Source of the DNA: Phyllobates terribilis
Lineage: Eukaryota
Length of the DNA: 64,000 nucleotides
Assembly (NCBI RefSeq): GCF_046119375.1
Contig: NW_027362762.1
Coordinates: forward strand, 929,566,001-929,630,000
Direction of reading: 5' to 3'
A program made the translations under genes and the position numbers. Shown piece by piece: positions 1-64,000 of this stretch. The stretch's first letter is position 1, and each line of letters starts with the position of its first letter. Under the pieces are notes generated by a model. It worked only from the letters and a program-made list of their open reading frames with translations, was not told where the DNA came from and searched no databases.

Positions 1-2
1 TC

Positions 3-2126
3 CAGCAGGGGAAAGAACGAGTAATCGCTTACGCCAGTCGAAAACTGCGACCCACCGAAAGAAACCCTGAGAATTACAGCTCATTTAAGCTAGAGTTCCT
101 GGCAGTGGTGTGGGCAGTCACCGAACGCTTTAAGCACTACCTCGCTTCTTCCCGGTTCACCGTGTACACGGATAACAACCCGTTGACACACCTGGACACG
201 GCAAGACTCGGTGCCTTAGAGCAGAGATGGATGGCCCGTCTGTCCAACTACGAGTTCACAATCAAATACCGGGCAGGACGCTCCAATACCAACGCGGACG
301 CCCTGTCCAGGATGCCAAACCTACCGGACGTAGGAGAAGATCCAGAGGGACTGGAAGAAGTCGAACTCCCCGCGTTCCACCGTCATGGGACTATCCAGTA
401 TTCCCATCGGGTAAGGAGTAAGCAAGCCGCTACGTTTAACCCCTTGCCTCACTACAACTGGGAGGAAACGCAAGACAGTGACCCTGCCGTCCGGCTGGTG
501 AAGGAGATGCTGACTCGGCCAGAGGCTCGCCTTGACCCAGACGCTCCGGAGGAAGCCAAGCAACTGTGGGCTGAGAAGAGTCGACTGTTCCTTTACAAGG
601 GGAAGTTGTGCCACAGAATGGTTAACTCCCGGACGCATGAACTAATCTGGCAAGTAGTGGTGCCACGGAGAGACGCAGCCATGGTGATGGAAGCATACCA
701 CGACGGGGCTGGACACTTCGGATGGAAGAAGCTGGAGTTCCTGCTGCGTGGGCGGTTCCACTGGGTAGGCATGAGGGGAACCATCGAGAGGTGGTGCAGA
801 GACTGTGGCCCGTGCAACCTAAGAAGGAAGGACCGTGCCAGCCAGAAGACTCCCCTGCAGTCCATCGTCACCCGGCAGCCGTTGGAACTGGTAGCCTTGG
901 ATCATGTAAAACTGACCCCAAGCAGAAGTGGCTACGTCTACGCGTTAACCATTGTGGATCATTACTCCCGGTTCTTGGTTGTCGTCCCCGTTAAGGACTT
1001 AACGGCTCAAACAGCAGCTAGAGCCTTCCAGCAGCACTTCTGCCGTCCACACGGGTACCCGGACCAAGTGCTGACGGACCAGGGACCTGCCTTTGAAGCG
1101 GAGGTCTTCCAGGAATTCTGCAATCTGTATGGCTGCCGGAAGATAAGGACGACACCCTATCATCCGCAAACTAATGGACTTTGTGAGAAAATGAACCAGG
1201 TGGTAATGGATCTCCTGAAAACGTTGCCCCTGGAAGAACGCAGTCTGTGGCCTGAGAAGCTGCCCGATCTGGTGGACCTATACAACCACATCCCGGTAGG
1301 TTCCACCAACTGTACCCCGGCTTACCTAATGAGGGCAAGGCCTGGTAAGCTACCTGTTGACCTGGAGATGGGAGTCCTGACACCCGAGGACACTTCACCG
1401 GAAGCAGACTGGGACACAGAGAGGCAGCAGCAGTACCGGAAAGTACAGGAGAGCGTGGAGCGAAGTCTCTGTCTCGCTAGGGAAAGACAAGAGAAAACTT
1501 ACAACCAGTATGCTCCCGCTGTTCCCCTGGTACCCGGAGAGCAGGTCTTGAAGAGGAAGAGACGGCTCCACAAGTTGGACGACCAGTGGGAGAAGGACCC
1601 GTACACCGTACTGCCCTCAAGCCACGACAACCCGAAAATTTGTACCATCAGTAAAGACGGAGGGGAAACCACAGCCATTGTATCCCGGGATCACCTGAAG
1701 AAGTGTCCCGAACAGCAACGGAACCCAGAAGGAGAGCAAGAAGACCCTCGACCCGTAGAGGAAAGGGAAGATATGGTTAGTACTGTGCTCGGAGACTTCC
1801 CTCGGTCCTGGACTCAAGTCAATGGTGCAGTTGTGGTACCTGTCCTCACGTTCCTCCAACCAGCATCCCAAGTGCCTACGGAGCAACAGGTAGAGCTGGA
1901 AGAGCAGCCGGTCCAGGAGGCAGCAGATTCCACACAAGCAGAACAGGAGGATCAACCCTCTGCTCATAGTGAGCCTGCCGTACCCCTAGTGAGCCAAAGA
2001 GCCCGTAAACAGCTGCCCAGTTTACCCTTGACAGCTCCTACACCCTGTAGTTCAGGGCCAGACAGTCAGCTCCGTAGGTCCACTAGGGCCACTAGAGGCC
2101 AGTTACCCGCACGTTGGAGGATTTGA
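3..2126 (+). CDS. pol: Gypsy Pol, partial: RNase H C-terminus, connection domain, integrase (HHCC, DD35E, GPY/F-like, disordered tail)
   Basis: Frame is open from base 3 (QQGKERVIAYASRKL) through the listed ORF 105-2126. Motifs: YTDNNPL, YRAGRSNTNADALSR, YHDGAGH...CGPC, ALDH / LTDQG / CEKMN, WEKDPY. Confidence 0.93.
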   Translation, partial: QQGKERVIAYASRKLRPTERNPENYSSFKLEFLAVVWAVTERFKHYLASSRFTVYTDNNPLTHLDTARLGALEQRWMARLSNYEFTIKYRAGRSNTNADALSRMPNLPDVGEDPEGLEEVELPAFHRHGTIQYSHRVRSKQAATFNPLPHYNWEETQDSDPAVRLVKEMLTRPEARLDPDAPEEAKQLWAEKSRLFLYKGKLCHRMVNSRTHELIWQVVVPRRDAAMVMEAYHDGAGHFGWKKLEFLLRGRFHWVGMRGTIERWCRDCGPCNLRRKDRASQKTPLQSIVTRQPLELVALDHVKLTPSRSGYVYALTIVDHYSRFLVVVPVKDLTAQTAARAFQQHFCRPHGYPDQVLTDQGPAFEAEVFQEFCNLYGCRKIRTTPYHPQTNGLCEKMNQVVMDLLKTLPLEERSLWPEKLPDLVDLYNHIPVGSTNCTPAYLMRARPGKLPVDLEMGVLTPEDTSPEADWDTERQQQYRKVQESVERSLCLARERQEKTYNQYAPAVPLVPGEQVLKRKRRLHKLDDQWEKDPYTVLPSSHDNPKICTISKDGGETTAIVSRDHLKKCPEQQRNPEGEQEDPRPVEEREDMVSTVLGDFPRSWTQVNGAVVVPVLTFLQPASQVPTEQQVELEEQPVQEAADSTQAEQEDQPSAHSEPAVPLVSQRARKQLPSLPLTAPTPCSSGPDSQLRRSTRATRGQLPARWRI

Positions 2127-2476
2127 AGTGTTTAAATTGTTTTATTGAGGTCACCTGTCTGTTACTTGTAAATAATTATGTGTTTCTAGTTATTTTTAGG
2201 AGTCCTTGGTGGATTTACCGGGGATCCTTGTACAATTGGTTGGAGCGTAACCTAGGAATGGACTAAAGACTGTTAAGGACTCGGGGCAGGACAGACCCCT
2301 ACCTGGTTACGTCTCCCTGTTTTGGTGAAATGGACACCTTGCTTTTCTTCAAAATTGCACCCGGTTGCGGACACGCCGTAACCATCTTTATGTGTTTTTC
2401 TTATTGTATTATAATTGTTTATACCTTGTTATGTTTTTCTAAAAATATGTTTAGTCCCGGAGTACTAAATTTCACT

Positions 2477-2485
2477 AGGGGGGAA
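2477..2485 (+). other. Polypurine tract of element A
   Basis: AGGGGGGAA directly before the LTR TG. Confidence 0.85.
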
Positions 2486-3478
2486 TGTGGTACCCCAGGG
2501 GTCTGGTTTCCACAGTAACAGCAATGTTATGTCTGAGAGCAGGTGGGAGGTCTCTTGGTCAGGGATCCTATGCATGCCACACCTCCTGCCCAGTCCTGGG
2601 AGGGGAAGAACTTCCCCTATATAAACCTAGGGCTGAGGCAGGGTTAGTGAGTAGAGAAGAAGTAGAGAAGAGAAGCAGATATAGGAAAAGAACATCAGGA
2701 GCTCTGTGGGAGCAGTGCTATAAGGAGTCAGGGGCTGGTAGCTGCAGAGCTCGCCCTGACTGAGAAGCTATCACCGGACCCGGAGTCCGAGGCTGTGGGG
2801 ACTAATCTTTACCCAGCAGCAGAGACCGCCCGGCAGGGGATTTCAGGGCCTCTGGCCAAGAAACCCGAAGGCACGGTCACACGCGTAGGACCAGCACCGC
2901 CGTCGTGGAGCGGACGCCATTAGAAGGCCCCGAGTCACCGGCCATACGGGTGAGCACCACACGGTACACTCAGGGACGTGGGCTACTTATACCCGCCTCT
3001 AGCAAGGTAGCCAGAAGAGTACAGTCAGTTTGGGAGGCCTACAACTCCGCCTGGCCAGGGGAGATCCCATCTGCTCAAGGACTGACCAGGCCCCGATCGC
3101 TAGCCAGTACTCCGGGAGGGTCTATCTTTATCACCAGTAAAGACCCTGAACTACACCGCATCGTCTCTGAGTGATTCCTGATACCCCCATCATCCACGTC
3201 GGCTGCCCTGAGGCCATACCCCTCCCGTTGGGGGTGATACTACCACGCTGCACAATCCTACCACCGGCCTCAGCGGTCTGCCCTGCAGCGGCAGCTCCTT
3301 CGCTGCATTCAACGGGTGGCGTAGTCGTCCAACATCTACCGCTAATACAACGCCACTTAGTCTGACTCCCTGGGCACGGACCGGGTCACCGCCACGAGAC
3401 TACAACCCTCAACAGATCCGGCTCCGGGTAAGCTCCTGCATGCGCAACGCTGTGCGACACAGGCCCAGGGGTGCGTCA
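2486..3478 (+). repeat. 3' LTR of element A (993 bp)
   Basis: TG...CA ends; TATATAAA at 2618; AGTAAA candidate poly(A) signal at 3136; 3' end matches the other LTRs (GGGGTGCGTCA). Confidence 0.9.
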
Positions 3479-3790
3479 CATATACACATTCATAAATTTG
3501 GCTACTAGAAGGGCAAACCTATTGACAATATGTTAACTAGTGGTGACATTAGAGGACACAATGTCAATCGATATTGGTTAATAAGAAGAAGGGTTTTCCA
3601 TGTTTGTTTACAATAAACATTGAATCATGAGACTACAGATGCATCTCACTAAATTAGAATATCATCAAAAAGTTAATTTATTTCAGTTCTTCAATACAAA
3701 AAGTGAAGCTCATATATTATATAGAGTCATTACAAACAGAGTGATCTATTTCAAGTGTTTATTTCTGTTAATGTTGATGATTATGGCTTA

Positions 3791-4992
3791 TGTGTCGGCC
3801 CTGCGGGTTCAGTTGCCACAGAGGTACTGCATCTCACCCAGAGGTGTGGTATCTCACTCTCAGGTAAGGAAGGAGTACTGCCCGGTACTGCATCCAACAC
3901 TACACTTCTCCAGACCAGCAGGAGGGCCAAGATGCTCTGCTACATGGCTGAGCCCTGTCCCTGGCTCTAGTGGGGGGAACCAAGAGAGGGGGAACCATGT
4001 AGTGGGTGTGGGTGGAGGAAGAAGTCAGGGGAGCACTTGAGAAGGAGGAAATAAAAATAGAAGCCATCTTGTGAAGTCAGTTGTTCAGAGGAGAAGTAGT
4101 GGGAGCAGGAGCTCTGCAGGAGCTCTGCTCAGGAGGAGGGCCTAGTGAGAGAGGCCCAGGACAGACTGAAGAGAGGAGAGGAGCAGGAAGGAAGGCTCCA
4201 GAACGGAAAGGATCCTAGGGGCACGGGCAGTGCGGATGCCACCCGTGCGCCCAAATTCACACTGACATGGAGGGATCAGGTCGCAGAGGGGACAGGCCCC
4301 TAAACTAGTGGAGTTTCTTAAAGTCTCAGCTAGATAACCGGAGAGTGTAGCATTCCAGGTGCTGCAGCCACAGCTACATCTAAATCGCCAAAAAGGTGGC
4401 CATAGATGACCCAGGGGACAGAGAAGACGTCGCCCGACAAGGTCCGCGGTCACTGACTTGGGACACTGGGTGTGAGGTGCAGGGAACGGCCAGAAGGAAC
4501 ACACAGAAAGGGTCCCGTTACGTACTCCGGAGGTACCTGGGAGTTTGCTGAACCCCTCCCTGAGTAAACACAGGACGGCATGGGAAGGTTTTTAGACCTT
4601 GGAGTCTAAAAATCGTGAGTAAAACCTTGAAGACTGCACCCCACTGTCTCTGCAAATTATTACTGCGCCATCATCCTCTGCACCACCCTGCACACCTACT
4701 TCATCTATAACATCACTACTCTGCCCTGGAGCTAAGCTCTACCTGTGGAGAGATAAACCAACTCTGCTGCATTAACAACAGTTCCTGAGGACCTGCTCCG
4801 CAGCGGCAGCTCCCTTTAGCCGCATACCACAGGTGGCGTTACGAACATTAAACCATAAAAACTATAATTCCCCTGTAAATTCCCCCTTTTATTGACCGCC
4901 CTGGGTCATGGACCGGGTCACTGCCACTGTGACATCTCCCCTAGCAACGACCGGCCCCACACCAAGTACCCCACGGCCCAGGGGGCGCGTCA
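3791..4992 (+). mobile_element. Solo Gypsy LTR inserted in the left TIR of the Tc1
   Basis: TGTGTCGGCCC...GGGGGCGCGTCA with CTTA TSD (3787-3790 and 4993-4996). Removing it restores the TIR sequence seen at the right end. Confidence 0.92.
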
Positions 4993-5103
4993 CTTACTGC
5001 CAATGAAAACACAAAAGTCATTATCTCAGTAAATTAAAATATTAACAAAAAACACCTGAAAAGGCTTAATAAGGGTTTAAAAATGTCCCTTAGTCTGTTT
5101 TAA

Positions 5104-5845
5104 GGCCCCGTCACACTAAGCGATGCAGCAGTGATCCCGACAACGATATGACCTGTCAGGGATCGTTGCTGCGTCGCTAATACATCACTGGTGAGCTGTC
5201 AAACAGGCAGGCTCACCAGCGATCAGGGGAGCAGCGATATCGTGGAAAGAATCGCTCCACGATGTCCTGCTCCCGGTTACCAGCCTGCTGCTGAAGCAGG
5301 AGCAGGCTCGTAACCATGATAAACATCGGGTTACTAAGTGCGCGTGTGCCCCTAGTAACCCGCTGGTACCATGGATACCACTCTGCTACCGTGCGCGGGA
5401 GGTTACCGTTCACCTTAGCAGAGTCGTATCCATGATAAACATCGGGTTACTAGGGGCATACGCACACTTAGTAACCCGATGTTTATCATGGATACGACTC
5501 TGCTAAGGTGAGCGGTAACCTCCCGCGCACCATAGCAGAGTGGTATCCAAGGTAAACAGCGGGTTACTAAGTGCGCACGTGCCCCTAGTAACCCGATGTT
5601 TACCATGGATACCAGCCCGATCGTTGGTCCCGCTGGTCACACACAGCGATGTGTGCCGGCCAGCAGGAGGCCAACGACCAAAAAATGGTCCAGGACACTT
5701 TGCAGCGATCAGCGACCTCACATCAGGGGCCTGATCGTTGAAAAGTGTCACACATAGCGACATTGCTGGTGAGGTCGCTGTTGCGTCACCAAAACCTTGA
5801 CTCAGCAGCGATCTCGCTAGCGATATCGCTATGTGAGACGGGGGC
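5104..5845. mobile_element. Palindromic MITE (PIF/Harbinger-like termini GGCCCCGTCACAC) inside the Tc1
   Basis: TTAA/TAA on both flanks, imperfect TIRs, largely self-complementary body with three internal hairpin units. Confidence 0.8.
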
Positions 5846-5864
5846 TTAAGTAGGCTCCACAATC

Positions 5865-6501
5865 ATGGGGAAGACTGCTGACTTGACAGATGTCCAGAAG
5901 CCTGTCATTGACACACTCCACATGGTCCCAGAGTTCCAATTTTCATTTGGAAATCAAGGTCCCAGAGTCTGGAGGAAGAGTGGAGAGGCCACAATCCAAG
6001 CTGCTGGAGGTCTAGTGTGAAGTTCCCACAATCAGTGATGGTTTGGGGAGCCATGTCATCTGCTGGTGTAGGTTCACTGTGTTTTATCAAGACCAAAGTC
6101 AGCATAGCTGTCTACCAGGACATTTTAGAGCACTTCATGCTTCCCTCTGTAGACAAGCTTTTTGGAGATGGAAATGTCATTCTCCAGCAGGACTTGGCCC
6201 CTGTCCACACTGCCAAAAGTACCAATACCTGGTTTACAAACAACAGTATCACTGTGCTTGATTGGCCAACAAACTCGCCTGACCTTAACCCCATAGAAAA
6301 TCTATTATAGAGAATATATGGGCTATTGTCAAGAGAAAGATGAGAGACACCAAATCCAACAATGCAGACGAGCTGAAGGCTGCTATCAAAGCAACCTGGG
6401 CTTCCATAACACCTCAGCAGGGCCACAGGCTGATCGCCTCCATGCCACATTGCCGCATTGATGCAGTAATTGATACAAAAGGAGCCACGACCAAGTATTG
6501 A
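5865..6501 (+). pseudogene. Tc1 transposase remnant with a large internal deletion
   Basis: ATG GGG AAG ACT start jumps to WGAMSSAGVG...QQDLAPVH...[12 protein letters not shown]; ends at AAG TAT TGA; frameshifted. Confidence 0.85.
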
Positions 6502-7094
6502 GGGCATTTACTGAACATTAATTTCAGTAGGCCAACATTTCGCATTTTAAAAACATTTTCCAAGCTGTTATAAAGTATTCTAATTTACTGAGATAATGAC
6601 TTTTGTGTTTTCATTGGCTGTAAGCCATAATCATCAACATTAACAGAAATAAACACTTGAAATAGATCACTCTGTTTATAATGACTCTATATAATTTTCG
6701 CTTTTTGTATTGAAGAACTGAAATAAATTAACTTTTTGATGATATTCTAGTTTAGTGAGATGCACCTGTACGTGATGAGAGACAGGACGTCACAGTTGTT
6801 TTCTGTGACTAAATGTACAGAATTATAGAAAGGATGTTGTTCCGGAAGACTGGTAAAGTGTGAGTAGTTTTTATTTCATGTGTTGATCTAGTTGTCCTGT
6901 TATACCTGAAAGTTTCTTTGAGGATTGTTCAGCCGAGCTTGTTATATCTTCGCTGCAGGTGCAGACATTGAAAATTAACTTCACTGTCACATGTTCAGAA
7001 CACATTGCCTGATTGTGTAAATGTACAGAATGCCAGCCCTGTGGATGTGCTGCACCACATATTATACTCTGTAAAACAATTTAATAAAATTAAG

Positions 7095-7330
7095 TAGAGA
7101 TGAGTGAATCAATTCGATGCAAATCGAATTTGGGTAAAATTTGGGGAAATTCACTGGACAAGTCAAATTTGAACAATTTACGTGTATAGCTAAAAATGCC
7201 AATGAAAACGATTGCATCAGCCAGAGAAGGCTTAGAGGACCTCAGGCCTGGACCTGTGGTCTTCTCTATAATGCCTTGTAGCTATCACACTACATGGTAC
7301 GGCACAACCAATCAGGAAGAATATCATATA
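7095..7330. mobile_element. hAT-type terminus (TAGAGATGAG), probably continuing after the Tc1 insertion at about 12165
   Basis: Terminus resembles the other TAG(A/T)G(A/T)TGAGCG hAT ends in the window; opposite end not found. Confidence 0.5.
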
Positions 7331-7547
7331 CAGTGGGTACGGAAAGTATTCAGTCCCCTTTAAATTTTTGACTCTTTTTTTCATTGCAGCCATTTGGTAA
7401 ATTCTAAAAAGTAAATTTTTTTCTCATTAAAGTACACTCTGCACCCCACCTTGACTGAAAAAAAAACAGAAATATAGAAATTTTTGCACATTTATTAAAA
7501 AAGAAAAACTGAAGTATAACATGATCATAAGTATTCAGACTCTTTGC

Positions 7548-8536
7548 TCAGTATTGAGTAGAAGCACCCTTTTGAGCTAGTACAGCTATGAGTCTTCTTT
7601 GGAATGATGCAACAAGTTTTTCACACCTGGATTTGGGGATCCTCTCAAGTTCCGTCAGGTTGGATGGTGAACGTTGGTGGACAGCCATTTTCAGGTCTCT
7701 CCAGAGATGCTCAATTGGGTTTAGGTCAGGGCTCTGGCTGGGCCAGTCAAGAATGGTCACAGAGTTGATCTGAAACCACTCCTTTGTTATTTTAGCTGTG
7801 TGCTTAGGGTCATTGTCTTATTGGAAGGTGAACAAGTCTGAGGTCCAGAGCACTCTGGAAGTGGTTTTCATCCAGAATATCTCTGTACTTGACCGCATTC
7901 ATGTTTCCTTCAATTGCAACCAGTCGTCCTGTCCCTGCAGCTGAAAAACACCCCCAAAGCATGATGTTGCCACCACCATGTTTCACTGTTGGGATTGTGT
8001 TGGGCAGGTGATGAGCAGTGCCTGCTCTTCTCCACACATACTGCTTATAATTATCACCAAAAAGTTCTACCTTCGTCTCATCAGACCAGAGAATCTTATT
8101 TCTCATAGTCTGGGAGTCCTTCATATGTTTTTGAGCAAACTCTATGCAGGCTTTCATATGTCTTGCACTGAGGAGAGGCTTCCGTCAGGCTACCCTGCAA
8201 TAAAGGCCCGACTGGTGGAGGGCTGCAGTGATAGTTGACTTTGTGGAACTTTCTCCAATCTCCCTACTGCATCTCTGGAGTTCAACCACAGTGATCTTTG
8301 GTTCTTCTTTACCTTTCTCACCAAGGCTCTTCTCCCACGATTGCTCAGTTTGGCTGGATAGCCAAAAGACTTCTGGTGGTCCCAAACTTCTTCCATTTAA
8401 GGATTATGGAGGCCACTGTGCTCTTAGGAACCTTGAGTAATGCAGAAATTCTTTTGTAACCTTGGCCAGATCTGTGCCTTGCCAAAATTCTGTCTCTGAG
8501 CTCCGTGGGCAGTTCCTTTGAGCTCATGATTCTCAT
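7548..8536 (-). pseudogene. Frameshifted Tc1 transposase
   Basis: Fragments MSSKELPTELRDRI (HTH), [25 protein letters not shown] and [12 protein letters not shown] lie in different frames. Confidence 0.88.
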
Positions 8537-10133
8537 TTGGTCTGACATGCACTGTGAGCTGTGAGGTCTCATATAGACAGGTGTGTGCCTTTCCGAATCA
8601 AGTCCTATCAGTTTAATTAAACACATCTGGACTCCAATGAAGGAGTAGAACCATCTCAAGGAGGATCACAAGGAAATGGACAGCATGTGACTTAACCCCT
8701 TTACGACATAGGGCGTATTAATACGTATCTGTGCCCTGGGCTTTATGGACCAGATACGTATTAATACGCCCTCGCGATCTCGCCCGCACACAAGCGGAGC
8801 GGGCGCAATCGCCGCCGGGTGTCAGCTGATTGTCACAGCTGACACCCGGGGCTATGTGCAGGGAGCGGTCCCGCACCGCTCCCGGCACATTAACTCCCGC
8901 AATGCTGCGATCAAAGTCGATCGCAGCATTGCGGTGGCTAAGGGGAGGTGATCGTATACTCACCTCCTCTTCCGGCCTCCAGCGCTGTCTGCCGCGGCTT
9001 CCAGGATGTTGCCATGACGACCCGATGTCGTCATGATAACATCCGGGTCACAAGACAGCAGGAAGATTTTTTGGACATGCGCAGAGCATTTCCAAACTAT
9101 CTTCTCCCTGTCCAGCACTGAAAGCCTGCATGGCACAGGGATGGTGCTCCATTCCTGTGCCATGCAGGCGATCAGAGTAAAAAAAGTGAAAGTCCCATAG
9201 TGGGACAAAGTAGAAAAGTAAAAAAAACTGTCAGAAAGTGAAAAAAAAATTTAACAAAAATTGTAAAAATGTTAAAAAAAAATAATCCACCAAAAATAAA
9301 AATATAATGTACCCATCAATAAATATTATTATGAAAAAAAAAACAATAAAAGTACACATATTTGGTATCGCCACGTCCGGAACGACCTGACCTATGAAAC
9401 TGTCCCACTAGTTAACCCCTTCAGTGAACATAGTAAAAAATAAAAATAAACTAAGCAAAAAACAATGCTTTATCACCATAACGCCAAACAAAAAATGGAA
9501 TAACACGCGATCAAAAAGACGAATATAAATAAAAATGGTACCGCTGAAAACGTCATCTCGTCCCGCAAAAAACAAGCTCCATCAGCCGAAAAATAAAAAA
9601 GTTATAGCTCTCAGAATAAAGCGATGCTAAAAAATAATTTTTTCTATAAAATAGTTTTTATTATGTAAAAGTGCAAAACATAGAAAAACTATATAAATGT
9701 GGTACCGCTGTAAACGTACTGACCCAAAGAATAAAGCTGCCTTATCAATTTTACCACACGTGGAGTAGAATAAAAAAAAAAAAAAAACAAATCCTGAATT
9801 GTTGGTTTTTGTTTATTCTGCCTCCCAAAAATCGGAATAGAAAGCGATCAAAAAATGTCGCGTGCCTGAAAATGGCACCAATAAAAACGTCAACTCATCC
9901 CGCAAAAAACAAGCCATCATATGACTGTCTGCCAAAATATGGAAAAATTATAGCTCTCAAAATATGGCGATGCAAAAACTAGATTTTACAAAAAATGCGT
10001 CTTTTAGTGTGTGACAGCTGTCAATCATAAAAACCCCATATGATTCTGGTATCGCTGTAATCGCACCGACCCAAAGAATAAAGTCGTCTAATCACTTATA
10101 CCGCACGAGGAATGGCGTAAAAAATAAACTCTC

Positions 10134-10229
10134 GGGTTAGGGTTGTGCTAGGGTTAGGGTTGTGCTAGGGTTAGGGTTGGGCTAGGATTAGGGCTGGGGT
10201 TGGGGTTAGGGTTGTGATGGGGTTGGGAT
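10134..10229 (+). repeat. Degenerate telomere-like (GGGTTA/GGGTTG) array inside the piggyBac-like element
   Basis: gggttagggttgtgctagggttagggttgtgctagggttagggttggg... Confidence 0.8.
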
Positions 10230-10269
10230 TTTTTTCATAAGTAAGAAAAAAAGATGACGATATGGCGAC

Positions 10270-10569
10270 TAGTGTTGAGCGCAAGTGCTCGCTACTTGAG
10301 TTTGCATCGGGTGCTCTGGTATGCATTGAGTATCATGGGTATTTGAGTGACATGCTCGAGTCTCCGCCCCATATGCTTTGCGGCCAAAAAACTTTGCGGG
10401 GATTGCCTGCCATGCACGAGCGATCCCCGCATGTTTTTTTTGGGGTGTCTAATAACCGTGAAACATGCGGGGCAGGGACTCGAGCATGTCACTCGAGCAC
10501 ACGCAGTACATGGTGCATACCTGAGTACCCGATGCAAACTCAAGTAGCGAGCACTTGAGCTCAAGACTA
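10270..10569. mobile_element. hAT MITE
   Basis: About 40-bp TIRs TAGTGTTGAGCGCAAGTGCTCGCTAC; 8-bp TSD ATGGCGAC / ATGACAAC (two G>A differences). Confidence 0.85.
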
Positions 10570-13131
10570 ATGACAACTTATTCAATATGATGACCTAATG
10601 TTATCAAATTCTGTGTCGTACATCTGGGTTCAAAATGTTCACTATACCCCTTGATAAAATCCTTGAGGGGTCTAGTTTCCAAAATGGGGTCACTTGTGGG
10701 GGAGCTCCAATGTTTAGGCTCACAGGGGCTCTCCAAACGCGACATGGTGTCCGCTAACAAATTGAATTGGAAAATCGGCTCAAATTGTTAGCGGACACCA
10801 TGTCGCGTTTGGAGAGCCCCTGTGTGCCTAAACATTGGAGCTCCCCCACAAGTGACCCCATTTTGGAAACTAGACCCCCCAAGGCACCTATCTAGATGCA
10901 TAGTGAGCACTTGGAACCCCCAGGCGCTTCACAAATTGATTTGTAAAAATGAAAAAGTGTTTGTTTTTTTTCCACTTTTTCATTTTTACGGATTAATTTG
11001 TGAAGCACCTAGGGGTTCCAAGTGCTCACTATGCATCTAGATAGGTGCCTTGGGGGGGTCTAGTTTCCAAAATGGGGTCACTTGTGGGGGAGCTCCAATG
11101 TTTAGGCACACAGGGGCTCTCCAAACGCAACATGGCGTCCGCTAATTATTCAAGCAAATTTTACAATCAAAAGTCAAATGGCGCTCCTTCCCTTCCGAAC
11201 CCTGCCGTGCGCCCAAACAGTGTTTTTTCCCCACATATGGGGTATCTGCGTGCCCAGGGGAAATTGCACAACAAATTTTGGGGTCCATTTTTTCTTGTTA
11301 CCCCTGCGAAAATAAAAAAAATTGGGTCTAAAATAACATTTTTGTGAAAAAAGTTAAATGTTCATTTTTTTCTTCCACATTCCAAAAATTCCTGTGAAGC
11401 ACCTGAAGGGTTAATAAAAGTTCTTGAATGTGGTTTTGAGCACCTTGAGGAGTGCAGTTTTTAGAATGGTGTCACTTTTGGGTATTTTCTGTCATAAAGA
11501 CCTCTCAAAATGACTTCAAATGTGATGTGGTCCCTAAAAAATGGTTTTGTAAATTTTGTTGGAAAAATGAGAAATTGCTGGTCAACTTTTTACCATTATA
11601 GCTCCCTAATAAAAAAAAATTTTGATTCCAAAATTGTGCTGATGTAAAGTAAACATGTGGGAAATGTTATTTATTAACTATTTTGTGTGACATATCTCTC
11701 TGATTTAAGGGCATAAAAATTCAAATTTTGAAAATTGCTAAATTTTCAAAATTTTCACCAAATTTCCTTTTTTATCACAAATAAACGCAAGTGATATCGA
11801 AGAAATTTTACCACAATCATGAAGTACAATATGTCACGAAAAAACATTCTCTGAATCAGGGGGATCCGTTGAAGCGTTCCTGAGTAATTACCTCATAAAG
11901 TGACAGTGGTCAGAATTGTAAAAATTGGCCTGGTCATTAATGTCTGAGCAAAGGGTCTGAATACTTATGACCATGTGATATTTCAGTTTTTCTTTTTTTA
12001 TACATTTGCAAAAATGTCTACATTTCTGTTTTTTTTCAGTCAAGATGGGGTGCAGAGTGTACTTTAATGAGAAAAAATGAACTTTTTAGAATTTACCAAA
12101 TGACTGCAATGAAACAAAGAGTGAAAAATTTAAAGGGGTCTGAATACTTTCAGTACCCACTTTAAAAGCCAAAGCAGGGAATGCAGCAGCCATTTGTCGT
12201 GAATCTGGAAAGGGAGATGACATCACATCTGACGGATTAGCAATATAGATAGGAAAAGAAAGATATAAAACACTGAAGAAATCGAATGTGACAGCACACA
12301 AGTGATAAACAGCTATCATCCGTTTACCCATAGAGATATATGTTGAGGTCCCTTGGACATTACTAGGGTAGTGTTAGGAGACCTCAGAGTGTTTCACACA
12401 TGTTTTCAGGGCAATTGAACGCCCTGTAGTACTTGCAATTCAAGACTAATCGATACTCTGCAAATCAAATTCTTTTGAAGAATTTGACTAAGCTGGAGAA
12501 TTTGAATTTTAAAAGTCTCATTGATTGCTAAATTGGAGCAATTGCTGCCAAATTTGCCATTCCTTAAATTTAAAAATTTAAGTTTACACATAGAGGAATT
12601 GTTGCAGATTTTCAGTGGGGATACAACAAAATCCCTAGGGTAAAATATCTGCTTCAGCCAAGTATCTCTCCAATAAAGTATCACACAGAATCGGCAGCAC
12701 ATAAAAATAAAGAGAAATCCTTTACTTTTCCACTGTCACAAAACATTATTGAAATTTACAATTTCCCTTGCAGTGTACTATGCAGCCTCTCTGCGTGCTC
12801 CTGTTTCATCCTTATTAAATTATGGAGGCCGAGCTCTGGTGTCTAATTTATCTCTGGAGTAATAAATGCATTTCCGTCTTTAATTATTGAGCAGAAGGAT
12901 TCTCCAAATTTAAATGTTTGGAGCGGAAATCTAACTGGATAAAATACAGTAATTTGTACAAAATATTGCCCCCTTGTTCCATTCAATGCACAGTTGCCCT
13001 CAGTGACAGCCCAATGGTTTGGGAACCAACAAGTGCCAACCTATTTTACGGTATGAACATAAAATATGTTATGGACTCAAAGGTCATGTCAGAGTTGACC
13101 TTTAAGGGCTTGTCTAAGATTTTTATTTTAA

Positions 13132-13763
13132 AGAGGACCTTTCACCAAATATTTCATGTTGAACTGGATACACAATGTAATAATGGCTGCATAGCAGAAT
13201 AAAATGTATTTTCTTTTTGTTCATTTTGCCTCTCCGCTGTGGAGATATTAGCAATCAAAGTATTTGTCACCTAATGAGTTAACTTTTTTTTTAAGTTAAA
13301 TTGGATGTTATCAGACAGTTTTCACTTGGAGCGTGTACTTCTCTCTGTCTGATCTTGACCAATCATAAGCAACCAGCAACACTCAAAGCACTGCTTATGA
13401 TTGGTCAGCATCATACAGGGAGAAAAAGTACACGCCCCCAGTGAGAACTGTATGCTAACTAATTTAAGTCCAAGTGGGCGTCAAACAGTTTTTATTGGGG
13501 GCGTGTACTTTGTCTCCCTGTATGATGCTGATCAATCATAAGCAGTGCTTTGAGTGTTGCTGCCTGCTTATGATTGGTCAGCATCATACAGACAGAAGAA
13601 TTACAGTGAAAACTGTCTGATAACACCCACTTGGACTTAAAAATAGTTACTTTGCTTGCTAATATCTCCGCAACGGTGAGGCAAAATTAAAAACAAAACA
13701 TCATTTTATTCCACTCTGCAGCCACTATTATATCCTATGTCCAGTTCAAAATGAAACATTTGG
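13132..13763. mobile_element. Palindromic Kolobok/T2-type MITE, right end truncated
   Basis: TTAA|AGAGGACCTTTCACC left end; mirrored arms (ccaaatatttcatgttgaactgg vs ccagttcaaaatgaaacatttgg); two internal hairpin units. Confidence 0.7.
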
Positions 13764-15025
13764 CTTAGTGGCTAGTATGAAAATAGAAAGATTTCTGATA
13801 TATTTTAATATAGAGTGTAATATGAAAAAATGCCCCCAAAAATGTATCAAAAATGTAAAATGACATTTAACATAAAAACAGATTTAAGCAATCGCTCATT
13901 TTCTGATGACAAAGCCCTGGAGCCAGATCACCCTGCCCTCAGATATAATTCTACATCCAGATAACTCTGCCCAGATAACCTTGCTGACAGCTTTCTATTA
14001 TCTTTGTGTGTCTTATCTGTACTTATGCTATAGACATATCATTAATCGCTTGTGATAATGAAGCCATAACATTTAATTATTTACTGTCAGCTGTGATATA
14101 AGATGAGTCTATAGTGCAAACAATGTGGTATAGCCGCTATTTGTACATAGACAAGATGCAAATAAATGTATATTAAAAAGGAGGTGTAGATCTTTGGGAA
14201 CATCTATTTAATGTGCTTTGATTGTTTATCAAGACAAGTTTTTTTTCACTTTTATTTGACATGGACTTCCTGACATAGACATCTTCGGTGATATCTTTTT
14301 CACTTCCAAGAGCCATAATTTTTTTTTCCTGTACAACTTAATGTACCATAGAATGTATTGAAAAAAACTAAAATGAATGAGCAAGATGAAATAGAAAAAA
14401 AATAATTGTGCCTGAGAATGTTTTTCTATTTATTTACTTTATTTTTTTTTTAAGAAAGTGATTTCGATAACCAAAAATACTTAAGTATTTTTCTGTCCAT
14501 GGAGCTGTGTGAGGGTTTGTGCTTTTTCCAAGGTGAGCTGCAGTTTTTATTGGTACTATTTTGTGGTACAGTACAAGTGAGTTTTTGATCACTTTTTTAT
14601 TCTATTTTTCAGCAGATGTAAGGTTATTAAAAATAGTGTGGAGTGGTGGAGATAGCCTAGATGGTTTGGATGCTACAGTCTATATCTACCCTCCTGGTAT
14701 TGGAGAAAGTAGATTCTCCGTTTAAGGTGGAAAAAAACTCGTCCAAAACCATTGAAAATCTTTTAAGGAAAAGAAAAACTGCTCCGAAAAGTCCGCAAAA
14801 AAGGAATGTTTCTGGAAGTGATTTTTGCGTGAAAAACTCATCTTTGTATATCTCAAAATACATCATGTGAACATAGCCTTATGTGTATGTGTAGTTTAAT
14901 ACCGCTGGTTACCTAGAAGAGTGGTGTGGTCGCGCAATTTACGCAGGTGCTACAGTCTATGGGCACTTCCTGCCCTCATTGTTTTGTTCCTATACAGTGA
15001 GAGCTCAGTTGGAGTTGCTTTCGCA

Positions 15026-15185
15026 GAGCGCAGCAGTGAAGATGAGTTTGCCATCGGCTGCTGCGCTCTGCATAAGCAAAAATCAAAATCACAAAGATCA
15101 GAGTAATGAAGTCAGTTTTATCATCACAGTTGCTGCCTATGCAGAGCGTCGCAGCCGATGACAAACTCATCTCCATTGCTCCATT
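15026..15185. repeat. Inverted repeat with arms of about 50 bp, probable MITE remnant
   Basis: gatgagtttgccatcggctgctgcgctctgcataagca pairs with tgcctatgcagagcgtcgcagccgatgacaaactcatc. Confidence 0.6.
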
Positions 15186-15277
15186 CTGCATCAGCAGCGA
15201 CGTAGAAAACAGTAGATTACCACATAATTAATGAAGACGGTGTTGAATCAACTTCAGTCCACATGATGCAATAATGC

Positions 15278-15280
<3 letters not shown>

Positions 15281-15323
<43 letters not shown>
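15281..15323. repeat. (TAT)n microsatellite
   Basis: Direct inspection. Confidence 0.95.
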
Positions 15324-15394
15324 TTTATTATTTTAGCTGCTTTTATGTTTATACTCTTTTTCCAACCCTAACTAGGCTTAGCGTTCGGGACTGG

Positions 15395-15456
15395 TTTAGG
15401 GTTAAGGTTTAGGGTTAGACTTCAGGTGTGGGTTAGGGTTAGGGCTAGGGTTAGGT
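15395..15456 (+). repeat. Second degenerate TTAGGG-like tract
   Basis: tttagggttaaggtttagggttag...gggttagggttagggctagggttagg. Confidence 0.7.
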
Positions 15457-18400
15457 TCAGGCTTAAACTTGGTGATTGGGCAAAGGTAATAAAATTGTTA
15501 CATAAAAAATTTAAGAAAAAGCAAAAAAAATATAGATATAAGATATAACTTTTTGATTTTTTTCAATTTCATTTCTAATTTCAGCCAAAAATATTTTTTT
15601 TGCCAATGTGTAAACTATAATTACCGTACAGCAGTATGACACGTTGGTCAGCATCTGTATACACAATATTATAGGAGATGTATTGTTAATCAAAACTATG
15701 TGCACCCTCCATGTCTCTAGGTGAAACACCTATCACCCATTGACCCACTTTTACACTTGGCTCTTTGTTCACAAGTCCTAAAATATATTGGTGACTTATG
15801 ATTTTAGCCGGTCCCTCAGTTTACAAAATATCAGCTTCCAGTTTTGTGTAAATATGTTTTTCGAGAAAGAGACGACAGTCCTAATCCAAAAACTGAGCAG
15901 GATAGCTTAACCATCTACTAATCTCCTGTTAGAGATACATTAGCAGGTACAGTGAGAATATGTCTTTAGAAAATAACCTATTGTTTAAATCAAGTGGCAA
16001 AAAAATTGACAGTTTTTCAGTTTTTTTAATTTCACATTTTTATGAAAAAGAAAACAACAAAATTAGTAATCTTGAAATATTCACACTGGCTATTGGGGCT
16101 ATTTAATTGGGACTTATCATTTTTGTCCTTTCAGAAAGAGTTTACAGCAGTTTCCTTATCATCACAGGCAGGGTTGCAATGCCAGGTAACACCTCTATGC
16201 ACAGATGATGACAGCTGACCCTCTTCCTCCCTTCAAAATGACCTTTGCACATGCTCATTAGATGCTTCAATACAAAATATAGGGGCAGAGTCTGGGGACT
16301 GCAGAGTCTGATGATTGTGGCTAATGTGCATGTGAATTTCCTGAAACTACAGGAAATTAAAGTGTAAAAAAGATTTACGTTTTTTATTTTTAATCAATAT
16401 TGTGCTATGAATATTATGATATGTTATTTTAAAAAAAATACATAACCTGATTTAAACAATAAGTCATTTTCTTATTACCTTTAAAACATTTGCAGATACA
16501 GATAGTTCATTTTCAGCTGTTTGTACCACATGTAGAAACTCCAGGGCTGTACATTCATGCTCGCCTTCTGCTGCATCTCTGCTCATGGTTGGCAGTGACC
16601 GGGATCGTATACGAAGGACGTTATATATCCCCCAGAATGTGTACAGAGACCTATAAAATCCATTGGAGTGCATTGCAGTCACAAACTCACCTGCGGCTGC
16701 TATGCAGGAATGAAGGTGAGCATAGCCTGACCAGGTCAATCTGGCTCAAGCAGATTAGTAAAACCCGGCAGGGCCTTCATTTCTTGGAGGAGGCTACAGG
16801 AAGGCAGTGGGGCGGCCTCCTCCCTCCAACCCGGGTTTTCCAGTGGCTCTTGCCACAGATCCTTTAAAAACCCTGCACTAAGGATTAGTGTTGTTCTGTA
16901 TTGGAACATGCTAGGAGCTTAGCAGGAAAGCTCAGCAGGACTGAGTGTGGCTGAACCCACGCCTGGGAAGCCTCTGCACCTGTCAGGCTCTGAGTGGCCC
17001 GGCGCGGCTGTTGCCCACGGCAACCATTGTGTATGGACTTCTGTTAACCTGGCTGCGAACCGGAGGACTTTTCTGTTTAACCGTAAGTTGCTGACATAAA
17101 GCTGTTTATGTTGGACTTGCTTGGGTCACTGCCTCAGTTACTGCACGGTGTGAACACCGCCGCCTTACACATGTTATACAAAGAATTTACCAAGTATCAT
17201 GCTGGGCATAACATAAGACATTAGGATCCTTCCGAGGGCCCAGTTTCTCTCAAGATAATGGGTCACAGCCACAATACAGCCTGTGAGGTCCAGGGGAGTG
17301 TATAATGCATTTGGTAAGTGCATTTTTATGTAAATGTAATGATAGAAAACAATCATTATGCCACAATTTTAACTTATGGATATTAACCCAGGAACAACTT
17401 TATTGAAAATTCCTGCTATGGCTGTCATGAATATGAGACGGTGTGAATGATACTGTTATGGGAGCACTTCTTTTTTTAAAGATACCACTCTTTCTTTCCT
17501 TTTCTTTTCTTTTCTTTTCTTTCTTTCTACCTCTCTGACTACTTTTTCAGTGTATCATTTTCTGGCTCTTCTTCCCCTCCTCTCCCCTATAGTGTTGGAG
17601 TTCCTCAAGGTTTATCCTAGTTCCTATCCACTTTTCTCCCCGCACATGCCCTATTGTGTAGTCTTGACCAAGCTATGGTCCATTTTTGCTCTGGCACTTT
17701 ACAGACAAATGGTGTCCCAGTCGCAGTGTGCTGTAGGGTGTGGGGTGCGTCACACTCACTTGTAGGCCACAGGCCTCTGCTGCCTCCAGGCTTCTGTCCT
17801 CAGGAGCTGTCGCACACAGTTCAAGGGACACCAAGTTCTTTACAACAGGCAAATGTTTACTGATCAGTTCAAGTTCATCAGGTGGTGATATGTAGGATAG
17901 GGCACAGCATTTCACATTTCTTCCTTCCTTAGTAAAGTAGCTCTTCAGCCCTGCCACCCGTTCGACCTTGACTAACCCCCAAGCCCACTGACTCCATCAA
18001 CCTCAGGGATTTCCTCTCCACTCTGACAGTGCACCTGGGAATGGCTACCTGCTCCCTCGCAATTCCACGTCCACCGACCTCTAGATGTCAGAAGACCAGG
18101 CCCGCTCCTTGGTACCTAGCCTGAACCCTAGGCTCCAGACACTACAGGAATGTCCATCTGGGAACTCAATACAGCCTCCCACTGCCTCGAACGATTGGCC
18201 CATGCTGCCCCTAGCAGCCCACTGCACCTGAACTTGACACTGCACTTCTCTAACCACACACATCAGGAAGTGCCCCCCTTTTTATTAACACTCGTTCAGA
18301 ACACACTGGGCAAGTTCTATCATTAACTGTACTATCTTATAAACTAAGCCTATAGTTCCTATCCTATGTACTATACCTTTGATAAACCACTTACTATATA

Positions 18401-18507
18401 AACCGTACTTATGCTATCTCAAAGGTAATTCTATACTTATCCTGCACTTAACACTACTCAAATTGTACATTAACACTTCACATGACTTATATGCTGTACA
18501 GACAACA

Positions 18508-18700
18508 TCTGCAAGGAGTTTGTATGTTCTCCCCTGGTTTGTGTGGGTTTCCTCCGGGTTCTCTGGTTTCCTCCCACACTCCAAAGAGATACTGATAGGG
18601 AATGTAGACTGTGGGCCCCAATGGGGTCAGGTTCGATAATGTCTGTAAATTGTCTGAATTGTAAAGCTCTGCAGAATATGTTGGCGCTATATAAATAAAA
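18508..18700 (+). mobile_element. V-SINE-like element with L2-type tail, 5' truncated
   Basis: ggagtttgtatgttctccc...gggtttcctccggg...ggtttcctcccacactccaaag resembles the V-domain (from memory); tail ggcgctatataaataaa. Confidence 0.75.
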
Positions 18701-18922
18701 AGATTATCATTATAACTTTAACACATCATATAAGACGCACATCACTATTACATGTAAAACCACATGGCACTATACACATGGCGCAATTGTTGTCTTCTTG
18801 GGCAGGAACAGGGTAAGACAGTCCACATCTCTACAGTTGGATAAAGTATTAGCAGATTTGTCTTTCAGTACGTATCTACGCTGATGATAATCAAATCTGT
18901 AAGTCTTCTCTCATGACATTAA

Positions 18923-19290
18923 CACCTCATTCACATGTTAGTATTTTTCACATATGCAAAAAAATGGTACCAGTGTCAATGTTTGGTTGGTCTATCATCA
19001 GTATTTTTCATGCATGGATAAATAAATCACAAAGCTTCTCCTGTCCTTTTCAATGTTTAATATGGACAGAACACGGATGGAACATGGATGCCATCAGTGT
19101 GCTGTACGTGTTTTTCTCGGACCTATAGACTTGTATTGGATCTTTTCATCCGTGATAACGGACAAAATGGACGTCACCATTAGTTTTGCACAAACAAATG
19201 GTCCGTGAAAAACAAGGACATGTGAACAGCCTCATAGACTATAATAGTAAATGTTGTATCTGTGAAAAAGATGGATATCTGAATGAGGCC
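18923..19290. mobile_element. Harbinger-type MITE
   Basis: TAA|CACCTCATTCACA at the left and TCTGAATGAGGCC|TAA at the right. Confidence 0.7.
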
Positions 19291-19339
19291 TAACCCTTCA
19301 TTACCACAAAACACCAGTTAATGTGGGCTGTCTTTAACA

Positions 19340-19890
19340 TCATGTCTTTGCTCTATCTGAAACTGAAGCTTTCAAAAACTGAACTTTTTGTGTTTCCTAC
19401 CTCTATTAACCAACTTAAACCTTATATTTCCATTTCTGTGTCTGGTTCTATTATAACTCCCAGGGTTATAGTTGACTCAAATCTTTCCTCCACTCCCTAT
19501 ATCCAATCACTCATTCATGTCACCTGCAACTCAAAATATTTCCAAAATCCACCCTTTTATTACCAACAAAACTGCAAAAACTGGTATTGTCACTCTAATT
19601 CATTCTCTTTTTGATTACTACAAAGTACTAATAATTGGTCTTCCTCTCACTAAATTCTTCCTTCTCTAATCTATCCTAAACACAGCAGCCAGGGTTATAT
19701 TTCTGTCCAGCTACTACACTAATGCCTCCACCCTGTGCCAGTCGTTGCACTGGTTACCCATATGTTACAGAAAACCACATAAACTTACCACATTCACCCA
19801 CAAAGCTCTCTGCAGTGCTGCACAGCCATAAATCTCCTTTCTCATCTTTCTACCACCCTACGCACACACTTTCTTCTGCTAATGATCTAA
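19340..19890 (+). mobile_element. Older L2 LINE fragment (RT C-terminal region); continues at about 20897-21046 and 22905-23176
   Basis: LKLKLSKTELFVFP and degenerate downstream L2 motifs; split by a younger L2, a Tc1 and a SINE. Confidence 0.7.
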
Positions 19891-20890
19891 GACTGGCACT
19901 GGACTGCCTGTCCGCTATTTCATCTTTCTTCCCTGCTGGATTCCTAAAACTTAATATGGATAAAATTGAATTCATCATCTTTCCCCCATCTCGCTCAACC
20001 ACCCCATCTAACCTATCTATCAAAGTCAATGGCTAGCCACTCTCCCCAGTCCCTCAAGCTCGCTGCCTCGGGGTAACCTTTGACTCTGATCTCTCCTTCA
20101 AACCTCATATCCAAGACCTTTCCACTTCTTGCCAACTCCAGCTCAAAAATATTTCCTGGATCCGCACATTCCTCAACCACGAATATGCAAAAACACTAGT
20201 GCATGCCCTCATCATCTCCCACCTCGACTACTGCAACCTCTTGCTCTGTGGCCTCCCTTCTACCACTCTCGCACCCCTCCAATCTATCCTAAACTCTGCT
20301 GGCCGACTAATCCGCCTGTACCCCCGCTATTCCCCGGCCTCTCCTCTTTGTCAATCCCTTCACTGGCTCCCTATTGCCCAGAGACTCCAGTTCAAAACCC
20401 TAACCATGGCATATAAAGCCATCCACAACCTGTCTCCTCCATACATCTGTGACCTAGTCTCCCGGTACTTACCTGCACGCAACTTCTGATCCTCACAAGA
20501 TCTCCTTCTCTACTCCCCTCTTATCTCCTCTTCCCACAATCGCATACAAGATTTCTCCCGTGTATCCCCTCTACTCTGGAACTCTCTACCCCAACACATC
20601 AAACTCTTGCCTACCGTGGAAACCTTCAAAAAGAACCTGACAAACCTACAACCTGCAGTAACCCTCGCTCCACCATACCGCTGCACAACCAGCTCTATCC
20701 TTACCTACTGTATCCTCACCCATCCCTTGTAGATTGTGAGCCCTCGCGGGCAGTGTCCTCGCTCCTCCTGTACCAGTCGCTGACTCATTTTTGTTCAAAT
20801 TATTGTGCTTGTTGTTTGCTATGTATACCCCTTTTAAACATGTAAAGTACCATGGAATTAATGGCGCTATAATAATAAATAATAATAATT
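19891..20890 (+). mobile_element. Younger 5'-truncated L2 LINE with intact 3' tail
   Basis: FLKLNMDKIEFIIFP; HALIISHLDYCNLLLCGLP...LHWLPIAQRLQFKTL...YKAIHNLSPPY; tail ggcgctat(aat)n. Confidence 0.9.
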
Positions 20891-21439
20891 CTTCATTATC
20901 CAAATCTCCCACTCCCATTTCCATGACTTTTCTCGTGCTACACCAATTCCCTGGAATGCACTACTCCAGATAAACAGGTTAATTCTCAGTGTCCACAGTT
21001 TGAATCATGCCCTAAAAACACTTCTTTTTCAGTCATGCTTATCACACAATTGAAACCAGAAGTTTACATACACTATATAAAAAGACACATATGCATGTTT
21101 TTCTCAATATCTGACATGAAATCAGAATAAAACTTTGCAGTTTTAGGTCAATTAGGATTACCATAAATTTTTATATATTTGCCAAATGCCAGAATAATGA
21201 GAGAGAGATAATGTTTTAAGGCATTTTTATTACTTACTGCAAAGTCAAAAGTTTGCATACATTAAGATTACTATGCCTTTAAACAATTCTGGACTGCCCA
21301 TATGATGATGTCAAGTGTTTGGAAGCTCCTGATTATTTTGATTTCTGAGTTTTTTTGGCAACATCTGAGTTAATTAGAGACACACCTGTGGATGTATTTT
21401 AATGCACACCTGAAACACACTGGTTCTTTGTGTAGCATC

Positions 21440-22400
<961 letters not shown>

Positions 22401-22489
22401 GTCATTCAGATTAAGGGCAATGGTACCATATACTAATGAAATGTATGTAAACTTTTGACTTTGCAGTAAGTAATAAAAACGCCTTAAAA

Positions 22490-22492
<3 letters not shown>

Positions 22493-22554
<62 letters not shown>
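22493..22554. repeat. (TC)n microsatellite inside the Tc1 right IR
   Basis: Direct inspection. Confidence 0.95.
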
Positions 22555-22558
<4 letters not shown>

Positions 22559-22708
22559 TTCTGGCATTTGGCAAATATTAAAAATTATGGTAATCCTAAT
22601 TGACCTAAAACGAGAGAGGTTTATTCTGATTTCATGTCAGTTATTGAGAAAAACATGCATATGTGTCTTTTTATATAGTGTATGTAAACTTCTGATTTCA
22701 CTAAATTA

Positions 22709-22900
22709 GGAGTTTGTATGTTCTCCCCATGTTTGCGTGGACTTCCTTTTGGGAAATCTGGTTTCCTCCCTCACTCCAAAGACATACTGATAGGGAATTT
22801 AGATTGTGAGTCTCAATGGGGATAGCGATGAAGATGTCTGTAAAGCGATGCGGAATTAATGGCGCTATATAAGTGAGTAAAAGTGAGTAAAATAAATAAA
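22709..22900 (+). mobile_element. V-SINE-like element, second copy
   Basis: Colinear with 18508-18700 and has the same L2-type tail. Confidence 0.75.
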
Positions 22901-23180
22901 GTATCTATCTTTTCTCTGTTCTCTCTACATTTTTCCTCAAAACATGATGTCTTCTTTCAACAGTCTCCCCATCCTCCATGCACTAAGTAGCACTTCATAT
23001 CTCTACAGATACTGACTGGTGACTGATTCATGCAGCTGTATAGGAATACCCTTATTTAATATAAAAGATGGAATAGAAGCACTTTTTTTCCTTTTGTGTT
23101 ACCTTTATTTCCTTTTTGCTTGAAAGCTTGGTCACCAGCCAGTATCTGTATTTGTACATATATGAAATACTGAGTGCATG

Positions 23181-23542
23181 TCACGCGCCCAGGGGATGGG
23201 GACGACTCGGCGCCCGGGCCTTGCTGTTAGTTTTGGGGGATGCCGCGGTGGCCGGCTCCTGGGCCCGTACCCTGGGGTCACTCTTAAAAAGGGGGGAAAG
23301 GTTATTTGGGATAGGGAAATGTTTGTGACGCCACCTGTGGTGTCTGGTGAGGATCATCAGCGCTGTTGCAGTCCTCTGGGGCCGGCGGTCAGGCAGCTTA
23401 GTTGGTGCGGCTATCCGGGCTCCCTCTGGTGGTCTGAGGTGGTAGGGTGGAGGTGTGTGAATGCTATGAGGGCCTCTTGTGGAGAAATCCGTTCGTGCAC
23501 CCTTCTAGGATCTGTGGCACCAATGCGCAGCAGGGCGCCACA
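23181..23542 (-). repeat. 3' LTR of B, internally deleted (362 bp)
   Basis: Matches 29634-29865 joined to 30669-30798; PPT complement TTCCCCCCTA at 23543-23552. Confidence 0.9.
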
Positions 23543-24108
23543 TTCCCCCCTAGCAAAGCTCAGTACTCCCGGACTGAAGTACTTTTTATAACAACAATAA
23601 CAACTCTTCCCTTTACGGGAGGCACTTTGCTTGAACGTTACATATAAAACATTATAAATAATAAATAGATATGTACATATAATAAGCAACCCCAGAATTC
23701 AAGTCTCTTCCAGCGAGGTTCCTCGACAGGATGTCCATCTCACAGGGTAGAGTACTTGGTAGCTTGAGGGACCTGTCCCAAACCCTCGACGTAGGCCCTG
23801 GGGTGGCTGCAGGGCATGGAGATCCTGAGTTGGACCTCTGTTAGTGCCACACCAGAGAGGTTTTCCTTCTGAGGTCACCTAAAGGGGCACTCCAGGGAGT
23901 GCAATTATTTACAAGAAGCAGTTTTTGGGCTGCACATAGTCCTCAGCCTCAAAGTTCTTTAGGTACCCTAACGGGTAGTTAGAGGCAAACAAGAAAAGTG
24001 TCCATATCACTTAGATTGTCCATTGCAAGCATAACACAAAGTAATAAATACATACATATAATACCCCAGGGGCAACTATCTACACTGTCAGAGTTTCTTC
24101 CTTTACTT

Positions 24109-27100
24109 TCAGTATCTGACAGGGGTCTGACCTCGTGTGCTACGTGTCGATCTGCGTAGTGCGGAGGTCTGGGTGGTATCAATGTCTGCATTGTCAGTTA
24201 CCCTACCAGTTCTACGCGTGGGTAGGTTGTAAAACTGCCTTAACCTCTCTATGGGACTGGCAAGTATACCATTGGCTGGGCCTTCTTGCTCTGCTCCAAC
24301 CGGGGATCCTTCTTCCGGGGATTCTTCTTGAGCAGGCTCTTCTGAAGCACTTACAGGTTCTACTTGCTGTGGAGGGTCTTCTGGCTGTTGAAAGAAGTGG
24401 ATCACAGGTATTATTACTGCTCCTCCTAGTTGAGGCCAATCTGCCGGGAAATCTCCTGAGTCAGTATGGAGTACTGCTTCTTTATACTCCTACGGTACGG
24501 TGAGAGGCACTTCTTCTTGGGGCTTTAGCAGGTCTGGACACAACTTCAGATGGTCTCTAGATACCGTTGCAGTCGTTATTCCTCCGTCTTTACTAATCAA
24601 ATAGGTCTTCTTGTTATCAAATCTTGAGTTTAACACAGTGTAGGGTTCTCTCTCCCACTGGTCATCAAGTTTGTGGTTTCTCCTCTTCCTCTTTAACACC
24701 ACTTCTCCTGGTGTGACGGGTTCTGCGGGCGCACTTTTATTGTAGTGGGCTTCCTGCTTGTCCCTGACCCGAGTGAGACTGTCTTCGACACAGGCCTGTA
24801 CTCTTCTGTACTGCTCCTGTCTGGTCGTGTCCCAGTCCTCAGTGGACATATCTGCTTCTGGTTCTATTACACCAAGCTTCCCGGGTCTTGCTCACATGAG
24901 ATATGCTGGAGTACAATTGGTTGAACTTACAGGTACAGTATGTGGTTGTACAGATCTACCAGGTCAGGTAGTAGGTCTGGCCACTGTTTTCTCTCCTCTA
25001 GTGGTAAGGTCTTCAGTAGGTCGATGATGATGTTGTTCATCTTTTCACAGAGATCGTTGGTTTGGGGGTACTACGGTGTAGTTATCTTTTTACACTCGTA
25101 CAGATGGCAGAACTCCTTGAACAGTTCGGCGTCAAAGACTGGGCCTTGGTCCATCAGCACCTGCCCGGGTATCCATGGGGTCTGCAGAAGTACACTTGGA
25201 ATGTCTTCGCTGCTGTCTCTGCTGTCAGATCTTTGACGGGGGCGACCACCAGGAAACGGGAGTAGTTATCCACCATGGTCAGGGCATAGGAGTATCCTGA
25301 CCTGCTAGGTGACAGCTTCACATGGTCCAGGGCCATGATCTCCAAGGGTCGAGTCGTCTTGATGGGTTGTAGGGGTGCCTTCTGGCTGCTGTAGTCTTTT
25401 CTTCTGAGGCTACAGGGTCCACAGTTTCGGCACCACCTCTCAATGGAGATGCGCATTCCCACCCAGTAGAATCGACACTTCAGCAGGGTCTCTAGCTTTT
25501 TCCAGCCAAAGTGTCCCGCCTGATCGTGGTAGGCCTCCAACACCATCTGGATGTCTGTCTTGGGCACTACGATCTGCCATACCATCTCATGGGTTTTGGG
25601 GTTGATGTACCTCCGGCACAGCTTCTCTCTATAGATGAACAGCTGGCTCTTCTCATTCCACAGCTGCTTGGCTTGGAGAGAAGCTTCCTTCTCCAGGGAA
25701 GAACCTTCCTCGGTTATCAGTTCTTTGATACGGCTGACAACCGGGTCGCTGTCCTGGGTCTTCTTCCAGCTGTGGTGAGGCAGGGGGTTTAACGTCTTTC
25801 TGCGAGGCCTCCTGGAGGCTCGTTGCTCGTGGACCATTCCATTCCAATAAAAGGCAGGTAGTTCAATCTCCTCCAGGTCATCCACTTCTTCTTCAGTGTC
25901 CGACTGGTGAGGCATCCTGGACAGGGCATCGGCGTTGGTGTTCTTGCGGCCAGCCCGGTACTTAATAGTGAATTGGTAGTTTGACAGCCGAGCCATCCAC
26001 CGTTGTTCCATGGTTCCTAGCTTGGCTGTCTCCAGATGAGTCAAGGGGTTATTATCAGTGAAGGCAGTGAACTTACTGGAGGCTAGGTAGTGCTTGAACC
26101 ACTCGGTGATGGCCCAGACCAGGGCCAGGAACTCCAACTTGAAGCTGCTATAGTTCTCCGGGTTCCTCTCGGTCGGCCGGAGCTTCCTGCTTGCATAAGC
26201 GATCACCTTCTCTTTGCCATTCTGCTTCTGACTCAGTACAGCCCCTAATCCTTCGTTGCTGGCATCAGTGTACAACAGGAATGGTTGGCTGTAGTCAGGA
26301 TAGGCTAGGATCTCTTCGCCAGTCAGGATCTCCTTCATCACATTAAAGGATTCAGCTTGCTCCTTACCCCACTGCAACGGGGAATTTCTGCCTCTGGGGG
26401 ACTGTCCTACCAGGAGGTCTTGCAGAGGCGCCGCTTTCTTGGTATAGTCTTTCACAAACGTCCGGTAATACCCGACTAGTCCTAGGAACTGACGTACCTC
26501 TTTGAGACTCTTCGGCTCTGGCCATTTCTGGATGGCAGTGACCTTCCCCGCGTCTGGTGCTACTCGCTCTGGACTAACGATGTGCCCCAGGTACTGTACC
26601 TTTTTCTTGAGCAGGTGGCACTTTGAGGGCTTCAGCTTCATCCCATACCAGGACAGTGACTCAAATACCTCCGCCAGGTGCTTCAAGTGGTCCTCATACG
26701 TTTTGGAGTACACTATCACGTCGTCCAGGTATAGTAGCACAGTCTCGAAGTTGCGGTGTCCCAGGCAGCACTCCATCAATCTTTGGAATGTTCCGGGGGC
26801 ATTGCAGAGTCCAAACGGCATGCTGTTGAACTCGCAGAGTCCCATCGGGGTGGTGAAGGCCGTCTTCTTCCGATCCTCCTCAGCAACAGCTACTTGCCAG
26901 TACCCACTAGTGAGGTCAAGGGTGGAGAAGTAATTTGCAGACTTTAAGGCAGCCAGGGATTCCTCTATACGTGGTAAAGGGTATGCATCTTTATGTGTAA
27001 TGCGATTTACTTGTCTGTAATCTACACACATTCTCATGCTTCCGTCCTTTTTCCTGACTAGAACTAGGGGAGCTTCCCAGGGACTACAACTATCCCTTAC

Positions 27101-28227
27101 TACCCCTGCCTTTTTCATGTCGTACAACATCTCCTTTGCCTTCTGGTAGTGTGCTGGTGGTATAGGCCTGTAACGTTCTTTGATGGGTGGATGGTCACCT
27201 GTGGGGATATGGTGTTGAACCCCCTTAATCCTCCCGAAGTCAAGTGGGTGCTTACTGAATACTTGCTCGTATTCCTGAACCACCCGGTGTACACCCTGCT
27301 TCTGATGGGCAGGAGTGCGGTCTGTCCCAACATGGAGCTGTTGACACCAATCCTCCACCTGGGTTGCCGGGTCATTATCCTCCACTTCTTCTGGTGAGGT
27401 TAAGGACTCCGCCGTGTGTATGGAGTTGTTATTTACCGTGTACAATTTGGCAACAGTGGCGTAGCGTGGTAATCTAAAGTCGTCCTCCCCATAGTTTAGG
27501 AGGCGTACGGGCACCCTCCCATTGCGTACATCCACTACCCCTCTGGCAGTTAAGAGTGTAGGTCTATTCTCAGAGCTAAGGGGTTCTACTACCGCCTGGT
27601 AGCTCCGTCCTTTGAGACCTATTGCTGCTCTACACCAAATCAGCATTTCACCCATCGGGGGAATCACAATGGGCACCGGGTCTATCACCCGTACATTACC
27701 AATTTCACCGCCTGTCAGCTTTATCTGTTGCTGGTATATAAGGGCTCGGATCTCTTTCTGGAGCACCCTCCTCTGCCCTGGTTTGGTGGTGTCAGCCATC
27801 TGTTGGAGCAAGAACAACACTTCTCCCAAACAGTTACTAACAATATTTGTGCCAAGTAGCATATACAAGTCTGTATCATCAGGATTAGTCTCTACTACAA
27901 TTAGTCCCTGGTCCTTCAGTTCCACTCTTCCCACCTTTACTGCCACATCCTTAACCCCGACTAGGTTAAGGGGGAGGCCGTTTGAGGCATAGACGGAAAG
28001 ATTTGGATCTGGTGGGTGAAATTCGTCTATGGACCAGAACCTCTTGTAGAGAACATCAGGCATGATGGTTACCTGAGATCCTGTGTCCAGCAGAGTGGGT
28101 GTCGCGATGCCGTCCAGCACAATGGACAGAAAGGTCTTCCTCCCACGAACCTGCGGTACCAGTTGGATGGGCCTGAGGGGTCTACTCCTGGGTGTCGGCC
28201 CTCGGCCCCAGGGTTTTCTCGTTTAAA
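24109..28227 (-). pseudogene. pol: Pol of B (PR LLDTGS, RT YLDD, RNase H, integrase) with frameshifts and stops
   Basis: The 988-aa ORF 25154-28120 is open from PR to the start of integrase; the integrase core and tail are in broken frames; a 1-nt deletion lies at about 28130. Confidence 0.92.
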
Positions 28228-29242
28228 GGACAGCTCTGGACGGCGTGACCTGTCTTGTGGCAGCGGTGGCAGACAGGGTCCCTCGGCGGGCGGCGTTGGT
28301 CGCTGGTCCTCCCAGGGGGTGGCGTTGTCCTCCTCCTCCTTCTCATCCAGGGGACATCCTCAGGGCTGTCGGCTAGCAGAATCCTTCCTTCTGCCTCGGG
28401 CTCCGTCCGCAGCTGCAGGGCACTCAGTACAGAGGTCAGGGTTTTGCTCAACTGACGCACTTCAGAGCGCAGGCTGTCCAGCTCACTAGGGGACGTTGCT
28501 TGCACCTTGGCTTCAGCAGCTACCGGGGAAAAGGTGGACGCTGCAGGCACTGGGGTGGCCCCACCCTGGTAACATTGGATAGCAGTTGTTTCCAGGGGCT
28601 GCAGCCTTTTATAGCCATGTCCTTAAGGGTGTCAAAGGTGGCATCTGGATGATCCAGGGACCACCAACGCACAGTCCTGCTCTCCTCTTGAGACCTCAGT
28701 CTCCAGATAAACAGTTCCTTCAGCATCTTATTTTCACTATCGATGCTGGTTGGACTAACCTGTTTCAGAGCTCGCAGGGCCCCTTGTAAACGCCAGGCAT
28801 AGTCCCGAACACTGTCCTCCGGTTGCTCAGAGCAGTTGTAGAACCTCATCCGGAGGTCTGTCTCAGTACGATTCTCAAAGACAGTCTGTAACTTTTTAAA
28901 GATTGCGGACACTGACTCCTGGTCTGCGGCTGACCAGATTTCTACTTCTCGCTTCGCAGCACCATTCAATTGTCCCGATACAACAGCGGCTCTTTGCTTG
29001 CCTGTCATAGAGTACATGTCCAGTATACCGCATATTTTCCTTTTGAATCCAGACAGGGTATCTGGTTTGTCGCTGTACTGGGGGAGCCACTTCTCTCCAG
29101 GGATGTACGGTAGGGCCATGGGTATGACAGGGGTTACAAGCCCTGCTGGTGGAGCGGCTGCTCCGGCCTGCTCGGCATAGAGCGCGGGTTGATCATCAGG
29201 GTGGCTAACCGGTACTCCAGCGTTGTGATGTTCTTCAGACAT
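28182..29242 (-). pseudogene. gag: Gag of B (capsid plus CX2CX4HX4C), one frameshift near 28550
   Basis: ORFs 28520-29242 and 28182-28550; CHRCHKTGHAVQSC; WLPQYS motif shared with the gag of C. Confidence 0.88.
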
Positions 29243-29605
29243 TCTGGCGCCCCCCTAGCGAACCATGGCCTACCTTCTTTTCTTTTCTTCCGGTAGGCCG
29301 CAGCTCCGCAGGTGACGGTCTTCCTTCAGGACCTTGCGTCGCTTGCGTCCTACGTCAGAGCGCTCACCGGGGCTCCTTCCAGGACCTGGCGCTTCCTGGT
29401 TTGACGTCGAGGCGTGGGGCGTGTCCGGGGCTTCGCGCGCTTCAGCAGGTACGCCTCTCAGTTTCCCGTGGTTACGCCCTTCTTCCCGCTCGGCGGCCGA
29501 ACAATGGCGGCAATCTTCGCCACAGTTAAAATACACAGTTTTTGATTAAAGGTGCACAGTACCCGGTAGCAACGGGCACAACACTCCGTCGTTGCAGCAG
29601 GCACG

Positions 29606-29625
29606 GAATCCTGTTCGTGATGCCA
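29606..29625 (-). other. Primer-binding site of B, complementary to a tRNA-Ser(CGA)-type 3' end
   Basis: Minus strand reads TGGCATCACGAACAGGATTC; recalled vertebrate tRNA-Ser-CGA end GAATCCTGTTCGTGACGCCA gives one mismatch. Confidence 0.8.
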
Positions 29626-29633
29626 GTAAGAGA

Positions 29634-30798
29634 TGACGCGCCCAGGGGATGGGGACGACTCGGTGCCCGGGCCTTGCTGTTAGTTTTGGGGGATGCCGCG
29701 GTGGCCGGCTCCCGGGCCCGTACCCTGAGGTCACTCTTAAAAAGAGGGGAAAGGTTATTTGGGATAGGGAAATGTTCGTGACGCCACCCGTGGTGTCTGG
29801 TGAGGATCACCAGCGCTGCTGGAGTCCTCTGAGGCCGGTGGTCAGGCAGCTTAGTTGGTGCGGCTCCCCACAGGTGGAGCGGGACCTCAGGGCAGCGTAA
29901 AGAGGAGAGATGCAGGAGAAAGAGGACCCAGCCGGGTCAAGAGAAGAACAAGCAGACTCACAACAGTTCACTTCAGTACCTTTAATGGTGGTGTTTTCAG
30001 GCACGATCCAGGGCACTGTAGGGTGAAGGGTGCATTTCAGGACTCCCCCCAGTGAGCGGGTGTGGGGCCTCCTGTTTCTTGCCTTTTTCTGGTAAGTTTA
30101 TGACCTGCCTGGAGCTAGGCCTAACTTGGTCTCTGTCTGGCACCTGCTGACCTGGTGGTAGGGCCTTCTGTTGGAGATCACACTCCCTGGTCTCTTGGGC
30201 CTCTGTGATTCCTGACCCTGGGATAATGGTCAGCTTCTGGTATTCCTGGGTCATGTAGTTCGCCAGGGGTTCTGGTTGTTTCTGCTGGTCCTAGAGATCC
30301 TTGCAGACACGGACCCGGTGTCCGGTATATGGTCTTGGGGTGAGCTGGCTAAGCTCCTCTGCCCCCTATGTAGCTCGCTTACTCCACTCACCTTCGGCCA
30401 TGCTCGGGACCCTCACTAGGCTTCACACTGACAGTAGACCTCGCCACTCTTTACCGCTCTTATGGCGTCGGCACGCCTTAGGCTCGCTAACTTGAGCTTC
30501 ACTCTAGGCTTTCTCACTAGAGGAACTGAACTGAGAACTCTCTCCCTCTCTGGCTCTGAGCAGGAACTCTGTTCTCTAGACTGAGCTCGACTCTGTATTC
30601 AGACCTGTACTTGCTGAACTCTCCAGAGAAACTGCCTGTATAACGCCACCCTCCGTATATATAACCCTATCCGGGCTCCCTCTGGTGGTCTGAGGTGGTA
30701 GGGTGGAGGTGTGTGAATGCTATGAGGGCCTCTTGTGGAGAAATCTGTCCATGCACCCCTGTAGGATCTGTGGCACCAATGCGCAGCAGGGCGCCACA
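29634..30798 (-). repeat. 5' LTR of B (1165 bp)
   Basis: Minus strand TGTGGCGCCC...GGGCGCGTCA; TATATATA near 30657-30663. Confidence 0.92.
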
Positions 30799-30802
30799 CA
30801 TG

Positions 30803-31135
30803 GAAACAGATGAAAGAAGAGACCAAGTTCTGAGGATAACATAGTGGAAGTCAAAGAAACGTTAGGTTAGTAAATATGATAGGCCTGCCTAAAAAGATGT
30901 ATTTGTAGGTCACGCTTAAAACTGTAGACTTCGGGAATTAACCAGATTGTCTGCAGTAGCACATTCCAGAAAACTGGTGCAGCACAAGAGAAGTCTTGGA
31001 GATGGAAATAGGAGGTTTAGATAATGGAAGATGTTAGTCTTACCATTTGTAAAATCATTTGTTTGGCTGGAAAGCCCCTCAATAATTTGCTGTTGTAGGA
31101 GAGCCTTGTCCTGCATATACCAGTCCCTCTAAGAA
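30803..31135 (-). mobile_element. L2 LINE 3' fragment
   Basis: Reverse complement resembles 20897-21046 (ctccaagacttctcttgtgctgcacc...tggaatg). Confidence 0.65.
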
Positions 31136-31170
31136 TAAACAGGTATAACATGTAATTATAACTAAACATA

Positions 31171-32744
<1,574 letters not shown>

Positions 32745-33426
32745 TATATCAGGGTTAAAGTAACAAAGAAAATAATAATTTTGTATTTTAGATGTCATTC
32801 TTTGACTGAATTGTTGAAAACAATATCCAATATCAAACCTCTTTTTCTGGCTGGTAAAGCCTGACTTGTCTTACAAGTCATGCATGGTGCATTTCAGCTG
32901 TATTGATACCTGGTGTAGGAAATGTAAAACTCTAGGGACAGTCTACATTTGGAAGACATACAGAGATGTTAAGCAACCAAAGGTCACTGCTGAGATAAAG
33001 ATCTTTCCTTGACAAGAAAAGGTATCATATAAGTGATAGGAGATCTTTATCTTGCAGGTGGTGACCTTAGGTTAGATTACACTTTTTTTTTCCAAAAAAG
33101 CACACTCAGCTTTTAATATTTGTAAAATCTGCTGATCTAATTCTGATACATTGTAATAGGCATATCTCAGTTCGCACAAATCAAAGATTTCTATTAGCAA
33201 TATGCAGCATTTGCACATTGTGATGGATGATATTATTTAGGTTCTGTTCCTGCAGTATAGATTTTTTATTTATGAATGTAGTTTTAGGGCATTTTGCTTA
33301 GGACAAAGAAGGGTTAGTGAAACGTGGCTGTACCAAATCTAAGCTGTTCCTTGCTTTTTATTTCCGTATGAATGAGAAATATAGGTGAAAAATTTCTAAA
33401 TACAAATGCTTTGAACAAGACACTAC

Positions 33427-34162
33427 TGGAGATGATCAAACCTTATATAATTCTATTTTGCCAGATTCGGTAAATTTTTCCAAAAAATCCAATATTAGCC
33501 ATGAATTGCAGGTAAGATGATGGACATACTGCTCACGTTTCCCCCGTGAAGAAACAAGTATAATGTTATGTGATGCAATGTGAACTGTGATGTATAATGT
33601 GAATTGCGATGTGCGTAAAAGATGTTAGTAATATTGATAATGTGTGTCGTTTGACAATAGGGATAGTGAGAGTTTATGTTTGGGACTAGCCCAGAGTGGG
33701 AAGGGTTAAATTGAAGGGAAAGTGACGGTTTCCGGTCAGAGGGTTAGATAGGGTCTAAATTGCATAGAAAGAGGACCTATGGTCCATTGTTAGCAGTGCT
33801 GCATTCTGGGGTGTCCTTAAAGTGAGAGGGGACTAAAGGAGAGAGATAGATCCGGAGCAGAAGTGACTAGGAGAAAGAGTGATCTATCAGAGACGGGTCC
33901 TGGGAGAGGACTTCTAGAAGAAAGGCCCACAGTTTATAACTCTTGAAGTAATGGGCCTAGGCAACACTGGGTACGTGAGACAAATAGAAAGCCCTGAGCA
34001 GAAGTTCCAGAGGGTCAGCATTGAGGGGAAAGAAGATGAGGAACCGCGGTCAAGTAAAGGACTCTAGCTAAATAGGCTCGTTGATCAAATTTGCCAGGAG
34101 CTGTAGATTTCATGAAATTTGACTCAAATTCGATTCACATCCAATCAGCTTGGTCATCTCTA
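33427..34162. mobile_element. Non-autonomous hAT element
   Basis: TGGAGATGATCAAA left end and TTGGTCATCTCTA right end; 8-bp TSD GACACTAC / GACGCTAC. Confidence 0.72.
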
Positions 34163-34901
34163 GACGCTACAATAAAATTCTCAGCCTCAGATCTCATGGG
34201 AAGAAATGCAGTAGTGTTCATTGTGATACACCTGTAACTGGGTCAAGATTTCCTTTTTTAAGCAGAAACCTCAATTCAGAAGTGAAATACAGCTTAAGGT
34301 AAGTTTTGTTAAATTTCTGTGGTTTTTCTAAAGACGTAAGAATACTGCGAAATGTGTAGAGAATAAACTGCACTGATACCCTTTATTGGTTTTGGACTCT
34401 TTTTATTGGAAAAAATACCAGCAACGCAGGTTACCCACAACTTTCGAATTGTTCTAAGTTTTCTTAAACAACATTTTCTAATATGTTTTAGGTTGACTAT
34501 TCAAATTCCTTATCCTTAATCGTGGGCTCATGTACCATAGAAAATGGGGTTCTGGGCAATAAGTAAAACAGGGAAGAAAAATGACTGTTCCTCTTTAAAG
34601 AGTCCGGCTCAGTATAGAGTGTTACAGGCAATGCTCCATAGGAGGAAGACATTCAAGTTAGCTATTTCTCAGAGCAAAATATATGTTGCAAGTAGCATCT
34701 AAGAGTGACAGCTACCCTATAAGAGAATGTCCAACCCTTTAGTGAGCCTTGCAAACATGAGCAGGAATAAATGCCAAGCCAGAAACTCATGTACAGACAG
34801 ACAGTTTCAGGGTGTTTGTCCCTAATCAGTGTAGAACGTAGACTGGCGGGCTGTGTTGGACACCCTTGAGCCAATGTTGGGGAAGTACTGGCTCTCCTTA
34901 A

Positions 34902-35274
34902 AGGGGGTGGCCACTCTAAATTGATAAGTCTGTAGTCACTCTGTGTGACTACAGACTTATGAATCCCTACAGAGCACAAACTGTGCACTACAAGGATTTG
35001 CCGGTTGCGTTGAACAAAGCAACGGCCACTAGATGGCCGCGCCAACTGGGCAGTCGCGTCACCAGATGGGCTGCGGCCTCGCTCAGTACTAGTGTATGAA
35101 GTGAAGTCGTGCCCACTAGACGGGCTCTGGCTGGGAGTATGCATAACGCATACATACCCGCCAATCCCGGCTCAAAAAACTGTGAATCCTCGCAGCGCAC
35201 AGTTCATGAGCTGGGGGGATTAAAAAGTCACACAGAGTGACTGCAGACTTATCAACTTAGACCAGACAATCCCT
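34902..35274. mobile_element. Kolobok/T2-type palindromic MITE
   Basis: TTAA|AGGG...CCCT|TTAA; mirrored arms ttgataagtctgtagtcactctgtgtgact and agtcacacagagtgactgcagacttatcaa. Confidence 0.85.
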
Positions 35275-36002
35275 TTAAAGAGACTACTGGAGCATTGACA
35301 CAACTTTAGTAAGGGCTTCTTTTAGGGCTAGTGTTTGAAGGAGCTTTTCTTTTCCTGAAGAGCTTCTTGAAGCGGCATTGAAGAGTCTTGGAAGAGTTTT
35401 TTTTTCCTGCAGCATTCCTTTCAGTCTCTTGATTTCAAAGTACCTGGTTTGGAAACATTTTCTTCAGGATCCGGTTGAAAGAAGTGACAGGCACTTTTCA
35501 TTTTGTAGCAGACATTTTTCAAAACCAGAGTCATCAGTAAAAAGAAAAAGAAAAAAACTTAAAAACTTTTCATATGAACAGCAAACTGGATTTCCCATAC
35601 AAATAAATTGAAAGAGTTTTCTCAGCATTTTTTAAGCAGTTTAAGAGGACGATTTAGGCACCGATCTGCTGTGAAAAAATCCAAAAACTCAGTGTTCACA
35701 CAGCCCTATACGCAATGCTCCATAGGAGAAAAGTATACAAATTAAATCTCAAAAGTTCCACTTAGGAAACATGGCTGCCCTATAAGTCAATGTTTGACAC
35801 TTTAATGAGCCTTGTAACATTACTATAGATAGTTATCAAGCCAGAATCTCAACTACGGTCAGCCTGTTCTCAGTCACATAAGACAGCACTACAGTGATGA
35901 GAGGTAAACCCCCCAAACAGGCTGTCTGTAGATGAATTTCCCGTATGGCATTTATTCTTGGTCAAGTTGCAAGGGTCAGACATTGATTTATAGGATAGCC
36001 AC

Positions 36003-37253
36003 TAGTGATGGGCACAAGTGCTCATTTCTAGAGTTTGCCTTTTGGTGCTCGGGTATCCACCGAGTATCGAAGGTGCTTGAGTGACATGTTCGAGTCCCCG
36101 CCCCGCATGTTTCACAACTGTTAGACCGCCGCAAAACCTGACCAACACGGGCAATCCCCCCATGTTTTGTGGCTGTCTGACAGCCACGAAACATGCGGCC
36201 GCAGGGACTCAAACATGTCACTCTAGCACCCACGATACTCAGTGCATACCCAAGTGTAGCAAAGGCAAGAGATCTTGCAAGGGAACTCCTACATGATGTT
36301 TCAAAGATGGAAAGAGGCTGCCATCTGCTGGCCAGACACAGTCAAGCGGAACCAAGATATGCAAGGGAAGTTGAAAGGAGAGCAGATTTAGACGCTGGAC
36401 CTGATCAGGTGACTTCCAGGAAGGAGTTCTGGCAGATAAGAGGCCAGCGTGCCAAACCTGAGGGGTCTTTGGCGCCAAGCAGCAGGAAGGAGCAGACTCG
36501 TTACCTGCGTGCTGGAAAACCCCGCGTGACAGGCCTAAGCCAGAGGCCTGTGAGTTGCCACAGCCGGGCACCGGTAGAAGAGCTCCAGATCCCTCACAGA
36601 TGTGACCCGAGTGCTGTTCCTGCTGAGGAGACTCGGAACCTGCTTGCGGTGCTGAGTGAGTTCGCGGAACCCGACGTCGCTCGCCGACAGACGAGGTCTG
36701 GACCCCCCTACCCAAGGCTCGAGAGATTGCCTCCAACGGCCAAGCAATGAGGACTTGAGAGACGGCTGGGCCAGGAAAGTCACACCAGCGAAAGCAGGGG
36801 AGCTGCATACGTGAACAGGGCCGTCACTTCTACTGTTCACTCACGGTACCGGGGACAATTTGGTTTAGGTACTCAGGTTGGGAGGGGAACAGTTGGGGCT
36901 AAAGAAGCTCAACGTGATCTAATTGAATTTATCCAGAAAAAGACTTACGGCCTAGCGGGAATAACCAGTGACCCCCGCTAGAGCCATATCACAGATAAGG
37001 AACTCACGTGGTGTCTCCCATGATCTAGGGCACCACATTACCTTGAGAGACTTCGTATTTTGCTAATAGTTCAAATTACTGTTTATTACCCTTGTTGCAA
37101 TCCCTTGTTCAGCGTACCTGTTATATATATATAAACTGTTTATATTTAACTCTTACTGTTCTCACCTTGTGTCTCTGTGCGTTGCATCCCAGCACCTGCA
37201 TTACACAAGCACCCTAAGCAAACTCGAGAAACGAGCACTAGCGCTCCTCACTA
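36003..37253. mobile_element. hAT MITE interrupted by a solo LTR
   Basis: TAGTGATGGGCACAAGTGCTC and GAGCACTAGCGCTCCTCACTA ends; TSD ATAGCCAC / ATAGCTGC; related to 10270-10569. Confidence 0.85.
36255..37205 (+). mobile_element. Solo LTR from a different family than A, B and C
   Basis: TGTAGC...ATTACA with CAAG TSD (36251-36254 and 37206-37209). Orientation is tentative. Confidence 0.85.
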
Positions 37254-37419
37254 ATAGCTGCCTCTCCTTCTTGGTGCTAGTGAGATCATTTCTTTCACTC
37301 TGCAGGAGAACTAATTTTCATGCATTTAGTAGAGAAATAATTGCACTTGCCAATGCCTTAATAGTACTTTCAGATAAGATCCAAAAATAATAAATATGTC
37401 TTTATAACACTGTCATATA

Positions 37420-37752
37420 CAGTTGTGCTCAAAAGTTTACATACCCCGGCAGAATTTTTCCTTTCTTGGCCTTGTTTCAGAGAATATGAATGATGACAAA
37501 AAAACTGATGTTAGAGGGGGCAATACACTGTATTAAGAACTGGGGTATGTGAACTTTTGATCAGGGTCATTTGAATGTTTTTGGTTGTCATTAAGATTTA
37601 AAAAGAGAAAACACAGTAGTTTGACAATAAATGGCTTCACCCAACCAGTAACCATGAGTGGAGAAAGTTTTATTGTTATCATTCATATTCTCTGAAACAA
37701 GGCCAAGAAAGGAAAAATTCTGCCGGGGTACGTAAACTTTTGAGCACAACTG
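37420..37752. mobile_element. Tc1/mariner MITE
   Basis: TA|CAGTTGTGCTCAAAAGTTTAC and GTAAACTTTTGAGCACAACTG|TA; long palindromic arms. Confidence 0.92.
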
Positions 37753-38037
37753 TAATTCCCACACAATACTGCCGTTCAATGCCTAAAAAGTGAAGAGGTT
37801 AATAGTTAAGTGCCCGCCAATCTAGGAAAGTAAAGTGGTCAATGACAAAGTTCCTGATGTGCCAGGGCAATGAGTTTTTGAGATTTTGGGCTATTACTAA
37901 ATTTTACACCATTTACAAGGAACCTCTCCTAAAGGCCATGTTATGGCGGTAGACTGATGGGTGCTGAGAACCTGCACAGTAACGTGGTGTTCACAGGTAT
38001 TACAATATAAGCAAAAAGGTTTGAAGACTATTCTTAA

Positions 38038-38697
38038 ATTGGGTCTGTCCCCTCCAACTACAAAATGTTAATTAAACCACTTATCTAGGTAAGGCTAATT
38101 AAACTACTTATCCCTATAAAACGATACCTGTAATATAGATTTTAGATTAATTTGCTAGAAAAAAAAAATCATATGCAAGCTAGGAGCTTTGGTGCACCTT
38201 TGGTGTGACCAAGGGCTCAGTTCACCAATATGCCCCCTCAATTTACATACTGAGAACTTTTGTCATCTTTTAATTAACAGTACTCAAGCGATCACTGCCT
38301 GAACCCAATCAGCGGCTCTGCACCTCCGCACGGATGCTGCCGGTTCTAATCACTCAGGACTGTACTGAAGACAGGAGCCAGGGATAATAGCCTGCAATGA
38401 CAGTATGTGAGCACATCTGGGCTCTTTCAGTGTCCGTGCTGAGATGCAGAGCTGCTGATTGAGTTCAGGCAACACTGTCAATCAAAATATGGATGTACTC
38501 AGTGTGCAAACTGGAAGGGCGTAACGGTGCACTGAGCCCTTGGTCACACCAAGAGTGCATCAAAGCACCCTCATCTACATATGAAGGAAATATTTTTTTT
38601 CCTGGCAACTAAACCACTACAATCTCTACTACAGGTATGGTTTAATTAATTATAATTTAAGTGGTTTAATTAGTATTTTGGGGTTGACAGACTCCAT
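38038..38697. mobile_element. Kolobok/T2-type palindromic MITE
   Basis: TTAA flanks; arms ggtgtgaccaagggctcagt and actgagcccttggtcacacc. Confidence 0.78.
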
Positions 38698-39647
38698 TTA
38701 ATTTATGAAAATGGGAAGGGAGCACCAGGATGTCTTTTTGTGAATGAATAGAAGTGTTGTGGTGTCAGGCAGCTGCTGAAAGGGGGCTGATTTTTTATAA
38801 TTGCTATGAAGCCATCCTCTGTGTAAACAATTACTCTTTTACTTATTTACGGGGAAAGTAACCTGCACTTTCTCAGCCACAATATAACACTGTGATCGTG
38901 TAGTGTAAATTCCTTTGCAGGTGTTATTCCTAGAGAACAACACATTTACATTGATACATTGAACCTTCAACTGAATTGCTGTGTAAAACATTCGCCCATG
39001 TATCATTTCCTTTTCTCTCTCTTGCCGGTTTCTGCTTTTATTATTTTTTTTTTCTTGTTTTCAAGTGGATTTGTTATTCTTCAAAACTCTCAATCAGGTC
39101 AACGCGATACAGAAGAATGTGGTTTCTCGGGCACGGAGACCTGTTTCCCAGCGACAGCTTAGCACCGTCTCCTTTTTCGCTTTCATAGTACGGCTGCAGG
39201 TTTTTGGAAGACGTCCATGCTCTAGAAATAGTTGCTGTTTATCCAAGCGGTGGATGAATTGTGTACGTGTGTGGAGACTGCCCTTCTTCATCCCGTCCAC
39301 TGTTATGATGTAGTACACGAGAGGAAGCAGGTACGAGCGGAGAGGTAACAGTTATTGAAATGAAGAATCCTTTGTTGGCCTAACCACTCCCCTTCTAGCT
39401 ATCATATCATTGGCCGGTAAACTCGTTCGACCTGATAAACAGGTACTTTTTCTCCACTTGGTGGTATTTCAATTTTTAGAAACAGTTCAGTACATAGAAT
39501 TCCAACCAGTCTCTGCTGGATCTGAGTTGGTAGCAGGTGGCTGAGACTTGTTCCACAGTATTTCTCAGTGGAGATCTAATGTGTTCTTCGCGTGCACCTG
39601 AGATCATCATCCAGCATCTTCTGCAGCACAACCACTGCTAAACCATC

Positions 39648-40325
39648 ATGGATAAAGGCGCTGTGCAAATAGCCGGATTGGTACTAGGATGCATTGGCTT
39701 AATTGGCACTTGCGCAGTGACTGGCATGCCCCAATGGAGGGTGACGGCTTTCATCGAGAACAATATTGTCGTGTTTGAAGCCCTTTGGGAAGGCCTATGG
39801 ATGAACTGCTTCCGACAAGCCAACATCCGAATGCAATGTAAAATATATGACTCCCTGCTGGCGCTTACACCGGATTTGCAAGCAGGTAGAGCACTGATGT
39901 GCATCGCTGTGGTTTTGTCATTCCTGGCCTTCATGATTGCAATCATTGGCATGAAATGCACCAACTGCGCTGAAGACAATGAGAAGACCAAAAGGATCAT
40001 AGTCCTAATTTCAGGAATTTGTTTCATCTTGTCCGGTATCATTGTATTGATTCCAGTTTCTTGGACGGCCAGTCATATCATCAGAGATTTCTACAACCCT
40101 TTGGTCAACGCGGCTCAGAAGAGAGAGCTTGGGGACGCGCTCTACATGGGTTGGGCAACAGCACTTTGTCTGGTGGCCGGTGGGATCATTTTATGTTGTG
40201 CGTGTTCCCCCACTGACAGGAAGTACAAATATTCTTTACCTCCAAAATCAGCTGCGTCAAATGCCCCTCGAGAAGGAGTGGCAAGGAAGACTTCAAGTTT
40301 GTACTCAAAGAGCCAATATGTTTAG
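39648..40325 (+). CDS. cldn8: Claudin-8-like tight-junction protein, 225 aa, single coding exon
   Basis: Kozak-like accatcATGg; four TM helices; W-GLW-C-C signature; [17 protein letters not shown]...[17 protein letters not shown] is nearly identical to recalled CLDN8; QKRELG; C-terminal PDZ motif SQYV. The exact paralog (cldn8.x or cldn17) is not resolved. Confidence 0.93.
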
Positions 40326-41288
40326 TGTTGCATATTGGGTGGCTAAAATATTATGGAGGACAGTCCATCTTTGAATGTAGGAATATGCTATCTGTTTGCA
40401 CTGTTCTTGAACTTTGAAAGGAAAAGTCCAACCTCGGAGATCTTGGAACTTGTAGAATGGCGTCATACTAGCACTTAGTAGAAGGTGCCAGTTTTGGTTG
40501 GTAATTTGGATATGGAGAACTACATTATCTCATTCGTAGGACACCTAGAAGGAAAATCTCTGACATGTCATGTAGGTGACTCTCTACCATAACAATGCCT
40601 TAAAGTGAAAATCTTTCACGACATCTTGTAAGGAAACATTGCTTGCAGGCAGGTGAAAGAGTCAAAAAAAAAGCATTTACTGTAATATATGATGCTATTG
40701 AATTTTTTATTGCATTTTTTTTGTACTGCAGTTAATAGGTCTGAGATAATGTCATTCATGAACTATTGTGTATATATATTTGGTTAGGTGTGAGTATTAC
40801 ACTTTTCACAGAATGAGCTAATTGTTAGGTTGATAGGAAACAGATTCAATGGTGTATTGCTTTGTTATAGTATATATAATTACTACGAGTATGTGGAGCA
40901 CTTATGGAAGCACTGTGGCTCCTACTAGGGAAACATAGGCACTCAGTGTGGCAACATATCTAGCCTCTGCATGATCCATATTATCAAGATATTCCACAAT
41001 GCCCCAATAATACTGAGTCTGATAGAATATGGTATTTCTATAAGAGCTATGATAAGGCCCTATAGACTTTTATGGACATTGTATTATAGCTCCAAACACC
41101 TTACAGGTAGTAATATGGTAACATGCATAGCCCAAAGAGTTTAAGAAAGAAAACTCCTTAGATGGCAGTCAGCCAAATGTTCCTTTGACCAAGATTCTTT
41201 TCATTTTCTGTGCTTTAGACAAGGTTAAAGGGCACCCCATACACCATGTATAGATGTCCGATCCTGCTGAAATTGGCATATACCTTAA

Positions 41289-41886
41289 AGCTAAATTCCC
41301 ACAATAAAGTAATTTGGTGCGTTTTTGATGCTGCAGATTCCCTGCCCCATTACGTCAATTATCATTGCGTTTTTGTGTGCAATTTTTATACATGCGTATT
41401 TATCACATTGTTTTCGATTGCGGATTTTGTGTCTTTTTGACATGTCATGTTCTAGATAAAACTGCTTTGTTTTGGATACTTCTTGCTAATTAGTTTTGAT
41501 AAAAACTTTTTTGATAGAGTCGTGTACAGATTACATGCATTTTTATCGGAAACGCACTAAAACCGTATATGCATTTTGTACCTGTGGATTTTCCTCTTCT
41601 CATAAAACTCTATGGGGAAAAGCCGCAACTAAAAAGCCTATTTACCGCAAGAGAGATTGACATGTTGCAGATTTAAAAAATGCACTGCAGGTCAGTTTAC
41701 GCTGCGTAATTCTACATTCCCACGATGAGTTTTTGATGTTGCAGATTTGCCTTAAAAAAGCACAGTGGGCATGCGATTTCTATAAAATCCATTCACTTTG
41801 ATGGAATTGTAATATGCTGAGGTTTTTGAGCAGCGAAAATATGCACTGTGAAAAACGCACCAAATATTCATGGTGGGAACTTAGCT
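41289..41886. mobile_element. MITE, Harbinger-like
   Basis: AGCTAAATTCCCACAAT and ATGGTGGGAACTTAGCT termini; TTA(A)-like flanks. Confidence 0.65.
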
Positions 41887-41905
41887 TTACAGAATGACCC
41901 AGTAA

Positions 41906-42074
41906 GGCCACGTTCACAAGGCAATATTTTGGTCAGTATTTCTAAGCCAAAATCATGAGTGGAACAATAAGAGGAAAAGTATAATAGAAACTCATGCACC
42001 ACTTCTGTGTTTTTGACCCACTCCTGGTTTTGGCTTATAAATACTGACCAAAATATTGCCTTGTGAACGTAGCC
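41906..42074. mobile_element. Short Harbinger-type MITE
   Basis: TAA|GGCCACGTTCACAAGGCAATATTTTGGTCAGTATTT and its mirror ending GTGAACGTAGCC|TAA. Confidence 0.88.
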
Positions 42075-43690
42075 TAAAAGTCACCACTGCAAGCAGAAGA
42101 ATACTTATTCAAAATGCCCCCTCCACTCCCAAGTTGAAAAGTATATAAATGTACTTGTCTGTCAAGATAATTTAAATTCTGTTTCATCATTCATTATATC
42201 TTATTGACAACCAATATGGCCGCCAGTACCGCTGCAGTAAGGGTTGTCACTCTGCTTTCCAGGAGACCTAAATAGAAAATATGCCTCAGTATTTAGTAAT
42301 GTGAAACAAATCTGGATAACCCTTACGGAGAGATCACTGGTGGCCATTGTAAGAGACAGAACCAATGTCATCTCATATTTATTTTTGACACATTGGAAGA
42401 TCATTTTCACTGGATTTCTCTTCACTTTCTTGAACATACTGGCTCAAGCTTCAAGCAATGGCTCATTATTAGGTTATTCGCTTTGGAGCAGGGATCTTAA
42501 ACCAAAATGGGTCTGGGGCCACTTAGAAAAATCCCGTTAGGGCACCAATCTCAGGGTTGGTAGGAGCACTCATCCCATATAACAGTAGTCGGGGCCGGGA
42601 CTCAGTGCACAGGTCCAGCGGTGGCAGTACAGTTAGGGTAGCCGCCCATGGGCCTTCAGATGCATTGCACCACAGAGGCAAGGCCGTGGCTTCCTGAGAT
42701 TTTCATGGCCAAACCCAATATGGTGAAATACTAAAGAGTTCACTCAGGCATGTCTCTGACTTCTGATTATACCCCACATCCGTAGCGACTTTCGGTCTCG
42801 TTCCGCTTCCATAATTCACCGGGAATGAAAACCATTGTTTCACTGCTGATAGTTTCTGGAGGTCATGTAGCTGTGGGATGTAAAAAAATTGCTTCTCGCG
42901 TGTTTGACAAAAAAAAAAAATCGAAATCTGTTATTGTTAGGCCAAACTCAGATGTCCGCGAACACAGTCCCAATATGGACCATCATGTCCGAATTGGCTG
43001 CAGGTCTCCGGATCTGAACTCGGCAGCCTCATATATGCCTATGAAGCTATAGTTTGGGTCAAGAGACCTTCGGCCGGTCCAGGCATCAGTGGTTTTATGG
43101 ACGTCTTAACTTGTTTTAATGACTTTGGTAATTATTTGGAAAAATCATTCAACATGCTGTATGATTCCCTTCTCTAGAATGAAAGAAGAGAAACATTGGA
43201 ATAAAATTCTTGAATCTGTACCGTAATAGACAAAAATATCCAAGAAACTGAATGTCTGAACTATGATCTCTATATACAAAAGGTTCACAAAAGCTCCAAC
43301 TTTGGCTTGAAACCCATACAAAAAAAGTCCATATTACTTTTTAATAGTTTGAAGGGACTGTCTATTTTTTTCTGGGACTCTTAATGGGGTCTCCAGAATG
43401 AGGTACGGTATCCTCTCTGTTAACTTTGGAATATGAATAGGGGTTTACAACCAAGTTTGTTTTTTGCTCAGGGGAGGGTGGGGTGTCGTTTTGGATCAGA
43501 TTGGAGACTGGGTATAAAAAATGACCCCTGTTGTAAAATACAGACATAATTGATGGTGTGAATTTGAGGTGCTCTTCAAATGGCAATGGTACAAATCTTG
43601 GCAGACCCAGCTCAGCTCTGTCTATATGTGATGCCACCATAGAAGACTGTTTTCCCCCTGTAATTGAGGCCCCTATGGATTTCCTAGTTT

Positions 43691-44181
43691 GGGTACATTC
43701 ACACTGTGAATTTTTCTGCCATTTTTAGAGGGTTCCGCTAAACAAATAGCCAAAAAATAGCCAATCCCCAAACAAAGCGATCAAAACAATGGTCCTATTA
43801 ATTTGTAAGGGAAAACGACTTGCTGTTCATGTGTTCAGGCTTTCGAGCATCTTTTAAACACTTCAGACTTTACAATAGAAATCAATAGGAAGGCCAAAAG
43901 GATGCCTAGAAGATGCCCGGGCATCTTTTTGAGTGCAATATCAGTGTTTTTGCTTAAAAAACACTAATGTTTTCTTCATTAAAAAGAAGTATGAAAAGCA
44001 TCAGTAAAAAAAATGGTAAAAAATGCCGAAAAAAAATTCTGAAAAAAACACTAGTGGAAAAAAATGTCTAAAAAGGGATTCAGGAAATGACCAAAAAACA
44101 CTAAATAATAAAGAAGCTTTCTTTTTTCTTAGGGTTCAGACGTTTTTGATTGCTGGAAAAAGACGCAGTGTGAACATACTG
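43691..44181. mobile_element. Degenerate Harbinger-type MITE
   Basis: GGGTACATTCACACTG and CAGTGTGAACATACTG termini. Confidence 0.55.
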
Positions 44182-44814
44182 TTATACTGGAAGACTGCAG
44201 TAAAAATATATTCTAAAGTTTGTTTACTTCCTTTTTACCTGTTGCGGAAAATATCTAAAATCTAAAAAAAAAAAGAAAAATATTCTGGGAAAAAAAGAAA
44301 AACACAAAATAAAAAGAAAAAGTATGCAATAAAATACACTTAAATCATATACAAAAAGACAAAAACAAAATGGTGAATCCAAAATTTTTCAGAAGTGTCT
44401 GTTTGTTATGTTAGTTTATGTTAGTAGATTGTAATATTTGACTTTTCTGCCTGATGTTTGCTGTGATTGCTTATTTTACGTACTTATATACCATGTAAGA
44501 TATTGGTTGTGTGACGTGTTTTTTGTACAGTATAAATTGTGTAATAAAATTTAATTTCATTGTTTGTTGGTCTAATTTTTACAGGCCTCATAGCATCATC
44601 AAAGCCATCTCAGACAACAGTCGCCCCTAGCAACCAATAAGAATCCTTCTTTCATGTTTCCAGTACAGGTTAGGGTATAATAGATGAATTCTGATTCGTT
44701 GATTTGGTAACTAGGCATTCAGCACAGTGGTCTCTGGCCTATGGATCTCAATGTGTGGTGAAACTACAACTCCCAGCATGTATTGCTAGCTGCAAGTTGT
44801 AGTTTTACCGTAAT

Positions 44815-45828
44815 TGTGGCTCCCTGCTGTTCACAGGACCCAAAAGGGTGCATGGTTGGACTTCTCCACAAGAGGCCCTCATTACAAACAAACACCTCCA
44901 CCCTTCCACCTCATACCACCAGAGGGAGCCCGTTAGGGATATATATATGGAGGGTGGAGCCAGGCAGCGCAGTCAGTCAGAAGTTAGTCTGAGGAGAGCG
45001 TGCTGACGCTGAGAGCAGCGAAGACGCAGCACGTCTGCTGCTGTATTGAGGGCCCCGAGTGTGGCCGGAGGTGAGAGGAGAGAGGAGTTGAGGGGGGCAG
45101 AGGAGCATCATAGGCTCACCCCCGAGTATACAAACCGGACACCGGGTCCGCGCCTACAGGGTCCCTTTATACCCAGTAGGGATCACCGGCATACCAGGAG
45201 GAATACAAGTCCCTGGTCGACCTGAAGCTAAACTCATTACAGGACCAGGAACTACGAAGGCCCCGGCGCCCAGGGATAGTGGTTGCCAGCGGAAGGTCCT
45301 ACTACCAAGCGACAGGTGAAGAGAGCAACACGACACAGAAGCTAGGCCCAGTTGCAGGAGCTTAGAGAGAGGGAGACACGGACCAGGAGGCCTTATACCC
45401 GCTCACTGGGGAGAAGTCCTGAAGTGCACCCTTCCTACCGAGTACCCTGGACCGTACCTGACATCCGCACCAGTAAAGGTATTGAAGCGAATCCCCTGTC
45501 TCTGTCAGTTACTCCTGCTGCGCCATCCCGTCTGCACTACAAGCCCCAGCATCACCACCCACCGTCAAACTCTACACTGCCCTGAGGCCCGCTCCACCTG
45601 TGGGGAGCTGTTCCATCCTAGCTGCCTATCAACTGCCTCAGAGGTCTGCAGCAGCGCTGGTACAAATTACCAGAAACCACAGGTGGCGTCACGATCAAAC
45701 TACAAATCCCATATAAACTATCCCCTTTTTGTTGACTGCCCTGGGCCATGGACCGGGCCAGCCACTGTGACATATTCCCCCCCAGCATCCATAGGCCCCG
45801 AGTACCCCACTGCCCTGGGGGCGCGTCA
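44815..45828 (+). mobile_element. Solo Gypsy LTR of the A/B/C group
   Basis: TGTGGCTCCC...GGGGGCGCGTCA; TAAT TSD (44811-44814 and 45829-45832); TATATATAT box at about 44940. Confidence 0.92.
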
Positions 45829-46719
45829 TAATTACATAGGAGGAGGCACTTGCCATAGATATATCTCCCGACTGACCATGCAAGGGTTTTAAATGGGGAA
45901 CCCTTAGCGTAAACAAAAGGATTGGGCATAGCATTTAAAATGCCCGATCGCTCTGTCCCCTCATCTGCTGGCAGAGAATTGGGAAGTACCCATGGTCTCC
46001 TGCTCCCCGTGAAATTAAAGGGTCCAATTGACTTTAACCCTTTCTTGCTCCATACTATTACAACATGGAGTGGGTGTGGGTGTATGGAGCTGGCTCAGGA
46101 GCTGAGCCCGCTCCACAGAAGGCAGGTACTGGTTGTGTTATACAGTCGCCACTTGCGTGTAACAACAATGATAGGAGCTGACTCCTATTATCTCTGTTTA
46201 ACCACTTAAATGCCAGCATTCATTCAGATGGCCATCACCCCTTGCAACACAATTGAGGGGTGCTGATGGGTTGCCATGGCTGCGAGGGGCCTTCTAAAGA
46301 CCCCCCTCAGTGCCATCTTGGTACTCCTACAGGCTCGGCTTTATAAAAGACTGTGACTAGTGTTGAGCGATACCTTCCGATATCGGCAAATATCGGATCG
46401 GATTGGATAAGACCGATACCCAAAAAGTATCGGATATCGCCGATTCCGATACCGGAAACCAATGCAAGTCAATGGGACAGAAATATCGGAATGAAAATAA
46501 ACCCTTTCTTTCCTTGTAGGTTAATTCTACATGAAGGAAAACAACTAAGAATAATGTAGAATGTATTGAGGGAGGTGGGGGAGACAATAAAGGCATAGAG
46601 GTTTAGCCCAATCAAATGGAATAGCAGGAATTAATATTTTTTTTAAGACGTTCTGAGTTACGGAAATATTGACTATGTTAAGTATTTTTATATTTTGTCA
46701 GATATTTATGTTTCACTAC

Positions 46720-46950
46720 TTCCATGCTCTTCACCTTCTTTTTTACTTCTCCCACACTTTCTCCTTCATCAACCTCAGCATCAGCATCTTTTTCATCCAC
46801 TTCTTCTTCACCTTCTTCATCTTCTTCTTCACCTTCTTCGTATTATTCTTTTTTTTTACATTCTTCATATTCTTCTTATTCAACTATTATTCTTCTTCAT
46901 ATTCTACTTCTTCATCTTCTTCATATTCTTCTTCTTCATCATATTCTTAT
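46720..46950. repeat. Low-complexity (TCT/TCA)n tract
   Basis: Direct inspection. Confidence 0.85.
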
Positions 46951-47279
46951 TTGTGACAGGCATTACTGTAGTTGTTATCTATAAAAGTTTGAACATTACA
47001 CCTTTCGTTCTGCCCATCACAAAAGATTTACAACAGGATTTGTCCGCGTTCAGTTTGGCCTGCAGCAGCAGGTCTTTTCCAGGGGCAACACGAGGAGGAA
47101 CGGACTCACCCCCATACACTGCTTAGTCATCTTCTGCTTATAATTTAGATATTATCTTTTGCTCTGATTTTTAGTCTTATGCTTAATGTTCTTCCGCTTT
47201 TTGTTCTGCAGCTTCTTGTACTTCTGCTTCTTGGTTTTCTGTCTCTTGTTCTTCTGTATCTTGGTGGTTGTCTTCTCTT

Positions 47280-47510
47280 CTTTGTCCTCTTGGTCAACTT
47301 CTTCAGGGTCATCTTCTTGGTCTTCTTCGGGTTGGTCTTCAGGGTCCTCGTCTTCGGGGGTCCTCGTCTTCTTCGGGGTGGTCTTCAGGGTCCTCGTCTT
47401 CTTCGGGGTAGTCTTCAGGGTCCTCGTCTTAAGTGTCGTCGTCTTCGGGGTCCTCGTCTTCTTCGGGTTGGTCTTCAGGGTCCTCGTCTTCAGGGTCCTC
47501 GTCAGGGAGA
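47280..47510. repeat. Short-period GGGTCCTCGTCTTC tandem repeat
   Basis: Repeated cttcagggtcctcgt and cttcgggg units. Confidence 0.85.
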
Positions 47511-47559
47511 TCCACAGTGATTACCAAGAACCATTTCAAAAAGCTTGAACTTGGAAATG

Positions 47560-50135
47560 TAGCAGAAGGTACAAGAAGGCTGAGGAACTACCGAGGACCA
47601 GCTGACGGTACTGGAACTCGGTTACTAAGCAGGAGGTACCTGTGCCAGAAAGCACTACCAAGGACCAGCAGATGTTGGTGGAACTTGGATACCGAGAAGG
47701 AGGCACCTAATCCAAAGGCACTGCCGAGAACCAGCTGACGGTACTTGAACCCGGATGGGTAGCAGAAGGTACAAGAGCCAATGGAACTATCGACGACCAG
47801 CTGACAGTACTGGAACTCGGTTACTAAGCAGGAGGTACCTGTGCCAGAAAGCACTATCAAGGAACAGCAGACGTTGGTGGAACTTGGATACTGAGAAGGA
47901 GGCACCTAATCCAAAGGCACTGCCGAGAACCAACTGACGGTACTGGAACCCGGATGGGTAGTAGAAGGTACAAGAGCAAATGGAACTACCGAGGACCAGC
48001 TGATGGTACTGGAACCCGGATGGGTAGCAGAAGGTACAAGAGCCAATGGAACTACCGAAGACCAGCTGACGGTACTGGAACTTGGTTACTAAGCAGGAGG
48101 TACCTGTGCCAGAAAGCACTACCAAGGACAAGCAGATATTGGTGGAACTTGGATACCGAGAAGGAGGCACCTAAGCCAAAGGCACTGCCGAGAACCAGCT
48201 GACGGTACTTGAACTCGGATGGGTAGCAGAAGGTACCCATGTAAAAAAAAGTTTCAAGGCCGCGAGCGGGCCGCAGTTACCCAAACCCACAGTCCTACAG
48301 GGGGTGCTTGTCCTATTGGCACTATGGAACCAGCCTTCATTGCCAGATCCTGCAGCCCACACAGGAGTCACCAAAACTGCAGGCACCATAGAGTCGGCTA
48401 ACCCGAGCGCAACACGACAGGACAACGCATTGGAGGCAAAGTGACGTTGACACTACCCGGAAACAGCTGGCGTGCTGGAACCAGGCTGGGCAGAAGGGAG
48501 TACCCATGCCAAAGACACTGCCGAGAACCAGCTGACGGTACTGGAACCCAGATGGGTAGTAGAAGGTACAAGAGCAAATGGAACTACCGAGGACCAGCTG
48601 ACGGTACTGGAACCCGGATGGGTAGCAGAAAGTACAAGAGCCAATAGAACTATCGAGGACCAGCTGACGGTACTGGAACTCGGTTACTAAGCAGGAGGTA
48701 CCTGTGCCAGAAAGCACTACCAAGGACCAGCAGACGTTGGTGGAACTTGGATACTGAGAAGGAGGCACCTAATCCAAAGGCACTGCCAAGAACCAGCTGA
48801 CGGTACTGGAACCCGGATGGGTAGCAGAAGGTACCCATGTAAAACAAAGTTTCAAGGCCGCGAGCCGGCCGCAGTTACCAAAACCCACAGTCCTACAGGG
48901 GGTGCTTGTCCTATTGGCACTATGGAACCAGCCTTCATTGCCAGATCCCGCAGCCCACATAGGAGTCACCTAAACTGCAGTCACCATAGAATCGGCTAAC
49001 CCGACCGCAACACGACAGGGCAACGCATTGGAGGCAAAGTGACGTTGACACTACCCGGAAACAGCTGGCGTGCTGGAACCAGGCTGGGCAGAAGGGAGTA
49101 CCCATGCCAAAGACACTGCCGAGAACCAGCTGACGGTACTGGAACCCAGATGGGTAGTAGAAGGTACAAGAGCAAATGGAACTACCGAGGACCAGCTGAC
49201 GGTACTGGAACCCGGATGGGTAGCAGAAGGTACAAGAGCCAATAGAACTATCGAGGACCAGCTGACGGTACTGGAACTCGGTTACTAAGCAGGAGGTACC
49301 TGTGCCAGAAAGCACTACCAAGGACCAGCAGACGTTGGTGGAACTTGGATACTGAGAAGGAGGCACCTAATCCAAAGGCACTGCCGAGAACCAGCTGACG
49401 GTATTGGAACCCGGATGGGTAGCAGAAGGTACCCATGTAAAAAAAAGTTTCAAGGCCGCGAGCCGGCCGCAGTTACCAAAACCCACAGTCCTAGTCCTTG
49501 TCCTATTGGCACTATGGAACCAGCCTTCATTGCCAGATCCCGCAGCCCACATAGGAGTCACCTAAACTGCAGGCACCATAGAATCGGCTAACCCGACCGC
49601 AACACGATAGGGCAACGCATTGGAGGCAAAGTGACGTTGACACTACCCGGAAACAGCTGGCGTGCTGGAACCAGGCTGGGCAGGAGGAAGTACCCGTGCC
49701 AAAGACACTGCTGGGAAACAGCTGGCGGTGCTGGAACCCAGGGTAAATACTAAAAACAGAGTGGAGCCAGAGGAATAATTAGAGCAACTTTAAAATCTGT
49801 AGTAGTGTGAATATGGACAGAGCAGGAGAATTTGCCGGACACACAGCTGGGGAACTGCTGACATTACTGAACCCCAATAACACTGGAGCAAGCGTTGACT
49901 GTGCAGACGGCACTTCTGAGCAGCAACTAGCGGTATTGGAGCCCAGGGTAAATACTAAAAACAGAGGAGCCAGAGGTGTAATTGGAGCAAGTTTTAAATC
50001 AGTAGTACAGTGGATGTGGACAAAGCAGGAGAATTTGCCGGACACACAGCTGGGGAACAGCTGACGTTACTGAACCCCAATAACACGGCAGCAAGTGTTG
50101 ACTGTGCAGACGGCACTTCCGAGCGCCAACTGACC
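47560..50135. repeat. About 66-bp monomer array with 199-bp and 598-bp higher-order periodicity
   Basis: Anchor GTTACTAAGC at 47621, 47820, 48085, 48683 and 49281; CATGTAAAA at 48238, 48836 and 49434. Confidence 0.92.
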
Positions 50136-50139
50136 ATAG

Positions 50140-50656
50140 GCACTGGCCCACCCGCCTCTTCAGATTCAGAGAGACAAAACGGTTGCGCATCACTGCATAC
50201 TACCTCTTCTTCAAATTCTCAAATTCTGCTTGGCTGGCCCCCTCTTTCCAAGCCAAGAGATTCAGAGAACAGAAGTAGAGATGGCTCCTGTCCAGGGCTC
50301 TCTGACTGCCTGGGAAATTTGGCAGGTGGTGAAGAGACAGATGGGTGCTCTTCAGTGCTCAGGACCTGAGAGAATCTGGAACTAATTGAAGTCGATGCGT
50401 TAGCTGCCATCCATCCGACAACGGCTTCAATTTGGTCCTCCCGCAGCAGTGGGGTACGGCTAGCTCCTACAAAGCTGCGCATAAAGGACTATTCCCTGGT
50501 AAAACTGGTGGATGCTGAGTCACTGGTGCCCGCAGCAGGCACAGAATCCCCACGTCCTCTCCCTGCAGGCACAGAATCCTCACGTCCTCTCCCTGCAGAA
50601 ACTCCATGCCCACGACCACGACCACGACCACATGCCTTACTCCCTGCCTTCTTCAT
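50140..50656 (-). pseudogene. Probable N-terminal remnant of the hAT transposase (RG-rich, low complexity) with stops; no BED or catalytic domain follows
   Basis: ATG at 50656: MKKAGSKACGRGRGRG...TRE*SFMRSF...EDQIEAVVGWMA. Assignment rests on position and orientation within the hAT. Confidence 0.55.
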
Positions 50657-51017
50657 CTTGGTAGACTGATAAAGATAGGCAGAAAAGTACTAAGGGCTTA
50701 GTGTGCTTATTCCTGAACAGCTGCTAACAGGTATAAGAAACACTAATTTTATAAAGTGTGGACTAGACTTTAATATGAGCTAATGTGGCCTACACAACTG
50801 TAAAGTGGAGTGTTTGGTGAACTTTATTTAGGTTTTTTTTGTCACAAAAAGACACTGGATGTGCCCAAAGATGTAATACCGATAGTATCACAAACTTTTT
50901 GTAGCTATTACAATGTAGGAAGGTAACCTACAATGCAATAGATGAGGCTACAAAAAATAGGCTAATACTAATCTGGCTGGGGCTGCAGGGCACAATGCTG
51001 CAGAAAGGCTCCTCTAA

Positions 51018-51530
51018 CTACTCCTATATAGTGTGTTTGGAACCAATTTAGCTGAATACGGATGGAACCACCACACTAATAGGGGAAACCAGGAAAAATT
51101 ATGAATTGGCAAAAAAGGACAATGTATGAAGCAGTGACACACACTGAGTGCACTACAACAAGACGTGGCTGAAGTACACACTACAGGGTGAGCTGCACTC
51201 ACACACACAGACCTTGCAGACAGCGGTGAACAGTGCAGATGCAGAGCACTGTGCACTAGCGCTGCAAGACAAAAAAAATTTCTCTATCTACTCCTATATA
51301 GTGTGTTTGGAACCAATTTAGCTGAATACGGATGGAACCACCACACTAATAGGAGATATCAGGAAAAATTATGAATTGGCAAAAAAGGACAATGTATGAG
51401 GCAGTGACACACACTGAGTGCACTACAACCAGACGTGGCTGAAGCACACACTACAGGGTGAGTTGCACTCACACACACAGACCTTGCAGACAGCGGTGAA
51501 CAGCACAGAGAACTGTGCACTAGCGCTGCA
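51018..51530. repeat. 270-bp tandem duplication in the hAT 5' region
   Basis: ctactcctatatagtgtgtttggaacc at 51018 and 51288. Confidence 0.9.
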
Positions 51531-53770
51531 AGGCACAGCGATTTATAAAGTAGCTTGGGTAAAGCAGAATAGACCAAATAGGTAGCTAAAACTGTCCCTC
51601 AGAACAACAGCGTCCTATCCCTAACTGAATTCACAGCAGAGTGAGCTCAAAATGGCGGCGGCGGCTTTTATAGTGCATCATGACATCATTTCAGCAGCCA
51701 ATCACAGCCATGCCATTAGTTAAGATGCCTACATGCCTAACAGGATGTGCCCACACTTCTTAGGATCCTCATTGGCTGAATAAAATGAAACTGGCTCATT
51801 GCATTATGGGAACTTCCGATTCCAGTATACGATATTGCAAAAGTATCGGAATTAAGTATCGGAATTCCGATACCGCGAATATCGGCCGATACCCGATATT
51901 TCAGTATCGGAATGCTCAACACTAACTGTGACTTTGACTATAGACAGCAATATTAAAACATTGCAGTATATAGAACAAATAGGTTGCAGGTTCAAGTCTC
52001 TTAGGGGGACCAAAAAAAGTGTAAAGTGAAACAAAAGTGAATGTCTTTAAAAAGTAAAAAAAAAATACCCCAACAAGACAAAAATTCATATTAACTCCAT
52101 TTACTGACTTAAAAATAAAAAATATAAAAATAAGCTTATTTGGTATTGTTGTGCATATAAAAGTCCAATGTATCAAAATATAACATGTTTAACCCATAAG
52201 TTAAATGCTTCCCCCCAAAAAAGATTAAAACACCCAAATTTACATTTTTCAATTACCGCACCTCCCTCAAAATGCAATAAAAATCATCAAAACATTGTAA
52301 ATGTCCCAAAATAGAGATAAAAACTTGACCTCTGCAAGCAAGGAATTGCATACTTATTATTACAGCATAATGAACATCATAAAATAAAACCCAAAAAACA
52401 ATAGCAGAATTGTGTGGTTTTTTTTTCAGAATTTTAGCTCAGGTGGAATTTTTGTTCCCATTTTTCAATACATTTTATGATAAAATTAATGGTTCCATTC
52501 AAAACTGCAGCTCGTCCTGCAAAACAACAAACCCTATATGTCTCACGAAAATAAAATAGTAGAGAAAAAAATGAAAGTGCAAAACTAAAAATTGGTTGTG
52601 TCTTTAAGTGTTTAATGTGTATAGGGATCTTAGGTTTATTGCCCTAGGTCTGTATCCAGTTTTACTAGCTAAGGCAGGGTAGTTTTTCTGTACCAAACAC
52701 CTTGGGCTATTGACTAGTGATGAGCGAGCACTAAAATGCACGGGTACTCGTTGTTCGAGTCGAGTAAATTGGAATACTCAAGTGCCCGGACCGAGTAACG
52801 AGCCCAATGTAAGTCCAAATCGATGGGAACAGTGCTCAAATGACTTGGGAAGAGCATGAGGAAGACTCCTGAAAGCATTTCTGACTCCCAGGTCACTGCT
52901 GTCAACAAAGTGGTCAGAGTATTACGCCACTTTTACGGACTCACAATAAAACATACAAAAATGAAACCAAAATGGATTTTCCTGGGAAATATATTAAGGA
53001 ACATCCTTTCCAGGGTAATGACTTGTAAATAAGGCAAAATAAATAACCAAAAACAAAAATGCTCCTCCACACCTTGGACTATATTCACACGTAGCGTTTT
53101 GATGAGTTTTTGCATTGCTTTCAACCAAGACAAATGCATTCACCGGGAAATGTCATTTTAACATTTTACAACCTTATCTGGCCATGTGGTGTGTGACACA
53201 TCATCAGACACATCCTGTTTCATTTATGATGGAGGGACTCTGAAAGTCACAAAGACTACTTTTATAGGGCCATCAGGCGGCCCTTACTATTCTTAAAGGG
53301 CCAGCAGTCGGCTATGCTTTGCTGTTCCCATTATTAACGAGTGGGTCTCATATACTGATATTCTGTATGCAGTGACTGCAAGTGCTGCCAAAAATTTGTA
53401 CGCAACCCAATACCCCTTTGAAGAGTCATAGAGGAGAGTCTCAGTAAAAAAAATGTTCCCATTATAAAGGAGTGGGTCTCCTATAGTGGTAATGCCCTTG
53501 CTGTGACTGCAAGGGCTGCAAAAATTTGGAAAAAACCCCACTAACAATTTAAAGAGTCATACAGCTGGGCCACAGTAATGAGTATGACATGTTCCCATTA
53601 GAAAGGAGAGGGTCTGCTATTCAGTTATAAGGTATGCAGTGAGTGCAACGGCTGCCAAAATTTAGGAAACACCCTACTAACAATTTAAAGACACATAGAG
53701 CTGGGCCACAGTAATGACATGTTCCCATTAGAAAGGAGAGGGTCTGCTATACAGTTATAGGGTATGCAGT

Positions 53771-54765
53771 TGTGGCACCCCAAGGTCTGGTTGCCACAGT
53801 GGCAGCAATGTCATGTCTGAGAGCAGGTGGGAGGTTCCCTGGTTGGTGACAATTAGCATGCAGCACCTCCTGCCTCAGTCCAGGGAGGGGAGAAACCTGC
53901 CCTTTATAAACTGGATCTGGGGCGGGGTTAGTGAGTCTAGTTCCAGAGACAGGGACAGGTCAGCAGCAGGCTGAGGAGTCCCTGAAGGCAGAGGAGAAAC
54001 ACGAGGCCAGGAGGGGAACTAGAAGAGTTCGTCCTGGCCAGAGACTTGAAAAGCCAGACACTGGAGTCCGAGGCTGTGAGGGTTATAAGCCCAGCAGCAG
54101 AAAACCACCACACAGGGGACTTCAAGTCCTCTGGCCCAAGGAAGCCCGGAGGCTCAGCCACACGAGAGGGACCACTACTGCCCTGGAGGGGTGAGAAGCA
54201 CGGAAGGCCCGAGTCGCCAGTCATACGTGTGAGAACAACACGGTACACTCAGAGACGTGGGCTACCACTACACTACAGCAGGATAGCCAAGAAAGAGTGA
54301 AGTCAGCACGGTAGGCCTACAAACTCCCCCTGACCAGCGGGATTTCCCAGTTGCTCTCCGACTGACCAGGCCTCCATTGTTAACCTGTATTCCGGACGGG
54401 TCCCTTAATACCACCAACAGTAAAGACCCTGAATTGCATGACAGACTCCGTGTGGTTACTGCTGCTCCCGCGCACCATCACCACCAACATCCACACTTGC
54501 TGCCCTGAGGCTATACTCCTCCCGTGGGGAGTTATACTATCCTCTGCTGCACCCACAACACCAGCCTCAGTGGTCAGCCCTGCAGCGGCGGTTCACTCTG
54601 ACCGCAATCCACGGGTAGCGTAGTCGGACATTCAGCATATAGACTGCCATTTAGTTTGACCACCCTGAGCCACGGACCGGGTCACCGCCACGCGGAGACT
54701 ACAACCCCCAGCATCCCACAAAAGGCCCAGTTCCGGGTTCCCCACACGGCCCAGGGGGTGCGTCA
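53771..54765 (+). repeat. 5' LTR of C (995 bp)
   Basis: TGTGGCACCC...GTGCGTCA; TATAAA at 53905; AGTAAA at 54419. Confidence 0.95.
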
Positions 54766-54769
54766 ACTT

Positions 54770-54788
54770 TGGCGTAGTCGGCAGGATT
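54770..54788 (+). other. Primer-binding site of C, complementary to a tRNA-Ser(AGA/TGA)-type 3' end
   Basis: TGGCGTAGTCGGCAGGATT is the reverse complement of the recalled AATCCTGCCGACTACGCCA. Confidence 0.88.
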
Positions 54789-55131
54789 TCGTGCCCGCCA
54801 CCAACGGGTACTGCGTGCCTGAGGAAAGACTGTAAAACTTACCTTGGTGGAGTTTCCCGCCATCCGCAGCCATTTCCCGCCATCCGCAGCCATTTTCCCG
54901 CCATCGGGCGCTATCTTTGGGACGAAGAGGGGCGTGGACGACGAAAGCGCGCGAGAACTGGAGCCCCGCCTTACGCACGGACGCTGCGCAAGGTCCTGAA
55001 AGGAGCCGAGCGGACGCTGAAGTCACCAGGACGCGACGCAAGGTCCTCAACCCCGACGATCGCCTGCGGAGCCGCGGCCTACAGAAGAAAAGCAACGGAA
55101 GGTAGGCCACGGTTGACTAGGGGGGAAGAGG

Positions 55132-56118
55132 ATGACGGAAGCGGAGGGAACTGTCACCGCCAGCGCGGCTGCTGCCGCAGTAATGCCGTTCACGATGCCT
55201 TATATCCCCGGAGCGGCCTGGTTGCCCCAGTACTCAGGGGAGTCGCATACCCTGAGCAACTTTAAAGAGAGACTATATAGCCTATTCAAGGTGTACCCGC
55301 TGACGGAAGAACAAAAAGTGACCATACTGATAGGCCAGTTAACCAGCGCGGCCCAACGAGAAGTAAAGTCCTGGTCAGTCAGGGACAAGGGGACCGTGAA
55401 GGAGATTTTAGCCCGTCTAAAGGACACTTTTGATACCCACACCTCAGCAGAGATCAAAATGAGATTTTATGGGTGCAAGCAGCGGGCCCAAGACAGTATC
55501 AGAGACTATGCTTTGAATTTGCAAGAGGCCCTGAGAGCCATCAAGCAGGCAGACCCTGACAGTGTGAGGAATGCAGATGAACTGCTGACTGAACAATTCA
55601 CTGAGGGTCTGCTGTCCAGCGCCCACCGAACCCAGTTACGCCTGATGGCCCTGCAGAACCCTGAGTTAGACTTTGCACAGTATAAGGACAGAGCCATCCG
55701 GGTACTCCGAGAACCCGCACCCGGTGGCGTTGCGGCCTCCAGGCGCCCTGCTATCACTTATCACCAAGAGGTGGCACCCCAGTCTCCAGAATCTGCAGGA
55801 GCCAACGCACAGACTAGTACCCCATCTACAGACCTGCACCATCAGGTCCAAGAACTGACTAAAAGCGTTGCCGCACTAACCAGGACTGTACAGTCGTTGC
55901 AGGTATCCTCTCCAGGAAAGATCCAGCTGGCTACCAGTCTGGAGGACGTCCCGTGGCACCGACAGAAGAGGATCCCACCGTTCAGAGGGAAGCCAACGGA
56001 CCGCTACGACCAGGATGGACAGCCCATCTGCCGCAGCTGCAGCCAGCCAGGACATATTGCGAGGTACTGTAATTTAAACGGGCCCAACCTGGGGCAGAGG
56101 GCCAACCCCCAGGTGTAG
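55132..56118 (+). CDS. gag: Gag of C, 328 aa, intact (capsid plus CCHC zinc knuckle)
   Basis: ATG to TAG open; MHR-like QRAQDSIRDYALNL; CRSCSQPGHIARYC. Confidence 0.9.
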   Translation: MTEAEGTVTASAAAAAVMPFTMPYIPGAAWLPQYSGESHTLSNFKERLYSLFKVYPLTEEQKVTILIGQLTSAAQREVKSWSVRDKGTVKEILARLKDTFDTHTSAEIKMRFYGCKQRAQDSIRDYALNLQEALRAIKQADPDSVRNADELLTEQFTEGLLSSAHRTQLRLMALQNPELDFAQYKDRAIRVLREPAPGGVAASRRPAITYHQEVAPQSPESAGANAQTSTPSTDLHHQVQELTKSVAALTRTVQSLQVSSPGKIQLATSLEDVPWHRQKRIPPFRGKPTDRYDQDGQPICRSCSQPGHIARYCNLNGPNLGQRANPQV

Positions 56119-56131
56119 GATCATCAGGCCC
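56073..56131 (+). promoter_or_regulatory. Candidate -1 ribosomal frameshift signal (T TTA AAC plus pseudoknot)
   Basis: Heptamer is in gag phase; the -1 frame is open into PR; 7-nt spacer; stems ACCTGGGG/CCCCAGGT and GGGCC/GGCCC. Confidence 0.8.
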
Positions 56132-59100
56132 GTCAAACAGGCGTGACAAGTATGTGGGGGGACGACCGGTCTTGCCTGTGGTACTGGATGGCATTCCTAT
56201 GAGTGCACTGTTGGACACTGGGTCACAGGTAACCACCATCCCCTATGTACTTTTCAAGCGGTACTGGGATGACACGGATATTACCCGCTACCCAGATAAT
56301 GACTTGAGCATCATCGCCAGCAATGGTCAGCCCGTGCCGCAGGTGGGGTTCAAGGAGGTGACCATCAAGATTGGTAAAGTTGAACTGCCGGCGCAAGGAC
56401 TGATTATTGTGGACATTGACCGTCGTGAAAGTCACCCTAAAATAACCTTGGGTACTAACGTTATTGAAAATTGTCTTTCAGAGATAATTGTTTTATTACA
56501 GCAGGTTGCAATGAATGCCAGCTACAGCCAGCAGCGTGTCTTACAAAAGGAGATCAGAGCCCTGATGAAGCGGCAACAGGTAGAACTGTCTGGTGGTGAG
56601 ATTGGAAGCGTTAGGATGAGTGACCCATTCCCTATCGCCATGCCCCCAAAAAGTGAAATGATGATCTGGTGCCGGTCTGCAATCGGGTTAAGAGGTAGAG
56701 ACTACCAAGCTATGGTAGAACCCGTTTACTCAGACAGTAGGCCCACCATTTTGACAGCACGGGGGGTGGTTGATGTCCGCCATGGGAGGGTACCAGTCCG
56801 CATCCTAAATATTGGGGAAAGAGAAGTACACTTGCCCCGGTATGCCACTCTAGCCAAATTGTTCACCATTAACCAGAACTCTGTAAAGGCCGTGGAACCC
56901 TTGCGTCCATCTCAACCAGAGGAGGGTAATGGCTCCAAGAAACAAATGGAGGACTGGTGTCAGAACTGCATGTGGGCACCGACTCCACTCCCTCACACCA
57001 CAAACAGGGAGTCTACCGGGTGGTTCAGGAGTACAAAAGAGTTTTTAGCAAACACCCGCTAGACTTTGGGCAAGTAAAGGGGTTAGAACACCAAATCCCC
57101 ACAGGAGACCATCCACCCATAAAAGAGAGATACTGGCCTGTACCCCCTGCACACTATCAGAATGCCAAGGGTATGTTGCGAGAAATGAAGGAGGCTGGGG
57201 TGATCAGGGATAGCTGTAGCCTCTGGGCAGCTCCTCTAGTTCTTGTAAAAAAGAAGGATGGCACGATGAGGATGTGTGTAGATTATAGAAAGGTCAACAG
57301 AATAACACACAAAGATGCGTACCCGTTACCTAGGATAGAGGAGTCTTTGGCTGCACTAAAATCTGCTAAATTCTTCTCTACTTTGGATCTCACTAGCGGG
57401 TACGGGCAGGTTCCTGTAGCAGAGTCAGACAAGGAGAAGACCGCCTTCACCACTCCGATGGGTCTCAGTGAATTCAACTGTATGCCGTTCGGACTCTGCA
57501 ATGCACCAGGGACCTTCCAGAGGCTGAAGGAGTGCTGTCTGGGGCACAGGAATTTTCGAGATGGTCCTACTCTACATGGACGATGTCATCGTATATTCCA
57601 AGACCTATGAGGACCATCTAAAGCACCTGGCAGAGGTGTTCGACGCCCTGGCAGGCTTCGGCCTAAAGGTGAAACCCTCCAAGTGTCATCTACTGAAGCC
57701 AAAAGTACAGTACCTGGGACACGTGGTGAGTGCTGACGGAGTAGCCCCAGACCCTGACAAGATCACGGTGATTAAGGACTGGCCAAGGCCCTCCAGCATA
57801 AAGGAAGTGCGGCAGTTCCTCGGGTTGGTAGGCTACTACTGAAGATTCATCTCCGGATTCACCAAAATGGCAGCCCCTATGCAGGACCTCCTGTTAGGTC
57901 AGTCAAAGACTAAAAGTCAGAAGCCGCCCTTTAAGTGGGACAAGCTGGAGGAGGAGTTTTTCTGCCAGATGAAGATGGCCCTCACGGGGGATGAGATCCT
58001 GGCCTACCCTGATTACGGCCAGCCTTTTATCCTCCACACCGACGCCAGTAATGTGGGGCTAAGAGCCGTACTGTCCCAGATCCAGCAGGGCAGAGAACGG
58101 GTAATTGCTTATGCTAGCAGAAAGCTGAGACCCACAGAGAGAAACCCTGAGAATTATAGCTCCTTCAAGCTAGAGTTCCTGGCAGTGGTGTGGGCCGTCA
58201 CTGAACGCTTCAAGCATTACCTGACTTCTTCTAAGTTCACTGTGTACACGGACAACAACCCGTTGACACACCTGGACACTGCAAGACTTGGTGCCCTGGA
58301 GCAGAGATGGATGGCCCGGCTGTCCAATTATGAATTTACCATCAAATCCCGGACAGGGCGCGCAAATGCCAACGCAGATGCATTGTCCAGAATGCCTCAC
58401 TTGCAGGACGGGGGAGAGGATCCAGAAGAACTGGAAGAAATTGAACTCCCTGCATTCCACCGTCATGGGGTCACCCAGTATTCCCACTGCATAAAGGAGA
58501 GGTGCTCTGCTACCGCTACGTTCAATCCCTTACCCCACCACGGCTGGGCCGAGATGCAAGATAGTGACCCCGCAGTCCGCCTGGTGAAAGAGATGCTGAC
58601 CCAGGCTGATGCCCACCTTGATCCGGATGCTCCAGAAGAGGCCAAACAGCTGTGGAAGGAGAGGAGCAAGCTGTTTCTCTATGAGGGGAGGCTGTGCCGC
58701 AGGACCGTCAACTCTCGAACACACGAGCTGATCTGGCAGATAGTGGTCCCAAGGCAGGATGCGGCTATGGTCCTAGAAGCATACCATGACGGCGCAGGGC
58801 ACTTTGGATGGAAGAAGCTGGAGTTCCTGTTGCGTGAGCGGTTCTTCTGGGTAGGCATGAGAGGGGCTATAGAGAGATGGTGCAGAGACTGTGGCACGTG
58901 AAACCTAAAGAGGAAGGACCGTGCCAGCCAGAAGACTCCCCTGCGGCCCATCATCACAAAGCAGCCCCTTGGGCTGGTGGCCCTGGACCGCGTAAAGCTG
59001 GCTCCAAGCAGATCGGGATACGTCTACGCCCTCACAATCGTAGATCACTACTCCCGGTTCCTAGTGGTGGTCCCTGTCAAAGACTTAACAGCTCAGACGG

Positions 59101-60320
59101 CCGCCAGAGCCTTTCAACAGCATTTCTGCCGTCCACACGGGTATCCGGAGCAAGTGTTGACCGATCAAGGTCCAGCGTTCGAGGCTGAAGTCTTTCAGGA
59201 ATTCTGCAACCTGTATGGCTGCAAGAAGATAAGGACAATGCCTTACCACCCCCAAACCAACGGAATGTGTGAGAAAATGAACCAGGTAGTAATAGACCTG
59301 CTCAAGACGTTGCCCCTGGAGGAATGCAACCTGTGGCCTGAGAAACTGCCGGATCTGGTGGACTTGTATAACTATATCCCAGTGGGTTCTACCAACTGCA
59401 CCCCGGCTTACTTAATGAGGGCAAGACCTGGTAAGCTGCCAATTGACCTGGAGATGGGAGTCCTGACACCCGAGGACACCTCACCAGAAGCAGACTGGGA
59501 CACAGAACGACAGCAGCAGTACCGGAAAGTACAGGAGAGCGTGGAGCGAAGTCTGTCTCAAGCCAGAGACAGGCAAGAGAGAGATTACAACCAGCATGCT
59601 CCTGCTGCTCCCCTGGCACCTGGAGAGCAGGTCTTGAAGAGGAAGAGATGGCTCCACAAGTTGGATGATGAGTGGGAGAAAGACCCGTACACCGTACTGC
59701 CGTCAAGCCATGAAAACACAAAGGTGTGTGTTATCAGTAAGGATGGAGGAGAGACCACAGCCACTGTCTCCAGAGACCACCTGAAGAAGTGTCCCGAGCA
59801 GCTGAAAAGTGCTGATGAAGACCAAGATAGCCCTCAACCCGCAGAGGAAAGGGAAGAAATGGTCAGTACAGTGCTCGGAGAATTTCCCCGTTCCTGGACA
59901 CAAATCAACAACGCTATAGTGGTACCCGTCCTTGCCTTTCTCCAGCCAGCCCCTCAAGGGCCTGCAGAAGAGCAAGTAGTGTTGGAAGAGCAAGTGGCCC
60001 CAGAGGCAGAAGAGTCCATACCAGCAGCCCAGGAGAATCAACCCTCTGCTAGTAGTGAACCTGCCATGCCCATGGTGAGCCAAAGAGTACGCAGAAAGCT
60101 GCCCAACCTACCCGTAACATCTGCAAACACCTCTAGTGCAGACATGAGCACACCCAGTACACAGGGGGTGGAAATAGGGGATCCAAATAGAGTACCACCA
60201 GACAGTGGGTTACGTAGGTCCACCAGGAGCACTAAAGGTCTAATGCCCGCTCGCTGGAGAATCGAAATGCCAAGTATATATCTACCTGTATATTGCAAAT
60301 GTTTTATGCTTGTTACCTGA
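56073..60320 (+). pseudogene. pol: Pol of C (PR, RT, RNase H, integrase) broken by frameshifts and stops
   Basis: Five consecutive ORF pieces; LLDTGS, YMDD, YTDNNPL, DD35E; premature TGA at 57840 and 58899; natural stop apparently lost near 60264. Confidence 0.93.
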
Positions 60321-60710
60321 TTATTAATAATGTTTTTCTAGTCTTTCTAGTTCAATGGACTAACAGGTTATGGACGCTGAATAACCGGAACTGTTGTGTA
60401 GATAGTTGCACCTGGTGCCCTCTTTCGAAGATGGCCATGGAAGAAAAACCTGTCCGGCGTGGCCCCTTGTGGCCCAAAGTAGATAGCTCAGCCTTGTCAC
60501 CATGCCCAAGGCCAGGAACTTGGGGTTTATGGAGACAGGTCCCCACACCGTTGAAGTTATACCTCGTTGGGTGACATGGACAGTCACCCGGTTGCAGATA
60601 AGCTGTGACCCTCAAGAATTAAAAATGTATATATATATGTTTATGTTATTGCTTTTACCCTGTATTTGTGTTTCCTAAAATGTGTTTAGTCCGGAGTACT
60701 AAATTTCACT

Positions 60711-60719
60711 AGGGGGGAA
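60711..60719 (+). other. Polypurine tract of C
   Basis: AGGGGGGAA adjacent to the LTR TG. Confidence 0.88.
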
Positions 60720-61692
60720 TGTGGCACCCCGAGGTCTGGTTGCCACAGTGGCAGCAATGTCATGTCTGAGAGCAGGTGGGAGGTTCCCTGGTTGGGGACA
60801 ATTAGCATGCAGCACCTCCTGCCTCAGTCCAGGGAGGGGAGAAACCTGCCCTTTATAAACTGGATCTGGGGCGGGGTTAGTGAGTCTAGTTCCAGAGACA
60901 GGGACAGGTCAGCAGCAGGCTGAGGAGTCCCTGTAGGCAGAGGAGAAACAGGAGGGGAACTAGAAGAGTTCGTCCTGGCCAGAGACTTGAAAAGCCGAGG
61001 CTGTGAGGATTATAAGCCCAACAGCAGAAAACCACCACGCAGGGGACTTCAAGTCCTCTGGCCCAAGGAAGCCCGGAGGCTCAGCCACACGAGAGGGACC
61101 ACTACTGCCCTGGAGGGGTGAGAAGCACGGAAGGCCCGAGTCGCCAGTCATATTAGTGAGAACAACACGGTACACTCAGAGACGTGGGCTACCACTACAC
61201 TACAGCAGGATAGCCAAGAAAGAGTGAAGTCAGCACGGTAGGCCTACAAACTCCCCCTGACCAGCGGGATTTCCCAGTTGCTCTCCGACTGACCAGGCCT
61301 CCATTGTTAACCTGTATTCCGGACGGGTCCCTTAATACCACCAACAGTAAAGACCCTGAATTGCATGACAGACTCCGTGTGGTTACTGCTGCTCCCGCGC
61401 ACCATCACCACCAACATCCACACTTGCTGCCCTGAGGCTATACTCCTCCCGTGGGGAGTTATACTATCCTCTGCTGAACCCACAACACCAGCCTCAGCGG
61501 TCTGCCCTGCAGCGGCGGTTCACTCTGACCGCAATCCACGGGTGGCGTAGTCGGACATTCAGCATATAGACTGCCATTTAGTTTGACCACCCTGAGCCAC
61601 GGACTGGGTCACCGCCACGCGGAGACTACAACACCCAGCATCCCACAAAAGGCCCGGTTCCGAGTTCCCCACACGGCCCAGGGGGTGCGTCA
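60720..61692 (+). repeat. 3' LTR of C (973 bp)
   Basis: Matches the 5' LTR apart from 8-bp and 14-bp deletions and roughly 17 substitutions. Confidence 0.95.
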
Positions 61693-62334
61693 CAGTGAGT
61701 CCAACGACTGCCAAAATTTAGGAAAAACCCCACTAACAATTTAAAGACACATACAGCTGGGCCACAGTAATGAGTACGACATGTTCCCATTAGAAAGTAG
61801 AGGGTCTGCTATTCAGTTATAAGGTATGCAGTGAAGCAATGGATGCCAAAAATTTGGAGGAATGCCAATGCCCCTTGCAAGAGACGTAGAGGTCGGAGGG
61901 CCTCCTGCAAAAAATGCTCCCATTATTAGGAAGTGTGTCTCCCATACTGTTTGCCTATGCAGTGAAACAATGGCTGCCAAAAATTTGGAGGAACTCCAAT
62001 GCCCCTTGCAAGAGACGTAGAGGTCGGAGGGCCTCCTGAAAACAATATTCCCATTATTAGGAAGTGTGTCTCCCATACTGTTTGCCTATGCAGTGAAGCA
62101 ACGGCTGCCAAAAATTTGCAGGAACTCCAATGCCCCTTGCAAGAGACGTAGATATGTTGATATGGTACATATGGTGGTGATATGGTGGTGGAGGATGAGG
62201 ATACGGATGCGGAGAAGGAGGAGGACAAGAGCAAATAGACAAAATCAGGAAGTGTATACCCATGTCTGGGTGTGAAGACAGAGGTGCATGGGAATAGAGT
62301 TAGACCTCCCAAAAAAAAGATACTGTATTTGAGT

Positions 62335-64000
62335 TTATGTTACGCTGCTATCATTCGGTGGTGTTGAGAAGTCTGGCCCAATCCAGCCCTTGTTCATTTT
62401 TATAAGAGTCAGCCTGTCTGCATTTTCAGTTGACAGGCGGATGCGCCTATCGGTTATAATTCCATCAGCTGCACTAAAAACCCGCTCTGACAAAACGCTA
62501 GCGGCAGGGCAGGCCAGGACCTCCTCCCAGTTCATGCCACGTGTCCAGCTTGGATACCCAATAATTATAAGGCACAGAGGAATTACGGAGGACGTTGGTA
62601 CAGTCGGCAAGGTACTTCCTCACCATCTTCCAAAACTTTTCCTTCCTTGGGAGAATACATAAACTCAGTCATGTGCACCAGACTGCAAAGAGGCAAGACT
62701 TCTGTGTCCTCACCAAGAGGACGACTGACCATGCTCTCCTCCTCTTCCTCCTCCTCCCTGTCCTCAGGTCATCCACGCTGAACAGACGGTATGACAGTTG
62801 TGCAGGTAGTAACATCTATAGCGCAGGAAACTAGCTCCTGTTCTTCCTCCTCCTCCTCTTCCTCATTGTCACCCAATCCACATTGGGATGAGATGAGGCT
62901 GGGCTGTGTGGATTCACCCTGTATGGTTCCTTGCTCCATCTCATCATGCTGCGCCTGCAATGCATCCTCTTTAATTGTGAGCAGAGAGCGTTTCAGAAGA
63001 CAGAGAAGCAGGATGGTGATGCTAATTATGGCATCATCGCTGCTCACCATCTTGGTGGAGTCCTCAAAGTTTTGGAGGATGGTACAAATGTATGACATCC
63101 ATGTCCACTCCTGAGGCTTTATGTGTGTAGTCTGACCTGAATACCGACAGCCTTGTTGATGCTGGTAGTCAACAACTGCCCTCTTCTGCTCACAAATCCT
63201 TCCCAACATCTGCAATATAGAGTTCCAACACGTGGGGACATCGCCGATCAGTCAGTGAGCTGGAAGCTGCACGGAAAGGGTGGTGGAAGCTGTAGCTGAC
63301 TTTCTAAAATGGGCACACAGGTGGCGTACTTTGACAAGCAGATCCGACAGATTCCGGGTAGGTTTTGAGAAACCGCTGAACCATGAGGTTAAGCACATGG
63401 GCCAGGCATGGTATGTGTGTGAACTCGCCTCGCCTCAGAGCCGCCACCAGGTTCCGCCCATTGTCACACACGACCACGCCTGGCTGTAGGGTCAGCGGTG
63501 TCAGCCACAGATCTGCCTGCTCTTTCAGAGCTGTCCACAACTGTTCAGCGTTGTGCAGTTTGTCATCTAAGCATATGAGCTTCAGCACAGCCTGTTGCCG
63601 CTTGGCTGAGGCAGTGCTGCAGTGCTTCCAGCTTGCAACTAATGTGGTCATTTGGGAGATGGAGGCTGAAGAGGAGGAGGTGCAGGAGCTGTAGAATGTG
63701 GGGGCAACCCTGACTGACCCAGGGCCCGCAATCCTCGGCGTCGGGAGGACGTGTTTTGTCCCAAGGTCTGACTGGGTCCTGGCTTCCACTATACTAACCC
63801 AGTGTGCCGTCAGCGAGATGTACTGTTCCTGCCCACAAGCACTTGTCCACATGTCCGTGGTAAGGTGGACTTTCCCAGTAACTGCGTTGTTGAGGGAACG
63901 TTTAATGTTGTGGGACACGTGCTCGTGTAATGCGGGGACAGCACACCGGGAGAAATAGTGGTGCCTGGGTACCGAGGGATGGCCGCCGCCATCAGGTTGC
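62335..64000 (-). pseudogene. hAT transposase, catalytic core and dimerisation domain, disrupted
   Basis: VHLTTDMWTS (first D), VVCDNGRN (second D), CLAHVLNL (CxxH), CPAASVLSERVFS (E); stops, frameshifts and deletions. Confidence 0.9.

Follow-up and report, generated by a model that had tools for sequence, protein, structure and literature searches.

The window analysed in this work is a stretch of 64,000 nucleotides from Phyllobates terribilis, whose genome size is 10.6 Gb, and all positions are given within that stretch. Element B spans positions 30798 to 23181 on the minus strand and is flanked by a 4-bp target site duplication (TSD). It has a primer binding site (PBS) and two further short sites, termed S1 and S2. 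The features of element B are as follows:

29634..30798, minus strand, 5' LTR, with the 4-bp TSD at 30799-30802 and 23177-23180
30653..30665, minus strand, putative promoter, a TATA-like element some 135 nt into the LTR
29981..29986, minus strand, probable poly(A) hexamer that precedes S1 by 200 nt
29774..29786, minus strand, S1, the internal PBS copy, complement of tRNA nt 64-76
29695..29706, minus strand, S2, which complements nt 1-12 at the tRNA 5' end and is predicted to lie in a loop of 34 nt
29626..29633, minus strand, 8-nt spacer from the LTR-terminal CA to the PBS, without which the 3' LTR ends
29606..29625, minus strand, PBS of tRNA-Ser(CGA) type, 19/20 to the host tRNA 3' end
28520..29254, minus strand, PNMA-like gag ORF with an early stop, 244 aa
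25154..28222, minus strand, pol ORF with RT, RNase H and the start of integrase, broken inside integrase
23543-23551, polypurine tract adjoining the 3' LTR
23181..23542, minus strand, 3' LTR, with S1 at 23321-23333 and S2 at 23242-23253

Element B is a Ty3/Gypsy LTR retrotransposon without the env of an errantivirus or a retrovirus. The assignment is based on the two LTRs with a TSD, the PBS after the 5' LTR, the polypurine tract before the 3' LTR, the pol order of RT, RNase H and integrase, and gag upstream. No env ORF was found in B, and no ORF of 150 aa exists from integrase to the 3' LTR. The 3' LTR lacks about 800 nt of the middle of the 5' LTR (23411-23412 compared with 29866-30666), so that both the TATA-like element and the poly(A)-like hexamer are gone. 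Despite that loss, it retains both ends, S1 and S2. A weak dUTPase-like match (E 0.0009, below the Pfam cut-off) is located at pol residues 185-275, from the protease region to RT. Frog proteins are among the closest RT relatives (up to 81% identity), and the next relatives are from fish and lancelet (about 52-60% identity).

The window also contains element C, a relative of B with 68% identity over 3.8 kb, and three further LTRs that carry S1:

53771-61692, plus strand, element C
53771-54765, plus strand, 5' LTR of C
54616..54628, plus strand, S1 of the C 5' LTR, AGA type, with the 3' LTR copy at 61543-61555
54687..54702, plus strand, S2 of C, AGA type, split by a 5-nt insert, with the 3' LTR copy at 61614-61629
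54770..54787, plus strand, PBS of C, tRNA-Ser(AGA/TGA) type, 18/18 match
45684..45771, plus strand, solo LTR D, CGA type, with S1 at 45684-45696 and S2 at 45761-45771
4834..4933, plus strand, LTR fragment E, CGA type, with S1 at 4834-4846 and S2 at 4923-4933
3317..3403, plus strand, 3' LTR of element A, AGA type, with S1 at 3317-3329 and S2 at 3391-3403

A protease is seen in C, and PNMA-like gag is present in both B and C. Other features of the window are a claudin-family ORF of 227 aa (39642-40325) that is probably a host gene, two Tc1/mariner transposase ORFs (31475-32539, 354 aa from stop to stop, and 21666-22400), and a complex tandem repeat at 47282-50131 with units of 15-30 nt and of 66, 199 and 598 nt.

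The spacer from the LTR-terminal CA to the PBS was scored in 87 of the 106 sampled loci. It has 3-9 nt, mostly 4, 5 or 8, as in B (29626-29633) and C (54766-54769). The CA position marks the end of 3' and solo LTRs, which have a 4-bp TSD. Integrase usually trims 2 nt, so it would have to trim more than 2 nt here. The spacer also looks complementary to a sequence about 110 nt upstream.

Both PBS types were compared with the tRNA-Ser genes of the host. The earlier note had read the PBS of B as Ser-CGA type with one transition. This is borne out by the host tRNA-Ser(CGA) gene L068, where 19 of the 3' 20 nt (with CCA) match and the exception is a G>A transition. The host tRNA-Ser(AGA) genes (L076-L090) have 3' ends that complement the AGA-type PBS, and this tRNA end is common to Ser(AGA) and a Ser(TGA) isodecoder. 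The host genome search found no further tRNA-Ser isodecoder genes. Host tRNA-Ser(CGA) or tRNA-Ser(AGA) genes make up 16 of the 30 loci examined for PBS-complementary tRNA ends. The remaining 14 are elements in which the PBS continues into the tRNA body, reaching up to about 50 nt into it in L062, L066, L067, L069-L072 and L075. These extended PBSs are evidently plus-strand read-through of the primer that became fixed in the genome. The read-through of L071 carries the CGA anticodon loop and that of L066 the TGA anticodon loop, so the sequences themselves directly attest which primers were used. Genome-wide, 9,421 PBSs are of CGA type and 69,769 are of AGA type.

S1 is a copy of 11-13 nt of the PBS that lies inside the LTR, about 160 nt upstream of the PBS. 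As the earlier note had described, the site of B at 29774-29786 matches at 13 of 13 positions, 140 nt inside the LTR end (29634), and its copy in the 3' LTR (23321-23333) has one mismatch. The other type was also confirmed at both sites of C, with AGA type at the PBS (18/18) and at 54616 and 61543. S1 tracks the cognate tRNA to position 13 in CGA elements or position 11 in AGA elements and decays after that. The mean pairwise identity of S1 is 0.85 in CGA and 0.94 in AGA elements, compared with 0.32 and 0.50 in the following linker and 0.61 and 0.71 upstream.

S1 and the PBS are of the same type almost throughout the genome. Pairs of like type, 125-170 nt apart, number at least 5,156 for CGA-CGA and at least 60,520 for AGA-AGA, and these counts are lower bounds. 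Mixed pairs number at least five (4 + 1) against at least 65,676 matched pairs, and the reversed-pattern controls gave 0. These counts and controls show that the pairing of types is not due to chance. Among the 106 PBS loci sampled, 98 have a readable S1, which matches the type of the PBS in 97 and ties in one. The opposite type was found in none of the 98, so the random mismatching of the two sites that the earlier note had set against its own reading is not what the genome exhibits. The other eight loci have no readable S1 at the usual distance owing to deletions, insertions and, in one case, membership of an unrelated family. All five mixed matches are on one strand. Three of them are chimeras of a CGA-type LTR joined to an AGA-type PBS and leader, two of which retain part of the old PBS as a stub. 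In one, an AGA-type S1 has a small deletion. The fifth (L095) has a CGA PBS under AGA-type S1 and S2 and belongs to an AGA family, family F, in which four of the five PBS-bearing copies have the AGA PBS and one has the CGA PBS (30 loci). L095 is evidently a one-off mispriming.

Outside the PBS, S2 as well as S1 is complementary to the primer tRNA. S2 complements tRNA nt 1-12; it lies downstream of S1 and precedes the PBS by about 70-95 nt. It covers nt 7-12 of the tRNA, for which the PBS and S1 have no counterpart. In B, S2 forms 11 of 12 possible pairs with nt 1-12, one of them G-U. The 5' end of the cognate tRNA pairs better with S2 than that of the other type in 25 of 28 CGA loci and 28 of 30 AGA loci (62 loci examined, 4 of them without an S1 call). 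Segments of 11 nt of the tRNA were also scanned over the 330 nt upstream of the PBS in subsamples of three groups (15 of 45 CGA loci, 16 of 48 loci of the main AGA clade, and all four loci of family F). All three groups exhibit peaks at nt 1-11 and at the 3' end. The excess over shuffles at the 5' and 3' ends is -5.7 and -6.6 kcal/mol in CGA elements and -7.6 and -8.4 kcal/mol in family F. In the main AGA clade it is only -2.5 kcal/mol at the 5' end and -8.5 kcal/mol at the 3' end. Interior segments are otherwise near the shuffle level. The scan gave no peak for the TpsiC, D or anticodon arms, except for one segment in family F (nt 49-59, -5.4 kcal/mol, 4 members). The S1-S2 stretch was also considered as a whole antisense-tRNA copy or SINE-like insert, and this was rejected as the tRNA interior is not complementary in the scan.

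The form of S2 differs between the two AGA clades. It is contiguous with 12 pairs in family F and split by 0-5 nt in the main clade, of which the basal members L190 and L195 still contain a CGA-type S2 core. Family F is short, with about 3.3-3.9 kb between LTR copies (L126/L127, L137/L143 and L147/L133). No gag match was found in the stretch examined, and the family is likely to be non-autonomous.

The LTR tree was constructed from the 260 nt upstream of S1 with 96 rows, after exclusion of eight rows without S1 and two long-branch rows, and it agrees with an earlier tree of 64 rows. The tree exhibits two joint changes of PBS, S1 and S2 from CGA to AGA type. The earlier note had proposed scoring co-variation on the phylogeny, and on this tree the sites do change together, twice. 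Both AGA clades are nested within CGA elements, and monophyly of the AGA elements is rejected (p-AU 0.018). The module tree was constructed from the stretch from S1 to the PBS with S2 masked (136 columns), and it does not reject a single AGA origin (p-AU 0.51). The AGA module may thus have arisen once and been transferred by recombination. The independent changes appear to number one or two, not thousands. B-like gag is associated with the CGA type only and C-like gag with both types. Based on this distribution and on the nesting in the LTR tree, the CGA type is likely to be the older state, and the lineage of C rather than that of B is likely to have switched. The earlier note had attributed the switch to B. 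The joint change of its sites stands, and the direction is probably the reverse.

Elements with unusual PBSs serve as natural controls. The pattern for other Ser-type PBSs gave 52 matches in the genome and 7 in the control. The 30 matches examined consist of Ser-GCT families, whose LTRs are unrelated, of isolated one-offs and of matches due to chance, and none of these 30 represents an established third primer type in this clade. Fourteen of the 30 are elements with CGA-type LTRs and a different PBS core, and their best LTR matches fall on nine different sampled loci. The CGA-type S1 is kept in 13 of these 14 loci, and so is the CGA-type S2 (13 of 14). These copies are read as single primings by another tRNA-Ser, and they show the PBS being rewritten by the priming tRNA while S1 and S2 stay unchanged. 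Recopying of S1 from the primer is ruled out by S1 being kept under a rewritten PBS. A good internal PBS copy is absent from fourteen Ser-GCT loci, L098 and L192, of which 12 of 16 have none and 4 of 16 have a match with two mismatches. L192 is a distant element that has the same AGA PBS and an RT that is 61% identical, with no S1 in the approximately 600 nt covered upstream, so priming by tRNA-Ser does not need S1. The S1/S2 feature is thus particular to this clade.

In 59 of 62 loci, S1 is preceded at about 150-240 nt by a poly(A)-like hexamer. Its position suggests that S1 and S2 lie in U5 and hence would be confined to the 5' end of the genomic RNA. The ends of the element RNA were not located in the contigs of four runs. 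The consensus fold of 97 rows places S2 in an unpaired loop of 34 nt that an 11-bp stem closes, and it pairs both halves of the PBS with their neighbours. Fold predictions do not give a sense-strand tRNA mimic with S1 and S2 as its acceptor stem. A leader base about 30 nt 3' of the PBS co-varies with PBS position 12 (consensus columns 214 and 247). The pair is G-C in the main AGA clade, A-U in CGA elements and G-U in family F, and it is paired in 97 of 97 rows. This base is possibly a fourth type-linked position.

Over 11-13 nt, S1 is complementary to the 3' acceptor strand and CCA end of the primer tRNA-Ser, and S2 is complementary to nt 1-12. The two sites therefore complement both strands of the acceptor stem. 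On balance, they probably capture and open the tRNA and probably decide which tRNA becomes the primer. One tRNA 3' end cannot pair with S1 and the PBS together, and capture followed by hand-over would be the simplest account. The single-stranded NCCA end of the tRNA would seed on S1, and the freed 5' strand would be held by S2 in its open loop. The 18-nt PBS, which is predicted to be partly folded in the free RNA, would then take over the 3' strand, and S2 may keep hold of the 5' strand after that. If a wrong tRNA rewrote the PBS, that PBS would revert or fail, and a lasting primer switch would therefore need all three sites to change. Co-folding with tRNA favours the cognate tRNA in 84 of 97 loci, although it cannot model loop pairing and its 5'-end helix is not always S2, and it was therefore not used for S2.

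Several findings speak against capture. In single-sequence folds, S1 and S2 are no more open than the PBS, as the unpaired fractions of S1, S2 and PBS are 0.38, 0.33 and 0.43 in CGA elements and 0.27, 0.24 and 0.31 in AGA elements. The 7 nt 5' of S1 are also conserved and have no tRNA partner. S2 is held more loosely than S1, with an identity in CGA elements of 0.74 compared with 0.73 in the adjacent loop, and the subgroup of B retains an S2 mismatch opposite A4. The earlier note had claimed selection on tRNA pairing at S1 and the PBS. Selection on S1 is indeed pointed to, since S1 is conserved above its flanks and is not rewritten when the PBS is. Pairing at S1 itself stays putative, and the third co-varying site, S2, had been missed.

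A fuller version of capture is put forward tentatively, as possible and somewhat doubtful. It would be a four-strand exchange in which S1 and S2 take both acceptor strands, with the CCA end and nt 8-12 as toeholds, and pass the tRNA in its opened state to the PBS, over a distance of 160 nt. The CGA-to-AGA switches would be the record of this exchange, with two independent solutions for the 5'-end site.

It is unlikely that S1 never binds the tRNA and acts within the element RNA instead. S1 would then be a decoy that pairs S2 or another anti-PBS sequence and frees the PBS, and it would track the PBS since it must pair with the would-be partner of the PBS. The symmetry of the acceptor stem does make the S2 core complementary to both the PBS and S1 (6 bp), a further S1 complement is present about 30 nt downstream in the main AGA clade (54642-54650 in C), and the partly folded PBS predicted above would suit such a switch. 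However, the expected S1-S2 pairs in single-sequence folds are 0.2 or fewer and the S2-PBS pairs 0.1-0.8, and family F has no downstream S1 complement. S1 also keeps the exact complement of CCA and the discriminator in register, and in CGA elements it keeps the T-stem complement, which S2 cannot pair.

S1 could also be a relic, an old PBS at an old LTR end that was kept by descent within a module copied whole once or twice. This agrees with the module tree, which does not reject one origin of the AGA module, and with the sequence before S1, where an inverted copy of the first five bases of the LTR plus two nucleotides is found (a CCACA-GG-TGG context that is conserved in CGA elements). We nevertheless consider a relic improbable because S1 is conserved far above the linker across diverged subfamilies. 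The sequence from S1 to the PBS is homologous in both types and the three sites differ, so that S1 and S2 must have changed in place. Deletion from S1 to the PBS was seen once (L159) among 30 loci, with no spread within the sample.

A role at the DNA level appears just as improbable. S1 or its minus-strand complement would dock the tRNA-derived end in plus-strand transfer, or S1 would be a second priming site. In the minus strand, S2 and S1 do read as the 5' and 3' ends of a tRNA at about one tRNA length apart. However, very few LTRs terminate at the S1 boundary (34 pattern matches genome-wide), and this rarity speaks against S1 as a productive second primer site. Only two of the 30 matches examined end there, neither with a demonstrated TSD; the others are the L159 deletion, two that are not LTRs, and local deletions or substitutions. 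S1 is also neither extended nor rewritten from the primer. The last alternative, that S1 and S2 act as sponges for 3' and 5' tRNA fragments which would otherwise block the PBS, is highly improbable: 3'-tRFs are reported to target PBSs (PMC7472051, PMC12853362), but S1 pairs over 11-13 nt against 18 for the PBS and would be a poor competitor, and the rarity of odd-PBS copies would be left unexplained.

The two sites have practical consequences. PBS-based annotation may misplace LTR ends in this clade because of the internal PBS copy, and solo LTRs of the clade carry target sites of tRNA fragments. To our knowledge, what is known of the way in which a retroelement picks and opens one out of many tRNAs comes from a few engineered systems. 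The frog genome has about 65,000 copies that preserve the trace of a natural primer switch, one in which S1 and S2 change with the PBS, and rare one-off misprimings provide the controls. Our literature search, with subscription journals, Repbase entries and supplements outside its scope, found no paper that describes, within one LTR, a repeat of the PBS together with a site for the tRNA 5' end, and none on the PBS of this clade.

Capture of the primer tRNA by S1 and S2 can be compared with four known systems, each as described in the accessible text of the cited papers. In Ty1, the TpsiC and D arms of the tRNA pair with extra sites that are located within GAG, 3' of the PBS, and a 10-nt acceptor-stem site and separate nearby sites are needed for packaging and initiation (PMC4974528). 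The frog element similarly has a short acceptor-stem site and separate sites for the same tRNA, and the S1-then-S2 order is the same. Unlike Ty1, it also has a full 18-nt PBS, and the sites it has in addition match the two acceptor strands and are found upstream, within the LTR. In Ty3, parts of the PBS sit at the genome's opposite ends and have been proposed to circularise the RNA (PMC4974528). Both are Gypsy-group elements with more than one site for one tRNA, whereas the three sites of the frog element would all be at the 5' end if the reading of the poly(A)-like hexamer holds.

Drosophila gypsy has two 11-nt sites for tRNA-Lys2, of which only the canonical PBS primes, and the second site lies near the 3' end and pairs with the anticodon and TpsiC stems (PMC1635307). 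It is likewise a Gypsy element with an extra tRNA-binding site. However, its second site is not a PBS repeat, and the portions of that paper available describe no natural co-switch (PMC1635307). In HIV-1, a PBS that is changed alone reverts, and a stable primer change needs a second site to be changed; the PAS and the A-rich loop pair with the TpsiC arm and the anticodon, and the switches were engineered (PMC3185550, PMC11181671). In both HIV-1 and the frog element, a lasting primer change involves a site beyond the PBS. The frog switch differs in being natural and in involving a duplicate of the 3'-end site together with a 5'-end site. The best reading of the sequences is that S1 and S2 would work like the multipartite PBSs of Ty1, Ty3 and gypsy while contacting other parts of the tRNA. 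As far as those sources describe them, Ty1, Ty3, gypsy and HIV-1 make other contacts than those predicted here, which involve a repeat of the 3'-end site and the tRNA 5' end.
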